Below are positions 1 through 63,040 of a stretch of 63,040 nt of DNA, one piece after another. The stretch comes from Carcharhinus longimanus (Eukaryota): assembly GCA_030264375.1 (NCBI GenBank), contig JASCQW010000190.1:22143512-22206551 (forward strand), read 5' to 3'. The notes beneath the pieces were generated by a model that was not told the origin of the DNA, did no database searches, and saw only the letters and a program-made list of their open reading frames with translations. The stretch's first letter is position 1; each line of letters begins with the position of its first letter. Position numbers and translations under genes: made by a program.

Positions 1-732
1 TCATTACCTTGAACATTTCTGGTAAGTCTGACACCTTCCACATCCATACATTTTGCCATTATATGATGTCTCACAAATATGAAAGCTGCCCTTCAAATTG
101 TTCCATTTTTCTTTGTGCTTAATGGTTTAGCAACTGTGGCTTTTTCCATAAATACAGCAGATCCCCTTCATTACCATTGTTCCTCATCATAGCAATAATC
201 TTCTCTGTTCATCAACCAACTTTAGTTTATCCTTGTGAATGATTTCACTCACATTCATCAACCTTCTTCAGGTCAGAATTTCTGTCTGCAGTTTTTTCCA
301 CAGTACTTGGCTAAAACACATCATGTCTTTTAATGAGACAAAGAAAACATTGTCTCTTTTACCTGATTACCTCGCCTTAAGTTTTACCTTAGAAGACACA
401 ACTGACCATGGTCCTGACTAGTCTAACCAACAGGTACAACCAATTGCAGCCATCACTCTAAGAGCTAGTATTCTGCACAATACAAGAGCTCCTATTGACG
501 TGGAAACCATTGCCTGCTCAGAGAGAAATCAAAATATCATATAATGTTTGCATCTTCAATTATAATAATCTATGGAAACAAAATAAACTGAAATTTAAGC
601 TACTTTGTTTTAAAACAATGTCAAATAGGTCACAGGAAAAAGTCGTTCATCAGTGTACTGGTTTTGAGTTGTTTCTTTAAAACATGTTCAACACAAGAGT
701 GATTTAAAAGTGTTTTTAATCTCATAAATTTA

Positions 733-966
<234 letters not shown>

Positions 967-1414
967 TCAATTGAAAGCAAATTACTGTAAATAATTGATG
1001 GTGATTGATGAACATGCATTTTTTAAGATCTGCAGTTATTTCTCGGATCATTCCCTCTGTGTACCAAATTTCATTGAAATCTATTAGTTTTTGAGATGGG
1101 ACTGGCAGGGGAGGAAGATCTTGTTCATGGCCGCCCCCCTGCAAGCGAGAATGGACACTTTGTCGTTCCAGCCAGAAAGATGAGAAGTATAGAAGTGGCC
1201 AAGAAATTAATTCAAGGATGAATATAAGAGGTATGGGGAATACCTAAAGAGGAAGAGCTGTATGCTTTGAGTGGAAATTGAGAGCCAGAACAAAATGCAG
1301 GCCTGCTCCTTTAGAAAAATAGATTTTAAGTATTTAAAAAGGAACATGCGGAATTGTGTGAAGAGTGAGCATTGTACAGTGCATTGTTAAAAGTATTTTT
1401 TTATGATAACGCAA

Positions 1415-1513
1415 GCCAGAATTCTCTGGCCGTTCTCTGGTCCTACTTCAGTGAACAGAGATTTGGCTGAGTGTCAAACTCTCCATCCTCACTTGCAGCT
1501 GGAGAATTCCAGC
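1415..1513. mobile_element. Short MITE-like element
   Basis: Imperfect terminal inverted repeats GCCAGAATTCTC / GAGAATTCCAGC around a short GC-richer core. Confidence 0.4.
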
Positions 1514-1856
1514 CATGGCATATTGTCAAGTTTGATCAAGAGAAGCTTCACTTCCAAATCTGTTGAGCGCTTTATAATTCCAGAATTAACAGCTACTATT
1601 GCTTTCATAACAGGAATTCATAGTTTTGAATAACACAATTTTTTGATGCATCATCTCATCCTCTGTTCCACAATTCTATCATCTTCTAATTGAAACTTTA
1701 TGTGAGCATTTCTAATTTCTAAACCTCTTAACTTTAGCCCTAAACTACTAATTTTTAATTCTCAAATGCTGTCACCAATAAAAGGGTCTTTCTGGATCCA
1801 AATTTTCCATCATTAGTACCCTGTTATATCCCTCTTCTCTCTAGAGTAATGTATAT

Positions 1857-2790
1857 AAGAAATAAGAACAGAGGTCATCCATTTCGTCTGTGGAGCCTGC
1901 TCTGCCATTCAATAAGATCATGACTGATCTTGTACCTCAGCTACACTGCTTCAAATCCTATGATTCCCTTGCCATTTAAAACTACATCAATCTCTAACTT
2001 GAATATATCGACTGAGCATCCAAGCCCTTCAAAACCTTTTGAATGAAGAAATTTCTCCTCATCTCAACAATTGAGAGACTATGATCCTCTAGTTCTAATC
2101 TCCTCATCTAGGGGAACATTCTGCAAGCATCCACTTTGTCAAGACCCTTAAGAATTTTATATATTTCAATCAGATTGCATTTTTTTTTAAAATTCTAGGG
2201 AATGTAGGTTAAGTCTATTTAATCTCTCCACTTAAGTCAATCCCCATATTCCAGGAATCAGCCTAGTAAGTCTTCACTGTACTCCCTCCAAGGCAAGTAT
2301 ATCTGGTAAGGAGATCAAACTGTACACAGTACACCAGCTGTGGTTTCATCAATGTCCTACATAATTGTAGTTAGAACATAGAACATTACAGCGCAGAACA
2401 GGCCCTTCGGCCCACGATGTTGCGCTGACCAATTAAAAAAGCAATGANNNNNNNNNNNNNNNNNNNNNNNNNNNNNNNNNNNNNNNNNNNNNNNNNNNNN
2501 NNNNNNNNNNNNNNNNNNNNNNNNNNNNNNNNNNNNNNNNNNNNNNNACTCCCAACAGGGTGACCTCTCCTCTCCTATTTCTAATCTCAGCCCATACTAC
2601 CTCAACAGACAAGTCCTCATCAAAGTTAGACTCTTTATTCTTACGCCAGATTCCTCTGTAATAAATACCAACATATTATTTATTTTCCTAATTCCTTGCT
2701 GTACCTCCATGTTAACTTAGTGATCTGTGTACAAGGAAAGCCAAGTTTCTCAGAAACGTAACATTTCCCAGACTCGCACCATTTAAAAAT
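1857..2790 (-). mobile_element. Old CR1 LINE 3' portion with a younger CR1 nested at about 2372-2625 (gap inside)
   Basis: ATAAGAAATAAGAACAG..GAGCCTGCTCTGCCATTCAATAAGATCATG CR1 3' tail; nested (TAGAACA)n tail at 2372. Confidence 0.75.
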
Positions 2791-3822
2791 TATTCCGTTA
2801 TTTGCTTGGATAATCTTTCTTCATAACTCAGCTTGCTAAATTCAAGAAACTCACCTCCAGACTCCCTCCAACAATTTTTCATCTTTCCTGCAATATGGAG
2901 ATGATAACCAAACACAGGAATCCAGATTCAGCCTCACCTATGCAATCTCAACATCAGCTCAAATTTCTGACTCTATATTTCCAATGTGAATTTAATTTAT
3001 GGCCATCTGAGAGTGGTTGTGTGGTTTGGTATTGTCAAAGCCACTATTGCTACTGCCAGTATCAATTCTAATGGGCCTAGAGAAGTAGTAGTGTGAGACA
3101 AGTCAGTAATGTCTTCTGAAGTATTGCCATAAAAGCAAAGTGATCCATAAAGCAACTGGTCACATTCTGCCAACTTTAAATGACAGTGGCAAACAACTTT
3201 ACAACATTAACTGGCATTCACTTGATCAGAAGGCAAGTATTCGACTGTCAGATAAGAGAGAGTAAGAATAAGATTTAACCAATTTAAATTCAAAACTAGT
3301 AGGGTGAGAGATTGATCTAAATAAAATGTGCAACACATTTTACAAAGGGTTATAAAGTTCTAAAAGTGATATTTTAAATTTTAAAAAGGTGACATGCTTT
3401 TGGTACAGTCAAAGTGTTAATTTTTACAAGTGCTTTCATGAGACAAAATATAGCAGCTAAAGCCTTCAACTTTTTCCCAACAATTTGTTTGGCTTATTTT
3501 GTAAGTTTTTAAATGGATAGATTTTCTTTGGTGCTCATGCCTAAGGTTCTGAATTCTTTAACTGGCAATAAATTTTTGTCAATCCGAACAGTTAACTGTA
3601 AAGAGAAATACTGAAATATAACAAGTCAATGCATTACACAGAAGTGTTCTATGAAAGATGCATGCGCTACATTTGACATACAATGAGTCAACATCATTGC
3701 TCACTGTAGATCAAATGATAAGTTTTACAAAACCAAGATTTATTATACTGTGTAAGGTACAATTGTAAGGTTTCTAAGGCTACAAAGTGTTAAATAAATA
3801 CTGGATTAATTCAAATGCCTGT

Positions 3823-4136
3823 ATCATAGTATCCCTAGTGTAGAAGGAAGCCATTCAGCCCATTGAGCTTGCACTGACAGCAATCCCACCCAGGCCTTAT
3901 CGCTGTAACCCTATGTATTTACCCTGCCAATTCCCCTGACACTAAGGAGCAATTTAGCATGATCAACCAACCTAACTGGCACATCTTTGGACGATGGAGG
4001 GGAAACCAGAGCACTCAGAAAACCCATGCAGATACGGGGAAAATGTGCAAACTCCAGACAGTCACCCGAAGCCAGAATTGAACTCGGGTCCCTGATGCTG
4101 TGAGGCAGCAGTGCTAACTACTGTGCCACCATGCTG
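3823..4136 (-). mobile_element. HE1-like (V-SINE) tRNA-derived shark SINE
   Basis: Reverse complement starts with the tRNA-like head GGTGGCACAGTAGTTAGCACTGCTGCCTCACAG; matches other copies in the window. Confidence 0.85.
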
Positions 4137-4468
4137 TAACAAAAGTGAAGGTCTCTTGATCCTGTATTTGATATTCTTCAGAGCTCTCTCTCAAATATTT
4201 TCTTTAAGTATAAGACAGGAAGTTGAGTTTGACACCTAAAGCTTAACAGAGGATTGTGACAGACCAGACACATCCTCAATATAGAATAAAACTTTCATGT
4301 CCCTAAGCGTAACAGAAGAAGCAGTTTGATAGACTATATTTATAAAAAACAGCATTAAACAGTAATTTTCAAAATTTGACTTGTTTATAGTCTTCCTACT
4401 GCGGACTATAAAACATAACTCATAACTACAGATTTCTAAATTAAATTTGTATAAAAAAATTAGTTAAC

Positions 4469-4609
4469 CTCATGTACTCTTCCTTATTCTCTTCAATGAC
4501 CATAATATTTTCCCCATCTTTTTTTAGCTCATGGGTTGTAACTTTCCCCAATATTTCCATATCCTGTGCAAAATACAGCTCCAAGCCACACTCTTCCACA
4601 TTGTTCTCC
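4469..4609 (-). CDS. WWP2: WWP2 exon, HECT (141 nt; about exon 19)
   Basis: TTTGTCAG|G + ENNVEECGLELYFAQDMEILGKVTTHELKKDGENIMVIEENKEEYM + AG|GTTAAC. Confidence 0.95.
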
Positions 4610-4920
4610 CTGACAAAGAGAAAAATTAAATACATTAAAATAACATACTACATTTAGCTTAGCACAATCATCTGTACCATCCGGTCCTTAATTTAGCATT
4701 AATTTCAAGAAGCAATTACAAATTTATGCATCACTCCACCCTTCCAAACATAATTTCCTATACCAATGAAGAGTCTCACTGAAATACAAAATTAAAATGA
4801 TCAATCCCCGTAAACTCAGAGGGTTAACCATATATTAACATTGAAATAAATACTTGAGCAATTTTACAACCAAACACAATATGTAACTGGCCTGTAAGTT
4901 CAAATATTTAACAATTCTTA

Positions 4921-5055
<135 letters not shown>

Positions 5056-5289
5056 CTAGAAGCAAACAAAACAAACGGCCAAGTCAAAATAAGGTTTCAT
5101 ATTACAGCTCACTAAGAAATTCTGAGAAGGTTGGAAAAGGAACCCACCAGGATCTCTAGGTTCTCACAAGAAATAAGTGGAATAAATGCACCCACATCTT
5201 CCAATAGTACCTTTGAGATCCTCTCATGTGTCAGTCAAGTACTTAATATCATATGTAAGATCTCTGGTTAGTTGATGTATCAGTCATAG

Positions 5290-6535
5290 GATATAATTTC
5301 TAATGGATCAAGTTAAATTTTTTGAAGGGATAACAAATATAGGAAATAAAAGTGTCAATGAATGTTATTTATATGGACTTCCAGAAGGCAAAGTTCCACA
5401 AAAGAAACTGTTAAAAAAAATGAGTGTATGAAATTGGATGCAACCTATTGGCTTGCATAGGGAATTGATTAACAATTTAAAGACAAGTAGGGATAATGGG
5501 TATATAGTCAAATTGGAAATCTGTGATTAATGGTGTCTCCTAGAGATAAGTACTTGGACCTCAGCTTTTCATTCTGTTTATAAATGGTTTGAATGAAGGA
5601 AATGAGGCACGGCGATAAAGTTGCTGATAACACTAAGTCTTGCAGCACAGTGAATAAAGTAGGTAAATGGAAAAATTAAAAATGGACATTGCTAGATTAA
5701 GTGAGTGGGCAAAATTACATCTGGTGGACTTCAATGCAGGTATGTATGGCATCATCCACTTTGGACCCAAGAAAGATAGATTAATATATTTTCTAATTGG
5801 CGAGAAATGAGAAATTGTGAATGGGCACAGATTTAGAAGATCAAGTACAGAACCACTAAAACCTAGTAGACAAATAAAAATAATAATTGAAAAGCCTAAG
5901 ATCATGTTAGCCTTTATAAAAAGGATATCAAGGATTAGAAGTTACATACAGCTGTGCCGTACTCTGGATAAACCTCATCTAAAGTACTGCACTGAGTTCT
6001 GAAGACCACGCCTCAGGAAGGATATATTACTCTTGGAGTGGGGCAGCACATACCCAGTAGAATCCTCTATATTGAGAATTTGGGCAAAAAAAGTTAAATT
6101 ATGAGAGCAGAATGTAGAGTCCAGGCTTGTATTCCCTTGAATATAGAAGAACTAGGGGTGTTCCAATTGAAGTATTTAAGATGGTGAAAAGAGTTGACAG
6201 GTGAGATAAACTATTTCCTTTTATGGGAGAGTCCCAAACAATAGGATGTAAACTTCAAATCAGAACTTAATTTTATAGAGGGTGGGTTGCCCCAGAAATC
6301 ATTACTTCAGATAAAGAATACCGGAAATCTAGAATACACTTGCCCAAAAAGCTGCTGAGGCAAAGTCAATTCAAAATTATAAAACTGAAATTGGTATATT
6401 TTTATCAGGCAAGGGTAGAGGGAGTTATGGTACCAAGACTAAAGGATGGAATAGTGGTACAAATCTGTTGTGATCTCACAGAATAGCAGAACAAGCTCAA
6501 GGTGTTGCATGGTTCACTCTTGTTGCTATATTCCT
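5290..6535 (+). mobile_element. Decayed CR1 LINE (RT 3' half and tail)
   Basis: YMDFQKA-like, LGPQLF and LYRTLxRPHLxYC-like RT remnants (ORF 5817..6002) with many stops. Confidence 0.8.
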
Positions 6536-6553
6536 ACAACTAAAATAACTTGC

Positions 6554-6838
6554 ACTTATATCGATCTTTTGACACAATAAAACACTTCAAAACACATTCC
6601 TGTGTGTTATCATACAAAATTTAGCACAAAACCATACAAGGAAATATTAGAACAGGTGTTTGGTCAAAGTAGGTTTTAAGGAGCATCACAAAGGAAGCAT
6701 GAGATAGAGAGGGAGTAAAGTTTAAGAAGGAAATTCCACTAAAGGTACGGCCACCAGTGACAGTTGATTAAAATCGTGCGCTCAGAAGATGCCAGAATTG
6801 GAAGGCACTGAGATCTCAATGGTTTACAGGGCAGGAGG
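6554..6838. repeat. Arm 1 of a 285-bp inverted duplication (part of an old L2-like remnant at about 6545-7020)
   Basis: Reverse complement aligns without gaps to 7171-7455, with about 16 mismatches counted by eye. Confidence 0.92.
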
Positions 6839-7044
6839 AGTCATAGAGACAGAGAGGGCGGTGGTCATGGATGGATTTGAAAGCAATGAAGAGAATACAG
6901 TAAATGGCAGGATCCTTAAGAGTATTGATAGGCAACAGGATACAGGTACACAAATCACAGGTGCAGAAGGTAGCCAAGATGGCACGAGATGCTTGCCTTG
7001 ATCGGCCAGGGTACTGAGTTTAAAAATTGGCAAATCATGTTGCA

Positions 7045-7877
7045 GCTTCTAGGACCTTAGTTAGGCCGCACCTGGAATATAGAGTTCAATTCTGGTTGCC
7101 ACACTACCAGAAGGATATGGAGACTTTGGAGAGGGTGCATAAAAGACTTACCAGGATGTTGCTTGGTATGCCTCCTGCCCTGTAAACCATTGTGATCTCT
7201 GTGCCTTCCAATTCTGGCATCTTCTGAGCGCACGATTTTAATCAACTGTCACTGATGGCCATTACTTTAGTGGAATTTCCTCCTTAAACTTGACTCCCTC
7301 TCTATCTCATGTTTCCTTTGTGATGCTCCTTAAAACCGACTTTGACCAAACACCTGTTCTAATATTTCCTTGTATGGCTTTGTGTTAAATTTTGTTTGAT
7401 AACACACAGGAATGTGTTTTGAAGTGTTTTATTATGTTAAAAGATCAATATAAGTTGGAGATACTTGGTTTCTTCTCACTGGAATGACAGAGGTTGAGGG
7501 GCGACCTGATAGGTCAATAAGATTATGAGAGGCGTGGACAGAGTGGATAGTCAGAAGCTTTTTCCCAGAGTGGAAGAGTCAATTACTAGGGGGCACAGGT
7601 TTAAGGTGCGAGGAGCAAGGTTTAAAGGAGATGTACAAGGCAGACTTTTTTTTTTACACAGAGGGTGGTGGGTGCCTGGAATTCGTTGCCGGGGAAGTAG
7701 TGGAAGCAGATATGGTAGTGACTTTTAAGGGGCATCTTGACAAATACATGAATAGGATGGGAATAGACGGATATGGTCCCCGGAAGGGTAGGGAGTTTTA
7801 GTTCAGTCGGGCAGCATGGTCAGTGCAGGTTGGAGAGCCGAAAGGCCTGTTCTTGTGCTGTAATTTTCTTTGTTCTA
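7045..7877 (+). mobile_element. CR1 LINE 3' end (interrupted by the inverted duplication)
   Basis: LVRPHLEY..QFW.PHYQKD and MRGVDRVDSQKLFPRVEESITRGHRFKVRG (ORF 7525..7728); same subfamily tail as 47553-47820. Confidence 0.88.
7171..7455. repeat. Arm 2 of the 285-bp inverted duplication, inserted inside a CR1 LINE
   Basis: Interrupts CR1 between ...GGATGTTGCTTGGTATG and TGGAGATACTTGGTTTC... Confidence 0.92.
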
Positions 7878-8014
7878 ATAATAAAGTTGAGGCTTCAATA
7901 TTTTCTTGAGGAGGAAAGAAGAGGGAGGAGAAGCAGAAAGAGAACTGACTAGTTCCTTGTTGATAATGTACATTAATTTTCACAATGCACATGTTGGAGG
8001 TCCACATTTAAGCT

Positions 8015-8408
8015 CCACCATAGCTCAGGAGGTATCACTTTCACTTCTCAGTAAGAAGATTGTGGGTTCAAGTCCCATTCCTGAGCACACAATCGGTGAG
8101 GCACTGCAGTCCTGAGGTAGTGATGTACTACTGTCCGTGGTGCTATCTTTTGAACAAAATGTTAAACTGATGCCATGTTGATCCCCTCTGTGGACCTAGA
8201 AGATCCATGGCAGCATCAGAAGTAGTCTTCCTATTATCCTGGCCTATATTTATTTATCAACTAAAAAATAAATTATTTGACTATGCTCTGCAGAAATTTC
8301 CCTCTTTTCTTTATGTTACAACAGTTCTTCCAAAGTACTACGCTGCTTCTGAAGTGCTTTGGTGCTTGCTTAGATTGTGAAAGCATTATAGAAACACAGA
8401 TTCTTTTT
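8015..8408 (+). mobile_element. DeuSINE (SacSINE1-like), decayed
   Basis: tRNA-like head TAGCTCAG..GGTTCAAGTCCCA, Deu-domain-like AAGATCCATGGCA, tail GAAGTGCTTTGG..GTGAAAG..TATAGAAA; antisense match to 57361-57784. Confidence 0.65.
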
Positions 8409-8589
8409 TCCAAGTATCCCTGGCAGTCTTGCATTCAAATTGGCAGAAGTGGAACTTCGGTTATGCAAATACCAAAATTTACAAGTTACAAATCTCAAAT
8501 TGAATTCCCAAACACCATTTTAATACAACATGGAACATGTCACTTTGGAAATGACTGAGGTATTTAGAATGCATGCAGATAACATTCTA

Positions 8590-8829
<240 letters not shown>

Positions 8830-9509
8830 TTAAATTCTCTGAATAATCAAAACGCAACTTGTATTTATTGTTCAAACATTATGCATTTAAAAGAAGCAGA
8901 TGTTTCACCATTCCACTGGTCCTTCTGCAGCCAAGAAATCACAACCTCCTCTCCAACTTCTGATGAACAATGGAGATAAACAGGCATTTCCCAAGCAGTG
9001 GGTCACCTCCATGGTTTTATTCAGAAGTTATCATATGCATTATACTGACAATTGTATCATCAATTTTCAGAGAATCACAGAATCATTAGCATTCAACAAG
9101 CAACTATTTGGTCTATCGAGGCCATGTTGATTCCATGTGGAGCAATCCATTCACTCCTATTCCCCTGCTATATCTCTGCAGCTCTGCAAGTTTATATCCC
9201 TCTAAGGACCCATCCGATTTCCTTCTGCCACTTGTCACTTAACAGCCCAAGCGTGGACATCATCCGGAGTGGGGGATTCATGAATCCTCAGATACTGAAG
9301 TCATCTGTGTTTGCATGCAGCAAGACCCCAACAATAAGTCTCTTGGATTGATAAGTGGCAAGAAATATTTGCAGCACACAAGTAGCAGGTGATGACAATT
9401 TCCAACAAGATAAATTCTAACCACCTTCTCTTGCCATTCAATTGCAACAACAAGGCTAAAACCCAACCACCAAAATCCTGGGGCAGAAGGGATAGATTCA
9501 CCACTGACC

Positions 9510-10175
9510 GGGAAAGTTAACTGAACTAGTCATGCAAATACTACGACAGCAGGTCAGAGGTTGGGAATTCTGCACTGAGTGGTTATCTTCTGACTCCCAT
9601 AGCTTCTCTACAAAGCACAAGTCAGAATTGATCTTCATTTGATTGGATGAGTGCAGGTCCAACAACACTCAATGGTGGCCATGACGAGGAGGTCCTTGTG
9701 TTCGACTGGGGTGGACAAGATGAAAAGACACACACCACCAGGTTATAGTCCAACAGGTTTAATCAAAATCACAAGCTTTCAGAGTGATGCTCCTTCATCA
9801 GATGAAGTATTACCTTCACCTGACGAAGGAACAGCGCTCTGAAAGCTTGTGATTTCAAATAACCTGTTGGACTACAACTTGGAGTTGTGTGACTTCTCAT
9901 CTTAGCAACTCTCAAGGAGCTCAACTCCATCCAGGACAAAGCAGTCCACTTGCTTGGCACTCCATTCAGCACTTTCAATACATCTACAAGATGCACTGCA
10001 GCAAGTCTCCAAGTCTCCTTCGCATTCCAAACCTGTGACCTCTAACAATGAGAAGAACAAGGACAACAGATGCATGGGAACACCACCATCTACAAATCTG
10101 ACCCAAGACACACTCCAATGGGCAATAAATGCTGCCATTGCCAGCAATGCTCACATCTCAAGAAGAAATAAAAGC
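9510..10175 (+). mobile_element. Decayed CR1/L2-group LINE 3' end, interrupted by a Penelope-derived palindrome
   Basis: CCATCCAGGACAAAGCAG..TTGGCAC and 3' end ATGGGCAATAAATGCTG; the same family lies antisense at 37735-38420. Confidence 0.6.
9700..9905. mobile_element. Palindromic Penelope-derived non-autonomous element with two minimal hammerhead ribozyme motifs
   Basis: Inverted arms CCAGGTTATAGTCCAACAGGTT / AACCTGTTGGACTACAACTTGG; CTGANGA..GAAA cores on both strands (9769-9805 minus, 9816-9852 plus). Confidence 0.75.
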
Positions 10176-11100
10176 TGAAACATCAAATATTTCCCAATTA
10201 GGTACCCATACTTACCTGCAGAGTCTCTCTGCTTCAAGAATACACTGAAGCTCTTAGCACAGAAAAGCACAAGTACTGAACAAATGTGATATTTCCCAGT
10301 TTGCATACCCCTATGCTTTCTCCAAGTCAAACAGAATTAATGATCAAATTAGGATAATTTTTGTGTTAGGAACTCAGTGCCCAAATTCAATTCACATGGG
10401 ACATTTGTAACCGGCAGACAAAACAGACTTTTATCCCATTACTCTGATTGGGACATGACCTAGTACTCAGACTCCACAACTCACCAAGTCACGTGTTTTT
10501 ATTGTGTTGAATTTTATTGAAATTAACTCAGGTTTAACATTGGTGACTGACTTCATTGGTGTACCTATTTACTGTCTCACTTGTCTGCAGAGTTCCCTCA
10601 CACATGATCAAATTTTCTAACTCAGCTACATCACAGGGGAACAATATAAAGGAAGGGAAAGAAGATCAGAGATTTCACAACCTAGACTGTTCTTGGATGT
10701 CCAATAGGAATGTCAATACAGAACACTAACAGAGGAATGGGAACAGGACACCTTAACATCTGCAATAGGTGCATAATTAGTATGAAGTATGAAGTATAAA
10801 ACCACAAGCAAAATCAGAATTACTTGTTTTTTTTAAAATATCATCAAATCTAAAAGCTACTTTGATTGCAACAAAGATCATCTTTAAGTTTAAATTTAAC
10901 AGAAACATGGTATACTGCATTGTTGAGTCCACCTAGTCTCCAGATTAAAAAAAGATTTCTCTGGAATCAAGTTATACTTATAATCATTATGTAGCTATCA
11001 ACTGAACATAGTTTCAGCTAATATATCGAGCACAAAAATTTACAGAAGAAGGAAGAAGCTCGGCACAGAGACAAATGGTTTCCACTGATGCAGGAAGATT

Positions 11101-11186
11101 CTCAGCAGCCTGTCCGTGGTTCTACCCTGTGGTAGAACAGCATGACGTAACCTACCATAGGGTAAAACCACTGGTAGGTCACAGAG
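11101..11186 (-). ncRNA. MIR140: microRNA miR-140 precursor hairpin (5p 11152-11173; 3p about 11112-11134)
   Basis: Minus strand reads CAGTGGTTTTACCCTATGGTAG (5p) - GTTACGTCATGCTGTTC loop - TACCACAGGGTAGAACCACGGAC (3p). Arms are complementary, with a lower stem CTC..CCT/AGG..GAG. Lies in the WWP2 intron equivalent to mammalian intron 16. Confidence 0.98.
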
Positions 11187-11949
11187 TGAAAAGGGCTACA
11201 GGAAGTGACGATGGAGACTCGAAGTACAAACACTTCATCCACCAAAAAATGGTAATATTGCAAATCAACATTCTCATACAAAGGGTAACATGAAACAACA
11301 GAAACTTATCTAGCAGTTGACATGAAAAGCTGCACTGTTCTAAAAGGCATACAGTAATGATATCAACAAAAATCAATTTTTAGTGGCCATTTCATTTTGG
11401 AAATTTTAAACACATGTATTTCAGAATAACAACCACACTGAGTAAATCAAAATTTTAATTATCAACTACGACTTCTCATGAAGATTTTAAAAATGTTTAA
11501 TGCACCCAAACCAACTGCTCAAGTTCAGCATGCATTTTTACATCAAATACTAAACGTACTGCATATAATTAATATAGTTTGCATTCAAAGCTAATGCACA
11601 TCATGTCTTAGACCAAATATAGACACTAAAATTTGTCATTAATCATTTTCTTTTATCAGTTAGGTGTGTGTGGTTATATATTGAAAACAGTTTTCTTTAT
11701 TGCATTATCAGACACCAACATTTGCCAAATATTCTTGTATGGTGCTTGAAGTTAACTTTCATCAGTTATTATGTCAAATACCTACCATTTTCCAATTATT
11801 TAAATGCGTATCTCACGCTGTCCTATAGCTGCACATGCAATTTAAGAACTGGTAGAAATCTGCAAAATTGTACATTGATTTTTCTGAAATCTGCACAACT
11901 CTCTATGCATAGAAAAATCATTGCATACAAATATTGTGATTAAATTTAC

Positions 11950-12950
11950 TGTTTGCAAGACCAATGGAAAAATGTGTGCAAGCTGTGGTCTGCACTGATT
12001 TTGGTTTGAAAGCCTGTCTTTCTGAGACTGTTCCTAACTGAAGGAGAAACCAAAGCTTCAAGTTTGCAGCATTGGATTGCTGGCTATTGCATCAGACTTC
12101 TGGGGAGTCAGCTTGCCAGGTGAAAGAAGTTGGATTGGAAAAAAAACACAAAGTTCTCAGAGATCAGATTTCAGCAGGAGGTCAAGACAGGCAGGCTGTA
12201 AGGAACTGTGTCTGTGAGAGAGCTGATACAGCTGAAGATTGTTGTGAATCAGGCTGAGGAGGTTCTGCAGAACTAAGCCATTTTGGTGACGATTGTATTC
12301 ATGGAACTCATATGGAGTAAAGCTGTTGTTGGAAGTAACCAACCCACGCATTTAGAAAAGAAGTTTAACTCGATCTGAGGAAGACAGAGTTGCGAAGGAC
12401 TTTGTGGCTGCACACGGTGCCATGTATTAAGGGGACTGCCTTATGAGATCTTTTTTGTTGTATCAGTTATTTAAAGTGTAATTTCTTGAAGTTTATTTAT
12501 AAGTCACAAGTAGGCTTACATTAACACTACAATGAAGTTACTATGAAAATCTCCTAGTCGCCACACTTGGCGCCTGTTAAGTATACTGAGGGAGAATTTA
12601 GCATGGCCAAGGCACCTAACCAGCCTGTGTTTCGAACTGTGGGAGGAAACCCACACAGACATGGGGAGAACGTGTAGACTCCGCAGACAGTGACCCAACC
12701 TGGGAATCAAACCCAGGTCCCTGGTGCTTGAGGCAGCAGAGTTAACCATTGTGCCAACATTAGTTTATATTGAAAAAAATTATCCTGTTAGTTCATGTCT
12801 AATTTATGTTGATTTTGGTTTGATTGTTAAAATTGTACAAAGTGAAATCTTTCCCATCTGTTTCTTCCATTGCGGATGTTTGATAAGTTTGATTCTTTTA
12901 AGATTATTGGTCTCCATGGTAATCAAATAAACCAGCGATTTGATCCAACT
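11950..12950 (+). mobile_element. Probable decayed solo LTR with a SINE inserted at about 12489-12756
   Basis: Purine/G-rich 5' part and T-rich 3' part ending GTGAAATCTT..., resembling LTR remnants; same layout as 42740-43630. Confidence 0.35.
12489..12756 (-). mobile_element. HE1-related SINE with alternative 3' tail
   Basis: Same tRNA head/V-domain as HE1 copies, but tail GTTTATTTATAAGTCACAAGTAGGCTTACATTAACAC. Confidence 0.8.
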
Positions 12951-13289
12951 ATTACTTAGATAATGAAACAAATTAGTTTCTAAAATTTTACATAATTTTT
13001 AAAGATTTGTCCTAATGAACCAGTTGCTGACATGTTGCTGACAAAATAACAGTGACAGCGACTCTAAAATAATTGTCTGTAGGTGAAGTGCTTTGAAACA
13101 TTTGGACATAGTAACATGCATTATAAAAGTGTTTTTCTTGTATCAGAATTTATCAAACAGATTTGTCAGTTTAAAAGATTTTGTCTTCACATCACAATAT
13201 AATCATCATATTTATTAATCTGGAAATACGCATTAAATAAGTAATTGAGCATTTGCTATTAGTCTTAGCCATAATGTACTTGCTAAAGA

Positions 13290-13672
13290 AAGAACTTGCA
13301 TTTATAATGCATCTCACATGTCTTCAGGGCTTTCCAAAGCATTTCACAGCCTTTGGATTCTTCTTGTACTGGCAAACATAGCAACCAAATTGCACAAAAC
13401 ATCTCACAAGAAGTAAATAAATGGATGACCAGACAACATTTTCAAAGCTGGTTCAGCAAACAACATTGGCCAGACACTACACATAGTTATTCTTCAAACA
13501 ATGTTTTCTGATCTCTTATACCCACCTGAACAGACAAACAGGACCTGGGAATGTTGATGCAAGTAAAAAATAAACCCTTTGCAAATGCTGCAATGTTATT
13601 ATGTGCTCAAGGCTGTAGTTGACTTGAAACCATAATCTTGAGACTCAGCTGGGCAGAAAGCAGCAGCTACCA
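13290..13672 (-). mobile_element. DeuSINE (SacSINE1-like), decayed
   Basis: AACTTGCATTTATA..CCAAAGCATTTCACAGCC..CATTGGCCAG..CCACCTGAA..TGTGCTCAAG; colinear with 57361-57784. Confidence 0.7.
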
Positions 13673-13704
13673 ACACAATAATGGTACTTTTGCAGTATTA
13701 CTCA

Positions 13705-13821
<117 letters not shown>

Positions 13822-15277
13822 TTATAATATATGTCAATTAGGAAATAAAATTCAAGACCCTTTTCTGTTAGCTTACATTTACAAAAAATAAAAATTGAAG
13901 AGAATGGCAATATTATTCCCATTTCTGATTGAATCTAAATTGAAGAATTTAATTTTCCCCAAAAATGTGACAGTGCATAGTTTGATACACAGACACACAC
14001 ATACAAAGACAATGATTGTTAATTATGTTATATAAAGAACTACATATGGGGAGCTCTGACGTTCAATTTTAGTGAGCTGAATATTAGGAGCTAATAATAA
14101 ACAGCCCGGAATATTTAAGCGACAGTCCCAATTGAATTCAGTTAATTCAGCTCCTGCATGTGATCAATAACCGATTAATTAACCATTTAAAAAATGCTTC
14201 AAGTCATTATAATGATGAGCTACATCCTGCAAAGAAGTCAGCCTAAATTTTGCTGCTAATCAACATACATTCTAATCTAAGCAAAGCACATGGCAGAAGA
14301 CAATAGGCAAAAGAAATAAAGAGAACAATAACGCCAAAGTCAGCTGTGAGAGTATTGTGTCATTCTTTACCTTGTTCAATATCCTTATTCTGTCAAACAC
14401 ATTGTTTAGATAAGAAAACGAGAGTAATTCTAAAGTCAGGAGATGGCAGAGTAAAAATTAAAAGCAGTGTGGAGGAGAGACAGAAGCAACTGGAGAATCA
14501 AAGAAAAATGTTTTATAGATACAGACTAGCAAGAGCAAAGACAAGGTAAACTTGACTCATAAAAGACAACTGTAAGCAGTAAGTTGAGAGGAAAAATAAT
14601 ATTTGCATCAATGTGACTAATGGCATGAGAGAGTTTAAAAACAATGCTGTGCGCAATGAAATATATAAACCCTGGGTTGTCAGCTAAAAATTAAGTCTTG
14701 CATAACAGTTAGTGACCTTAGAAATAGGCAGCCTATAGCTGCTGCCTACAAGTGGATTGATATTTCTGACATAAGTGATAGGCAACTTAGCAAAGTTCAA
14801 GATATGGAGAAACAGAATGCAAGGATTTCCTCTCAGGAAACAATTAGAGGAAAGTACTCAGGGTATGTGGTCTTGCTTGATAGCAAAAATGCAATAACAA
14901 TAGCACTGCATGGAATTGTCATATGATTAAACATCATGATAAGATCTTTCAGGAATATGCCCAATTCTAACTTGCTGTAGGAGTGCTCAACATGATATTT
15001 TCAAGAGAAATTCCTCAACAACTGTCACTTGGTGACTCCTGATATAAGTTGGTAGACCAAAACGTTCATAGTAATCAAGTCTCATCAGGGTGTCATTTAT
15101 CAGGAGCTGGGACAAGAGGAGTGGGAGCAGGCTGGTTAGACTCTTCTATACATCTCTGCATTTTCAAACATACAATTTTAAAAATGGTGATATAATGTTA
15201 TTTTCAATCCCAGCTGTAAATTTGTCTGCAGGGAAATTCTTTATCTTTATCATTTAAATCTTCAAAATGTTTGTTAC

Positions 15278-15349
15278 CTGTTGAAAGGAATCCTCAAATA
15301 ACGTCTGTCTGGAGACGCTGATCTTAACATGACTTGGTAATGCATTGGA
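15278..15349 (-). CDS. WWP2: WWP2 exon, HECT N-terminal region (72 nt; about exon 15)
   Basis: TTTTTCAG|[24 protein letters not shown]|GTAAC. Confidence 0.96.
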
Positions 15350-15939
15350 CTGAAAAAACAACATTGACCAAAAATGAGAACACTATCATCCAAAAAAAAT
15401 ACAAATTTCTAGCTATATATACTGAACTCCTAGAGCAAAATTAAATCTTCAGGCTGAAAAGGCAAGGTCTTTCAAGATTCATTCTTCCCCATATTTCTGC
15501 AGTGTACTGAAAAGCATTATTAAGGGAGATTTAAAATAATTTCTTCATATGAAGAACTCTGCCTTAAAACAATGAAACAAAGCAAAATACAAGCTGTGTT
15601 GGAATTCCAGTTCTAACTGAGAAATTTTTGCTTTAATCTATTATAGATTTTCCATCCCAGTTACAAAGAGCAAGAAAATCATTTTTAAATGTATTAGAAA
15701 AGAAAGCCTTTTTCTGATATTTTGTTTATACCTCAAATGTCATGTACACCTAACAGGTGTGTTATATAAGAGCCACTAATATGATTATAGTTTCCGTTCC
15801 AAAGGCTGCTTCTCAAATCCATTTTAACAAAGTTGGAAACTAGTTCTTGGTCAGCTTATTCCAACAAATCTGCTTTGAATTATCCAAGTAAACATGATTT
15901 TCAAACAAAAATAATAACCATAAGTCAAAGACTCAGTTA

Positions 15940-16160
15940 AATAAAAGCAAAATGCTGTGGATGCTTGAGATCCAAAATAAAAACAGAAAGTGCTGGAAAA
16001 ACTCTCAGCATCTGCAAAGAGAGAAACAGAGTTAACATCGAGTCCAGTATGACTCTTCTTCAGAGTTGAACAGAGGCGTTGAACTTGAAATATGAACTCT
16101 GTTTCTTTCTCTCCACAGATGCTGTCAGACCTGCGTTTTACCAGCACCTTTTGCTTTTTA
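15940..16160. mobile_element. Palindromic Penelope-derived element (second family), decayed hammerhead core
   Basis: Arms CAGCATCTG..GAGAGAAACAGAGTT / AACTCTGTTTCTTTCTCTCCACAGATGCTG; minus strand CTGAAGA-AGAGTC..GACTC. Confidence 0.65.
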
Positions 16161-16482
16161 TAGACAGGTTCAGTTTCTGTTTTTTCCTAATAACCAGAAC
16201 AAAATTGTCAATGAAACAAATCACTTTGGATGATACTAAAATACCATGTGAAGTTCTAAGTATTTTTATAAAAACAAAGTCATACTATGAGCTGAATAAT
16301 CTTCTCGGCATTGTATTTGCTGCTTCTAGAAAAACTGCAAGTTAAAATTGTACCACTATAATCATTAATTTTTATTGAGTTTATTTGCAGCAATTAAATT
16401 TGTACGAGCAATTTGTGAATTACATTTTGTCACAAAAAAAACTAAAATTATAATTCTTATCTTTCAGTAGCATTATACTTAC

Positions 16483-16558
16483 ATGGCACAGGAATCGGAA
16501 CTGATGATACTTCCATCGAAAGCTTCGATCATATGCTGCTGGAGAGCCGCTTTTAACA
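16483..16558 (-). CDS. WWP2: WWP2 exon, WW4-HECT linker (76 nt; about exon 14)
   Basis: CTGCAG|T GTT..., VKSGSPAAYDRSFRWKYHQFRFLCH|GTAAG. Confidence 0.94.
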
Positions 16559-18027
16559 CTGCAGTTGTTAAAAAGTTGAAGTTTTGTAATAAAATTAATC
16601 TGCTTTTACCACAACAAGCAAGTTCAATCTGGTTAGCAAAGCAACTGTTCACAGAAAAGAAAGCACCCAATTTCGAACTGTAATTTAAGTGATGCTTAAA
16701 AGGCATTAATCTATGTAAATGTTTGTTAATTTAGTTAAAATCATGAAAAAATGAAATGTTAATAAAAGCAATGGATGCACTTAGTGGAAAAAGCAGGACA
16801 TATGTTTACCAAATATGTTTTTTTATGTTACATTAGATAATGCCTTTGAGTGCTACAAACTGTCAACTAGTGGAATACACTACCTCAAACTCATAGTGTT
16901 ATAAATTTTGCTAATAAGTTTGCACTGGTTAGTGAGAGTTATTCTTGCTTCTGCTACACCATCTTGTCACATACAAATTGTCAACACATTATTGTGGAGA
17001 GTCCACTCTCTCCATATGAGCTCCTTATACTTATTAGCTTTTGGTTTCAGTGCCAGATGCTCATCCATATGAACCATAAATCAGGTTAGTTCTTAGGTTG
17101 ACCAGATAATTCTTTGCAACCACATGTCACGAAAAAAAGGAAATAAAATGAAATCTAATCTTCTTCTGCTACCTATTTCTGTGCAACACAGCCACCAGAA
17201 GATTTGCAAGAGTTTACTTGGCATACCAACTGAAGAAACTGACATTAGCTAAGAGACTATTTAATCAAGAAGAAATGAGAAAGGACAGCCACAGGAATTG
17301 CAATGTTAATTCTGAATTGTGATATGTAATATCATTGTTTAGATGTTTTTNNNNNNNNNNNNNNNNNNNNNNNNNNNNNNNNNNNNNNNNNNNNNNNNNN
17401 NNNNNNNNNNNNNNNNNNNNNNNNNNNNNNNNNNNNNNNNNACCAAGTGAACAATTTTCAGGAATCATTTTCACTACGACATCTCAACTGTGAAAAGCTG
17501 GTAGATAAATTGAAAAGTTGCATCTTTGGGGTTTAGTAAGATTCAGTGTATTTACGCTCTGAAGCATGATGCCGGTACATATGTCCATGTTTTCATTTTA
17601 TTTATAATAAAGATGAATCGTAAGATACCTTGCTGACAATATAAACATTGGTAAAGGTTCCAGTTCTGGAGTTAGGATACCTGCATTTAAGGAGCTCAAT
17701 TCCTAAAGCTGAATTTTCCATTCACATGATTGTAAAATTGAGATAACCCTGTACCTACACATTAGATTAGAATCTTCTGCTTCTCTCTAAACCACTGATT
17801 AAAATCTAACATTTCAAGTATGCCTCAATCCAGTGTCACTAATCACACTTAATATGAAATTACTAATTGCCATTGGTAATAACAGCACAGCACAGAAAAT
17901 GATTATATGCAAATCATAAAAATTAACCACTGCAATGTATGTGCAAATATTCTGGAAAGTTAATCTCCCCATATCTTTGCTACAGTGCAAAAAAAATTGC
18001 ATTAATCCTAAACAAAAAATATATTTA

Positions 18028-18189
<162 letters not shown>

Positions 18190-21175
18190 TTATAGGAATA
18201 TCTTTGCACAATAGCTGGACCAAATTAGACATATTACAAATCAAGTTGTTTCAAGTTGCACTACTGTGCACTGTACAGACTAAGATGTGCAATAAAGTAC
18301 TAAAGCTCCTCACTTCCTGAATGACTCAACAATGCTTTCTTTACCCCCAGGAGAAGGAACAATTTTCCACTTGCTTTCATTGCAATAGGAGTAATGATTC
18401 CCAATGTAAATTGAGAACTAGTCCATCCAGGGCTGTCAAGGTACCCTTACAAGGATTGCAGTCACATTTCTATATAAAGTTTAGAAACTATACAAGTTTG
18501 CAGCTTATTCCAATAATAACAAATTCATAAACGCTTGACAGCTGTAAACACTCCTATAATTCTAATGTGAAATACTTAATCAAAATTTGTGGCAATGCAA
18601 TTTAAGTACATGAAGTGATATGCATTTTTCAAAAGATAGAAGGCAAAAGGCTTTGTTTTGCTGCATCTGGCTTAGGCACATTAAAAGGGACTTGCTTTAA
18701 ATTTTTGGCAGTCTTATTATTGCATAATATTAGATGCACCTTTGTAAGATTATCACCACACTTCGGTTTGATTTTCACCAGTTTCCAAAAATGTAATACA
18801 ATGCATTTTAATTTTGATGAACTCAATACTATTTGTCAATATAGCCATCATCAGGGGCCAAACAAGAATATAGTACTTTTACGGATCAAGCCACGGCATC
18901 ATTGATTTATTATTTCTCACCGTATTGATAGATATCTTTCAAACTAAAATTTATAGATTCAATGTTGAGCATTAGCTCAGCAGCTATTGTTCAACATTGA
19001 TCTTTTGAAATTGCTGAAATTTCCTTACAGGAGAGGAGGCTGAAGAAAAGCAGAACAAAGGCAGACATGAGTAACAGTTAATATTAAAAATACATTAAAT
19101 CAGAAGGCGATAAACAGAAATAGTGACAGAAACAGGGAAACCAAAGGGCAGAAGAGAGAGAAGCAATGAGATATGTATTTCCTACAGTGATGTGAAGAAA
19201 GTTGAACTAGCTTGATGACTTCAGAATATGGTTTTCTCATTAGTTTACATAGCACAAAGGAATCTGTTGTGGACAGTTTAGATGTGCTTACAAAGATAGT
19301 TTTAATATTTAATGTGATGTATGATTAATGGTAAACTATATAATAATCACATTAAAGTACATGAGGCCTTTACATTTAATATCTTCAGATGAAATGGCTT
19401 GTCTTCGTGACAATTTATCCTTATAGTAAAATAGCTACGTGAAACTGAGCCTATTCAATTATTTGAACTTTATACTATGCATAGTTAATCATGACAAATG
19501 ATGTGAGCTCAAAAACATGGCCAAATTATGAATGAGTATCAAGAGATGCAGACTCATGATTTCAAAAATTGGATTTTTAAAATGTATGAGTGGCCAAAGA
19601 GGAACGTACCCCAACTTCTTTTGGAAACCATACCAAATTAACTTTGACAACAAAATGATTAAAATTGCAGCTTGTTGACTACATTTATTGCAGTTAAAAA
19701 TATTGGTTTGTAATATCCATCTTTCTTAAAGCTAAACTTATTTTAATTAAAAGAAAAGCAACTCCAGCAGCAGCATGTTCCTGGATATGATTCCATATGT
19801 GCTATGCCCGTGATACCTTGTTCAAAAGCGTCAGTGAATGCCAGCAAATTAATCAACTGCAGAGGGAGTCGAGGCCAATTCTGTGCTCACACATTCACAC
19901 TTCCTGCAAGAATCACTGGGCAGTGACAAAATTGTAAATTTTTCCCATTGAGCACTTAGTCTCCTATGACCATCCCAACCAAAACCAGCCAATACAGCAC
20001 AGACTGGAGATCAGAACTGCGATTTTCTTGGTACATATCGCTCGACTGTTCAACAGATAAACTCAGCCATTGAGCAGCCTTCAGCTTGTTCAATTTGTCA
20101 TCAAAAGGGTTTTGGAATTCACATTGAGATCCAGCCCATGAAAATAAATAAGGTGGAAGTGAATCATTTCTGACTACATTTAACTAATTGGAGAAAGCCA
20201 ATTAGTCTTGGGGGTAAATTTGCAATTAGCAAGTAGTACATTTAAAGTGGGGAGATGTAAAGGCGGAATAGAGACATTTTAAAAGATATTAATTAGAACA
20301 TTTTGTGGCAACAAAGCCACCTCTTTCTCTCATATTGAATAGGACACCACATGAAATGCTTCGATAATTTCAACCTTGTTACCAGTGGGTATGGATTAAA
20401 GCAGGAAAAACTGTCCAAGTTCTAAATTGGTCTGATGATTCAGAACACAAGTTAGCAGATGTGGAAATACAAGTGCCATGATGGTGCAATACAGGTTTCT
20501 TCCTGAGTTGTGAGAAGGCAATGGGGACACACTGCACATAATCATGCTAAACTTGGGAGTGCTGGATGTGCTTGACTGAGAAATCTAAAAAAGAACAGTA
20601 CTCTATTCTCTATCACAAACATTCCTTGCCTCGATGACCACAGACATTTGCCCAAAAATTTAAATGTACTTCTGAAATAACTAAAGGCATACTGCAATTA
20701 CTAATTCTGAGAAAGTGATTTGTAATTCATCACAAGAATCTCAACTACACAATTCAAAATTTACTTTGCCGAATGTAGTGAGAGACTCAGTTTTCATTTC
20801 CAACACCAGTGGTAAAATCCACACAATAATTTTCCTTTTTAACAGGATTATGAAAATTCATGTTATGCTTTGGCACCAAGCGCACTTATGTTTTCTGCTA
20901 GTTATTTCCTTTGAGAACCCCTTTCAAATTGCTGTGGTCAATTTAGCTGTTTGAATGATTAAACCCATGCAGACTGCTTATCCACTTACTGGTCTTTGAG
21001 CCTATATTTGGTATCCTGTCCAAATGAAGATAGGATTCCTGTATGGTGATATAGAAGAAATGACAAGTGGACAACAGGAAGCCATTCATAATATTGGCTA
21101 TCAGAGATATTCATTCACAAGAGATGAAACTAACACAGCAGTCTGCATGCTGTCTAACATGGCATTCCTAACTAA

Positions 21176-21424
21176 GTAAGAAGTCTCACAACACCAGGTT
21201 AAAGTCCAACAAGTTTATTTGATAGTAAACCCAGAAGCATTTGTGGTTTGCCCCTTCATCAGGTGAGTGGAGTGTTCTGGTCTCAAACAGAACATATAAA
21301 GGCACACACAGTTTACAGAATACTGATTAGAAAAGTTGTAAAAAATAAACTTGCTGGACTTTAACCTGGTGTTGTGAGACTTTTTACTGCGTTTACCCCA
21401 GTCCAACGTCGGCATCTCCACATC
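21176..21424. mobile_element. Penelope-derived element with about 45-bp inverted termini
   Basis: GTAAGAAGTCTCACAACACCAGGTTAAAGTCCAACAAGTTTATTT (21176-21220) inverted at 21343-21387; shares termini with the GIY-YIG element at 35365-36408. Confidence 0.8.
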
Positions 21425-23250
21425 ATTCCTGACTAAGGCAGGAACATTTAATGGGTTTACTTTCACCGGCCCCTGAATCATCAGAAATCCAACTGAGTCT
21501 GTCACTCAGGGAATGGGTGTTCCATATAGAAACATCATTTTTTAAAAACATTATTAAATCTTGGAACTATGCCAACATAAGTATGTATTATTGTAAGCTA
21601 AACTCCAGGAAATTCTAAGTGCAGTTAAGATCCTATCACAAAGAAAACACTAAGTTGACCCAAGAAAGACACAATTAACAATGATGTGACAAAACAGTAA
21701 AAATACTGAGACAGGGTTATTTCATAGCACAGATGTTAAGGTGAAGTGAACAGTTAGACAATATCCCTACATGACAAAAGTTGGGGTCCACTTTCATAAC
21801 TATTGTAGATGGTTTTTAGAATTAAAAAATATTATATAATTTAACATAACATTAAAAATGAATTTAATCCACACTTTTTGAATGCATAGTAATATTTCTT
21901 TAAACACCAGACATAGGAGTTGTACAATTCCAGTTAATCCGCTGCTTATGATAAAAAATAATAAATTTCAAATGATTTGTAAAATTGCTTCCATCTTTTG
22001 TAGGGTGCATAATTCCAGTCCTACAATCACTAAAGAAATCCAGCGTTACATATAGCAACAGTTTGCAATTGGCTTCATGCTAAAATTCATGAAAGAGCAA
22101 GCAAATGCAAAGCTGAAAGATCTTGCAGTTCAATTAGGAACTTATCAGTGATAGTTTCCTCAGTTTTCACCCTTCTTTAAAAAACACATTGGCTAGATTA
22201 CACAGAGCACTGCAGTCCTAAACCACTACCATTCTGTCCTCCACTCTCCTCAACACTGGGCTAAAATGCTGAGTAGCTCCCATCATCCCGATGGATACAC
22301 TGCAGCAATGTAATTTTGCCACTTTAAGGGAGGGGCTGAAGCCTCACCTTAGGAGGAAATCACGACTTAAGAGAGCTGTCTGCTGATCAAATGATGGCCG
22401 TCCTGTAGTCCCCAGAGCCCAAATTTGGAGCGGTGGCCACTGCTGAGAGTACAGGCAGTCCCACTATGCCATTATGCCCAGATAGATGGAGCAGGTAGGG
22501 TGTGGCTGGGTTTGTGGGGTGCCACCAAAGATACCTGGGCGCCCCATAGAGAGCATCCTCCAACTCCACCTGGACAGCAGCCTACATAGCCAAAACTGCT
22601 GGGGTTCCAGCATGGTGGGGCTTCCCACCAGGGGTAAAATACTGGTGGCAATAGAATGGGCCCTAGGGCAAGCAAACCTCTGAGCTTCCCCTATCCAGAA
22701 AAAATTCAGATATGTCGGGATTTTATGTGCCCTCCACTTTCAAGCTGCTGGCGGGACACACAAAGTCCAATCCATTAGGTATTCTTATTGTACAGTAATT
22801 TTTCTCTGACATGCAAAAAGGGGCAGAATCACTGGTTACATTGGTGATCCTACTCTAAACAAGAGTTCAGAAGAACAGGATTTCTTCCCCCACATTCTCT
22901 ATTACAAAGCACATACTAGGGAATAAAAATCCTGGGAAGTTCAAACGCCATTCTTGATTTAGTTGAGCAAAAATGTTGATTGGGTATTTGTAAATGAGTG
23001 GTAATGACTATAAAATACTTCTGCTATGCTGTCATAACTGCTGTTTCTGTTCCTACTGATCTCTGACAGGCAAATTGAGATAACCATGTTTGTTTTGTTG
23101 GTAATTACAGCTAATTGGCCACCATTTGGCTGGCTGTCAAATATAAGTCTTAAACTGCCACACAATTACTGAACCAGGACAGTGAGCCCTTTTGTATAAT
23201 CACTGGTTCAACTTTTTCCAGATATTGTTATTAGAATAACTAAAACTTCA

Positions 23251-23565
23251 AATCATAGAATCCCAACAGTGCAGAAGGAGGCCATTTGGTCCAGTGAGTC
23301 ACTGACAACAATCCCACCCAGGCCCTATCCCTGTAAACCTAATTATTTACCCTATTAATCCCCCTCACACTGGGGCAATTTAGCATGGTCAATTAACCTA
23401 ACCCACACATCTTTGGACTGTGGGAGGAAACCAGAGCAGCCAGAGGAAACAAACGCAGACACAAGGAGAACGTGCAAACTGCACACATTCACTCAAGACT
23501 AGAACTGAACCCAGGTCCCTGGCACTGTGAGGCAACAGAGCTAACCGCTGTGCCACCATGCTGCC
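23251..23565 (-). mobile_element. HE1-like SINE
   Basis: Full-length antisense copy with tRNA head and ATCATAGAATCCC tail. Confidence 0.88.
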
Positions 23566-23720
23566 AGTTCTGACAGTAGCTTTTTTTTTTACCTTGTATA
23601 ATTTCTCCCTTAGTTTTAAGCTGTATTCTTGTTTCTGCCCTGCTTTCCTTCAGTGAGGGGACTGAGAGGGGGATCATTTGAGCCTTTGGTGGACAGTGAA
23701 CTTCTCCACAGTAAACAAAA

Positions 23721-24030
23721 GTATCGTTTCACATTCATCTGTAGGACTTGAAACTCCCTGCTCCTTTTTTCTTCTAACAGTGACATAATCTCCCAACTAT
23801 TGGTCAGAGATAATACTTGCAAAACACACCAACCAAACATTGTCAAATCTGCTTGTCAAAACCAGCCACTCAAACGTATCGTTTCACATCCATCTGTAGG
23901 ACTTGAAACTCCCTGCTCCTTTTTTCTTCTAACAGTGACGTAATCTCCCAACTATTGGTCAGAGATAATACTTGCAAAACACACCAACCAAACATTGTCA
24001 AATCTGCTTATCAAAACCAGCCACTCAAAC
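23721..24030. repeat. Tandem duplication, 2 x 155 bp
   Basis: 23721-23875 repeated at 23876-24030 with 3 transitions. Confidence 0.95.
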
Positions 24031-24880
24031 ACTAGGCTTCTAAAAAGGAGTTAAATATCATACCGCTGCCAAACAGAAAACAATTTATTTTGCCTCCAAC
24101 TTTTCTCCCACCTCTTGTTGAAGGCAATGGCTCATGCTGAGAGACGGCAGAACTCCACCACCTCATCCCAGCAACCACTCGTGCAAATCTAGATACATAA
24201 TGTTAGCAACCATGGACAGGAGAGTTCAATCCTGTTCTCACCAAATATTAGCACAGGTACACTTTCCAGTCAACTTTCACTTTCCAGTGAATAAGCAGGC
24301 ATCAGAGCAAGAACTTGGGCTGATTCTTTTTCTCTGCCAATAAATTCAAAACTAATCTAAGGAAACACTATTTCCATAAATCCATGGGCCAGGCTCCTTG
24401 GGGAGAAGGTGGAAGCATTTGGTATTGATTCAGTAAAGAGCAAATTATATTAATTTCTTTCAAAAGAACAATATTTTAGGGATACAACGCATGAATAATT
24501 TGAGACATGACTGAGTAAATGTAGTGTTGATTAGGAGTAACAGGTGACTTTACATCTATAATACAACAATTTTTTAAAAATTATTAAATACTGAGGAACT
24601 GAAGAAATGGAGTGTTTATGAAAGTATTGCAGTTACTTCCAAAAAAATTCAATAATTGATTAAACAAACTGTTTTGAAGTTTAATATGAATGAAATACTT
24701 TCAAATTATTGAGGAAACAACCTGCTATTTGCTGATGTATTCATGCACATTTACTTGCAACTCAATTACCAAAGCGCCAAGATACTTGTAGGAGGCAGCT
24801 GTCTTGCTAGCCTTGGAAAAGAAATTAGCAAAGGCAATGGGTCAGGTTTTGCAGTGCTGGTAACAGTAACATCTTCAGCG

Positions 24881-25197
24881 GGGCGGCACAGTAGAACAGA
24901 GGTTAGCACTGTAGTCTCTGGGATCCAGGTTCAATTCCAGCCTCGGGTGACTGTCTGTGTAGAGTTTGCACGTTCTCCCAGTGTCTGCGTAGGTTTTCTC
25001 TGGGTACTCCAGTTTCCTCCCACAGTTCAAAGATGTGCAGGTTAGGTGGATTGGCCATGCTAAATTGACCCTCAGTGTTAGGGAGGTTAGTAAGGTAACT
25101 ATGTGGGGTTACGGTGATAGGGTCTGGGTGGGATTGTTGTCGGCGCAGGCTCAATGGGCAGAATGGCCTCCTTCAGCACTGTTGGGATTCTATGATT
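24881..25197 (+). mobile_element. HE1-like SINE
   Basis: GGGCGGCACAG..GGTTAGCACTG..GGTTCAATTCC head, central domain, GGGATTCTATGATT tail. Confidence 0.88.
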
Positions 25198-25817
25198 TGC
25201 TGCTACTGAGTGTCCCCCCTTGTGCAAATTAAAAAATTACAATAGATTATCTAATGCTACTCCCAAGAGATCATTACTTCAAATGGTAAGTAGGAACCAG
25301 TGTGAATTTGGGTAATTATTCACTAATAACAAATTAATTACTTTTAAAAATCTACACCCGGTAAGGGGCCTGCTCTTAATTTGAGTACTTGATCCAGAAG
25401 CCCCCACCAGAGAGATCTTATAAAAATTCACATGGATTCAATTTTTTTAAAACATAAAACCTTTTAAAAGTTTGATAAAGCTTGCTAAAAAGTCTACAAC
25501 ATGTTAAAATGTTTTCTTAGACTTTCGAAATATGACTTTTTAATATGATTTATCTGATGAAAATTATTGTACTTTTAAAAAAATGTTTCAAGTTTTAATT
25601 ATGAGAAGTAGGGCGAATTTTGTGGGTTGACAGCAGATTTCTGCTATTCGCCGCCATTGCCCTTCCAAGATTGACTTTAGCTTCAGGAAAATGGGCATTT
25701 ATAGTTCACTGTGGAAATCCTGAAGTTGTGACCTGCTCCAACACAGACTGCCGTGGAGACCCCACATCTGCACAGTCTGTAATCAGAGGACATTTCAACA
25801 TTCCCACCCCCACATTA

Positions 25818-25935
25818 TTTGATTTGATTTATTATTGTCACATGTATTTACATTGTGAAAAGTATTGTTTCTTGCGCGCTATACAGACAAAGCATACCAT
25901 TCATAGAGAACGAAACGAGAGAATGCAGAATGTAA
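25818..25935 (-). mobile_element. Rex-Babar-type LINE 3' tail fragment
   Basis: TTTGATTTGATTTATTATTGTCACATGTATT..; reverse complement of the tail at about 52970-53070. Confidence 0.7.
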
Positions 25936-26008
25936 GCATAGAACGAGAATAAAAGATAGAATCCGAAGGGCACCACTTGCAAGAAGTCACCTTGCTCTGG
26001 CACCATCC

Positions 26009-26218
26009 CTCTCACTGGAATACGTGTTCCAGACACACTGACTCTGACTGGGGTACAGTTCCACACACATACTGACTCTCACTAGGGTATGGGTTCCACA
26101 CACACTGACTCTCACTGAGGGTACAGGTTCCACACACACTGACTCTCACTAGGGTACAGGTTCCACACACACTGACTCTCACTCGAGTATCGGTTCCACA
26201 CAAACAGACTCTCACTGG
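26009..26218. repeat. Minisatellite, about 33-bp unit, about 6 copies
   Basis: Tandem CTCTCACT(G/A)GGGTACAGGTTCCACACACACTGA variants with no spacers. Confidence 0.9.
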
Positions 26219-26669
26219 ACCATTCAAAACCTCTGCAAAAAGTTACACTTTGTTCAATCAAGTAGCACAGGATTTTTAATGGCAATGTGATTAATAAAAT
26301 TTCATGAATAAGATAAATTAAAATTAAATTTCATAATCCTAGAGTGCTGTTAAATAATGAATTTGTAGATTTTGAACCAAATATTTTTAAAAGTTCTGAT
26401 TTTTCTTCAGCATACTATAGCTTGTATTCATCCCATATTTACCCCAATCTTGAATTTTGTCAATGTAAACTGTTTTAAAAGTAATCTTATTTTGTGTTTC
26501 CTGATTGGGAGTGGTGAAAACCCTTTTATGCGATTGGCTGTTTGGACTCTACACTGTGAGTGTCCAGTAAAGAATGATGAAGTCAGTTGTAGTACCATTG
26601 CGTGGCAATAATCTGAACAGAAGGCTTAGCTGAGGTATTAAGATGCTACATAAGCCATGGCGAAAGAAG

Positions 26670-27405
26670 AACAATGCAGACACTTGAAAAGTTCAAAATT
26701 GTTGAAGCAGAGATATTGAATAGGCTGTCTGTACTTAAAGTTAATAAGAAACCAGGACCAGATGAAGATACATCCAAGGACACTGAGGGAAGCAAAGTGG
26801 AAATTGCAGAGGCACTGGCCATAACTTTTCAGTCTTCTTTAGATTCAGCAGTGACCCTAAAAGACTGAAGAACTGCAAAACTTACACCCTTGTTCAAAAA
26901 ATGTGTAATGATAAGCTCAGCAACTACATGCCAGCCAGTTTCAGTTCGGTGTTAGGGAAACTTCTAGGATCAATACTTCAGTGTAAAATTAATAGTCACA
27001 TGGACAAATGCAAGTTAATTGAGGAAAGCCAGTATGGATTTCTGAAAGGAAAATCATGTTTAACTTTTTGAGGAGGTATCAGAAAGGATTGATGATAGCA
27101 ATGCTATTGATGTAGTGTACATGAATTTCCAAAAGGCTCTTGATACAATACTGCATAACAGACTTCTAAGCAAAGTTACAGCTCATTGAATAAAAAAGAC
27201 AGCAGCAACATGGATACAAAATTGCTGAGTGACAAGAAACAGAGAGTAGTGGTTAATGGATGTTTTTCAGGCTGAAGGAAGGTTTGTACTGGAGATCCCC
27301 AAGGGTCAGTGTTAGGATCATTGCTTTTTCTGATATACATTAATGATCTAGTCCTTAATAGAAAGGGCACAATTTCAAAATTTGCAGATGGTACAAAAAA
27401 TGAAA
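26670..27405 (+). mobile_element. Decayed CR1 LINE RT fragment
   Basis: KKPGPD, EIAEALAITFQSSLDS, GFLKGKSCL, PQGSVLG.LLFLIYINDL, ISKFADGTK motifs with stops and frameshifts. Confidence 0.88.
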
Positions 27406-29762
27406 GCAGCCAGAAAGGTCAATCTTTTTTAAAGTGACTAATACAGTTTTAGCAATGAACTAATTGCAAACTTCAGCATGCACACAATAGCAAATTAGTA
27501 GTGATGAACTGACATTCTGATTCCATTTTGGCAGTACAATTTATTTTCTCATCAATTTCATTCGCATGTTTCTTCTCTTAGAATTATCTACTCCTTGCTG
27601 GGGTATAGTTCCTTAAATATCGTTGGCCATTATTCAGAAAAACTGATAAGTTAGTCAGCCACCAAGAAAGACATCCTTCTACCTGATACTGCAGGCACTG
27701 CCAACAAAGGCCATAGAATAGCAATCAAGGTGGAAATCCTCATCAATTCCTTTTTAAACCCAGGTTTCTGAAGCCGATTATGACTATACTATTTGATACC
27801 AGACTATCATCCAAACTGAGACAATGTGCAAAAGGCCACCGTTGCACAGACTACGAGGCATTGCAAGTGAACTGGGACTATTTCCCTTATAATTATGACT
27901 GACTATTGTGGAGAAGCTCCAATCTTTAAACATAGGTGGCATGGCTAAAAATGACAAATCAACAAGGTGGGCTTGTGGATGCAAAATTGCATATCACCAT
28001 GGTATGGTTAAATGCACTGAAGCCCTAATCCATCACATTTGAGCTCTCCATTTTTAGGCGAGAAGCTAATTAACCCACAATGATTTTTAAATGTTGGGGA
28101 GAAAAAGTGCTTTTGAAGACAGATAAAGTTCTTTCATCCACGTTATGGTTAAATAGGTCGCATCAGGTAAGACAGAAATGAATTAAATTTTCAATAATTC
28201 TAATGCTTTGAGATTTCAATCTGAGGGAACTTTCATCAGAAGTAAGTCAAATTTAGAAACCATGTAAGGTAATAACTACACTTCAAAACTAGTTCATGCC
28301 TACGAAGCACTTTGGGACACTCTGTCCTCTTTCAGGGTCTGAGTTAGCTAATACATATGTTAAAAATATTTCTGCCCTTGATTTTTTATATATCTATACA
28401 TAACATTTGCAGTTTTCCTCTATAATCAGAAAAGACTGTTGTATCAGATCTGCATTGCAATAGGCTCTTTGTAGCAGTGACGCAAGGTACAGATATACAG
28501 TCACCAACTAAATTATCCATTTCACGTGCGGGTCACACTATGTTTTGTTTAGTGCAAATAATTAGTAGGTGTGACAAGGGAGATTAAGTACATGCATTAT
28601 GGTCTTCAGCTGTTATGACATAAACAGTGGAACAAGACTGTGAACCAGGTTAACAGTAAAAATGCAAGAACTACTAAGTGAATGCATTTTTCATTTCTTA
28701 GTAAGGAGACATGAGTTAATTTCATAACTATTATTTATAGCTGCAAGGATGTTTGTTAAAAATGTGTCCAATCCCTTTCATAAGTAAATGTTCTCTGTTA
28801 AGAGATTTAAAAGTTTAGCTATGAAACCCGGAACTTCATTTTATTGCACTTTACTTAATGGTACATAGCTGTTTCTTATGAGAATCTATGTGAACATCAC
28901 TGGGTCAGCAATGGTTTCAATCAAGCCAGTTTCCTTGCATTTTCAAAAAAGGTTTAGGATCAGAAATTGAGTGGTTTTTTTGAAGATCTGTTACCGTTTT
29001 GTTCATTAGTCTCCCTGAGTGCACGCACTTCCTGTGGCTGTCAGGGAAGGGACACGTAACCTGTTTCTCAGCAACCTTTAGTGCTGCTTGTAGCGATGTA
29101 CCAGGAGGTGCTCAGGATCAGCCTGGTGAAGACTACCCAATTGATTTTCCCTTGGAATGTACCAGAAATTACTGGGTCTCATCATAACAGAAACCCTATA
29201 TAATACTGGTTATAGCTATAGAATCAGTAAAGCAAAAGAATAGTTATGAATATGAACTGAAGAAAGTTAGAATCAAAATGCATTCATAGGTCTACGCTAA
29301 TGCAATGACCTTCTATAATTTGCTCCCATGTCAAACTGTGAAATCAAGTATGCCAAAGGGAGATCTGAGGAAATTTGAAATGTCGCACTTTCCCACAAAA
29401 GGGAGGAAAATTAAAAGCTGAACAAAGTGAAGAAAGGAAGACAAAATAAATTCAAAGTACTAATTAATTATGCCAGAAATTACATGGCAAAAATAATTGT
29501 TCTAAATGTGACTGATCAAACGACTTATGTGCTGTTTGTGTATCTACACATATATGTACAGTAAGTTAATATACTGAAAACCTGAATGAACAGTACCAGT
29601 TTCATATATATTTTAATCAGGGAACGCCAGGTACATGAGAATGTTGCAAAAAGTAGAACCCTTAAAAATTAGTTACCATTTAATCAGTTTTCTCCAAAAA
29701 CAAAGGGCAGCCCAATTATTAACAATGTTTATTTCAATATTTTAACAGGTTAGCTGCTCTCA

Positions 29763-29870
<108 letters not shown>

Positions 29871-32567
29871 TCATCAACCTGACAATGCAAACATTACAAA
29901 TGCCAATTTTTAATTCTGTGCTGTCTTATTAACTGCCAATTATGTTATTAGACAAGCTGATATATTTTATGAACAATTCAGAATGGTTTAGGAATATTGT
30001 GGGCCAACAAAGTCAGATCAAGTGGCAAGTGAAAGGACATCTTCTATCAGTTCTGTGAATGGAAAGTTAAGCAGCAGCGACAAGACAGCTGCATACTATA
30101 GGGCTATTAGAGTTATGAAATAAGGTCCCAGTACAGGCAGACAGTCAAAGCTGTCCATTACTCCAAAAGTTTCAGTGTCACAGTTGGCTTGCAAGTTTGT
30201 ATGTCCCATGTCGGAGAAATAAAAAGCGTCTGTCTGCATCGTGCTGTGAAAAGTGAACCTCTTGCCAGCTGTGTCACTGAACACCACAAGTGTTTAAAGT
30301 CAGTGAGGTTTACAGCTTAACTATTTGTGACTCCACTTTTAAAATCCTCACCCTCTGGAGGATAGGTACAAGTGAAAAGGTTTGAAAGAAGAAAAGTACA
30401 GGGCAAAATTGAACCTTTATAAAAATTCTCAAAAGTGCACTAGTTCTGCTGTTATAGATTATTTTCAGCTGACTGTTACCATTTTTTTGGTCTCATGTAC
30501 CTTTCTGATGATCCACCAGTTTCCTTTAAATAAATTTTAATTAAATAAAAGTAGTCTTCATTCTGAGGAAACAAGTATTTTACCAGTTAAAAGCCAGATC
30601 TCTCTTTTTGAGAAATATATGAAAATATCACGAAAAGTTCAACAACACTGCCTACCAACCCCAACAACAACTGAATTATTGTGTTACTGCTACTACATTG
30701 AAGAGAACTACTTCTTACCACCCACTTTGCGGTCTGCCAGCCTCACAGAACATGTACACGATTTAGTATAGAGAAAAACAACAGACCTAAATTAATAAAT
30801 AGTCCAGCCCATTCACTAATAAAAAGCTGTCATCCATTTTAATATCCTATGATTCCATGTTGACCCTCATGCTTCTAGTTAAAGCAAATCAACTCCAGAT
30901 GTAAATCAGAAGAACTACTGAATCTCTTTCAATTGACAAATGTTCATGAACTACCATGATTACAAAGAAAGTGGCTATAATAATTCACTTTTTCAAAAAG
31001 AAAATTAAGCACAAGGACTTGTGTAAGAAGCTAGAAATTAGGAAATTCTGTGAAATTATTTGGGCTTGGTTATGGCAAATGACTTAACTTTCAGCAGAAC
31101 TGCTGGGTGCATGGGAGCTAAGGAGTTCCATAGATTATGGAAGAACTGAAGAAAGAATATGACAGATATATGCCAGCTATTCTATTTAACTCTTGCCTCC
31201 TATGCCAACTCACAAAGTAGCACTGTTACTTCCTAAGACCATTCCTCTATTCCCTTTTCCCCTACACAAAAGTCACTGCTTTAGATCCAAATTAAGGTTA
31301 GGTAATTAACTTGCTTTGCAAACAAAGCAAAACATGTTGATCCATTATCAATAAGGGATTATTTATGGTTTATATGCCATTTGGAATGTTTTCCGTGTCT
31401 CTTGTATTCTTTCATCTTGCAAAAGATAGCATTGTTTAAGCCAAAAGTAGAAAGAAAATTATACTAAGGTGCCTAATGAGGTAGGAGGACCAAGCACACC
31501 CATTCTGCAGGGAATTTAAAACGCAGGGAGATTTTTTTAAAAAAGGAGAGGCATCACGAAATTGATATTCCCAGAACATAAACTTCAGGAACACCTTAAG
31601 TGATTCATCACTTCACTATATCACAATGATAATCAGTTGCCACACACCAAGATCACAATCTCATTTGCATTGTTAGCGAGTTTGAGAAGTTCCCAAGTTA
31701 ATTCCATATATTCCCCATGGGCTGAGAATATCAGAGTGACCACTATCCTCAAACTGTGGAAACCAGCAGAAACTTTCATGAGCCAAGACTGCAAACTTTA
31801 AAAAATACAAGTGGGCACTAAACGTTTCTGATCTTTTCAGTGCCATTACTCTTTAGCAACAACAACAACTAACGACACATAGGATCAGTAAGCACAACTG
31901 ATATTCAATATCATACAACACAGCACAATGCTGATAGGCAATAAAACAGTTTACACTATAACTTTTCTTTGGAAAATTGTAGCATTATGGTGTCAATATA
32001 TCAGTACCAATATATTTCAACAAATGCTGAGGCCACAAGGGTGCATGTTCATTGTCAATATTTCTGTCTGCTCCTTAATGGTACACCAGTGTAGCTATGC
32101 CAATGATAAAAGGTTACATTTTAGGATTTTTCTTGCAGAACTACAATTTAATATTCTTTTGAATTGAATTTAATGTGCCAAGATTAATATGACAAAAAGA
32201 ATACCATCTCAAAGTCGAATAACAAATAAAATGTTGGAGTGAAAAGCAAAGTATCACTCCGAGTAGTAAGTTTCACTAAATAGCTCATGACTATGAACCA
32301 CATGGCTTGCTTACGACTACTGAGTTTCTAAAATTGTAAAAAGACGGAGGTTGTATTTTTTAAAGAGAAATCAAGTATCTTGTAACAGAACAGAAAACTA
32401 CTTTCACTGAAATTCAAATCATTTAAGTGACTTTTAAACAATACAAAATTATTTTTACTTACAATTATATGGCAAAAGTGGCAAAGACAGCAACAAAATG
32501 CTTCAATTTAACACAAAATAGAATTGAAAAAACTCAGCTCAATTAAACATTAATCACAACTACTTAC

Positions 32568-32622
32568 CCCAACCAGCAAGCAAAGGACCGAGTGCATCGT
32601 TGTCAGTAGAGATCCCAGATGA
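32568..32622 (-). CDS. WWP2: WWP2 exon, linker and start of WW3 (55 nt; about exon 11)
   Basis: TTTTCTGTTATAG|TCA..., SSGISTDNDALGPLLAGW + G|GTAAG; phases 0/1 match neighbours. Confidence 0.93.
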
Positions 32623-33120
32623 CTATAACAGAAAAGATAGAAATCCAGCATATTGTTACTCGATAGAATGATTACGGTATTAAGATTGCGTTATCACATC
32701 ATACTGTAATTTTTTTGTAGGTCTCCCAACTGGTCTCTTCCTTTTTAATCAATTCTTGAAATTTAGTAGCTGCAGAAATCTTCATCTTTCAAATGTATGC
32801 AATGAAAGCTGAGGTTTTCTAAAGCAATTACACCTCTACATACACATTATAAGAAGCTCTTGCAAGACAGTTTAAAACTTCTTCATAGATCAATTGTAAA
32901 ACACTAACTGTCTCAATGCTTTGACTGATACTGTTGACTCAGTCAGTTGAAATTGCACAGTGCTGCTGTGAGTCTCTCTCTCTCTCCAAGATCTACACAC
33001 AGAAATCACAGGCTGTACTAATGAAATCATTACTGCATGATGTGTACGCCCAAGCTTGCTGCCTGCAGTGTGTGTTCAACCTTTCTCAATGTGCTGTTAA
33101 TGTAACAGTACTCTGCTATG

Positions 33121-33230
33121 TAAATTATAACTGAGGGGACATTCATGTTCTTTCCAGACAGACGCCCTTCCCCAGTATGAATGTTTTATTCATGCTCACA
33201 AAAGCACCTTTATTCTGAATGTAAATGAAT
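33121..33230 (-). promoter_or_regulatory. Candidate internal (WWP2-C / pri-miR-140) promoter with paired SoxE-type sites
   Basis: Perfect inverted ATGAAT-N5-ATTCAT (33177-33193), second imperfect pair ACAAAAG-cac-CTTTATT (33198-33214), minus-strand TATAAT-like box at about 33124-33129; non-repetitive DNA about 0.5 kb upstream of the 55-nt exon. Confidence 0.5.
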
Positions 33231-34489
33231 GGCAATGAGGCGGCTGCTCTGCCCCAACCAAGCTGTGCCGCTCAGAGTAAAGGAAACTGATCATGACTAA
33301 TGTTTTGGTATTTACATTACTAGCCCAGTGTTGTGCCAAAACTACTTGGCATATTGTCTGGGATGAGCCATTTTGCACTGCTTCTACAAATATCCTACAG
33401 CAAATTCATTGAAATTGTGATTACTTCTCAATTGCTCAACTTGATTCCAGTGTATTAGAGTTTCCATTAACATACCAGACCATGTACTTTATCACTGTCT
33501 TTACCTAATGGCCTAAATAAGTCAATGGCACTGGTTTTGTAACTCCACCATTTGAGTGCCTGCCTCTCATCCAAAGCTTCAATTTGGGACTTCAAGGGCA
33601 GCCTTGAGCATCACTCAAATTTGCCAATCTCAGTTGGGGGTGTTTGTTCAGCAACTACATTACAGAGGGAAAATAGGTCCAATCCATTTTTGTTCAACAG
33701 AATCAAATGGTCTTATAACTCAATCTCAGTAAATTTTCTGGTATGGGTGGGAATATAGCACAGATCCAATGGCCTTTGGTAAAGAAAGAGTACCCAACTC
33801 GGATACCAATATTGGGCAAGACTATGCCAGTATCAAGATTCTAAAATTCATCATATAAACATTGCTTCATTAAATTGAAAAAATAAATCCCCAGTACATT
33901 TTCTTTCTTTCAATTGCATCTCATATCTGGAATGCCAAGGAAATGTTCATGACTAGACAAGTCAGATTTTTTTTTTAAAAAGACTGATCTCTCCAGGATG
34001 AATTCTGCCAAATCAATTCCATCATTGAAAGGGTAAGTTGTAATATGAACCTTCAGTTTGTGCAGGTCGTCTATAAATTCATTTGTAGTTCATTAAATAC
34101 AAATCATGTAATTGTGTCATTTCAAATGAAAAACTAAAATTGGTTCGCGTTTCTCAATAAGATTTCTGAATGAATCACATTCTAAATATACTGCTCCCAT
34201 ACATCAAAGTACAGATGATATTAAGTACTGTTGAGAACCTCACTTATTGTATCACAGCATATGATTTAGAAAGATTATTCAGTTGATTTACTTCTCCAAA
34301 AAAAAAATGTATTTTGTTTCTCCTGGGAACATAATATTTTTTCTATATAAAGGTTGAGTAACCACATATTGTTTGTCACAAAAATTAAATACAACAAGAA
34401 AAATCTAGAGAATTAATACAAAGTGGCATGGTTTACCAGATTAAGAGTTTCTGGGGAAAAATCATCTGATGTTAAGCTGATTGCTATGA

Positions 34490-34700
34490 TCAGATTTGTG
34501 GGGCGAGTTGGGGGGCGGGGTGGAATCGATTGGGTCCCCTCTTCTCATTTGATCGCAACAGGATTTTTGAAAAGAGATAATTGCCAATTCAGTGAGAGGT
34601 TAACTGTTTATGCACTGTGATCACAAAAGAATCAGATAGGTTTTCTTGAGTTTTAACAAAGGAAAGAGAATAGCTTTTATTGGGCTTAACCCGGTCCAAG
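34490..34700. promoter_or_regulatory. GC-box/CCAAT-containing promoter- or enhancer-like element
   Basis: GGGGCGGGG at 34512-34520 next to ATTGG (34529-34533), further CCAAT/ATTGG near 34584 and 34679, several retained CpGs in a CpG-poor background. Confidence 0.3.
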
Positions 34701-35364
34701 TAAAATAATAATATATGCTCTGACTTTCACGTAGGCATACAATATACACTCAAGGCCNNNNNNNNNNGTGGAGATGAATAGAGTCAGTTGGAATTAAAGG
34801 GGTATACAGTTCGTGGAGGTTGGCTGGCTTCAGGCTGAATTCCACATCCCTGCTGGTTTCAATGATCTTGGTGCTTTCTGTGCTGATACAATTTAAAGAC
34901 GCAAACAGATGGTTGATCTGTTTTCTGCAGACACCAGTGCTGGGTTGTCTTCTTTCAAAAAGCAGTGTCTGCAACATTTGGATTTCAATTATTTACAATC
35001 AGCAGGCAGGGTTCAAAAAACATAAAAGTTGGTAGAGGGAGAGGGCGAGAAAGAGAGTCGAAAGTGATGGAGGAAGGAACCTACTTTTGTTCTTTCTGCA
35101 TCCTGGCTGATCCTCTTGTTCTGCAGAGAAAGTTGGTGCTTAAAACTCTCAAAAAGTTGGGCTGTCACATGACTACCTCCCTCCAGCTCCCAGAGGTCCA
35201 AATAAGGTCATAGCCAATGTATTCCAACTGCAGCTTGATAAGAGCATGTTGGGGATTCCCTCTCTCAGCTAGGGTTCCATTGTCCAAGTGGTTATGTTTA
35301 ATTATTTATCTTCACCCTACTGAGTACCCAGATGAGTGTCTGAACACAGTGCTAAAGGGATAAC

Positions 35365-36408
35365 GATGTGGAGATGCCGACGTTGGATTAGGGTAAACAC
35401 AGTAAGAAGTCTCACAACACCAGGTTATGGGACACAATGGACAGAGTATCCTTCGTCGTCCAGTACTTCCCCGGAGTGGAAAAGACACATCAGCTTTTCC
35501 AGAGCCTTCAACGTGTCATTGATGAAGATGAACATCTCGCCAAGGCCATCTCCACACCCCCACTCCTTGGCTTCAAACTGCACAACCTCAAACAGACCAC
35601 TGTCTGCAGCAAACTATCCAACCTTCAGGAGAACAGAGACCACAACACCAACAACCCTGCCACAGCAACCTCTGCAAGACATGCCGGATCAGCGACACGG
35701 ATGCCATCATCTCACGTGAGAACTCCATTCACCAGGTACACAGCACATACTCTTGCAACTTGGCCAATGTTGTCTACCTGATATGCTGCAGAAAAGAATG
35801 TCCCGAGGCACGGTACATTGGAGAGACCATGCAGTCGCTACGACAAAGGATGAACAAACACCAGTCAACAATCACCAGGCAAGACTGTTCTCTTCCTGCT
35901 GGGGAACACTTCAGTGGTCACGGTCATTCGGCCTCTGATCTTCAGGTAAGCGTTCTCCAAGGCGGCCTTCACGACACACAACAGCACAGAGTCACTGAGC
36001 AGAGACTGATAGCCAAGTTCTGCACACGAGGACGGCCTCAACCGGGATCTTGGGTTCATGTCACACTTGGAATCAAGTAGATAGGGTTGTTAGGAAGGCA
36101 TACGGTGTCTTGGNNNNNNNNNNNNNNNNNNNNNNNNNNNNNNNNNNNNNNNNNNNNNNNNNNNNNNNNNNNNNNNNNNNNNNNNNNNNNNNNNNNNNNN
36201 NNNNNNNNNNNNNACTCACATTATCGGTACTTTTTCGACGTGATTACCAATAAAGGCTGGCATTCCAATCATTATTTTGTAAATTGAGTTTATGTCTTTA
36301 TATGCCCTGTTTGTGAATAGGACTCCCACTCACCTGAGGAAGGGGCAGCGCTCCAAAAGCTAGTGGCTTTTGCTACCAAATAAACATGTTGGATTTTAAC
36401 CTGGTGTT
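35365..36408 (+). mobile_element. 5'-truncated Penelope-like retroelement (GIY-YIG endonuclease + 3' pseudo-LTR, inverted 5' terminus), with a CR1 fragment and gap nested at about 36070-36213
   Basis: ORF 35760..36080 NVVYLICC..YIGET..LRQRMNKH..EHF..EQRLI is a GIY-YIG domain; ORF 35437 DRVSFVVQYFPG is RT-EN linker-like; 35365-35427 is the inverted counterpart of the 3' end. Confidence 0.88.
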
Positions 36409-36699
36409 CTTCCTAACGGGATAAGTCAGTGTCCTAAGAGGGCTTTTGTGACACATCTCAGTGGCGTCGTAAGTGATGCAAATTATGGAACTATCTTTGG
36501 GTGCGAGCACAAGTGACTGAAATGTGGCTTTCGTTTCATTTAAAAAAATAATTCGATGAGGTGTTTCCAGCTGGGAGATTGAAAAAAAATTATTTTTGGC
36601 AGAAAGCATGTTTTTATGACATGATGTGGAAAGAAGAGTGCTAATTTCAACTCTCCTTTTCTCAAGGAGATCAGAACAAGCAGGCATTTTGAAAAGCCA

Positions 36700-37262
36700 T
36701 GGGTGAAATTCACCCAAAAAAATCCTAAGTGCCAAATTCGCGTAAAAACTGATTTTCAAAATGAATCGCCCACACTCTGATGCATGGAGAACCCTAGTGT
36801 GAATCTTGTTTTAAAAAATAAGGGGTGGGGCCTACTCTTGCTAGAGTGGCCAGCAGCATAGTGCTGAGCGGGCCACTGCACATGCTCCGATCTGTCACTG
36901 CGGAGATTGACATATGTGCAGTAGCCCTGCACTGCCAATCTTCCAATCACTGGCCAGCTTGATCACTCCGACCTCACACCCCCGACAGTCCTGATTTTCC
37001 TGACCTTGCCCCCACCACCCCCCAACCCCTGGCAGGCAGCTGGCAATGCCCCCCCTTTACACCCAACCTCCTTGGGGGGCCTCCATGGTCCACCTTCACT
37101 CCAGAGTGTTAGGCCGTCAGATCCCCGTTAGTGGCTAGTGGGACCTACTGTAAACCCTGCTGGAGTGAAACATTGCTGTTTGGGGGCAGGGGCGGTGGCG
37201 GGGGGGGGGGGGGGCCGCATGAGGCTAACAGGCCTGGCTCCATCAGACCCAGGCCTTCTAAT
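36700..37262. mobile_element. GC-rich non-autonomous DNA-transposon/MITE-like repeat (runs into gap)
   Basis: Abrupt GC-rich C/G-tract sequence, similar in style to 22320-22760 and 54940-55550; no coding potential. Confidence 0.4.
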
Positions 37263-37734
37263 NNNNNNNNNNNNNNNNNNNNNNNNNNNNNNNNNNNNNN
37301 NNNNNNNNNNNNNNNNNNNNNNNNNNNNNNNNNNNNNNNNNNNNNNNNNNNNNNNNNNNNNNNNNNNNNNNNNNNNNNNNNNNNNNNNNNNNNNNNNNNN
37401 NNNNNNNNNNNNNNNNNNNNNNNNNNNNNNNNNNNNNNNNNNNNNNNNNNNNNNNNAATTTTAACTTCAGTTTTTTGAGTCAGAAATGGTGTTTCTCCGT
37501 TGACAGTCAGGATCTTCATAAGTAAATTTAAATCAATTATGCACTCAGGACCCAGTTACAATTTTAACTCAAAATGACTGAAGTTCTGGGCAGCCTCTGA
37601 CCTACCAGTGAACCATGGTGGGACAAACCTGTCAGGTCCACGAAAGCTATACTTAAAGAAACAGTGAGCTGCAGCTCATGAGACAGAAGGATATATTGTT
37701 TGTTTTCTCCTCTGTTCAAGGGATATGAACATCA

Positions 37735-38420
37735 TTGGCAAGCCAGAATTTGTTGCCCATCCTTAACTGTCCTCAAGAAGATGATGGTAACTATCTTTTT
37801 GAACTCCCATGGTGCTGTTAGGAAAGAACTTCTAAGATTTTGACTCAGCGACAGTGCAGGAATAACATCCAAATCAGGAGCAAATATGATTTGGTGGGGA
37901 ACTGGCAGCTAATGGTGTTCCCATGTGTCTGCTGCCCTCGTCTTTGTGTCATCGAGATTGAGGGTTTGGAAGGCACTGTCCAAGGAGCATTGTAGAGTTG
38001 TTGCAATGCATCTTGTCAGTGGTACACACTGCTGTGCAGGTGGTGGAAAAATGAATGTTAAAGTTAGTGGATGGGGTGCTGATCAAGTGGGTTGCTTTTT
38101 GCTGAATGGTATTGAGCTTTGAGTATTCTTGAAACTGCACTCATCCAGGCAAGTGGAAAATATTCCATCACACTTCTGATTTGTGCCTTGCAGGTAGTAT
38201 ACTGGCTTTGGAGAGTCAAGAGATGAGGTATTTGCCATAGAATTTGCAGCCTCCTATCTGGCTGATAGACACGGTATTTAAATGATTGGTCTGGTTGAGT
38301 TTCTGGTCAATGGTGACTCCCAGGATTTTGAGTTGGGGAGGGGGGGGGTCCAGCGATATCATTGAATAGCAAGGGAAGATGGTTAGACTTTTGTTGGAGA
38401 TGGCCATTACCTATGGCATT
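37735..38420 (-). mobile_element. CR1/L2-group LINE 3' fragment
   Basis: LKILGVTIDQKLN.T.HLNTV (ORF 38216..38407) and KLNTIQQKATHLI (ORF 37949..38140) RT C-terminal remnants. Confidence 0.7.
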
Positions 38421-38797
38421 TGTCTGGTTTTCCAAGAGAGTTTCCAAGTTTCAAATTGCATCTTTCCCACTTATTCTGCATCATCATCCTTTTGATGGGA
38501 TTATTATTCTTAGAATTATATGCATGAAAGAATTAGAACCAGAGATACAACAGAAGCATCAGCAAGACACCTTATGACAGCCAGTCTGACGTACCACATC
38601 TGGGAAACCAAACCAATCACATAGGGCATCCAGGTCAAGAGTCACTTTCTTGAATCTAACATAATAGTGTAGTAAGCGGGCTATGTTATCCAGTCAGATC
38701 ATCAGAGACCACTGCAGCCTCCTGCAACATGATCAACTGCCTGCTGAGTATAGAGTTAAGCTTTGCCAGTGGCTCTCAAATTCACCGCACAACTTGC

Positions 38798-39119
38798 GTG
38801 GTTAGCACTGCTGCTTCACAGCTCCAGGGACCTGGGTTCGATTCCCGGCTTGGGTCACTGTCTGTGTGGAGTTTGCACATTCTCCTCGTGTCTGCATGGG
38901 TTTCCTTCGGGTGCTCCGGCTTCCTCCCACAGTCCAAAGATGTGCGGGTTAGGTTGATTGGCCATGCTAAAAATTGTCCCTTAGAGTTGTGAGATGCGTA
39001 GGTTAGAGGGATTAGCAGGTAAATACGTAGGGATATGGGGGTAGGGCCTGGGTGGGTTTATGGTCAGTGCAGACTCAAGGGGCCGAATGGCCTCTCTCTA
39101 CACTGTAAGATTTCTATGA
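38798..39119 (+). mobile_element. HE1-like SINE (young)
   Basis: GTGGTTAGCACTGCTGCTTCACAGCTCCAGGGACCTGGGTTCGATTCCCGGC head with CpGs retained. Confidence 0.88.
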
Positions 39120-42100
39120 AAGAACTTAAATCTGTCTCTGCTGATTCCTTACAGTCAATTACAGGAGACAGCAGCCACATACCCAGAGTCTGCAACACAC
39201 ATCTGCATTGAACAGGCTGTTGACTCTCTGTCTGCCACGGCTGATCAGTACACCACTTTCTCTATTGACCTCAGATTTCCAATTGTGGCTAGTTACCCTC
39301 AATTCCAGGGCACCATTGACAGCACACGTTACAATCAAGACAGCAGAGTTCCAGCCAGTAGTGTTGGTTAATTAAAAAAAATGCTGTATCCAATTAATAA
39401 ACAATCACAGGAACAGTATTATGCAAGTTTATAAAAGTTACGCAGGGATATGACATGATTCATTTATTCTGCGACCTTCAACCACACCCAGTATTCAAAT
39501 CCTTTCAGATCATATCGCACTGACTACTGGGAGATGTGGGATACTCCCTACATCACCCACAACCCAAAAATGTCATAGCAATAGAAATATAACATACAGT
39601 TGAAAGTGTCAGTAGGTTGCTTACAACATACCTCAGATACAGTGCCCTGCTTTGTTACGTTGTGTGGCATAATGCATAATCTCACATTAGAGAGTCGTGC
39701 ATTTGGAAAAGGCAGATCAACAGCAGCAACCCTCACCAGGCAAATAAGCCAAGGGTAAGGGAGGGGGAACACTTCAAACCTTGCAGTAAGAGATCCGAAG
39801 ATTCAATAATTCCAAGGACCTGCTCTATTCCCTGTTTTCTCAAAGCCCCTCTGCATTAACAGTCCCTGTTTCAACCTTTACTAATCCCTTAATTCTGCAA
39901 TAAACACTGCAACCATTCAGCAAGCTTCTGTATCAATGACATATTAACAATGTTGCTACTAAACCACAATGCAGACCAAAGTACAAAATATCACACATGA
40001 TGAATTTACCAGCAAAAATCTCAAATCTTCCATTCATTTCTCACCCAAGTGATCAACTCAATGTTTTTTTTCCCCCTTGGTAGCCTCAGCGAGCTGGTAG
40101 AAGGCTGCTGTTCATTATACTTGGACCCTTGAAAAGCGCCTAACTTACAAGTGCTTGTGACTGTGGGGTACAGGTTACAGGCTATGAGACCTCGGCTGCT
40201 ATCATGCAATTTAGCACAGTTTATTTAATGGGACTACGGTAGATATTAGTTCAGGGGTGGCAAAGCATTAGCTTGCATCCTGATAGAGACCAATACATTC
40301 AACTCTTGTCACACCACTGTCACTCCAGTGCAGCGAAGCCTTGTCACTTCCATTAATTTGTAAAAAAAAGTTGATTGCAGAAGATAAATGACTTCTTCAA
40401 ATCTCTTTGGTCCACTAATCTAAGATGAACACATCTGTCTCTCTAATGTGGAGCAGATAGCCTGCAGGAACTTTCACTAAAGCTGCAAAGGCCTGTGACT
40501 CCTACTGACTGTGAGCATTTACGGAGGTGACCACTTTCCAGGCTACAACGTAACGTGTTGATCTCATACAAGGTCACACAACACAGGATGGAAACAGGCA
40601 GCTCAACATTTTTCGCTGTGGAGCTGAAACTCTTCCAATACCACAAAAAGCTGTTTATATCATGTCTGAACCATTTTTCATTCCAAGACTGGGCTCCTTA
40701 ACCTCTCATCTATGTTCTTTTCCGCAGAGCTGGTACAAGACCTCACCCATTGGCAAGTAGTCTCTTCTGCTGGCCTTGTCATCAGTACCTGGTGTTGCTC
40801 ATACATGCTGCGTGTTTTGTCAAATACAGATCAAATGACAATGATTGAGTTTGTGCCTGAAGGCAATGGTGACTGTAACAACCCATGTCCTCCCCCTGAG
40901 GTGTTTGGCTCTGCAGGAGTCTCCTGATACCAAGCAGAATATAGAATAGAAAGAGGAACAGAACAAGAGTTGGAATGGTAGACAGACGATTGACATTTGC
41001 AGGCTGCAGTCTTAAAAATACAGTTTGAAGCTGTGAAGTTTTCTGAGGTAAATGAAGGGTTACAAATAACATGCAGACATCCTGCTCAGGTAAGCTGCTA
41101 AGCTGGTCTTCCCCAGTGCTGTATGCTGTTGAGAAATGTGGAGAGATGGAAAGTTCGACCTCCCCACCCACTTGAAGTTATTGAATTTTTTTAGATTGAG
41201 CTGAGGTCCTGGGGGTGGGGGAAAGAGGATGAATTTGATGGCTGTGATGTGTTCAACCATCTCTGTCCTGGCCTGCTTCATCATGGAGATGTGTCTGCTC
41301 TTGCCCTTATTTCCTCTACTAGGAACTTCAGGGAAATATCAGAAAATCAGGGACCAACCATTCTACCTATTGGCATTGTCACAATCTTTACCAGCCTTTT
41401 GCAAGCAAAAATCATAGTGGGGAGTGCAAACTCTTTCAGGAATGCATCCCCAATTTCATGAAGTCTGGGGAATTGTGGCACATATCATGTGGAAGGCAGC
41501 CAGTCAGTCGAATGGAAATGCATTGGTCGAATGTCAAGACTGACATTGGTGTCTGCCATCCATACACACCCTACCTCAATTCACATCTCAGTTAAAAATG
41601 GAGCTAAAATCTATAAGCAGTAAAATACACAAAGCTTACACAAACTGGGGTCGGGATTTTGCCCCCTAAATGTTGCTGCTTTTAATAAGTTATCACATTT
41701 ATAGCATTGTAGGCTTTTCAAAATATTTACTTACATGGAAAAGCCACCAAAGAACATTTGCAGTGAGCTTTGGATATTTAGTTCCAAAACTGTTGGCTAA
41801 TGGGGCTAACCCATTTATGGCTACATAAAGAAATTCCAACAAGGTTTCAATGAAGATATTTTCTAATAGCCCAGCCTCTGTCAATTGAAGAAATTAAGGC
41901 AGCAAATAATGAGGAAACCAAGAGTTAAAAAAGTTTTATTTGCATTTTCAGACATTTGTTAGATTTTGATTCTCAATTTCTGTCAAGGGCAATTTCACAA
42001 GCTAATGGACAGAAAAGGTCGGAATAGATTTCAGCTTAAAATTTCTGAACATTTCACCACCACTTTTTTTCCCATTCTCCAAACTGTCTGAACAGAGAAA

Positions 42101-42739
42101 GGAGAGTTAAAAATTTAAATACAAAATTGATATAATTTTCCTCAGGGAACAAATCCTAAACTTTTTATCCTCAATCTTTAACAAGATTTATGATTAATGG
42201 GGTAGCATTTGAACTCTGGAAGCAAAAGTACCATGATAAGAATTTTCCATTTCCCTTTGCTTGTATCATAAATAGAAATATATCCCCAGAGACCTGTAAT
42301 TACCTGTGTTTACTAATAATTAGCATTAATTTTCTGCAAAATACCATTTTGGGGAAGTAAAAGGGGTTATAAAGGAAATTAGTTACTTAGAAATCATCTA
42401 CTCATTTCTCAAAGAACCATTTCCAAACTGATTACAATATATTAGCTCTTAAAACTACCTCTAAACACTAATTTTAGCAACCGTAATCCAATTCTGAGCT
42501 ACTTCCATGTTTAATTTTTAAAAAATTTTCATCATGGGCTTCACTCCCTCTAGATCCAAATAACATTGTTGCTGAAATGATTTTTTGTTCACAAAATCAC
42601 CACAGATATATGATTTGGAAATGGGTGCTTGGAAGCCAGAGCAATAAAGCTAAACTGTGTTATGTTAGCAGCAACGACCACTTAGGAGCATGAGTAGTTT
42701 GCCAATTTCAATATTGCTTCTTTGAGGAGATCTGTACTT

Positions 42740-43630
42740 TTAAATTGGGTTTGTGGGTTTTTGGGGCATGGGGCAAGGGCTGAGGACTACAATTCCCAGC
42801 ATTCCCAGGGCTCTGGCACAAGCATACAGTATGGCAGAAGGGCAGGCTGCACGTGCACAAAGATGGTTTGAAAACATGATTGCTTGACCCGCTGTGAGGT
42901 GCGAAAACTCGACCAGGGAATTGTGTGTGCAATGTGAAGAGAAAGTCCATGTGACAGTTAGTTGGGAGCGGAAGAAGCATGTTAGCTGTGGGCCACTGAA
43001 GTGCTGTCATTAGCTGTGCAACTGGGACACTAGAAAAGTCCACAAGCAATTTATAGCTACTACTGCTGAGGCTGGGGCTCAGAGAAGAGGGTTGGCAGCA
43101 CTGCAGATGGGGAGCTAGAAACTGTGTCCGAGTATAGACTTTATCGTGCAACCTGGCAAATACTGTGGAACGCGATTGAGTAGCTGGGAGATGGGGCAGT
43201 TTGAGCTGGAGTCCGGTTGCCCAACAACTCATTGGAGGCAGAAGAGGAAAGAAGGCTTCCAAGCCGAGTTGGAGCTACTATTGAGGCAAATAAGAGGCTA
43301 CATGTTGAAAGAGAGGAACTGAAATTCACCATAAGGAAGATAAGAATTGGAAGAACTTTGTAATCACAATGATAACTGTCATCTGGGTAGATTGCTGAGA
43401 AACATGTGGGATCTGTCTCAGTTATGCCTATGATTTTTGGCATACCGTTTGTGTTCAACCACAGATTGCTTGTTTGTTCATGTTTACATCATGCTAATTC
43501 TGGATGTTAGCGTGCAAGATAGGTACTATTGACTTTTAATTCTACAGTAAAATTACTTCCATTTGTTTGAAACTGAGGAATCTTGCAGTTTTATTCTCTT
43601 AGTAAACAGCTGGAATTTCAAATTTTGTCC
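42740..43630 (+). mobile_element. Probable solo LTR remnant carrying a ZNF143/THAP11-type motif
   Basis: ACTACAATTCCCAGCATTCC at 42786-42805, GA-rich middle, T-rich 3' part with AGTAAA. Confidence 0.4.
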
Positions 43631-43895
43631 AGGTCATAGTATCATGCTCTATAAGTGCCATGTTAAAAGCAATGAAGGGACCTCACGAGATTCAAGTACA
43701 AAAACAGCATCAGCAAAATGCCAAAATAATAGTTAGCATAAGGAATATATCTTGTAATAACTAATCTTGATCTCAACTAGACGTAGTCAGAATCAACTGA
43801 AAAATATAAATTTCTTCTCAAACCCAAGGTGCTACTGTTATAAAAAAGAAAATGCTGGAGATCCCCAACAAATGAGGCAACATCATAATACAAAG

Positions 43896-44101
43896 ACAAA
43901 ATACTGCAGATGCTGGAATCTGAATAAAAATAGAAAATGCTGAAAAACAGCATCTTTGGAGATCGAATAGAACCAAAGTTTCGAGTCAGGGTAAGCCTTC
44001 ATCAGAACTCATCAAAGGGTCATCCTGACTCAAAATGTTGACTCTTTTCTCTCTCCACAGATGCTGTCGGACCTGTTGAGTTTTTCCAGCATTTTCTGTT
44101 T
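43896..44101. mobile_element. Palindromic Penelope-derived element (same family as 15940-16160)
   Basis: AGAAAATGCTG / CAGCATTTTCTG arms; minus-strand CTGATGA..GACTCGAAAC core at 43978-44005. Confidence 0.7.
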
Positions 44102-44989
44102 GTGTTAAATAAGGCAATATCTGTGGAGAGGGAAACAGAATTAACATGCATTAGTTATATTACTTTGCAGCTATTCTTAAATTTCAAGTCTATGTTTTCT
44201 TTCCATTTGATCATGAACAATCATAAGCCATGGATAAATAACTGTCATTTTAATCCCCTTTTGAAGCAATATCTTTCTATAAAATGAGGACCCAAGGTCA
44301 CCTCATGTTGCTGCATTAATATGCTGTGTCACAAATTAATAAGATAAATAATTTATTCCAAGAGATTTCCATACACAATCTTGCGGCACATACAGTACCA
44401 TGAAAGGTAGTTGCCAACCTTTCTCTGAGTTCGTGACTGAGTTCAGAGGAGTACAACAGCAAAAAAACAGTTCAGATCAATATTGTTATTTCCATTTTTA
44501 CTGGTGCTCCATTTTGAAGTAAAGATCAGTTTGGACCAGTCATCTTAAGTCCCCATTTTTTTTCCTTGTGGGAAAGAATGGAATGGTTCACTTTTCAGCC
44601 TTAAAATGGGACAAATGATATTAGATTTCATAGAATCAAAGATACTAAGTAGAATAGAAAAGGTTAACTCAGAACCCTATTCCAAATTAAACTAGGCCTG
44701 ATGAGTAACAAAAAATAGCAATAATAAAAATAAGCTGGTTGAGATAAAAACAACACATTTCAGGACTGAAGATCATAAAAGATAATACAAAAATATTTCA
44801 TATCTGGAATGATCTTCGAGATAAGGTAATGGAGGCAAAAATCTGCAATTATTCAAGGGGCTGTTAGATAAGTGAAATAGCAAAAATGCAAATGTAAAAG
44901 CCTACACATGGAAATGTTGCCTTGCTCTTTTCCACTACAGATGCCAAGTTGCAATGGCAACATAGGGTTTTAATGGAAGGGTCAACAAG

Positions 44990-45900
44990 CTGGAACATAC
45001 AGTAATGAACTTATCTGGAGTGCGTGCGGTATAAATTTAAAGTTGGCAGATGACACAAAACATGAAATGCAGTCAACAATGAGGAGAATACTAATAGACT
45101 TCAGGAGATCATCATCACACTAGCTAAGTGAGCAGTCACTGGACAGATTACATTTAGCCAAAATGTGAAGTGCTGTATTTTGGTAGATAGAGAGACAATA
45201 CAACCTAAATAATACAATGTTCATGTGTGTGCAGGAAAAGACCTAGGGAGATGTTTGTATATGAAGCTTTGAGGTTGGCAGGAAAAGATGAGAAGGCTGT
45301 TTAAAATAAAATCATATTGGACCCTGGGTATTATTTACAAAGGATCAGAATACAAAACCAAGGGATTTTTGCTAAACTTTTGTGAAACAGTGGTTAGGTC
45401 TCAGCTGGAGAAATCTGTGCAAATTTGATCACCACATTTGAGGAAGAACATCAGTCCTTTGAGAGGGTGCAAAAGAGATTTACTTGAACATCACCATGAG
45501 GAACTTCAGTTACATGGAGAGACTGGGAAAGTATGGCTGTTCTCTTTCGAGCATAAAAAGTTAAGAGGATGGGACAACTCAAAATCATGAAAGTTCTGAT
45601 GCAGCAGAACCTCTTTCCAGTGACAGTATGTCAGCACTCAGAGGGTACAGGTTTAAAATGATCAAAAAAATCAGAAGCAATATGGGGAATTCTTTTTGCA
45701 TTGTTGTGACCTGTGGTGCATTCCCTGAAACAGCAGTGTGAGCAGGTTCTCTTCTGAATGCTCCCATAGGGAGCATTCAAAAGAGAACAGAATAAATAGC
45801 TGAACGGAAAGTAATTACAGAGCAATGGGGAAAGGGCAGGGGAGTGGACTAGCAAACACCCATCCCAGGCATGGTGGGTCTAATGGCCTCCAGTACTGTA
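44990..45900 (+). mobile_element. Highly decayed CR1 LINE 3' half
   Basis: KLADDTK, VRSQLE, LERVQKRFT remnants and CR1-type tail. Confidence 0.75.
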
Positions 45901-46409
45901 GCCTTCTGAATATAGCCTTCATCTGTACACATCTTGAAGGAATAAGATATAAGAATATAAAACCATAAGACAAGTCAATCTGAAGAGACACTCACTGTGA
46001 CCACAAAGAATCAGTAAAAGCAAGTACTCTTAAAAGTGCTGAAAGTAACAAGTAAATTACTGGCAAAAGGGGTGAAGGGGTCACCAAGAGTGGTGACTCA
46101 ATGCCCTCCTTATGTAAACATCAATGATTTTTTTAAAAAAATGAATAAATAGTAAAATATGGTGTATGAGTTACAACAGAAATCTTTCTTTCAACACTTC
46201 CGAACTTCTGTTTGATTTTTTAACTGATGGCTCAAAGAAAGAGATTTTAAAGAGAATCAGAATAAGATTACATCTCAAGTCATTTGTACCAAAGAAAAAT
46301 GTGCATATAATTCAGCACCATTTAACACAATATAACTAGGCAGAATTAAATAATTTGAGTAAAATATGTGCAGGAGTCCAGCCTGTTAATGCATTAATTC
46401 ATAACACCA

Positions 46410-47130
46410 GCACATAAGAAATAAGAACAGGTGTCAGCGATGTGACCCTTTAATATGATCTTCCCACACTATCCCTATATCCTTGAGCACCTAAAATTCT
46501 ATTGACATCTGTCTTGAACATACTCAACAATACAGAATCCACAGCTCCGTATGATGGAGAATTCCAAAGGGCCATAACCCACGGAGTGAGGAAATCTCTG
46601 CTTATCATAGTCCAAACTGACCAATGCGAATTGGGAAGTCCCAGATTCTCTAGCCAGGGAGAACATAGAACATAGAACATAGAACATACAGCGCGGAACA
46701 GGCCCTTCGGCCCACAATGTTGCGCCGACCAGTCTTNNNNNNNNNNNNNNNNNNNNNNNNNNNNNNNNNNNNNNNNNNNNNNNNNNNNNNNNNNNNNNNN
46801 NNNNNNNNNNNNNNNNNNNNNNNNNNNNNNNNNNNNGAATAATTACCATCAACCACCACCCTCTGTCTCCTATCTGCTAACCAATTCCTGATCCAAGTAC
46901 CTAAATTACCACCTGCCATACACCTGCCATTCTTCTAAATTCAGAGACATATGGCAAAATGTACTCAATCTCTCCTCGTAAAACAATCCTCACTTCCTCG
47001 GAATCAGTCTAGGGAACATTCCCTCCGAGGCAAATATATCCTTGCTTTGGTAAGGAGATCAGAATTGCACACTAGCCAGCTACAGTTTCATCGAAGCCCT
47101 ATAAAACTGCATGAGGTCTCTTCACTCTCA
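46410..47130 (-). mobile_element. Old CR1 3' fragment with young CR1 nested at about 46661-46905 (gap inside)
   Basis: (GAACATA)n tail; WIRNWLADRRQRVVVDG RT motif (ORF 46650..46919). Confidence 0.8.
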
Positions 47131-47552
47131 TAACTGAAAATCTTTTATTATAATTTCAATATCACACCTTTACATCATCAGGTCTTTCTGTGTCTAGACT
47201 AAGCAGACTGTGATTTTTTTTCTCATCCATTAAAATGAATGGTTAGAAATTAATCTGGTAAGCCAATACATTGTGTTTTTTTATTTTATTTTCTTATGCT
47301 ATCTTATAAGCAAATCAGAACATGGTCCAGCAAAATCAAGCATATAATGGCAATACCCATTACACCAGTCACCTTTACTCAACAGACTATACCTTTTAGT
47401 AGGTCTCAATGTCTCTTCTGTTTACTAATGCAAACTGGACAACCAATACGTTCCATAGTCTACTATATCACTACAAAGATATATTTTATAAAAACTTTGT
47501 AGCAACCAAAAAACTAAATGGAAACCTGAATATTGTTTTCTTTCTCAAATTG

Positions 47553-47820
47553 GGCAAGGTTTAAAGGAAATGTACAAGGCAAGTTTTTTGCACAGAAGAT
47601 GGCAGGTGCCTGGAACTCACTGCCGGAGGAGATCACGGAAGCAGATACGATGGGTGACTTTTAAGGGACATCTTGACAAATACATGAGTAGAATGTGAAT
47701 AGAGGGATATGGTCCCCACAAGGATAGTGGACTTTAGTTCAGTCGGGCAGCATGGTCAGTGCAGGCTTGGAGGGTCGAAGGGCCTGTTCACGTGCTGTAA
47801 TTTTCTTTGTTCTTTGTTTT
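47553..47820 (+). mobile_element. CR1 LINE 3' end
   Basis: Closely matches 7613-7875; ends TTTTCTTTGTTCTTTG. Confidence 0.85.
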
Positions 47821-50800
47821 AAACATAGTGGAATCCTATTGCATAACCTAAGTCATGCCAGATAAAAAAAAGCTTTTTGCTAAAAAATTATATCACGGCA
47901 AATTGAACAGATACTTTCAAAATGTGAGTCCACTGTTGTAGTGCATATTCCAAACAACCCATTTTGGATTATCAAATAAAATCTGCCAATTTTAAATGAT
48001 GAAATACAGAATAAAAAAACAACAGATCAAAGCATTCTTTGGAGCAGGTGGGTGAGAGATGAAAACAGTCATTTTGTGGAAAGCATCGCAATTAATTTTT
48101 TTCTGACATTCCAAGAGGAATGCTATACCAGGCCATATAAGAAAAATCAATGCCAAAGCTATACAAAAAGTACTGATGGCACATACTGCTCGAGTACAGT
48201 TCGCATCGAGTGCAAGTCTATTATATTCTTCCTCTTCTCTTCTTAGCCACTTCCGAGAGATTGAAATTACTTTCTTCCACACCAGGGTTGTGGTTCTTGA
48301 GGTGACTAAAAGTCCAATGCTGGATCCTCACACTCTGCCACAGGTGGGGATGGAATGTTTGAGTTTGATATGCTCCTTCTGCTCTTTGTACTTGGCAGAA
48401 AAATCGATTACAGAATTAAATGGAATTTTTCCAAAAAGATGGAAGCATTTGATGTGAACAAAGTTTGACAGTGTCAGTGATATATTTAAATAAGGTCTAT
48501 AATAAACTAAGTAAAAATTAAGTTTTAGCAAGCTATCTAATAGAAGCCTTTCAGCTAACTATCAGCAATCTGATTATCTTTACATTTGCCCCATCATATT
48601 ATATGCTGTCTCTCTGAAGAAGTTCCTCACCAAATCTTACTTCAATATAATTATCAGCCATTTCTTGCACTGATCTAAAGCACCATTTCCTAACTCCTCA
48701 TATCAGAAATATTTACTGGCCATTATAATTTAGTCTCAACTCTTAGAGAATATTGTAGCCATCTCAGCAAACAGAGAACAGCGAAGCCAATGTGAACAAA
48801 CTGAACAAATTGCACATACTGGCGGCCCCATTTGTTGGCAAACAGCAAGTAGCAGTTGCACTTAAAATAATTAATTGGCTCTGAGATGCTTTTGGACATC
48901 CTAAAAGAATGAAAGCTGTTATAAAAACTGAAAATCTGTTGACCATGTGTCTTGAATATCAGAATAAGTCTGAAGAAGGATTAATGAAAAAGTAGAGAAT
49001 TTATAAATGTGTTCATTAAACTAATAAATTGATACATTTAAAATTGCATCAGTAAAGATAATGTGATGGGTCAAATAAATATTAAAAGAAATAAATTATT
49101 AGAAAACCAAAAATAGAATAAAAACATTTCTTCATCTAGTGATATAGACAAAAAGCAAGATGTCAATAAAGAGAAAAACATTCAGAAAAACATATACATG
49201 ACGGCTACCAAAGACTTTGTATCTAAATGGACCAAATCTATCCTTTCAAGTTAAAAACAAGGAAAGACATCATTTTATTTCTAGAGGAGCACAGCAATCT
49301 TAATTCCCTTCACTTGCCTTACTGAGAATTGGCAGAATAAAGACATTATGGACTTTGGAAGTTTTTATTTGTGTACGAATGCTTATGTTGGCTGACTATT
49401 CTTGTGTGAAATGTATTACTATATAGATGGCTTAATTCTCTCCCTTCTCAATATCGACAGCAAACAGAGAAAACCACTCAGTCTAGACTGGGTTTGGACC
49501 CTGAGGTAGACATCCAGTCAACCAGCCCTCAATATCCTCATTTGACCGGCTGTGGCTACCTTCCAGTATGATGCCAACAAACATTGACAATAATAAAAAT
49601 CCCAGAAGACAAATGCAGATGGTGAGTCAATAGCATCATATTAAGACAGTGTGTATAATCGACTCTATCCAGAGTTATCTGAATCTGTCACAAAGTTAGA
49701 TTGTAAACTGAGCAGTACTCTGTAACTGAGAATTTGATTTCCCAAGACCTTCTGAACAGTTTCGTAATTAGGTAAAACATCAGGGAAGCGGTTAAAAAAA
49801 TTAGATTGATAGCTCTCGGCATTTTCCTAAAGAACAGGACAGGCAAAAAACAGATTTAAATTGAGGTAGTGAAAAGTATATGTACTATAGTTTACTTTCT
49901 AAAGCTAAGGTACTTGATAAGACATTTTTGCAGTTCCTCATACAACTTGCAAAGGTAGCAGTAATGAAAAATTAAGGTGAAAGAAAATAGCTATGAGTTA
50001 GTAAGCAAAGAGAAGAAAAAGATAAAGAATACTCAGGCAAATTTGGAAGCCTGATGCAAAAGAATGTGAAGGGTTGTTAAGGTGGTTTACTGATCAGAAA
50101 ACTTAAGGAATAGGTGATGGCCTGTGGCAGCAAGGTACAGGAACTTATAAGAGGACAAAGAGGGAGGCAACGTTTGAGGAGGAGTAGCTTCAATCTGTGA
50201 ACCATCTTTCATACATGTGATATCATCAGGCCAGTGTAAATCTTGGGAATTAGAGCTGAGATCAGTCCAGTTAAGGACGCCACTGTCATGACAGAGGAAT
50301 GAATGCTGAAAGCAGCAAAGTAGGGATACTGGATTGATAAAAGCAAGAAGAAAGGTAGGAAAAGCTTAGACAGTATCTGCTTGCTAATAGTTTGAGTTAT
50401 CAAGACAAGGACATGATATGGACAATACACCATTTTATTAAAAATAACCTTAAGATTTATCCATCAAAAATACCTGGGCATGTAACAAATCATGTAAAAA
50501 TACCAAATTAGAACACAGCATAGTGTAAAGCTTTTGTCATTTGTTTTATCAGTTTGATCCACAACTCTACAGTGCTCCTCTGGCTGATAGCAGCGTGCAG
50601 GGAATAAAGGTAAGGCTTTCTTCCAAGGAAGACATTGAATGATCAATGTCTCAGGCTGTTCTCAATCAACATGCTATGTAGAACAGATTTCAAAGGTTTA
50701 GGAATAGGTAACATACCTAACTTCCCAGCTCCTGAATGTATGTGCTGCAAAGACTCGACGAGTTAAACACGTTATACCAATATCTTTACATAGTTGTGTT

Positions 50801-51070
50801 GAGGCCTATAGCAGTGGCATTTGGTTAAAAGAAAGTCCAACATTTTGAATGAATATATGTTGCTCAGAGATGGACAATGGAAAAATGTTCCAATAGTTCT
50901 GTACACCCTTTTCATTCAATTTTAATGTTAGAAAGAGCAATGCTCATGAATACTGTAAATGTTTTCCAAATTACGGACAAGGTAATGCAATATGCTTAAG
51001 AGCTAAAAGCAAAAGGTAGTATGAAAAAGAGTATTAGAATAACCAATTGTTTAAATTAAGTACAAGCTCA

Positions 51071-51253
<183 letters not shown>

Positions 51254-52689
51254 TTAAAAATAACATGTTCAAGAATTAGAGTGAGTTTGCAGGTCTAAGT
51301 TTTGACTTTTAATACAGAATTGAACTACATTAAAGTACAAACTGCAGCAGGAATTTTGACACCTTTCTGAACATAAAATTAAATGTATCAAATATGTTTT
51401 AAATTAAGAAGCCAGAGTAAAATGGCAAAACATAACTTCACAAAAAAACACAAATCAGATATTAATGCTTTGAAACTTTGCTTTTAGAAATCCGACGATG
51501 GTAACAGGAAGAAATGACTGGAAGAGATAAAGAACATTGTTATGAGGATTGGGGAAGTTAAATTGCAATAATCATCGAAGAATAAATGAGAAAATGGTTA
51601 AGATTGCAATGGGGATTGGTTGGAGCTGTGTTGAAAAAGACTGCAGTTTATAATTTCTTGATTCCTATTCAAGGAGGGTACAAGAGGTGCAAGAAAGGCC
51701 TCAATATGACAGCGGAACTGACATCTTAAGTTGGATTTGAAAGAAGAGTCAAAAGGAAAGTAAACCTTTGGTATGGGGGGAGGGGAGAACATCATAATCT
51801 TGGAGGCAGCTTTAGCAATTGATACATGCTAGTTTCATTTAATATAAAAAAAAGCACATCAACAGACTTAAAAAGGGGAGCATCAAAGGTGTTAAGACTT
51901 TTCAGGTGACATGAATCGCATATCAATCCCATACGTTTCATGACTTACAACAATTTAAATCTTAAAGAGTGGAACAGTTAAGATTTCTCTTTGTGCTGCA
52001 GTCTCATCAGAACAGTAAAATCTGTTGATACCAATAGCTTGAGAAATCAAGGAAATTATTTAATGTCAAAAAGACATTAGTATGAAGGAATACTTTGCAA
52101 ATTAATTTTAAAACAAATTACATATGTATATCTCAATTCTTCATTTTACCCAAAACTTGAATTTATTTTAAACCCATTGCAATGCACTATAAATAGTGAT
52201 TACTTCTTGCTGCATTCTTTTTTATGAATAGCCTAGTCTTAGAAAACGAAAACATACATTGAAAACTCAAGTAGCACACTCCCATTATTCACATTCTTAA
52301 TAAACTCCAAGAATCATTGTAGGCAAATGGAACCCGTCTGGAGTTAGGGTCATTCATGTTTCTAGTTTATTCCACTCAGATTGCAAGGTCAGCTAAGACT
52401 GCACAGCTAACATGCCAGTTTATGGCTTCCTCCCACTACCAAGCAATTCTTCTCAAACTTTGACAGCTAGGCCCAGCATGGAATAAAAACATCCAATCGC
52501 AAACACTTATTTTCAGTAAAACTGCTCACCAGGTAATTTAGTAAAGTGCTAAAGGGCAGTACAGAAACGAGCTGACAGTACATGCAGCATATATTTCACA
52601 GCACAACAACATTTCATCAGGAAAACTTTGGAGTTTAAAAGTCAGCAGCTCTTCAGGACTGCTTTGGCAGAGCTCATCACCAGTATCAC

Positions 52690-53070
52690 TGGAAGTAAAC
52701 AAAGCCCAGTCCATCACTCAAACCAGCCTCCCACCCATTGACACTGTTTACACTTCCCGCTGCCTTGGAAAAGCAGTCAGCATAATTGAGGACCCCATAC
52801 TTTCTTCCACCTTTTCCGTTGGGAAAAAGATACAAAAGTCTGAGGACACATACCAACTGACTCAAGAACAGCTTCTTCCCTGCTGCCATCAGACTTTTGA
52901 ATAGACCTACCTCGCATTAAGTTGATCTTTCTCTATGCCCTCGCAATGACTGTACCACTACATTCTGCACCCTCTCCTTTCCTTCTCTATGTACTTTGTC
53001 AATATAGCGCGCAAGAAACAATACTTTTCACTGTATACCAATACATGTAACAATAATAAATCAAATCAAA
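52690..53070 (+). mobile_element. Rex-Babar-type LINE 3' end
   Basis: Encodes ..LKNSFFPAAIRLLN C-terminus; tail AATAATAAATCAAATCAAA. Confidence 0.75.
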
Positions 53071-53385
53071 AAGATGAGCATAGGTTGACTTTACTATTCA
53101 CAAGTGTGGATGGGTCCTCCACACCTGTTAGGGTGGGTGCACACAAGACAACCACTAGTTCGTGTCTTTGGTAGGTCTGGCAGGTCAAGTAATGCATGCA
53201 GAACATTGAGCCAAATTAACCACTCAGATGCCAGATGATTCTTCCAGGAGGAAGAGTTACCAGAGGAATTTATAGCTGAGAAAGAACTGAGACGGTTTGG
53301 AAGTAAGCAGCACACTTAAATTTCAGAACAGCAACCACTTATGTAGTGAGCAGGGTGAGTCCTCAGGACGGCACAGGAGCCCAGA

Positions 53386-53669
53386 GGGCGGCACGCTGAC
53401 ACAGTGGTTAGCACTGCTGACTCCCAGTGCCAGGACCAGGATTCAATTCCAGCCTTGGGTGAATGTCTATGTGTTCACCCCATGTCTGTGTGGGTTTCCT
53501 CCGGGTATTCTGGTTTCTGGAGTACTCGGAGGAAACCCACACAAACATGTCCAAAGGTGTGCATGGATTGGCCATGGTGGTGGTCCTTGATAGGATGCTC
53601 TTTCAGAGAGTCGGTGCTGAGTCTATGGGCTGAACGGCTTCCTTCTGCACGTAGACATTCTCTAAATTC
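53386..53669 (+). mobile_element. HE1-like SINE (rearranged)
   Basis: tRNA head GGGCGGCACG..GTGGTTAGCACTG; internal small inversion GGAGGAAACCCACACAAACATG. Confidence 0.8.
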
Positions 53670-53851
53670 TCACCATCTTTCAGGACAAATTTGATCCATT
53701 GTGGCTGGCAATCAAGACTCTGCTGTAATTAATTGAGTTGTTTTGATGACATTTTTTCTCTATCAAACTACTTAAGTGCATTCTTGCTTTTTTTAAAAAC
53801 TCAAAATATAATTTTTAAAAATCGTTCTTTTGCTTCATTGATCTATGCTTA

Positions 53852-53962
<111 letters not shown>

Positions 53963-54939
53963 CTAAATGATAACGCAGTTCTAAACGCTCATCATGTATT
54001 AATTCTAAAATCTGGGTTAACCTACTCAACGGAGGAATGAACTCACAGCCCATTCTGAAATTACAGGAAGCATCAGGTGCTCCAGGATGATTCAAGATAC
54101 TGTTTGTGTATTTCAGCAAAGTACCCATGTTTTAACATGTTCATTTCTTACCTCTCCTAATTTTTGAAGTATTTACTTTCCACATTGTTGGCCCAAATCA
54201 CAACTAACCTGCATTGTTATTACCTAAGGAGCAAAATTACAATTTGTGGTCCTAAATAATTGCTCACTTATTTAATAGCAATCTAGGGTTTTAAAAGTAT
54301 AAAATGTCACTGCAGAATACTGCTGAAAAGAAATATAGATCAAATGATTTTTAGAAATCCGAAATCAAATGCTCATTTCTCTTTTTCAAAAATGTGTGTT
54401 TGAAGTATCACAAATTACATCGGCTTCCTAGGTTAATGGCTGGTCTCTTCCAGTATTGGCAGCTTGCTAACTGATATAAACAAAAATATAATTCCCAGTT
54501 TGACACACAAAGAATCTCTGACAGAAGTTACTCTTGGTATAATGTCTAACCTAGCCATTAAATAAAGCTGGTCTTGAAAGCGCACAAAGGTATCATTATA
54601 CCTTGTTGAATTTACTTAAAAAAAATCACTCAGCTGTTATGAATAGCAGATCGATACTACCCTGAAAATGAATGTTGTCATACTTATAACAATGTAAATT
54701 GTCAATCTTTTGCAAAAAATTTCCCTAGAAAAAGGAAATAGTGCCACATTAAGGAAGGTTCCATTTAGATACAGAGCAGAATTTTTCCAAAAACAATAAA
54801 GATGAGAAAACAGGAACGATCCACACCAGTCTCTCAGGCATGTGCTGCACCGCAACTGTCAACAGTCACTTTTTTGGAGAATAACGAGATGCGTGCCTGT
54901 ACTCATTTCACAAAGGCACTTCGATCTTTCAGTGCACCG

Positions 54940-55550
54940 GGAGGCCCCTCCCTTCCCCCACGAATGTCAGGACCGCCTCCCGCCCACACCATTGGCAGAA
55001 TGTTCTTCAACCTCTTCCCCGACACGAGTCCATAGGATCAATACCCTCCAAATGGTAATCCCATGATGACTTCCGACATGCTCCCCATAACGATCCCTGA
55101 CATGCCCCCCCAGCAGGACTCCTGACATGATCCAGCCCTGCACAACTCCTCCGTCATACCCCCTAACCCTTTACACTGCCACTGGCAGACTAGTGGTTCC
55201 CAGCTTGCAGTACCAGGTCTCCTAGTGGGCACTGCCTGATGGGCGCCATCCAGCCACGCCACCTGGGAGTTTCCAAGGTCTCTGAGCCCCCAGCGTGGTC
55301 ATCACAGCAAGTCTCTGGAAGTGGAGACCTGTAGTGTTTCTCATTGACATGACCTCTGGCTGGAGAAGTGGGATTATTCTGGGAAGGGAGGTCGATTGTG
55401 TGCCAAACTCGCAAATGAGATTGAAATTCAGTCAATTTCATGCAAATTGGCCTCACACCCTTCAGGGCGTGGTTGACTTCCCGCCATTGGGAAGGTGCTG
55501 GGACGATCGCAAACTGTTTGGAGCCAAGCACAAAACCGATTTTTAGGCCC
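54940..55550. mobile_element. GC-rich MITE/DNA-transposon-like repeat
   Basis: Sharp GC/CpG-rich block in AT-rich intron, containing CATGCAAAT; style shared with other blocks in the window. Confidence 0.4.
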
Positions 55551-57360
55551 ACACACTATTCTTTGGGATTGGAGTAATCTGGTAACGTTTTGAGAAAAAT
55601 TAAGTTCACATTTTGTCATGGCAGAGCTTCTTTTGTCGTGAAAGGTTTCAAAAATTTATTCCTGTTCTTTGACAAGTTAGGACTTAAAGTAGCATTTCTC
55701 CAAAAGAATGAATAAAATGAAATCCTCTTAATTTATAATTTTGAAATAAATAAAACAAGAAATATTGTGTGTGTTTTATGTTAATCACATCTTGGCAATG
55801 GTCAAATGGCTTGAAACACTGTATCCACTGAATGGTAAAAAGAAGAAAAGAGTGACACCAGCACGTTCATCTGCAGTTTGCTTCTCTCAATTACGTCCCT
55901 TTATTTTCTCCTCAATTGGTTTTTCCAACACACCATTGCCTGAAGCAAATCCAAACTCAGTGGAGAAAAATGCTCATCAAGCACTCCTGAATGAACTTTG
56001 CTGATCTGATCAGAAAGCATATCCCCAGATTGCAATACTGCCAAATTAATCATGTGGCAGCTTCAGATGGTTTTCAAGTGCTTCATTGACATGACAAAAA
56101 CAATATTTACTGTAATAAATTGAAATTCTGATTTCTCCAAGTATCTCTCCCTTTTAAAATGATTGATAGAGCATAATGGTTTATAGCAGATCATTTCAAA
56201 CCTTTATGTAACTTTTTTTGCCAATGCCCAATTCAATTCTTGGACTTCTTCAGTTTGCAATATCCTGTAACATTTCACCGACCAATGTAGGCAATCCCTC
56301 AATATAAAGCCTATCATAACTCTTCATAATCTTAGAACTAAATATGCTGAATATGTTCCTTTATCTGTTCTAAAGCATCAATCATGCTAAACAGAAGCTG
56401 ATTGTCACTGAAATGGTCTTCACTCTCAAGTGAATTAGTGGATTCACCACTCTTTGAGGTCAGAATGTATTCCAGACTGAAAATCCTTCATTGAAAAAAT
56501 TTTGCTCGAGGACCAATTTTCTAACACTAACAGTTTGTAAGAGGAACGAAGCGTAGAACTGAAAACTCCCTTGTCTGAGCTCATAAATGGACTACTGTAC
56601 ACATTCCAAATTACATGTTTACCAAACATTACTTTCTCATATTTATTTTTGCTGAACTTTTCTAAACTTTATTCCAGAAAGTTTTATGAAGTTATACAAA
56701 TGAACTTTTCACAAGGTAATTCTGAAGTTGAACTAAATTGTTCTCAAACGTTTATTTAGCTTTATGTACTAATTTTCTCAATGTCTTTGGGTGAAAATGG
56801 ATCACACTTACTGATTGTGATAGGTTTTATGAAACTGAGATTACACCATACAAAACTTTAGTTATGATAACATAGAAGTTCCTAACAGAGAGTCATTGAT
56901 ATAAATAATCCGTCTGCAAATGAAGAGCACATAGTATTAGTGCCTACTGCATAAACGGACGTAAAAATCTTACCATCTTAGGCGTGGGGATGGGGGGGGG
57001 CATCTGCTAGTGCTATGGAGGGGGGTTTAAACTAACTTGCCAGGTGTGTGTGAATCAGGAGAAAATATCAGAATGTAATACCAAAGCGCACAGAATACTG
57101 GGAGAGATAACATTAGAGCAAAGGATACCAAGTTATTAGGTGGGGTCAGAGTAACAAAGAGGCATGAGCTGTAGTTTGCTTTCAACATATAAAAGCTTCT
57201 CACAAAAGGTGCTATTTTTCACTGAAACCTTAGCACAAAGACTTCTCCTATGCAAAACTCCTCTGGTCTAAACACCATTCTGTGAGAATGGTAAGTAACC
57301 GAAAGTTCCTTTGCAAATAAAACAAAAATCAGACTACACATAGGGAAATCTTGAAAAAAA

Positions 57361-57784
57361 AGACTTCCACTTATATAGCGCCTTGCAAGACCTCATGATG
57401 TCCCAAAATGCTTTATAGCCAATAAAGTACATTGGAAGTGTAGTTGCCGTTACAATGTTGAAATTGTGGCAGCCAATTTGCGCACAGCAAGCTCCCACAA
57501 AAAGCAACATAATAATGTTGAGATAATCTGTTTTACTAATGTCAGTTGAAGGTTACATATACATTGGCCAGGACACTGGGGATAATTCTCGATCTCTTCA
57601 AAATCATCCCATGGTAACACTAATGCCCATCTGAGAGTGCAGTCTCCACTGTCTCATCCAAAAGGAGTTTTGTATTGCTCTAGAGGGTCAGCCAACATTT
57701 TGTGCTCAAGTTTCCAGAGTGAAATTTGAACCCACAACCTTCTCATTCAGAGATTAAGTGCACTACCACCAAACTTCGGCTGAC
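57361..57784 (-). mobile_element. DeuSINE (SacSINE1-like), best-preserved copy
   Basis: TTATATAGCGCCTT..GCAGCCAATTTGCGCACAGCAAG..ATTGGCCAGGACAC..TTGAACCCACAACCTTCT..GGCTGAC = antisense tail, Deu domain and tRNA head. Confidence 0.78.
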
Positions 57785-58478
57785 ACAAAAACATTTGGCA
57801 GGTATCTATTTTGCTACGAGTGGGCCTTTAAATTTTATCCACTTATTTTACATTGTATTTGTATCACATGAGGTTTTTGGCACCTTTTGAATTATCTTAT
57901 TAAAATTTAGAATACATTTCACAGCACAGGGGGAACAGACAGAAAATATGAAACGCATAAGCTGATTTAAAGTAAAGGTGATGCACAGAAAGATGGTGCA
58001 GTTGAGGCAAAGGCAAAAACATAAATTTTTAGCCAGTTCTCAGAACCTCTGGAGGAAGAAGCATCTTATTTAGCATAATCTGCTGCTGTCATTGGCAGTA
58101 AATCTGCAAGAAAAATCACTGCCAAAAGTTTATCATAGATCACAGTGTTCAAGTTGACCTTTGAAGCTTCAACGTCCTTCCAAGTAATGGGGGAGTCGAC
58201 TTATATGCCATGTGTACAATAAGCATTGATGGGTGTGTGTGTGTGTGTGTGTGTATCAGTGGGTCACATTACATTAAGGTGGTATTATTTATTGAGTAAC
58301 TTAATTCAGCAAAGATACCTTCAACCAGCATCAAAACATATTAAAATCATCAAATTTATTGTCTTCGGCATCCAATGCAAAGAGTTCATTGAATTCATTG
58401 AGTCATTTTGGCTGTGGCACCATCATAAGGATCTCATTTTGGATTAGATTTGGCATATTTGGTCTCAGGATCAGCTCT

Positions 58479-59760
58479 TCACAACAAATCATCTTCTCCA
58501 TCCGTTGAATTGGATATTCCTCGCTTTTTGAACGATCTCTTGATACTTTGTACACTAGTAGCATCCCATGATTTCATAATGAAACCACACAAAATTTCAA
58601 ATGGGGCAGCATGCATATTTAGATTTTTTATCCATCATTCATTCACCTACTCCGTTTGGCACGAACATAATCTTTCAATGACTTGCTGAGGCATGCATCC
58701 AAAGGCTGAAGCACAGTCATAACTACAACAGGGGTTTTATTTCCTTACGTGTACCCCTTGATGTATTCAGTTGAATGAGATCTGAAGTTGTCCCACGCTA
58801 TTAAGTTGCAATTTTTACACAGACCAATGGGGATGCCTATTCACACATTATTGATTCATAATTTCACCTCATCCATAGAACAATTGAAGCCCTAGAGTGC
58901 AGATGGTCATTTGGCCAACTGAGTCTGCACTGACTCTCCTGAAAGAGCATCTGACCCAGACCCACTTTTCTGCCCTGACTTATAGCCCCATGCATTTACC
59001 ACAGCTAATTCACCTAACCTATACATTTTTGAACTGTGAGAGGAAACCCGAGCACCTGGAGGAAATCCATACAAACATGGGAGAATGTGCAAACTCCACA
59101 TAAAGTGTGACCTAAGGCTGGGATCAAACCCAGGTCCCTGATACTGTGGACAGCATTGCTAACCATTGTGCCACTATGCCACCCAAAATCCATCCAACCA
59201 TTATCATGGCTTTGCACAAAATCTCCCGCAGGGAACAAAATTTTCATCAGAATTCTTTTCAAGCCTTTCTGTTCTGGTTTAGCTGTTGGGCACATCAAAA
59301 TCCATGGACACTTCATCCATGTTGCTGATGTGACTGAATGGATGTTCATGCCTTTGCCACTGTTGGATGATGAACTGCTGGAAACTAGTAATTTTGATAG
59401 CAATGTATCTTTGTAGTTGGAGTGATCCTAGTCTTCTTTTACAATTATTTCATTCAATAAATAAATTCTGAAAACTTGGCTGGATTTAGGATTTGATTTT
59501 GCCCATTTCAAGGCATACATTGCATTTCTGGTGACAATATAGCATTCTGCTGATTTTGAAGGACTGTACCAATACATGCTTTTTGAGATCAGGCCAGTGG
59601 CCATGTTGTGATGGTGCAAATGGTCTTGGACAACATCTACGGGGTGGGATGCTTTTTCTTTCATTCTTGCTCCAGCTTTTCACAAACAGCAGATTCCCTC
59701 ACTGCAGCATTTATTTGCTGTGTTTGCAACTGTTCTAACTTATAGTTCAAAAACAATTTC
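58479..59760 (-). mobile_element. Fossil pogo/Tigger-superfamily DNA transposon (internally deleted transposase, SINE inserted)
   Basis: Minus-strand peptides in the expected order: HWPDLKKHV, YIVTRNAMYALKWAK (CENP-B-type HTH), PFSHISNMDE (about 59311-59341, first catalytic D), VLQPLDAC (about 58691-58714), SFKKRGISNSTDGEDDLL; stops and frameshifts. Confidence 0.78.
58875..59184 (-). mobile_element. HE1-like SINE nested in the pogo fossil
   Basis: Antisense tRNA head and central domain as in other copies. Confidence 0.85.
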
Positions 59761-59957
59761 ATACTTCACTCCTTTTGCTGGCGGATCCATGTCTGTTTGT
59801 TACTCACATACCATGCTCTGTGTAGGCATGTCTTAAGCTCCCAGGCATTTTCTTCACAACACAGCCCATACTACAACTTGATATGCCAGGTTAACTTATA
59901 CTGTCACAATCTACAGTGGATGCATTTAATTTATTTCATCTATAAGAATCCTCACAC

Positions 59958-60215
59958 TAACATAAGAACATAAGAAATAGGAGCAGGAGTAGGCCATCTA
60001 GCCCCTCGAGCCTGCCCCGCCATTCAATAAGATCNNNNNNNNNNNNNNNNNNNNNNNNNNNNNNNNNNNNNNNNNNNNNNNNNNNNNNNNNNNNNNNNNN
60101 NNNNNNNNNNNNNNNNNNNNNNNNNNNNNNNNNNTCTTTCAGAACCCTTGGATGCATTCCATCCGGTCCTGGGGACTTGTCCACAATCAGTCCCTCCAGT
60201 CTGTTGAGCACAACC
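59958..60215 (-). mobile_element. Young CR1 LINE collapsed into a gap
   Basis: (ACATAAGA)n tail; VDKSPGPDGMHPRVLK motif (ORF 59957..60217). Confidence 0.85.
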
Positions 60216-61358
60216 ACTGTTCTATGATATAAGTGTCATAACATGCATAACTGTTGACACCAATTTGTATTCATATATGTAGTAAAACACCCCAAGGTAC
60301 TACACAGTAGCAGATTCCAATAATAATCAACAAGCTAAAAGATGAGACACTAGGCCAGATATCCAAAGCTTGGTCAAAAAGATAAGCTTCAAGAAGCACC
60401 TTGAAGGATGAGATAAAAGTGATTTAAGGTGTAAATTCTGCAGCTCAGAACAAAGATAGCTGAAGATATTGCTGCCAATGATGGACGTAGGAAATGAGGA
60501 CAGAGAGCTGAAAGAACACAGAACACAGCCTATAGGACTGAAGGAGGTTACACAGAGAGTGAGGGGTGGGACCATGCAGGGATTTGAACACAAAGATAAG
60601 AACATTAAAACTGAGGCATCAATAGACCGAACTCTATTGTAGCTTCAGTGAGCACACAGGGTTGATGAATGAATAGAAGCTGGTGCAAGTGAGAAAACAG
60701 GCAATGGTTTTGCATCAGCTTAACTTAATGAATGCCTCTATTTGGGTGCATTGTTGGAAATCTATACAACTTTAAACTTAAAAATTTGAAATAGGAAAAT
60801 TAGATGCTTCTTCAGCTTTTATCTTTCAAGACAAAAGTAGAAAGGAAGTTCATCAAGTCAATTTACCTTCAGAAACATTTCAGTAAAGAACGCATACAAA
60901 ACTTCACCGCTGAGACTTCGAGCAAATGAACACTAACACAGATTGAAATCACAATTTACATAAACAAAGTATAAAAGAGCTACTTGCCAGGCTTTATAAC
61001 GGTGAAGGCAGCATCAGTTCTACAAGCAAATGAATAAAGATCCAATTGAGACTAATTGTAGAATTGAGGTTTTCAGTGTCTACCAGGAAGTCAACAACCA
61101 AGAAAACAGTACCACATAGGCATACCACATAAAAAAACACTGTTTCTTTAAACAGCAGTGATCTATAACAATTGTGCAAGTCCTACTCTGGCTTTAAAGT
61201 ATTGATTTCATAATTAAATAAACGGTTTTGTGTTTTAATAATTTAGAATTTTCTGACAGAAGTTCTCTAAGCTTCCTTTTGAACTCAAAATAGCTCTGCT
61301 TTTGCAGTGGATTGCTAAAAAGCATTTACTAACCCAAATACCAGTTTTACTGGGTACT

Positions 61359-61507
61359 TAAAGATTGTAGGTTGGGTGAATTAGCCATGGGGTAAATGCA
61401 CAGGGTTACAGAGATAGGACAGAGGGTGGGCCTGGGTATAATGTTCTTTGAGAGTCGGTGTGGACTCAATGGGCTGAATGACCTCCTGCACAGTAAGGTT
61501 CTATTCT
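61359..61507 (+). mobile_element. Partial HE1-like SINE (3' half)
   Basis: GTAGGTTGGGTGAATTAGCCATG..GGACTCAATGGGCTGAATG..CTGCAC tail. Confidence 0.65.
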
Positions 61508-63040
61508 ATTTTGTTGTGATTCTTGTGCATTCCTTTTCTAATAACCTCAGATTTTATTCCCATGAAAACAAATTAAGAATTATAATTAAAGTCAACCATT
61601 AAGGATTAGCTTTAAAGAGAGTTATTTTTCCTAGTTTTAGAAAAAGAAATTGTTTGAGAGACATTTGAAGAATATAATCACTAATTTGTTCTTTTTCCTG
61701 TTTATAATTGATGTTTTTTCTAGCCACTGCAACACCACAATATTCTGGTCCATTTAGCACAGTGGGACTTATTGCACTACAGCATCCCCCATGGCTTTTT
61801 CGATGTTTAGTTGGCAGGGCCTGGGCTAACATAAATGTAGAAGAATTTCTGCTGGTCTATACTCACCATTTTTTCTTACACTAGAGCCTTTTGTATTGTA
61901 AATTGGGTGTGGAGGGGGATCTAGATATCACAATTGTGCATTTACTTGGAAATTGTACTGCTGGTTTGCATGTAATCTAAGACCTAGGGAGAAGCATAGA
62001 GTATACAATGCCTGCAAAATGTGACTGTACACTCATGTATAAAGCATTGATGACGTGCTGCTCCATCAGAAATTAATAATGTGGTATCCAATCATCTATG
62101 ATAACCATAATGCAATGTTCTGCCACTACAACACAATGTACCCAAAGCAGAGTGAAAGTGATGCTGTGAGAAAAACTCAGTGAAAAATTCCTTCCCACCA
62201 ATCTAAAAACAAGAACCTGGGTTTATGCTGATATGGTTATCAACTGTAGAAGATATTGCAAAGGATGACATCATTTATAATAATCTTTGCATGTCAACTA
62301 TGGCTCAGTTGGTAGCACCATTGTCGCGCGGGGCAAGGGGGCGACGGGGCAACAAGGAAACGTAGAGTTGAGTGCAACCCAATCCCCAAAGAATATATCA
62401 GACAGACATTTCTCAGTAAACCGCAGGCCCCCTTTTAAACCCTCCCTTGCTTCTACCTGCTGTTCATCAGGTTAACTCCACTTCAGGGAGGACTGTGAGG
62501 ATTGTTCCTGTCCTCTCACTTCATCCATACGGTCAACCTTGCACATGGTTTCTCTCCATTGCAGCATCGCCCCACCCTCTTCCCAGTCCACCTAACAGAG
62601 CTTTACCAATATCAAAAATCTTAATGTATTGGTTCACCCCAGTTTTGTCATACATCAGGCTCATTCATGATGTACCATGGATCTCGCTCTTGCTCTGACT
62701 GATTCATCAGAATATGGCTCAATCTTCCAGCCTTATATCATACTTTGTTGCTGCTCTCTCTCTTTTCTCTGGCATTCTATATGGAACTGGCAGCACGTCC
62801 TTGGAAATATAAGCCCTGACAGACCAAAATCCCCTCTGGCTGCAGGCTCTTCCTTTATCCCCAGCTCAAGAAGCAAAGCCAGCAGCCTCTCAGCATCATA
62901 TTTTTTTTTTTTAAAAAGTGACTCAGAATGTTTCTGGGCTGGGGAAAAGGATGGAAGAAAGTTTGATTAAATTTGTGGATTATATTCTGGTCTCCATGTC
63001 CTCCACACTCCCACTACCCCCACCCACCCTCCCCCGCCAC

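Follow-up and report, generated by a model that had tools for sequence, protein, structure and literature searches.

A candidate internal promoter with SOX-type motif pairs upstream of miR-140 in a shark WWP2 gene

A promoter for WWP2-C/pri-miR-140 has been described within the mammalian WWP2 gene (Yang 2011; Yamashita 2012, both as cited via PMC9181530, PMC3978709 and PMC10988806). The question raised by the Carcharhinus longimanus locus is whether a shark WWP2 gene carries a counterpart in the same intron, and whether a cluster of SOX-like motifs found there is part of it. The DNA analyzed is a stretch of 63,040 nt, referred to as the window. The reading preferred here, with a probability of roughly two in three, is that positions 33059–33360 are an internal promoter acting under SOX9-type dimers in cartilage and starting a shorter miR-140/WWP2-C transcript. 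That shark WWP2 produces an internal transcript is, by itself, highly probable. SOX9 binding, cartilage specificity and the transcription start site are predicted by analogy with mammals.

One study of shark and skate cartilage infers conserved SOX regulation from co-expression, with skate chondrocytes co-expressing Sox5, Sox6 and Sox9 (PMC7217701). The WWP2 block is a short, single-copy and strongly conserved candidate SOX target with defined sites. If the preferred reading is true, the cartilage promoter of miR-140, a microRNA tied to skeletal growth and osteoarthritis, would date to before the split of sharks and bony fish; this would confirm the expectation of specialists rather than overturn it.

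Gene layout and motifs of intron 10

A tblastn search with two shark proteins shows the exons of a WWP2 gene on the minus strand of the window, at positions 53941, 51251, 32622, 29845, 18163, 16557, 15349, 13797, 8781 and below. The WW2 exon (51077–51251, minus strand) has 97–100% identity to chondrichthyan WWP2 sequences, with 100% to the Mustelus asterias protein. Counted back from miR-140 it is exon 10, and it forms the upstream border of the intron with the candidate promoter. It is followed on the same strand by a 55-nt exon (exon 11, 32568–32622), which is placed by both tblastn and RNA contigs, by the WW3 exon (exon 12, 29764–29845), and by the WW4 exon (exon 13, 18029–18163), which carries the MIQE start codon at 18162. 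The miR-140 hairpin is found at 11105–11183 (minus strand) in intron 16 with an Rfam score of 103.5 bits (cut-off 70), and is a single locus in the whole genome.

The motif block is situated at the 3′ end of the intron between the WW2 exon (51251–51077) and the 55-nt exon (32622–32568), so that the exon map bears out the location given in the original prediction. This intron is intron 10, as counted back from miR-140 in intron 16, and miR-140 lies six introns downstream of it. The mammalian internal start is likewise placed in intron 10 (PMC3978709; review PMC9181530; PMC10988806). In a scheme with 25 exons the ATG has also been put in exon 14, one above the numbering used here (PMC3978709); despite this offset of one, the six-intron distance agrees between the shark and mammal schemes. 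The shark genome has three SoxE-type genes. Intron 12 of the window also contains, at 23716–24030 and 26026–26217, a 155-nt tandem duplication (97% match) and a 33-nt minisatellite, and the window has 695 N in several short runs.

The motifs themselves are present much as the original prediction described them. The palindrome ATGAAT-N5-ATTCAT is found exactly at 33177–33193; read as SOX heptamers, it has 1 + 2 mismatches and a 3-nt spacer and is a predicted SoxE dimer site. The second, imperfect pair, first placed at 33198–33214, is an inverted SOX-like pair at 33197–33214 with 2 + 1 mismatches and a 4-nt spacer. Additional TGAATG/CATTCA half-sites were also claimed, and TGAAT/ATTCA half-sites are present at 33141, 33178, 33188, 33216 and 33226. 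Two tandem TGAATG half-sites occupy 33216–33231 on the plus strand, the second an exact Col2a1 Site-2 heptamer, and may be of the SOX5/6 type. Another exact Site-2 heptamer, CATTCAT, is at 33140–33146 (plus strand). CATTCAT thus has three copies within 92 nt (33140, 33177 and 33225), and no other such cluster occurs in the window. The minus-strand TATAAT lies at 33129–33124. Together with an initiator match with +1 at 33103, this weak TATA-like sequence forms a candidate core promoter (33100–33129, minus strand); another initiator match puts +1 at 33178. The description of the DNA as repeat-free holds in that 32623–33700 has no further match in the genome and contains no called tandem repeat, but a short (TC)n tract is present near 32975.

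The SOX pairs and the TATAAT are individually unremarkable, and the motifs alone are weak. The segment does contain inverted SOX-like heptamers 3–5 nt apart with 1–2 mismatches each, but so do 552 places in the window (8.8 per kb), both pairs having three mismatches to the textbook SOX9 consensus (consensus and 3–5 nt heptamer spacing from PMC4787819). Perfect 6-bp inverted repeats spaced by 4–6 number 80 in the window. The minus strand has 30 copies of TATAAT, and the one at 33129–33124 fails TATAWAW. Of 200 window shuffles, 41 contain a cluster of five TGAAT/ATTCA per 100 nt. Two features are more unusual. One is the exact palindrome, which arises in 1 of the 200 shuffles, for a motif picked after being seen, and has 612 copies in the 2.68-Gb genome, or one per 4.4 Mb. 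The other is the set of three CATTCAT within 92 nt, reached in 12 of 1000 shuffles; here the heptamer comes from a paper, with the test set after the site was seen. The palindrome-plus-ACAAA pattern occurs twice in the genome, the other copy being G000:C128:17644282-17644307. A comparison of the 612 palindromes with a control count of 124 was rejected as a sign of enrichment, the control differing in word composition, and a consensus-only SOX9 scan was discarded as support, the site not being singled out by it. A literature search for a paper source of the ATGAAT half-site as a genome-wide SOX9 motif found none.

RNA and protein isoforms of an internal transcript

Six of 24 sequencing runs were aligned (the whole-genome sets X1–X7 and X9–X14 and the runs X19, X21, X23 and X24 were left out), and four runs were compared across this region, X15, X17, X18 and X20, all from organisms other than the window's species; no RNA record is listed for the window itself. 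X17, X18 and X20, which represent three organisms and three studies, contain RNA, as contigs of each join 32568 to 29845 across GT..AG ends. In all three the spliced contig and the 55-nt exon share exactly the same first base, and the spliced contigs (1442, 3123 and 1527 nt) run unbroken through the donor of that exon into the WW3 exon. A second contig in each run overlaps the spliced contig by 28–30 nt and then continues for 310–545 nt of intron sequence; its far side carries no loose end. These extension contigs cover 32593–33167 in X17, 32595–33044 in X18 and 32595–32931 in X20. Three of the four runs accordingly contain RNA in which intron sequence, and not the WW2 exon, leads into the 55-nt exon; the fourth, X15, displays neither an extension nor the splice joint.

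A branch of this kind arises where two upstream sequences are joined to one acceptor, here that of the 55-nt exon. Besides the intron sequence, the other is presumably the WW2 exon, which lies outside the stretch compared with the RNA contigs. General carry-over of intron sequence is an unlikely cause of the branch, because the spliced contigs are 1442–3123 nt long and cross the donor of this exon unbroken. The intron-derived 5′ extension (32623–33167, minus strand as taken from the gene) would then be the first exon of WWP2-C/pri-miR-140. X17 also has low-level intronic contigs with a depth of 3.5–3.7. The lack of cover in 30687–32519 is given no weight, since divergence or filtering can produce such a gap. 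The start near 33095 given in the original prediction is not pinned by these contigs, whose ends cannot mark starts. The X17 extension passes 72 nt beyond it, and also beyond the TATAAT. Either transcripts start further up, e.g. at the initiator with +1 at 33178, or low-level intronic reads have lengthened the contig. None of the three extension contigs crosses the palindrome.

Two other uses of the runs were rejected. X8 and X22 were considered as possible same-species RNA, but they look like DNA at low cover with the sequence of the window. Isolated X15 and X16 contigs were considered as open chromatin, but these runs had been selected through sequence words taken from the stretch itself, with no library type on record. 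In intron 11, X15 and X17 contigs align to 30123–30646 at roughly 85–95%, possibly representing a second conserved intronic element or a repeat.

Protein annotation also includes a short product. A cluster of 431–433-aa proteins beginning at the WW4 exon methionine contains teleost, bird and mammal isoforms. In RefSeq, 433-aa WWP2-C isoforms with the MIQE start are annotated in six sharks and rays as automatic models, in which the first exons are not visible. Exact look-ups of 15 chondrichthyan C-terminal parts returned annotated RefSeq isoforms in five cases, namely Amblyraja radiata, Cetorhinus maximus, Leucoraja erinacea, Chiloscyllium punctatum and Hemitrygon akajei (the last with a query part from Hypanus). 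Stegostoma tigrinum, the sixth species, was found separately from the 15. The other 10 of 15 look-ups, including Mustelus asterias (the closest named relative) and Callorhinchus milii, gave no WWP2-C isoform. The MIQE start named in the original prediction is thus both an ATG at 18162 in the window and an annotated start in six chondrichthyans.

No earlier in-frame start reaches MIQE in the window. The acceptor TAG of the 55-nt exon is an in-frame stop that ends the frame of the intron extension ahead of this exon, which leaves MIQE as the earliest start that can be used. The product from MIQE is 433 aa long and consists of WW4 plus HECT. A modelled leader (32568–33167 joined to 29764–29845) contains 12–14 upstream ATGs, and four out-of-frame open reading frames overlap the MIQE start. 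With this number of upstream ATGs translation would be poor, and miR-140 would therefore be the main output. In the mouse the skeletal phenotype tracks miR-140 and not the WWP2 protein, which a poorly translated leader would fit (review PMC12463553).

Other isoforms of these proteins were observed. Isoforms that skip the 135-nt exon at 18029–18163, and so are 45 aa shorter with neither MIQE nor WW4, are annotated in seven chondrichthyan species including Callorhinchus; the same skip in the internal transcript would delete the WWP2-C start. A further annotated Amblyraja isoform of 490 aa (P0266) starts within the WW2 exon and may indicate another internal start upstream. Hagfish WWP-type proteins P0019 and P0289, putative relatives of WWP2, have no methionine at the MIQE position, and thus the arrangement may be an invention of jawed vertebrates.

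Conservation of the 33059–33360 block and its possible functions

The non-coding block 33059–33360 is conserved in one further organism, termed organism G (X15 and X16, two samples of one study), where contigs align to 33059–33338 and 33106–33360. Identity over 33059–33338 is 98%, compared with about 91% in neighbouring pieces. This contig has four substitutions (33175, 33269, 33274 and 33325) and one gap, a 1-nt insertion after 33105; the 33106–33360 contig has five other letters, and X16 has one additional difference near a contig end. The TATAAT, both SOX pairs and all half-sites are unchanged. Organism G thus has 5 changes over 280 nt of the block, whereas its other compared pieces, which are short and selected, have 12 over 127 nt (Fisher p 0.0008; a 31-nt overlapping piece is left out of the 127-nt count). 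At the WW3 exon the alignment of the organism G contig breaks off after 34 nt of the following intron. In X17, 40 of 51 substitutions fall in 32629–32959 (12.1%), with at most 4.5% over the rest of the contig. Constraint thus rises towards the block.

The 38 unchanged motif bases in organism G are expected with p 0.02–0.14, for motif conservation in one organism. The SOX motifs are not singled out, because the entire segment of about 300 nt is conserved. A metagenome scan for vertebrate WWP2 exons 11–13 kept 80 of 226 loci with a best identity of 68%, none of them vertebrate WWP2.

Conservation of the whole 300 nt, rather than of the motifs alone, bears on who drives the promoter. SOX8, SOX9 and SOX10, as members of the SoxE family, are able to use the same type of site. 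The internal promoter could be real and yet owe most of its activity to different factors or different tissues (lineages with SOX8/SOX10, or factors outside the SOX family), with the SOX-like words riding along. Equally good consensus pairs occur at the background density given above, and all three SoxE genes of the shark could use such a site. However, the cluster of three exact Col2a1 Site-2 heptamers is unique to this place in the window, and the position matches that of the SOX9-bound mammalian promoter. This alternative is unlikely, although it survives better than the others.

Somewhat less probable still is that the block is an enhancer for the full-length WWP2 promoter and that the RNA represents partial intron retention or enhancer RNA, and not a first exon. 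In human cells the promoter that a region near the WWP2-C start contacts and regulates is the full-length/N one, not that of WWP2-C (PMC10988806). The extension contigs have far less depth than the spliced contigs, their ends differ (33167, 33044 and 32931), and 3′ bias on intron-retaining RNA could look similar. However, the branch occurs at this acceptor only, and the extensions stop within 550 nt though the DNA upstream aligns well in organism G. The MIQE-start isoforms annotated in six species also argue against it.

It is very improbable that the block is an RNA-processing element, i.e. an intronic polyadenylation site or a cryptic acceptor: two sense-strand AATAAA hexamers (33214 and 33190, spanning 33185–33214) lie inside the SOX pairs and are unchanged in organism G, and the X17 contig ends 17 nt below the second, but the X17, X18 and X20 RNA lies downstream of the hexamers, on the wrong side for a 3′ end, and there is no loose end marking a splice into the extension.

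With an internal promoter under SOX9-type dimers as the preferred reading, SoxE dimers would bind the inverted pairs at 33177–33193 and 33197–33214, and SOX5/6 would assist at the tandem half-sites. Polymerase would start somewhere in about 33100–33180, giving a first exon made of the last 480–550 nt or so of the intron plus the 55-nt exon. miR-140 would be cut from intron 16 of this internal transcript, which could also encode the 433-aa WWP2-C from MIQE. A wider proposal, for which the odds appear about even, is that one ancient 300-bp promoter from the jawed-vertebrate ancestor links SOX9 to miR-140 and is near-frozen in elasmobranchs, the transcript being mainly a microRNA carrier. If so, it would be direct cis-regulatory proof of a SOX-trio cartilage circuit in sharks, and the block would work in mouse or zebrafish chondrocytes.

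Relation to known systems

No description of a shark WWP2 internal promoter was found in the literature searched, from which subscription journals are mostly missing. The chondrichthyan papers listed in one search contain no mention of wwp2, those listed in another none of miR-140, and the papers listed for wwp2 together with shark cartilage are unrelated. Conservation of the intragenic structure wwp2~Mir-140 is already recorded for Chondrichthyes along with four further branches of gnathostomes (PMC11848845). In the portions available that work concerns host-gene position and targets, whereas the shark case concerns an internal promoter. A review reports upstream SOX9 sites of miR-140 in human, mouse and zebrafish (PMC9181530), and WWP2 is a SOX9 target common to mouse and chicken (PMC6715657).

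The Col2a1 intron-1 SOX9 dimer site is similar to the shark palindrome in combining a high-affinity CATTCAT with an inverted half-site of two mismatches; this validated site is likewise a 1 + 2 mismatch pair (PMC2952863). The Col2a1 site is an enhancer, however, and the shark site a candidate promoter (PMC2952863). The 3-nt spacer between the heptamers of the shark palindrome is within the reported 3–5 nt (PMC4787819).

The closest known system is the mammalian WWP2-C/pri-miR-140 promoter. Host gene and intron are the same, six introns upstream of miR-140; the product has the MIQE start and WW4 plus HECT in both, with 431 aa in mouse and 433 aa in elasmobranchs; and inverted SOX-like pairs lie upstream of the inferred start. 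The distance from promoter to miR-140 differs, being about 22 kb in the shark and about 8 kb in human (PMC3978709). The mammalian promoter is SOX9-bound, whereas for the shark SOX9 binding and cartilage activity are predictions. Both the mammalian promoter and the chondrichthyan linkage of WWP2 and miR-140 are already known, and the shark promoter is most likely the expected counterpart of the former.
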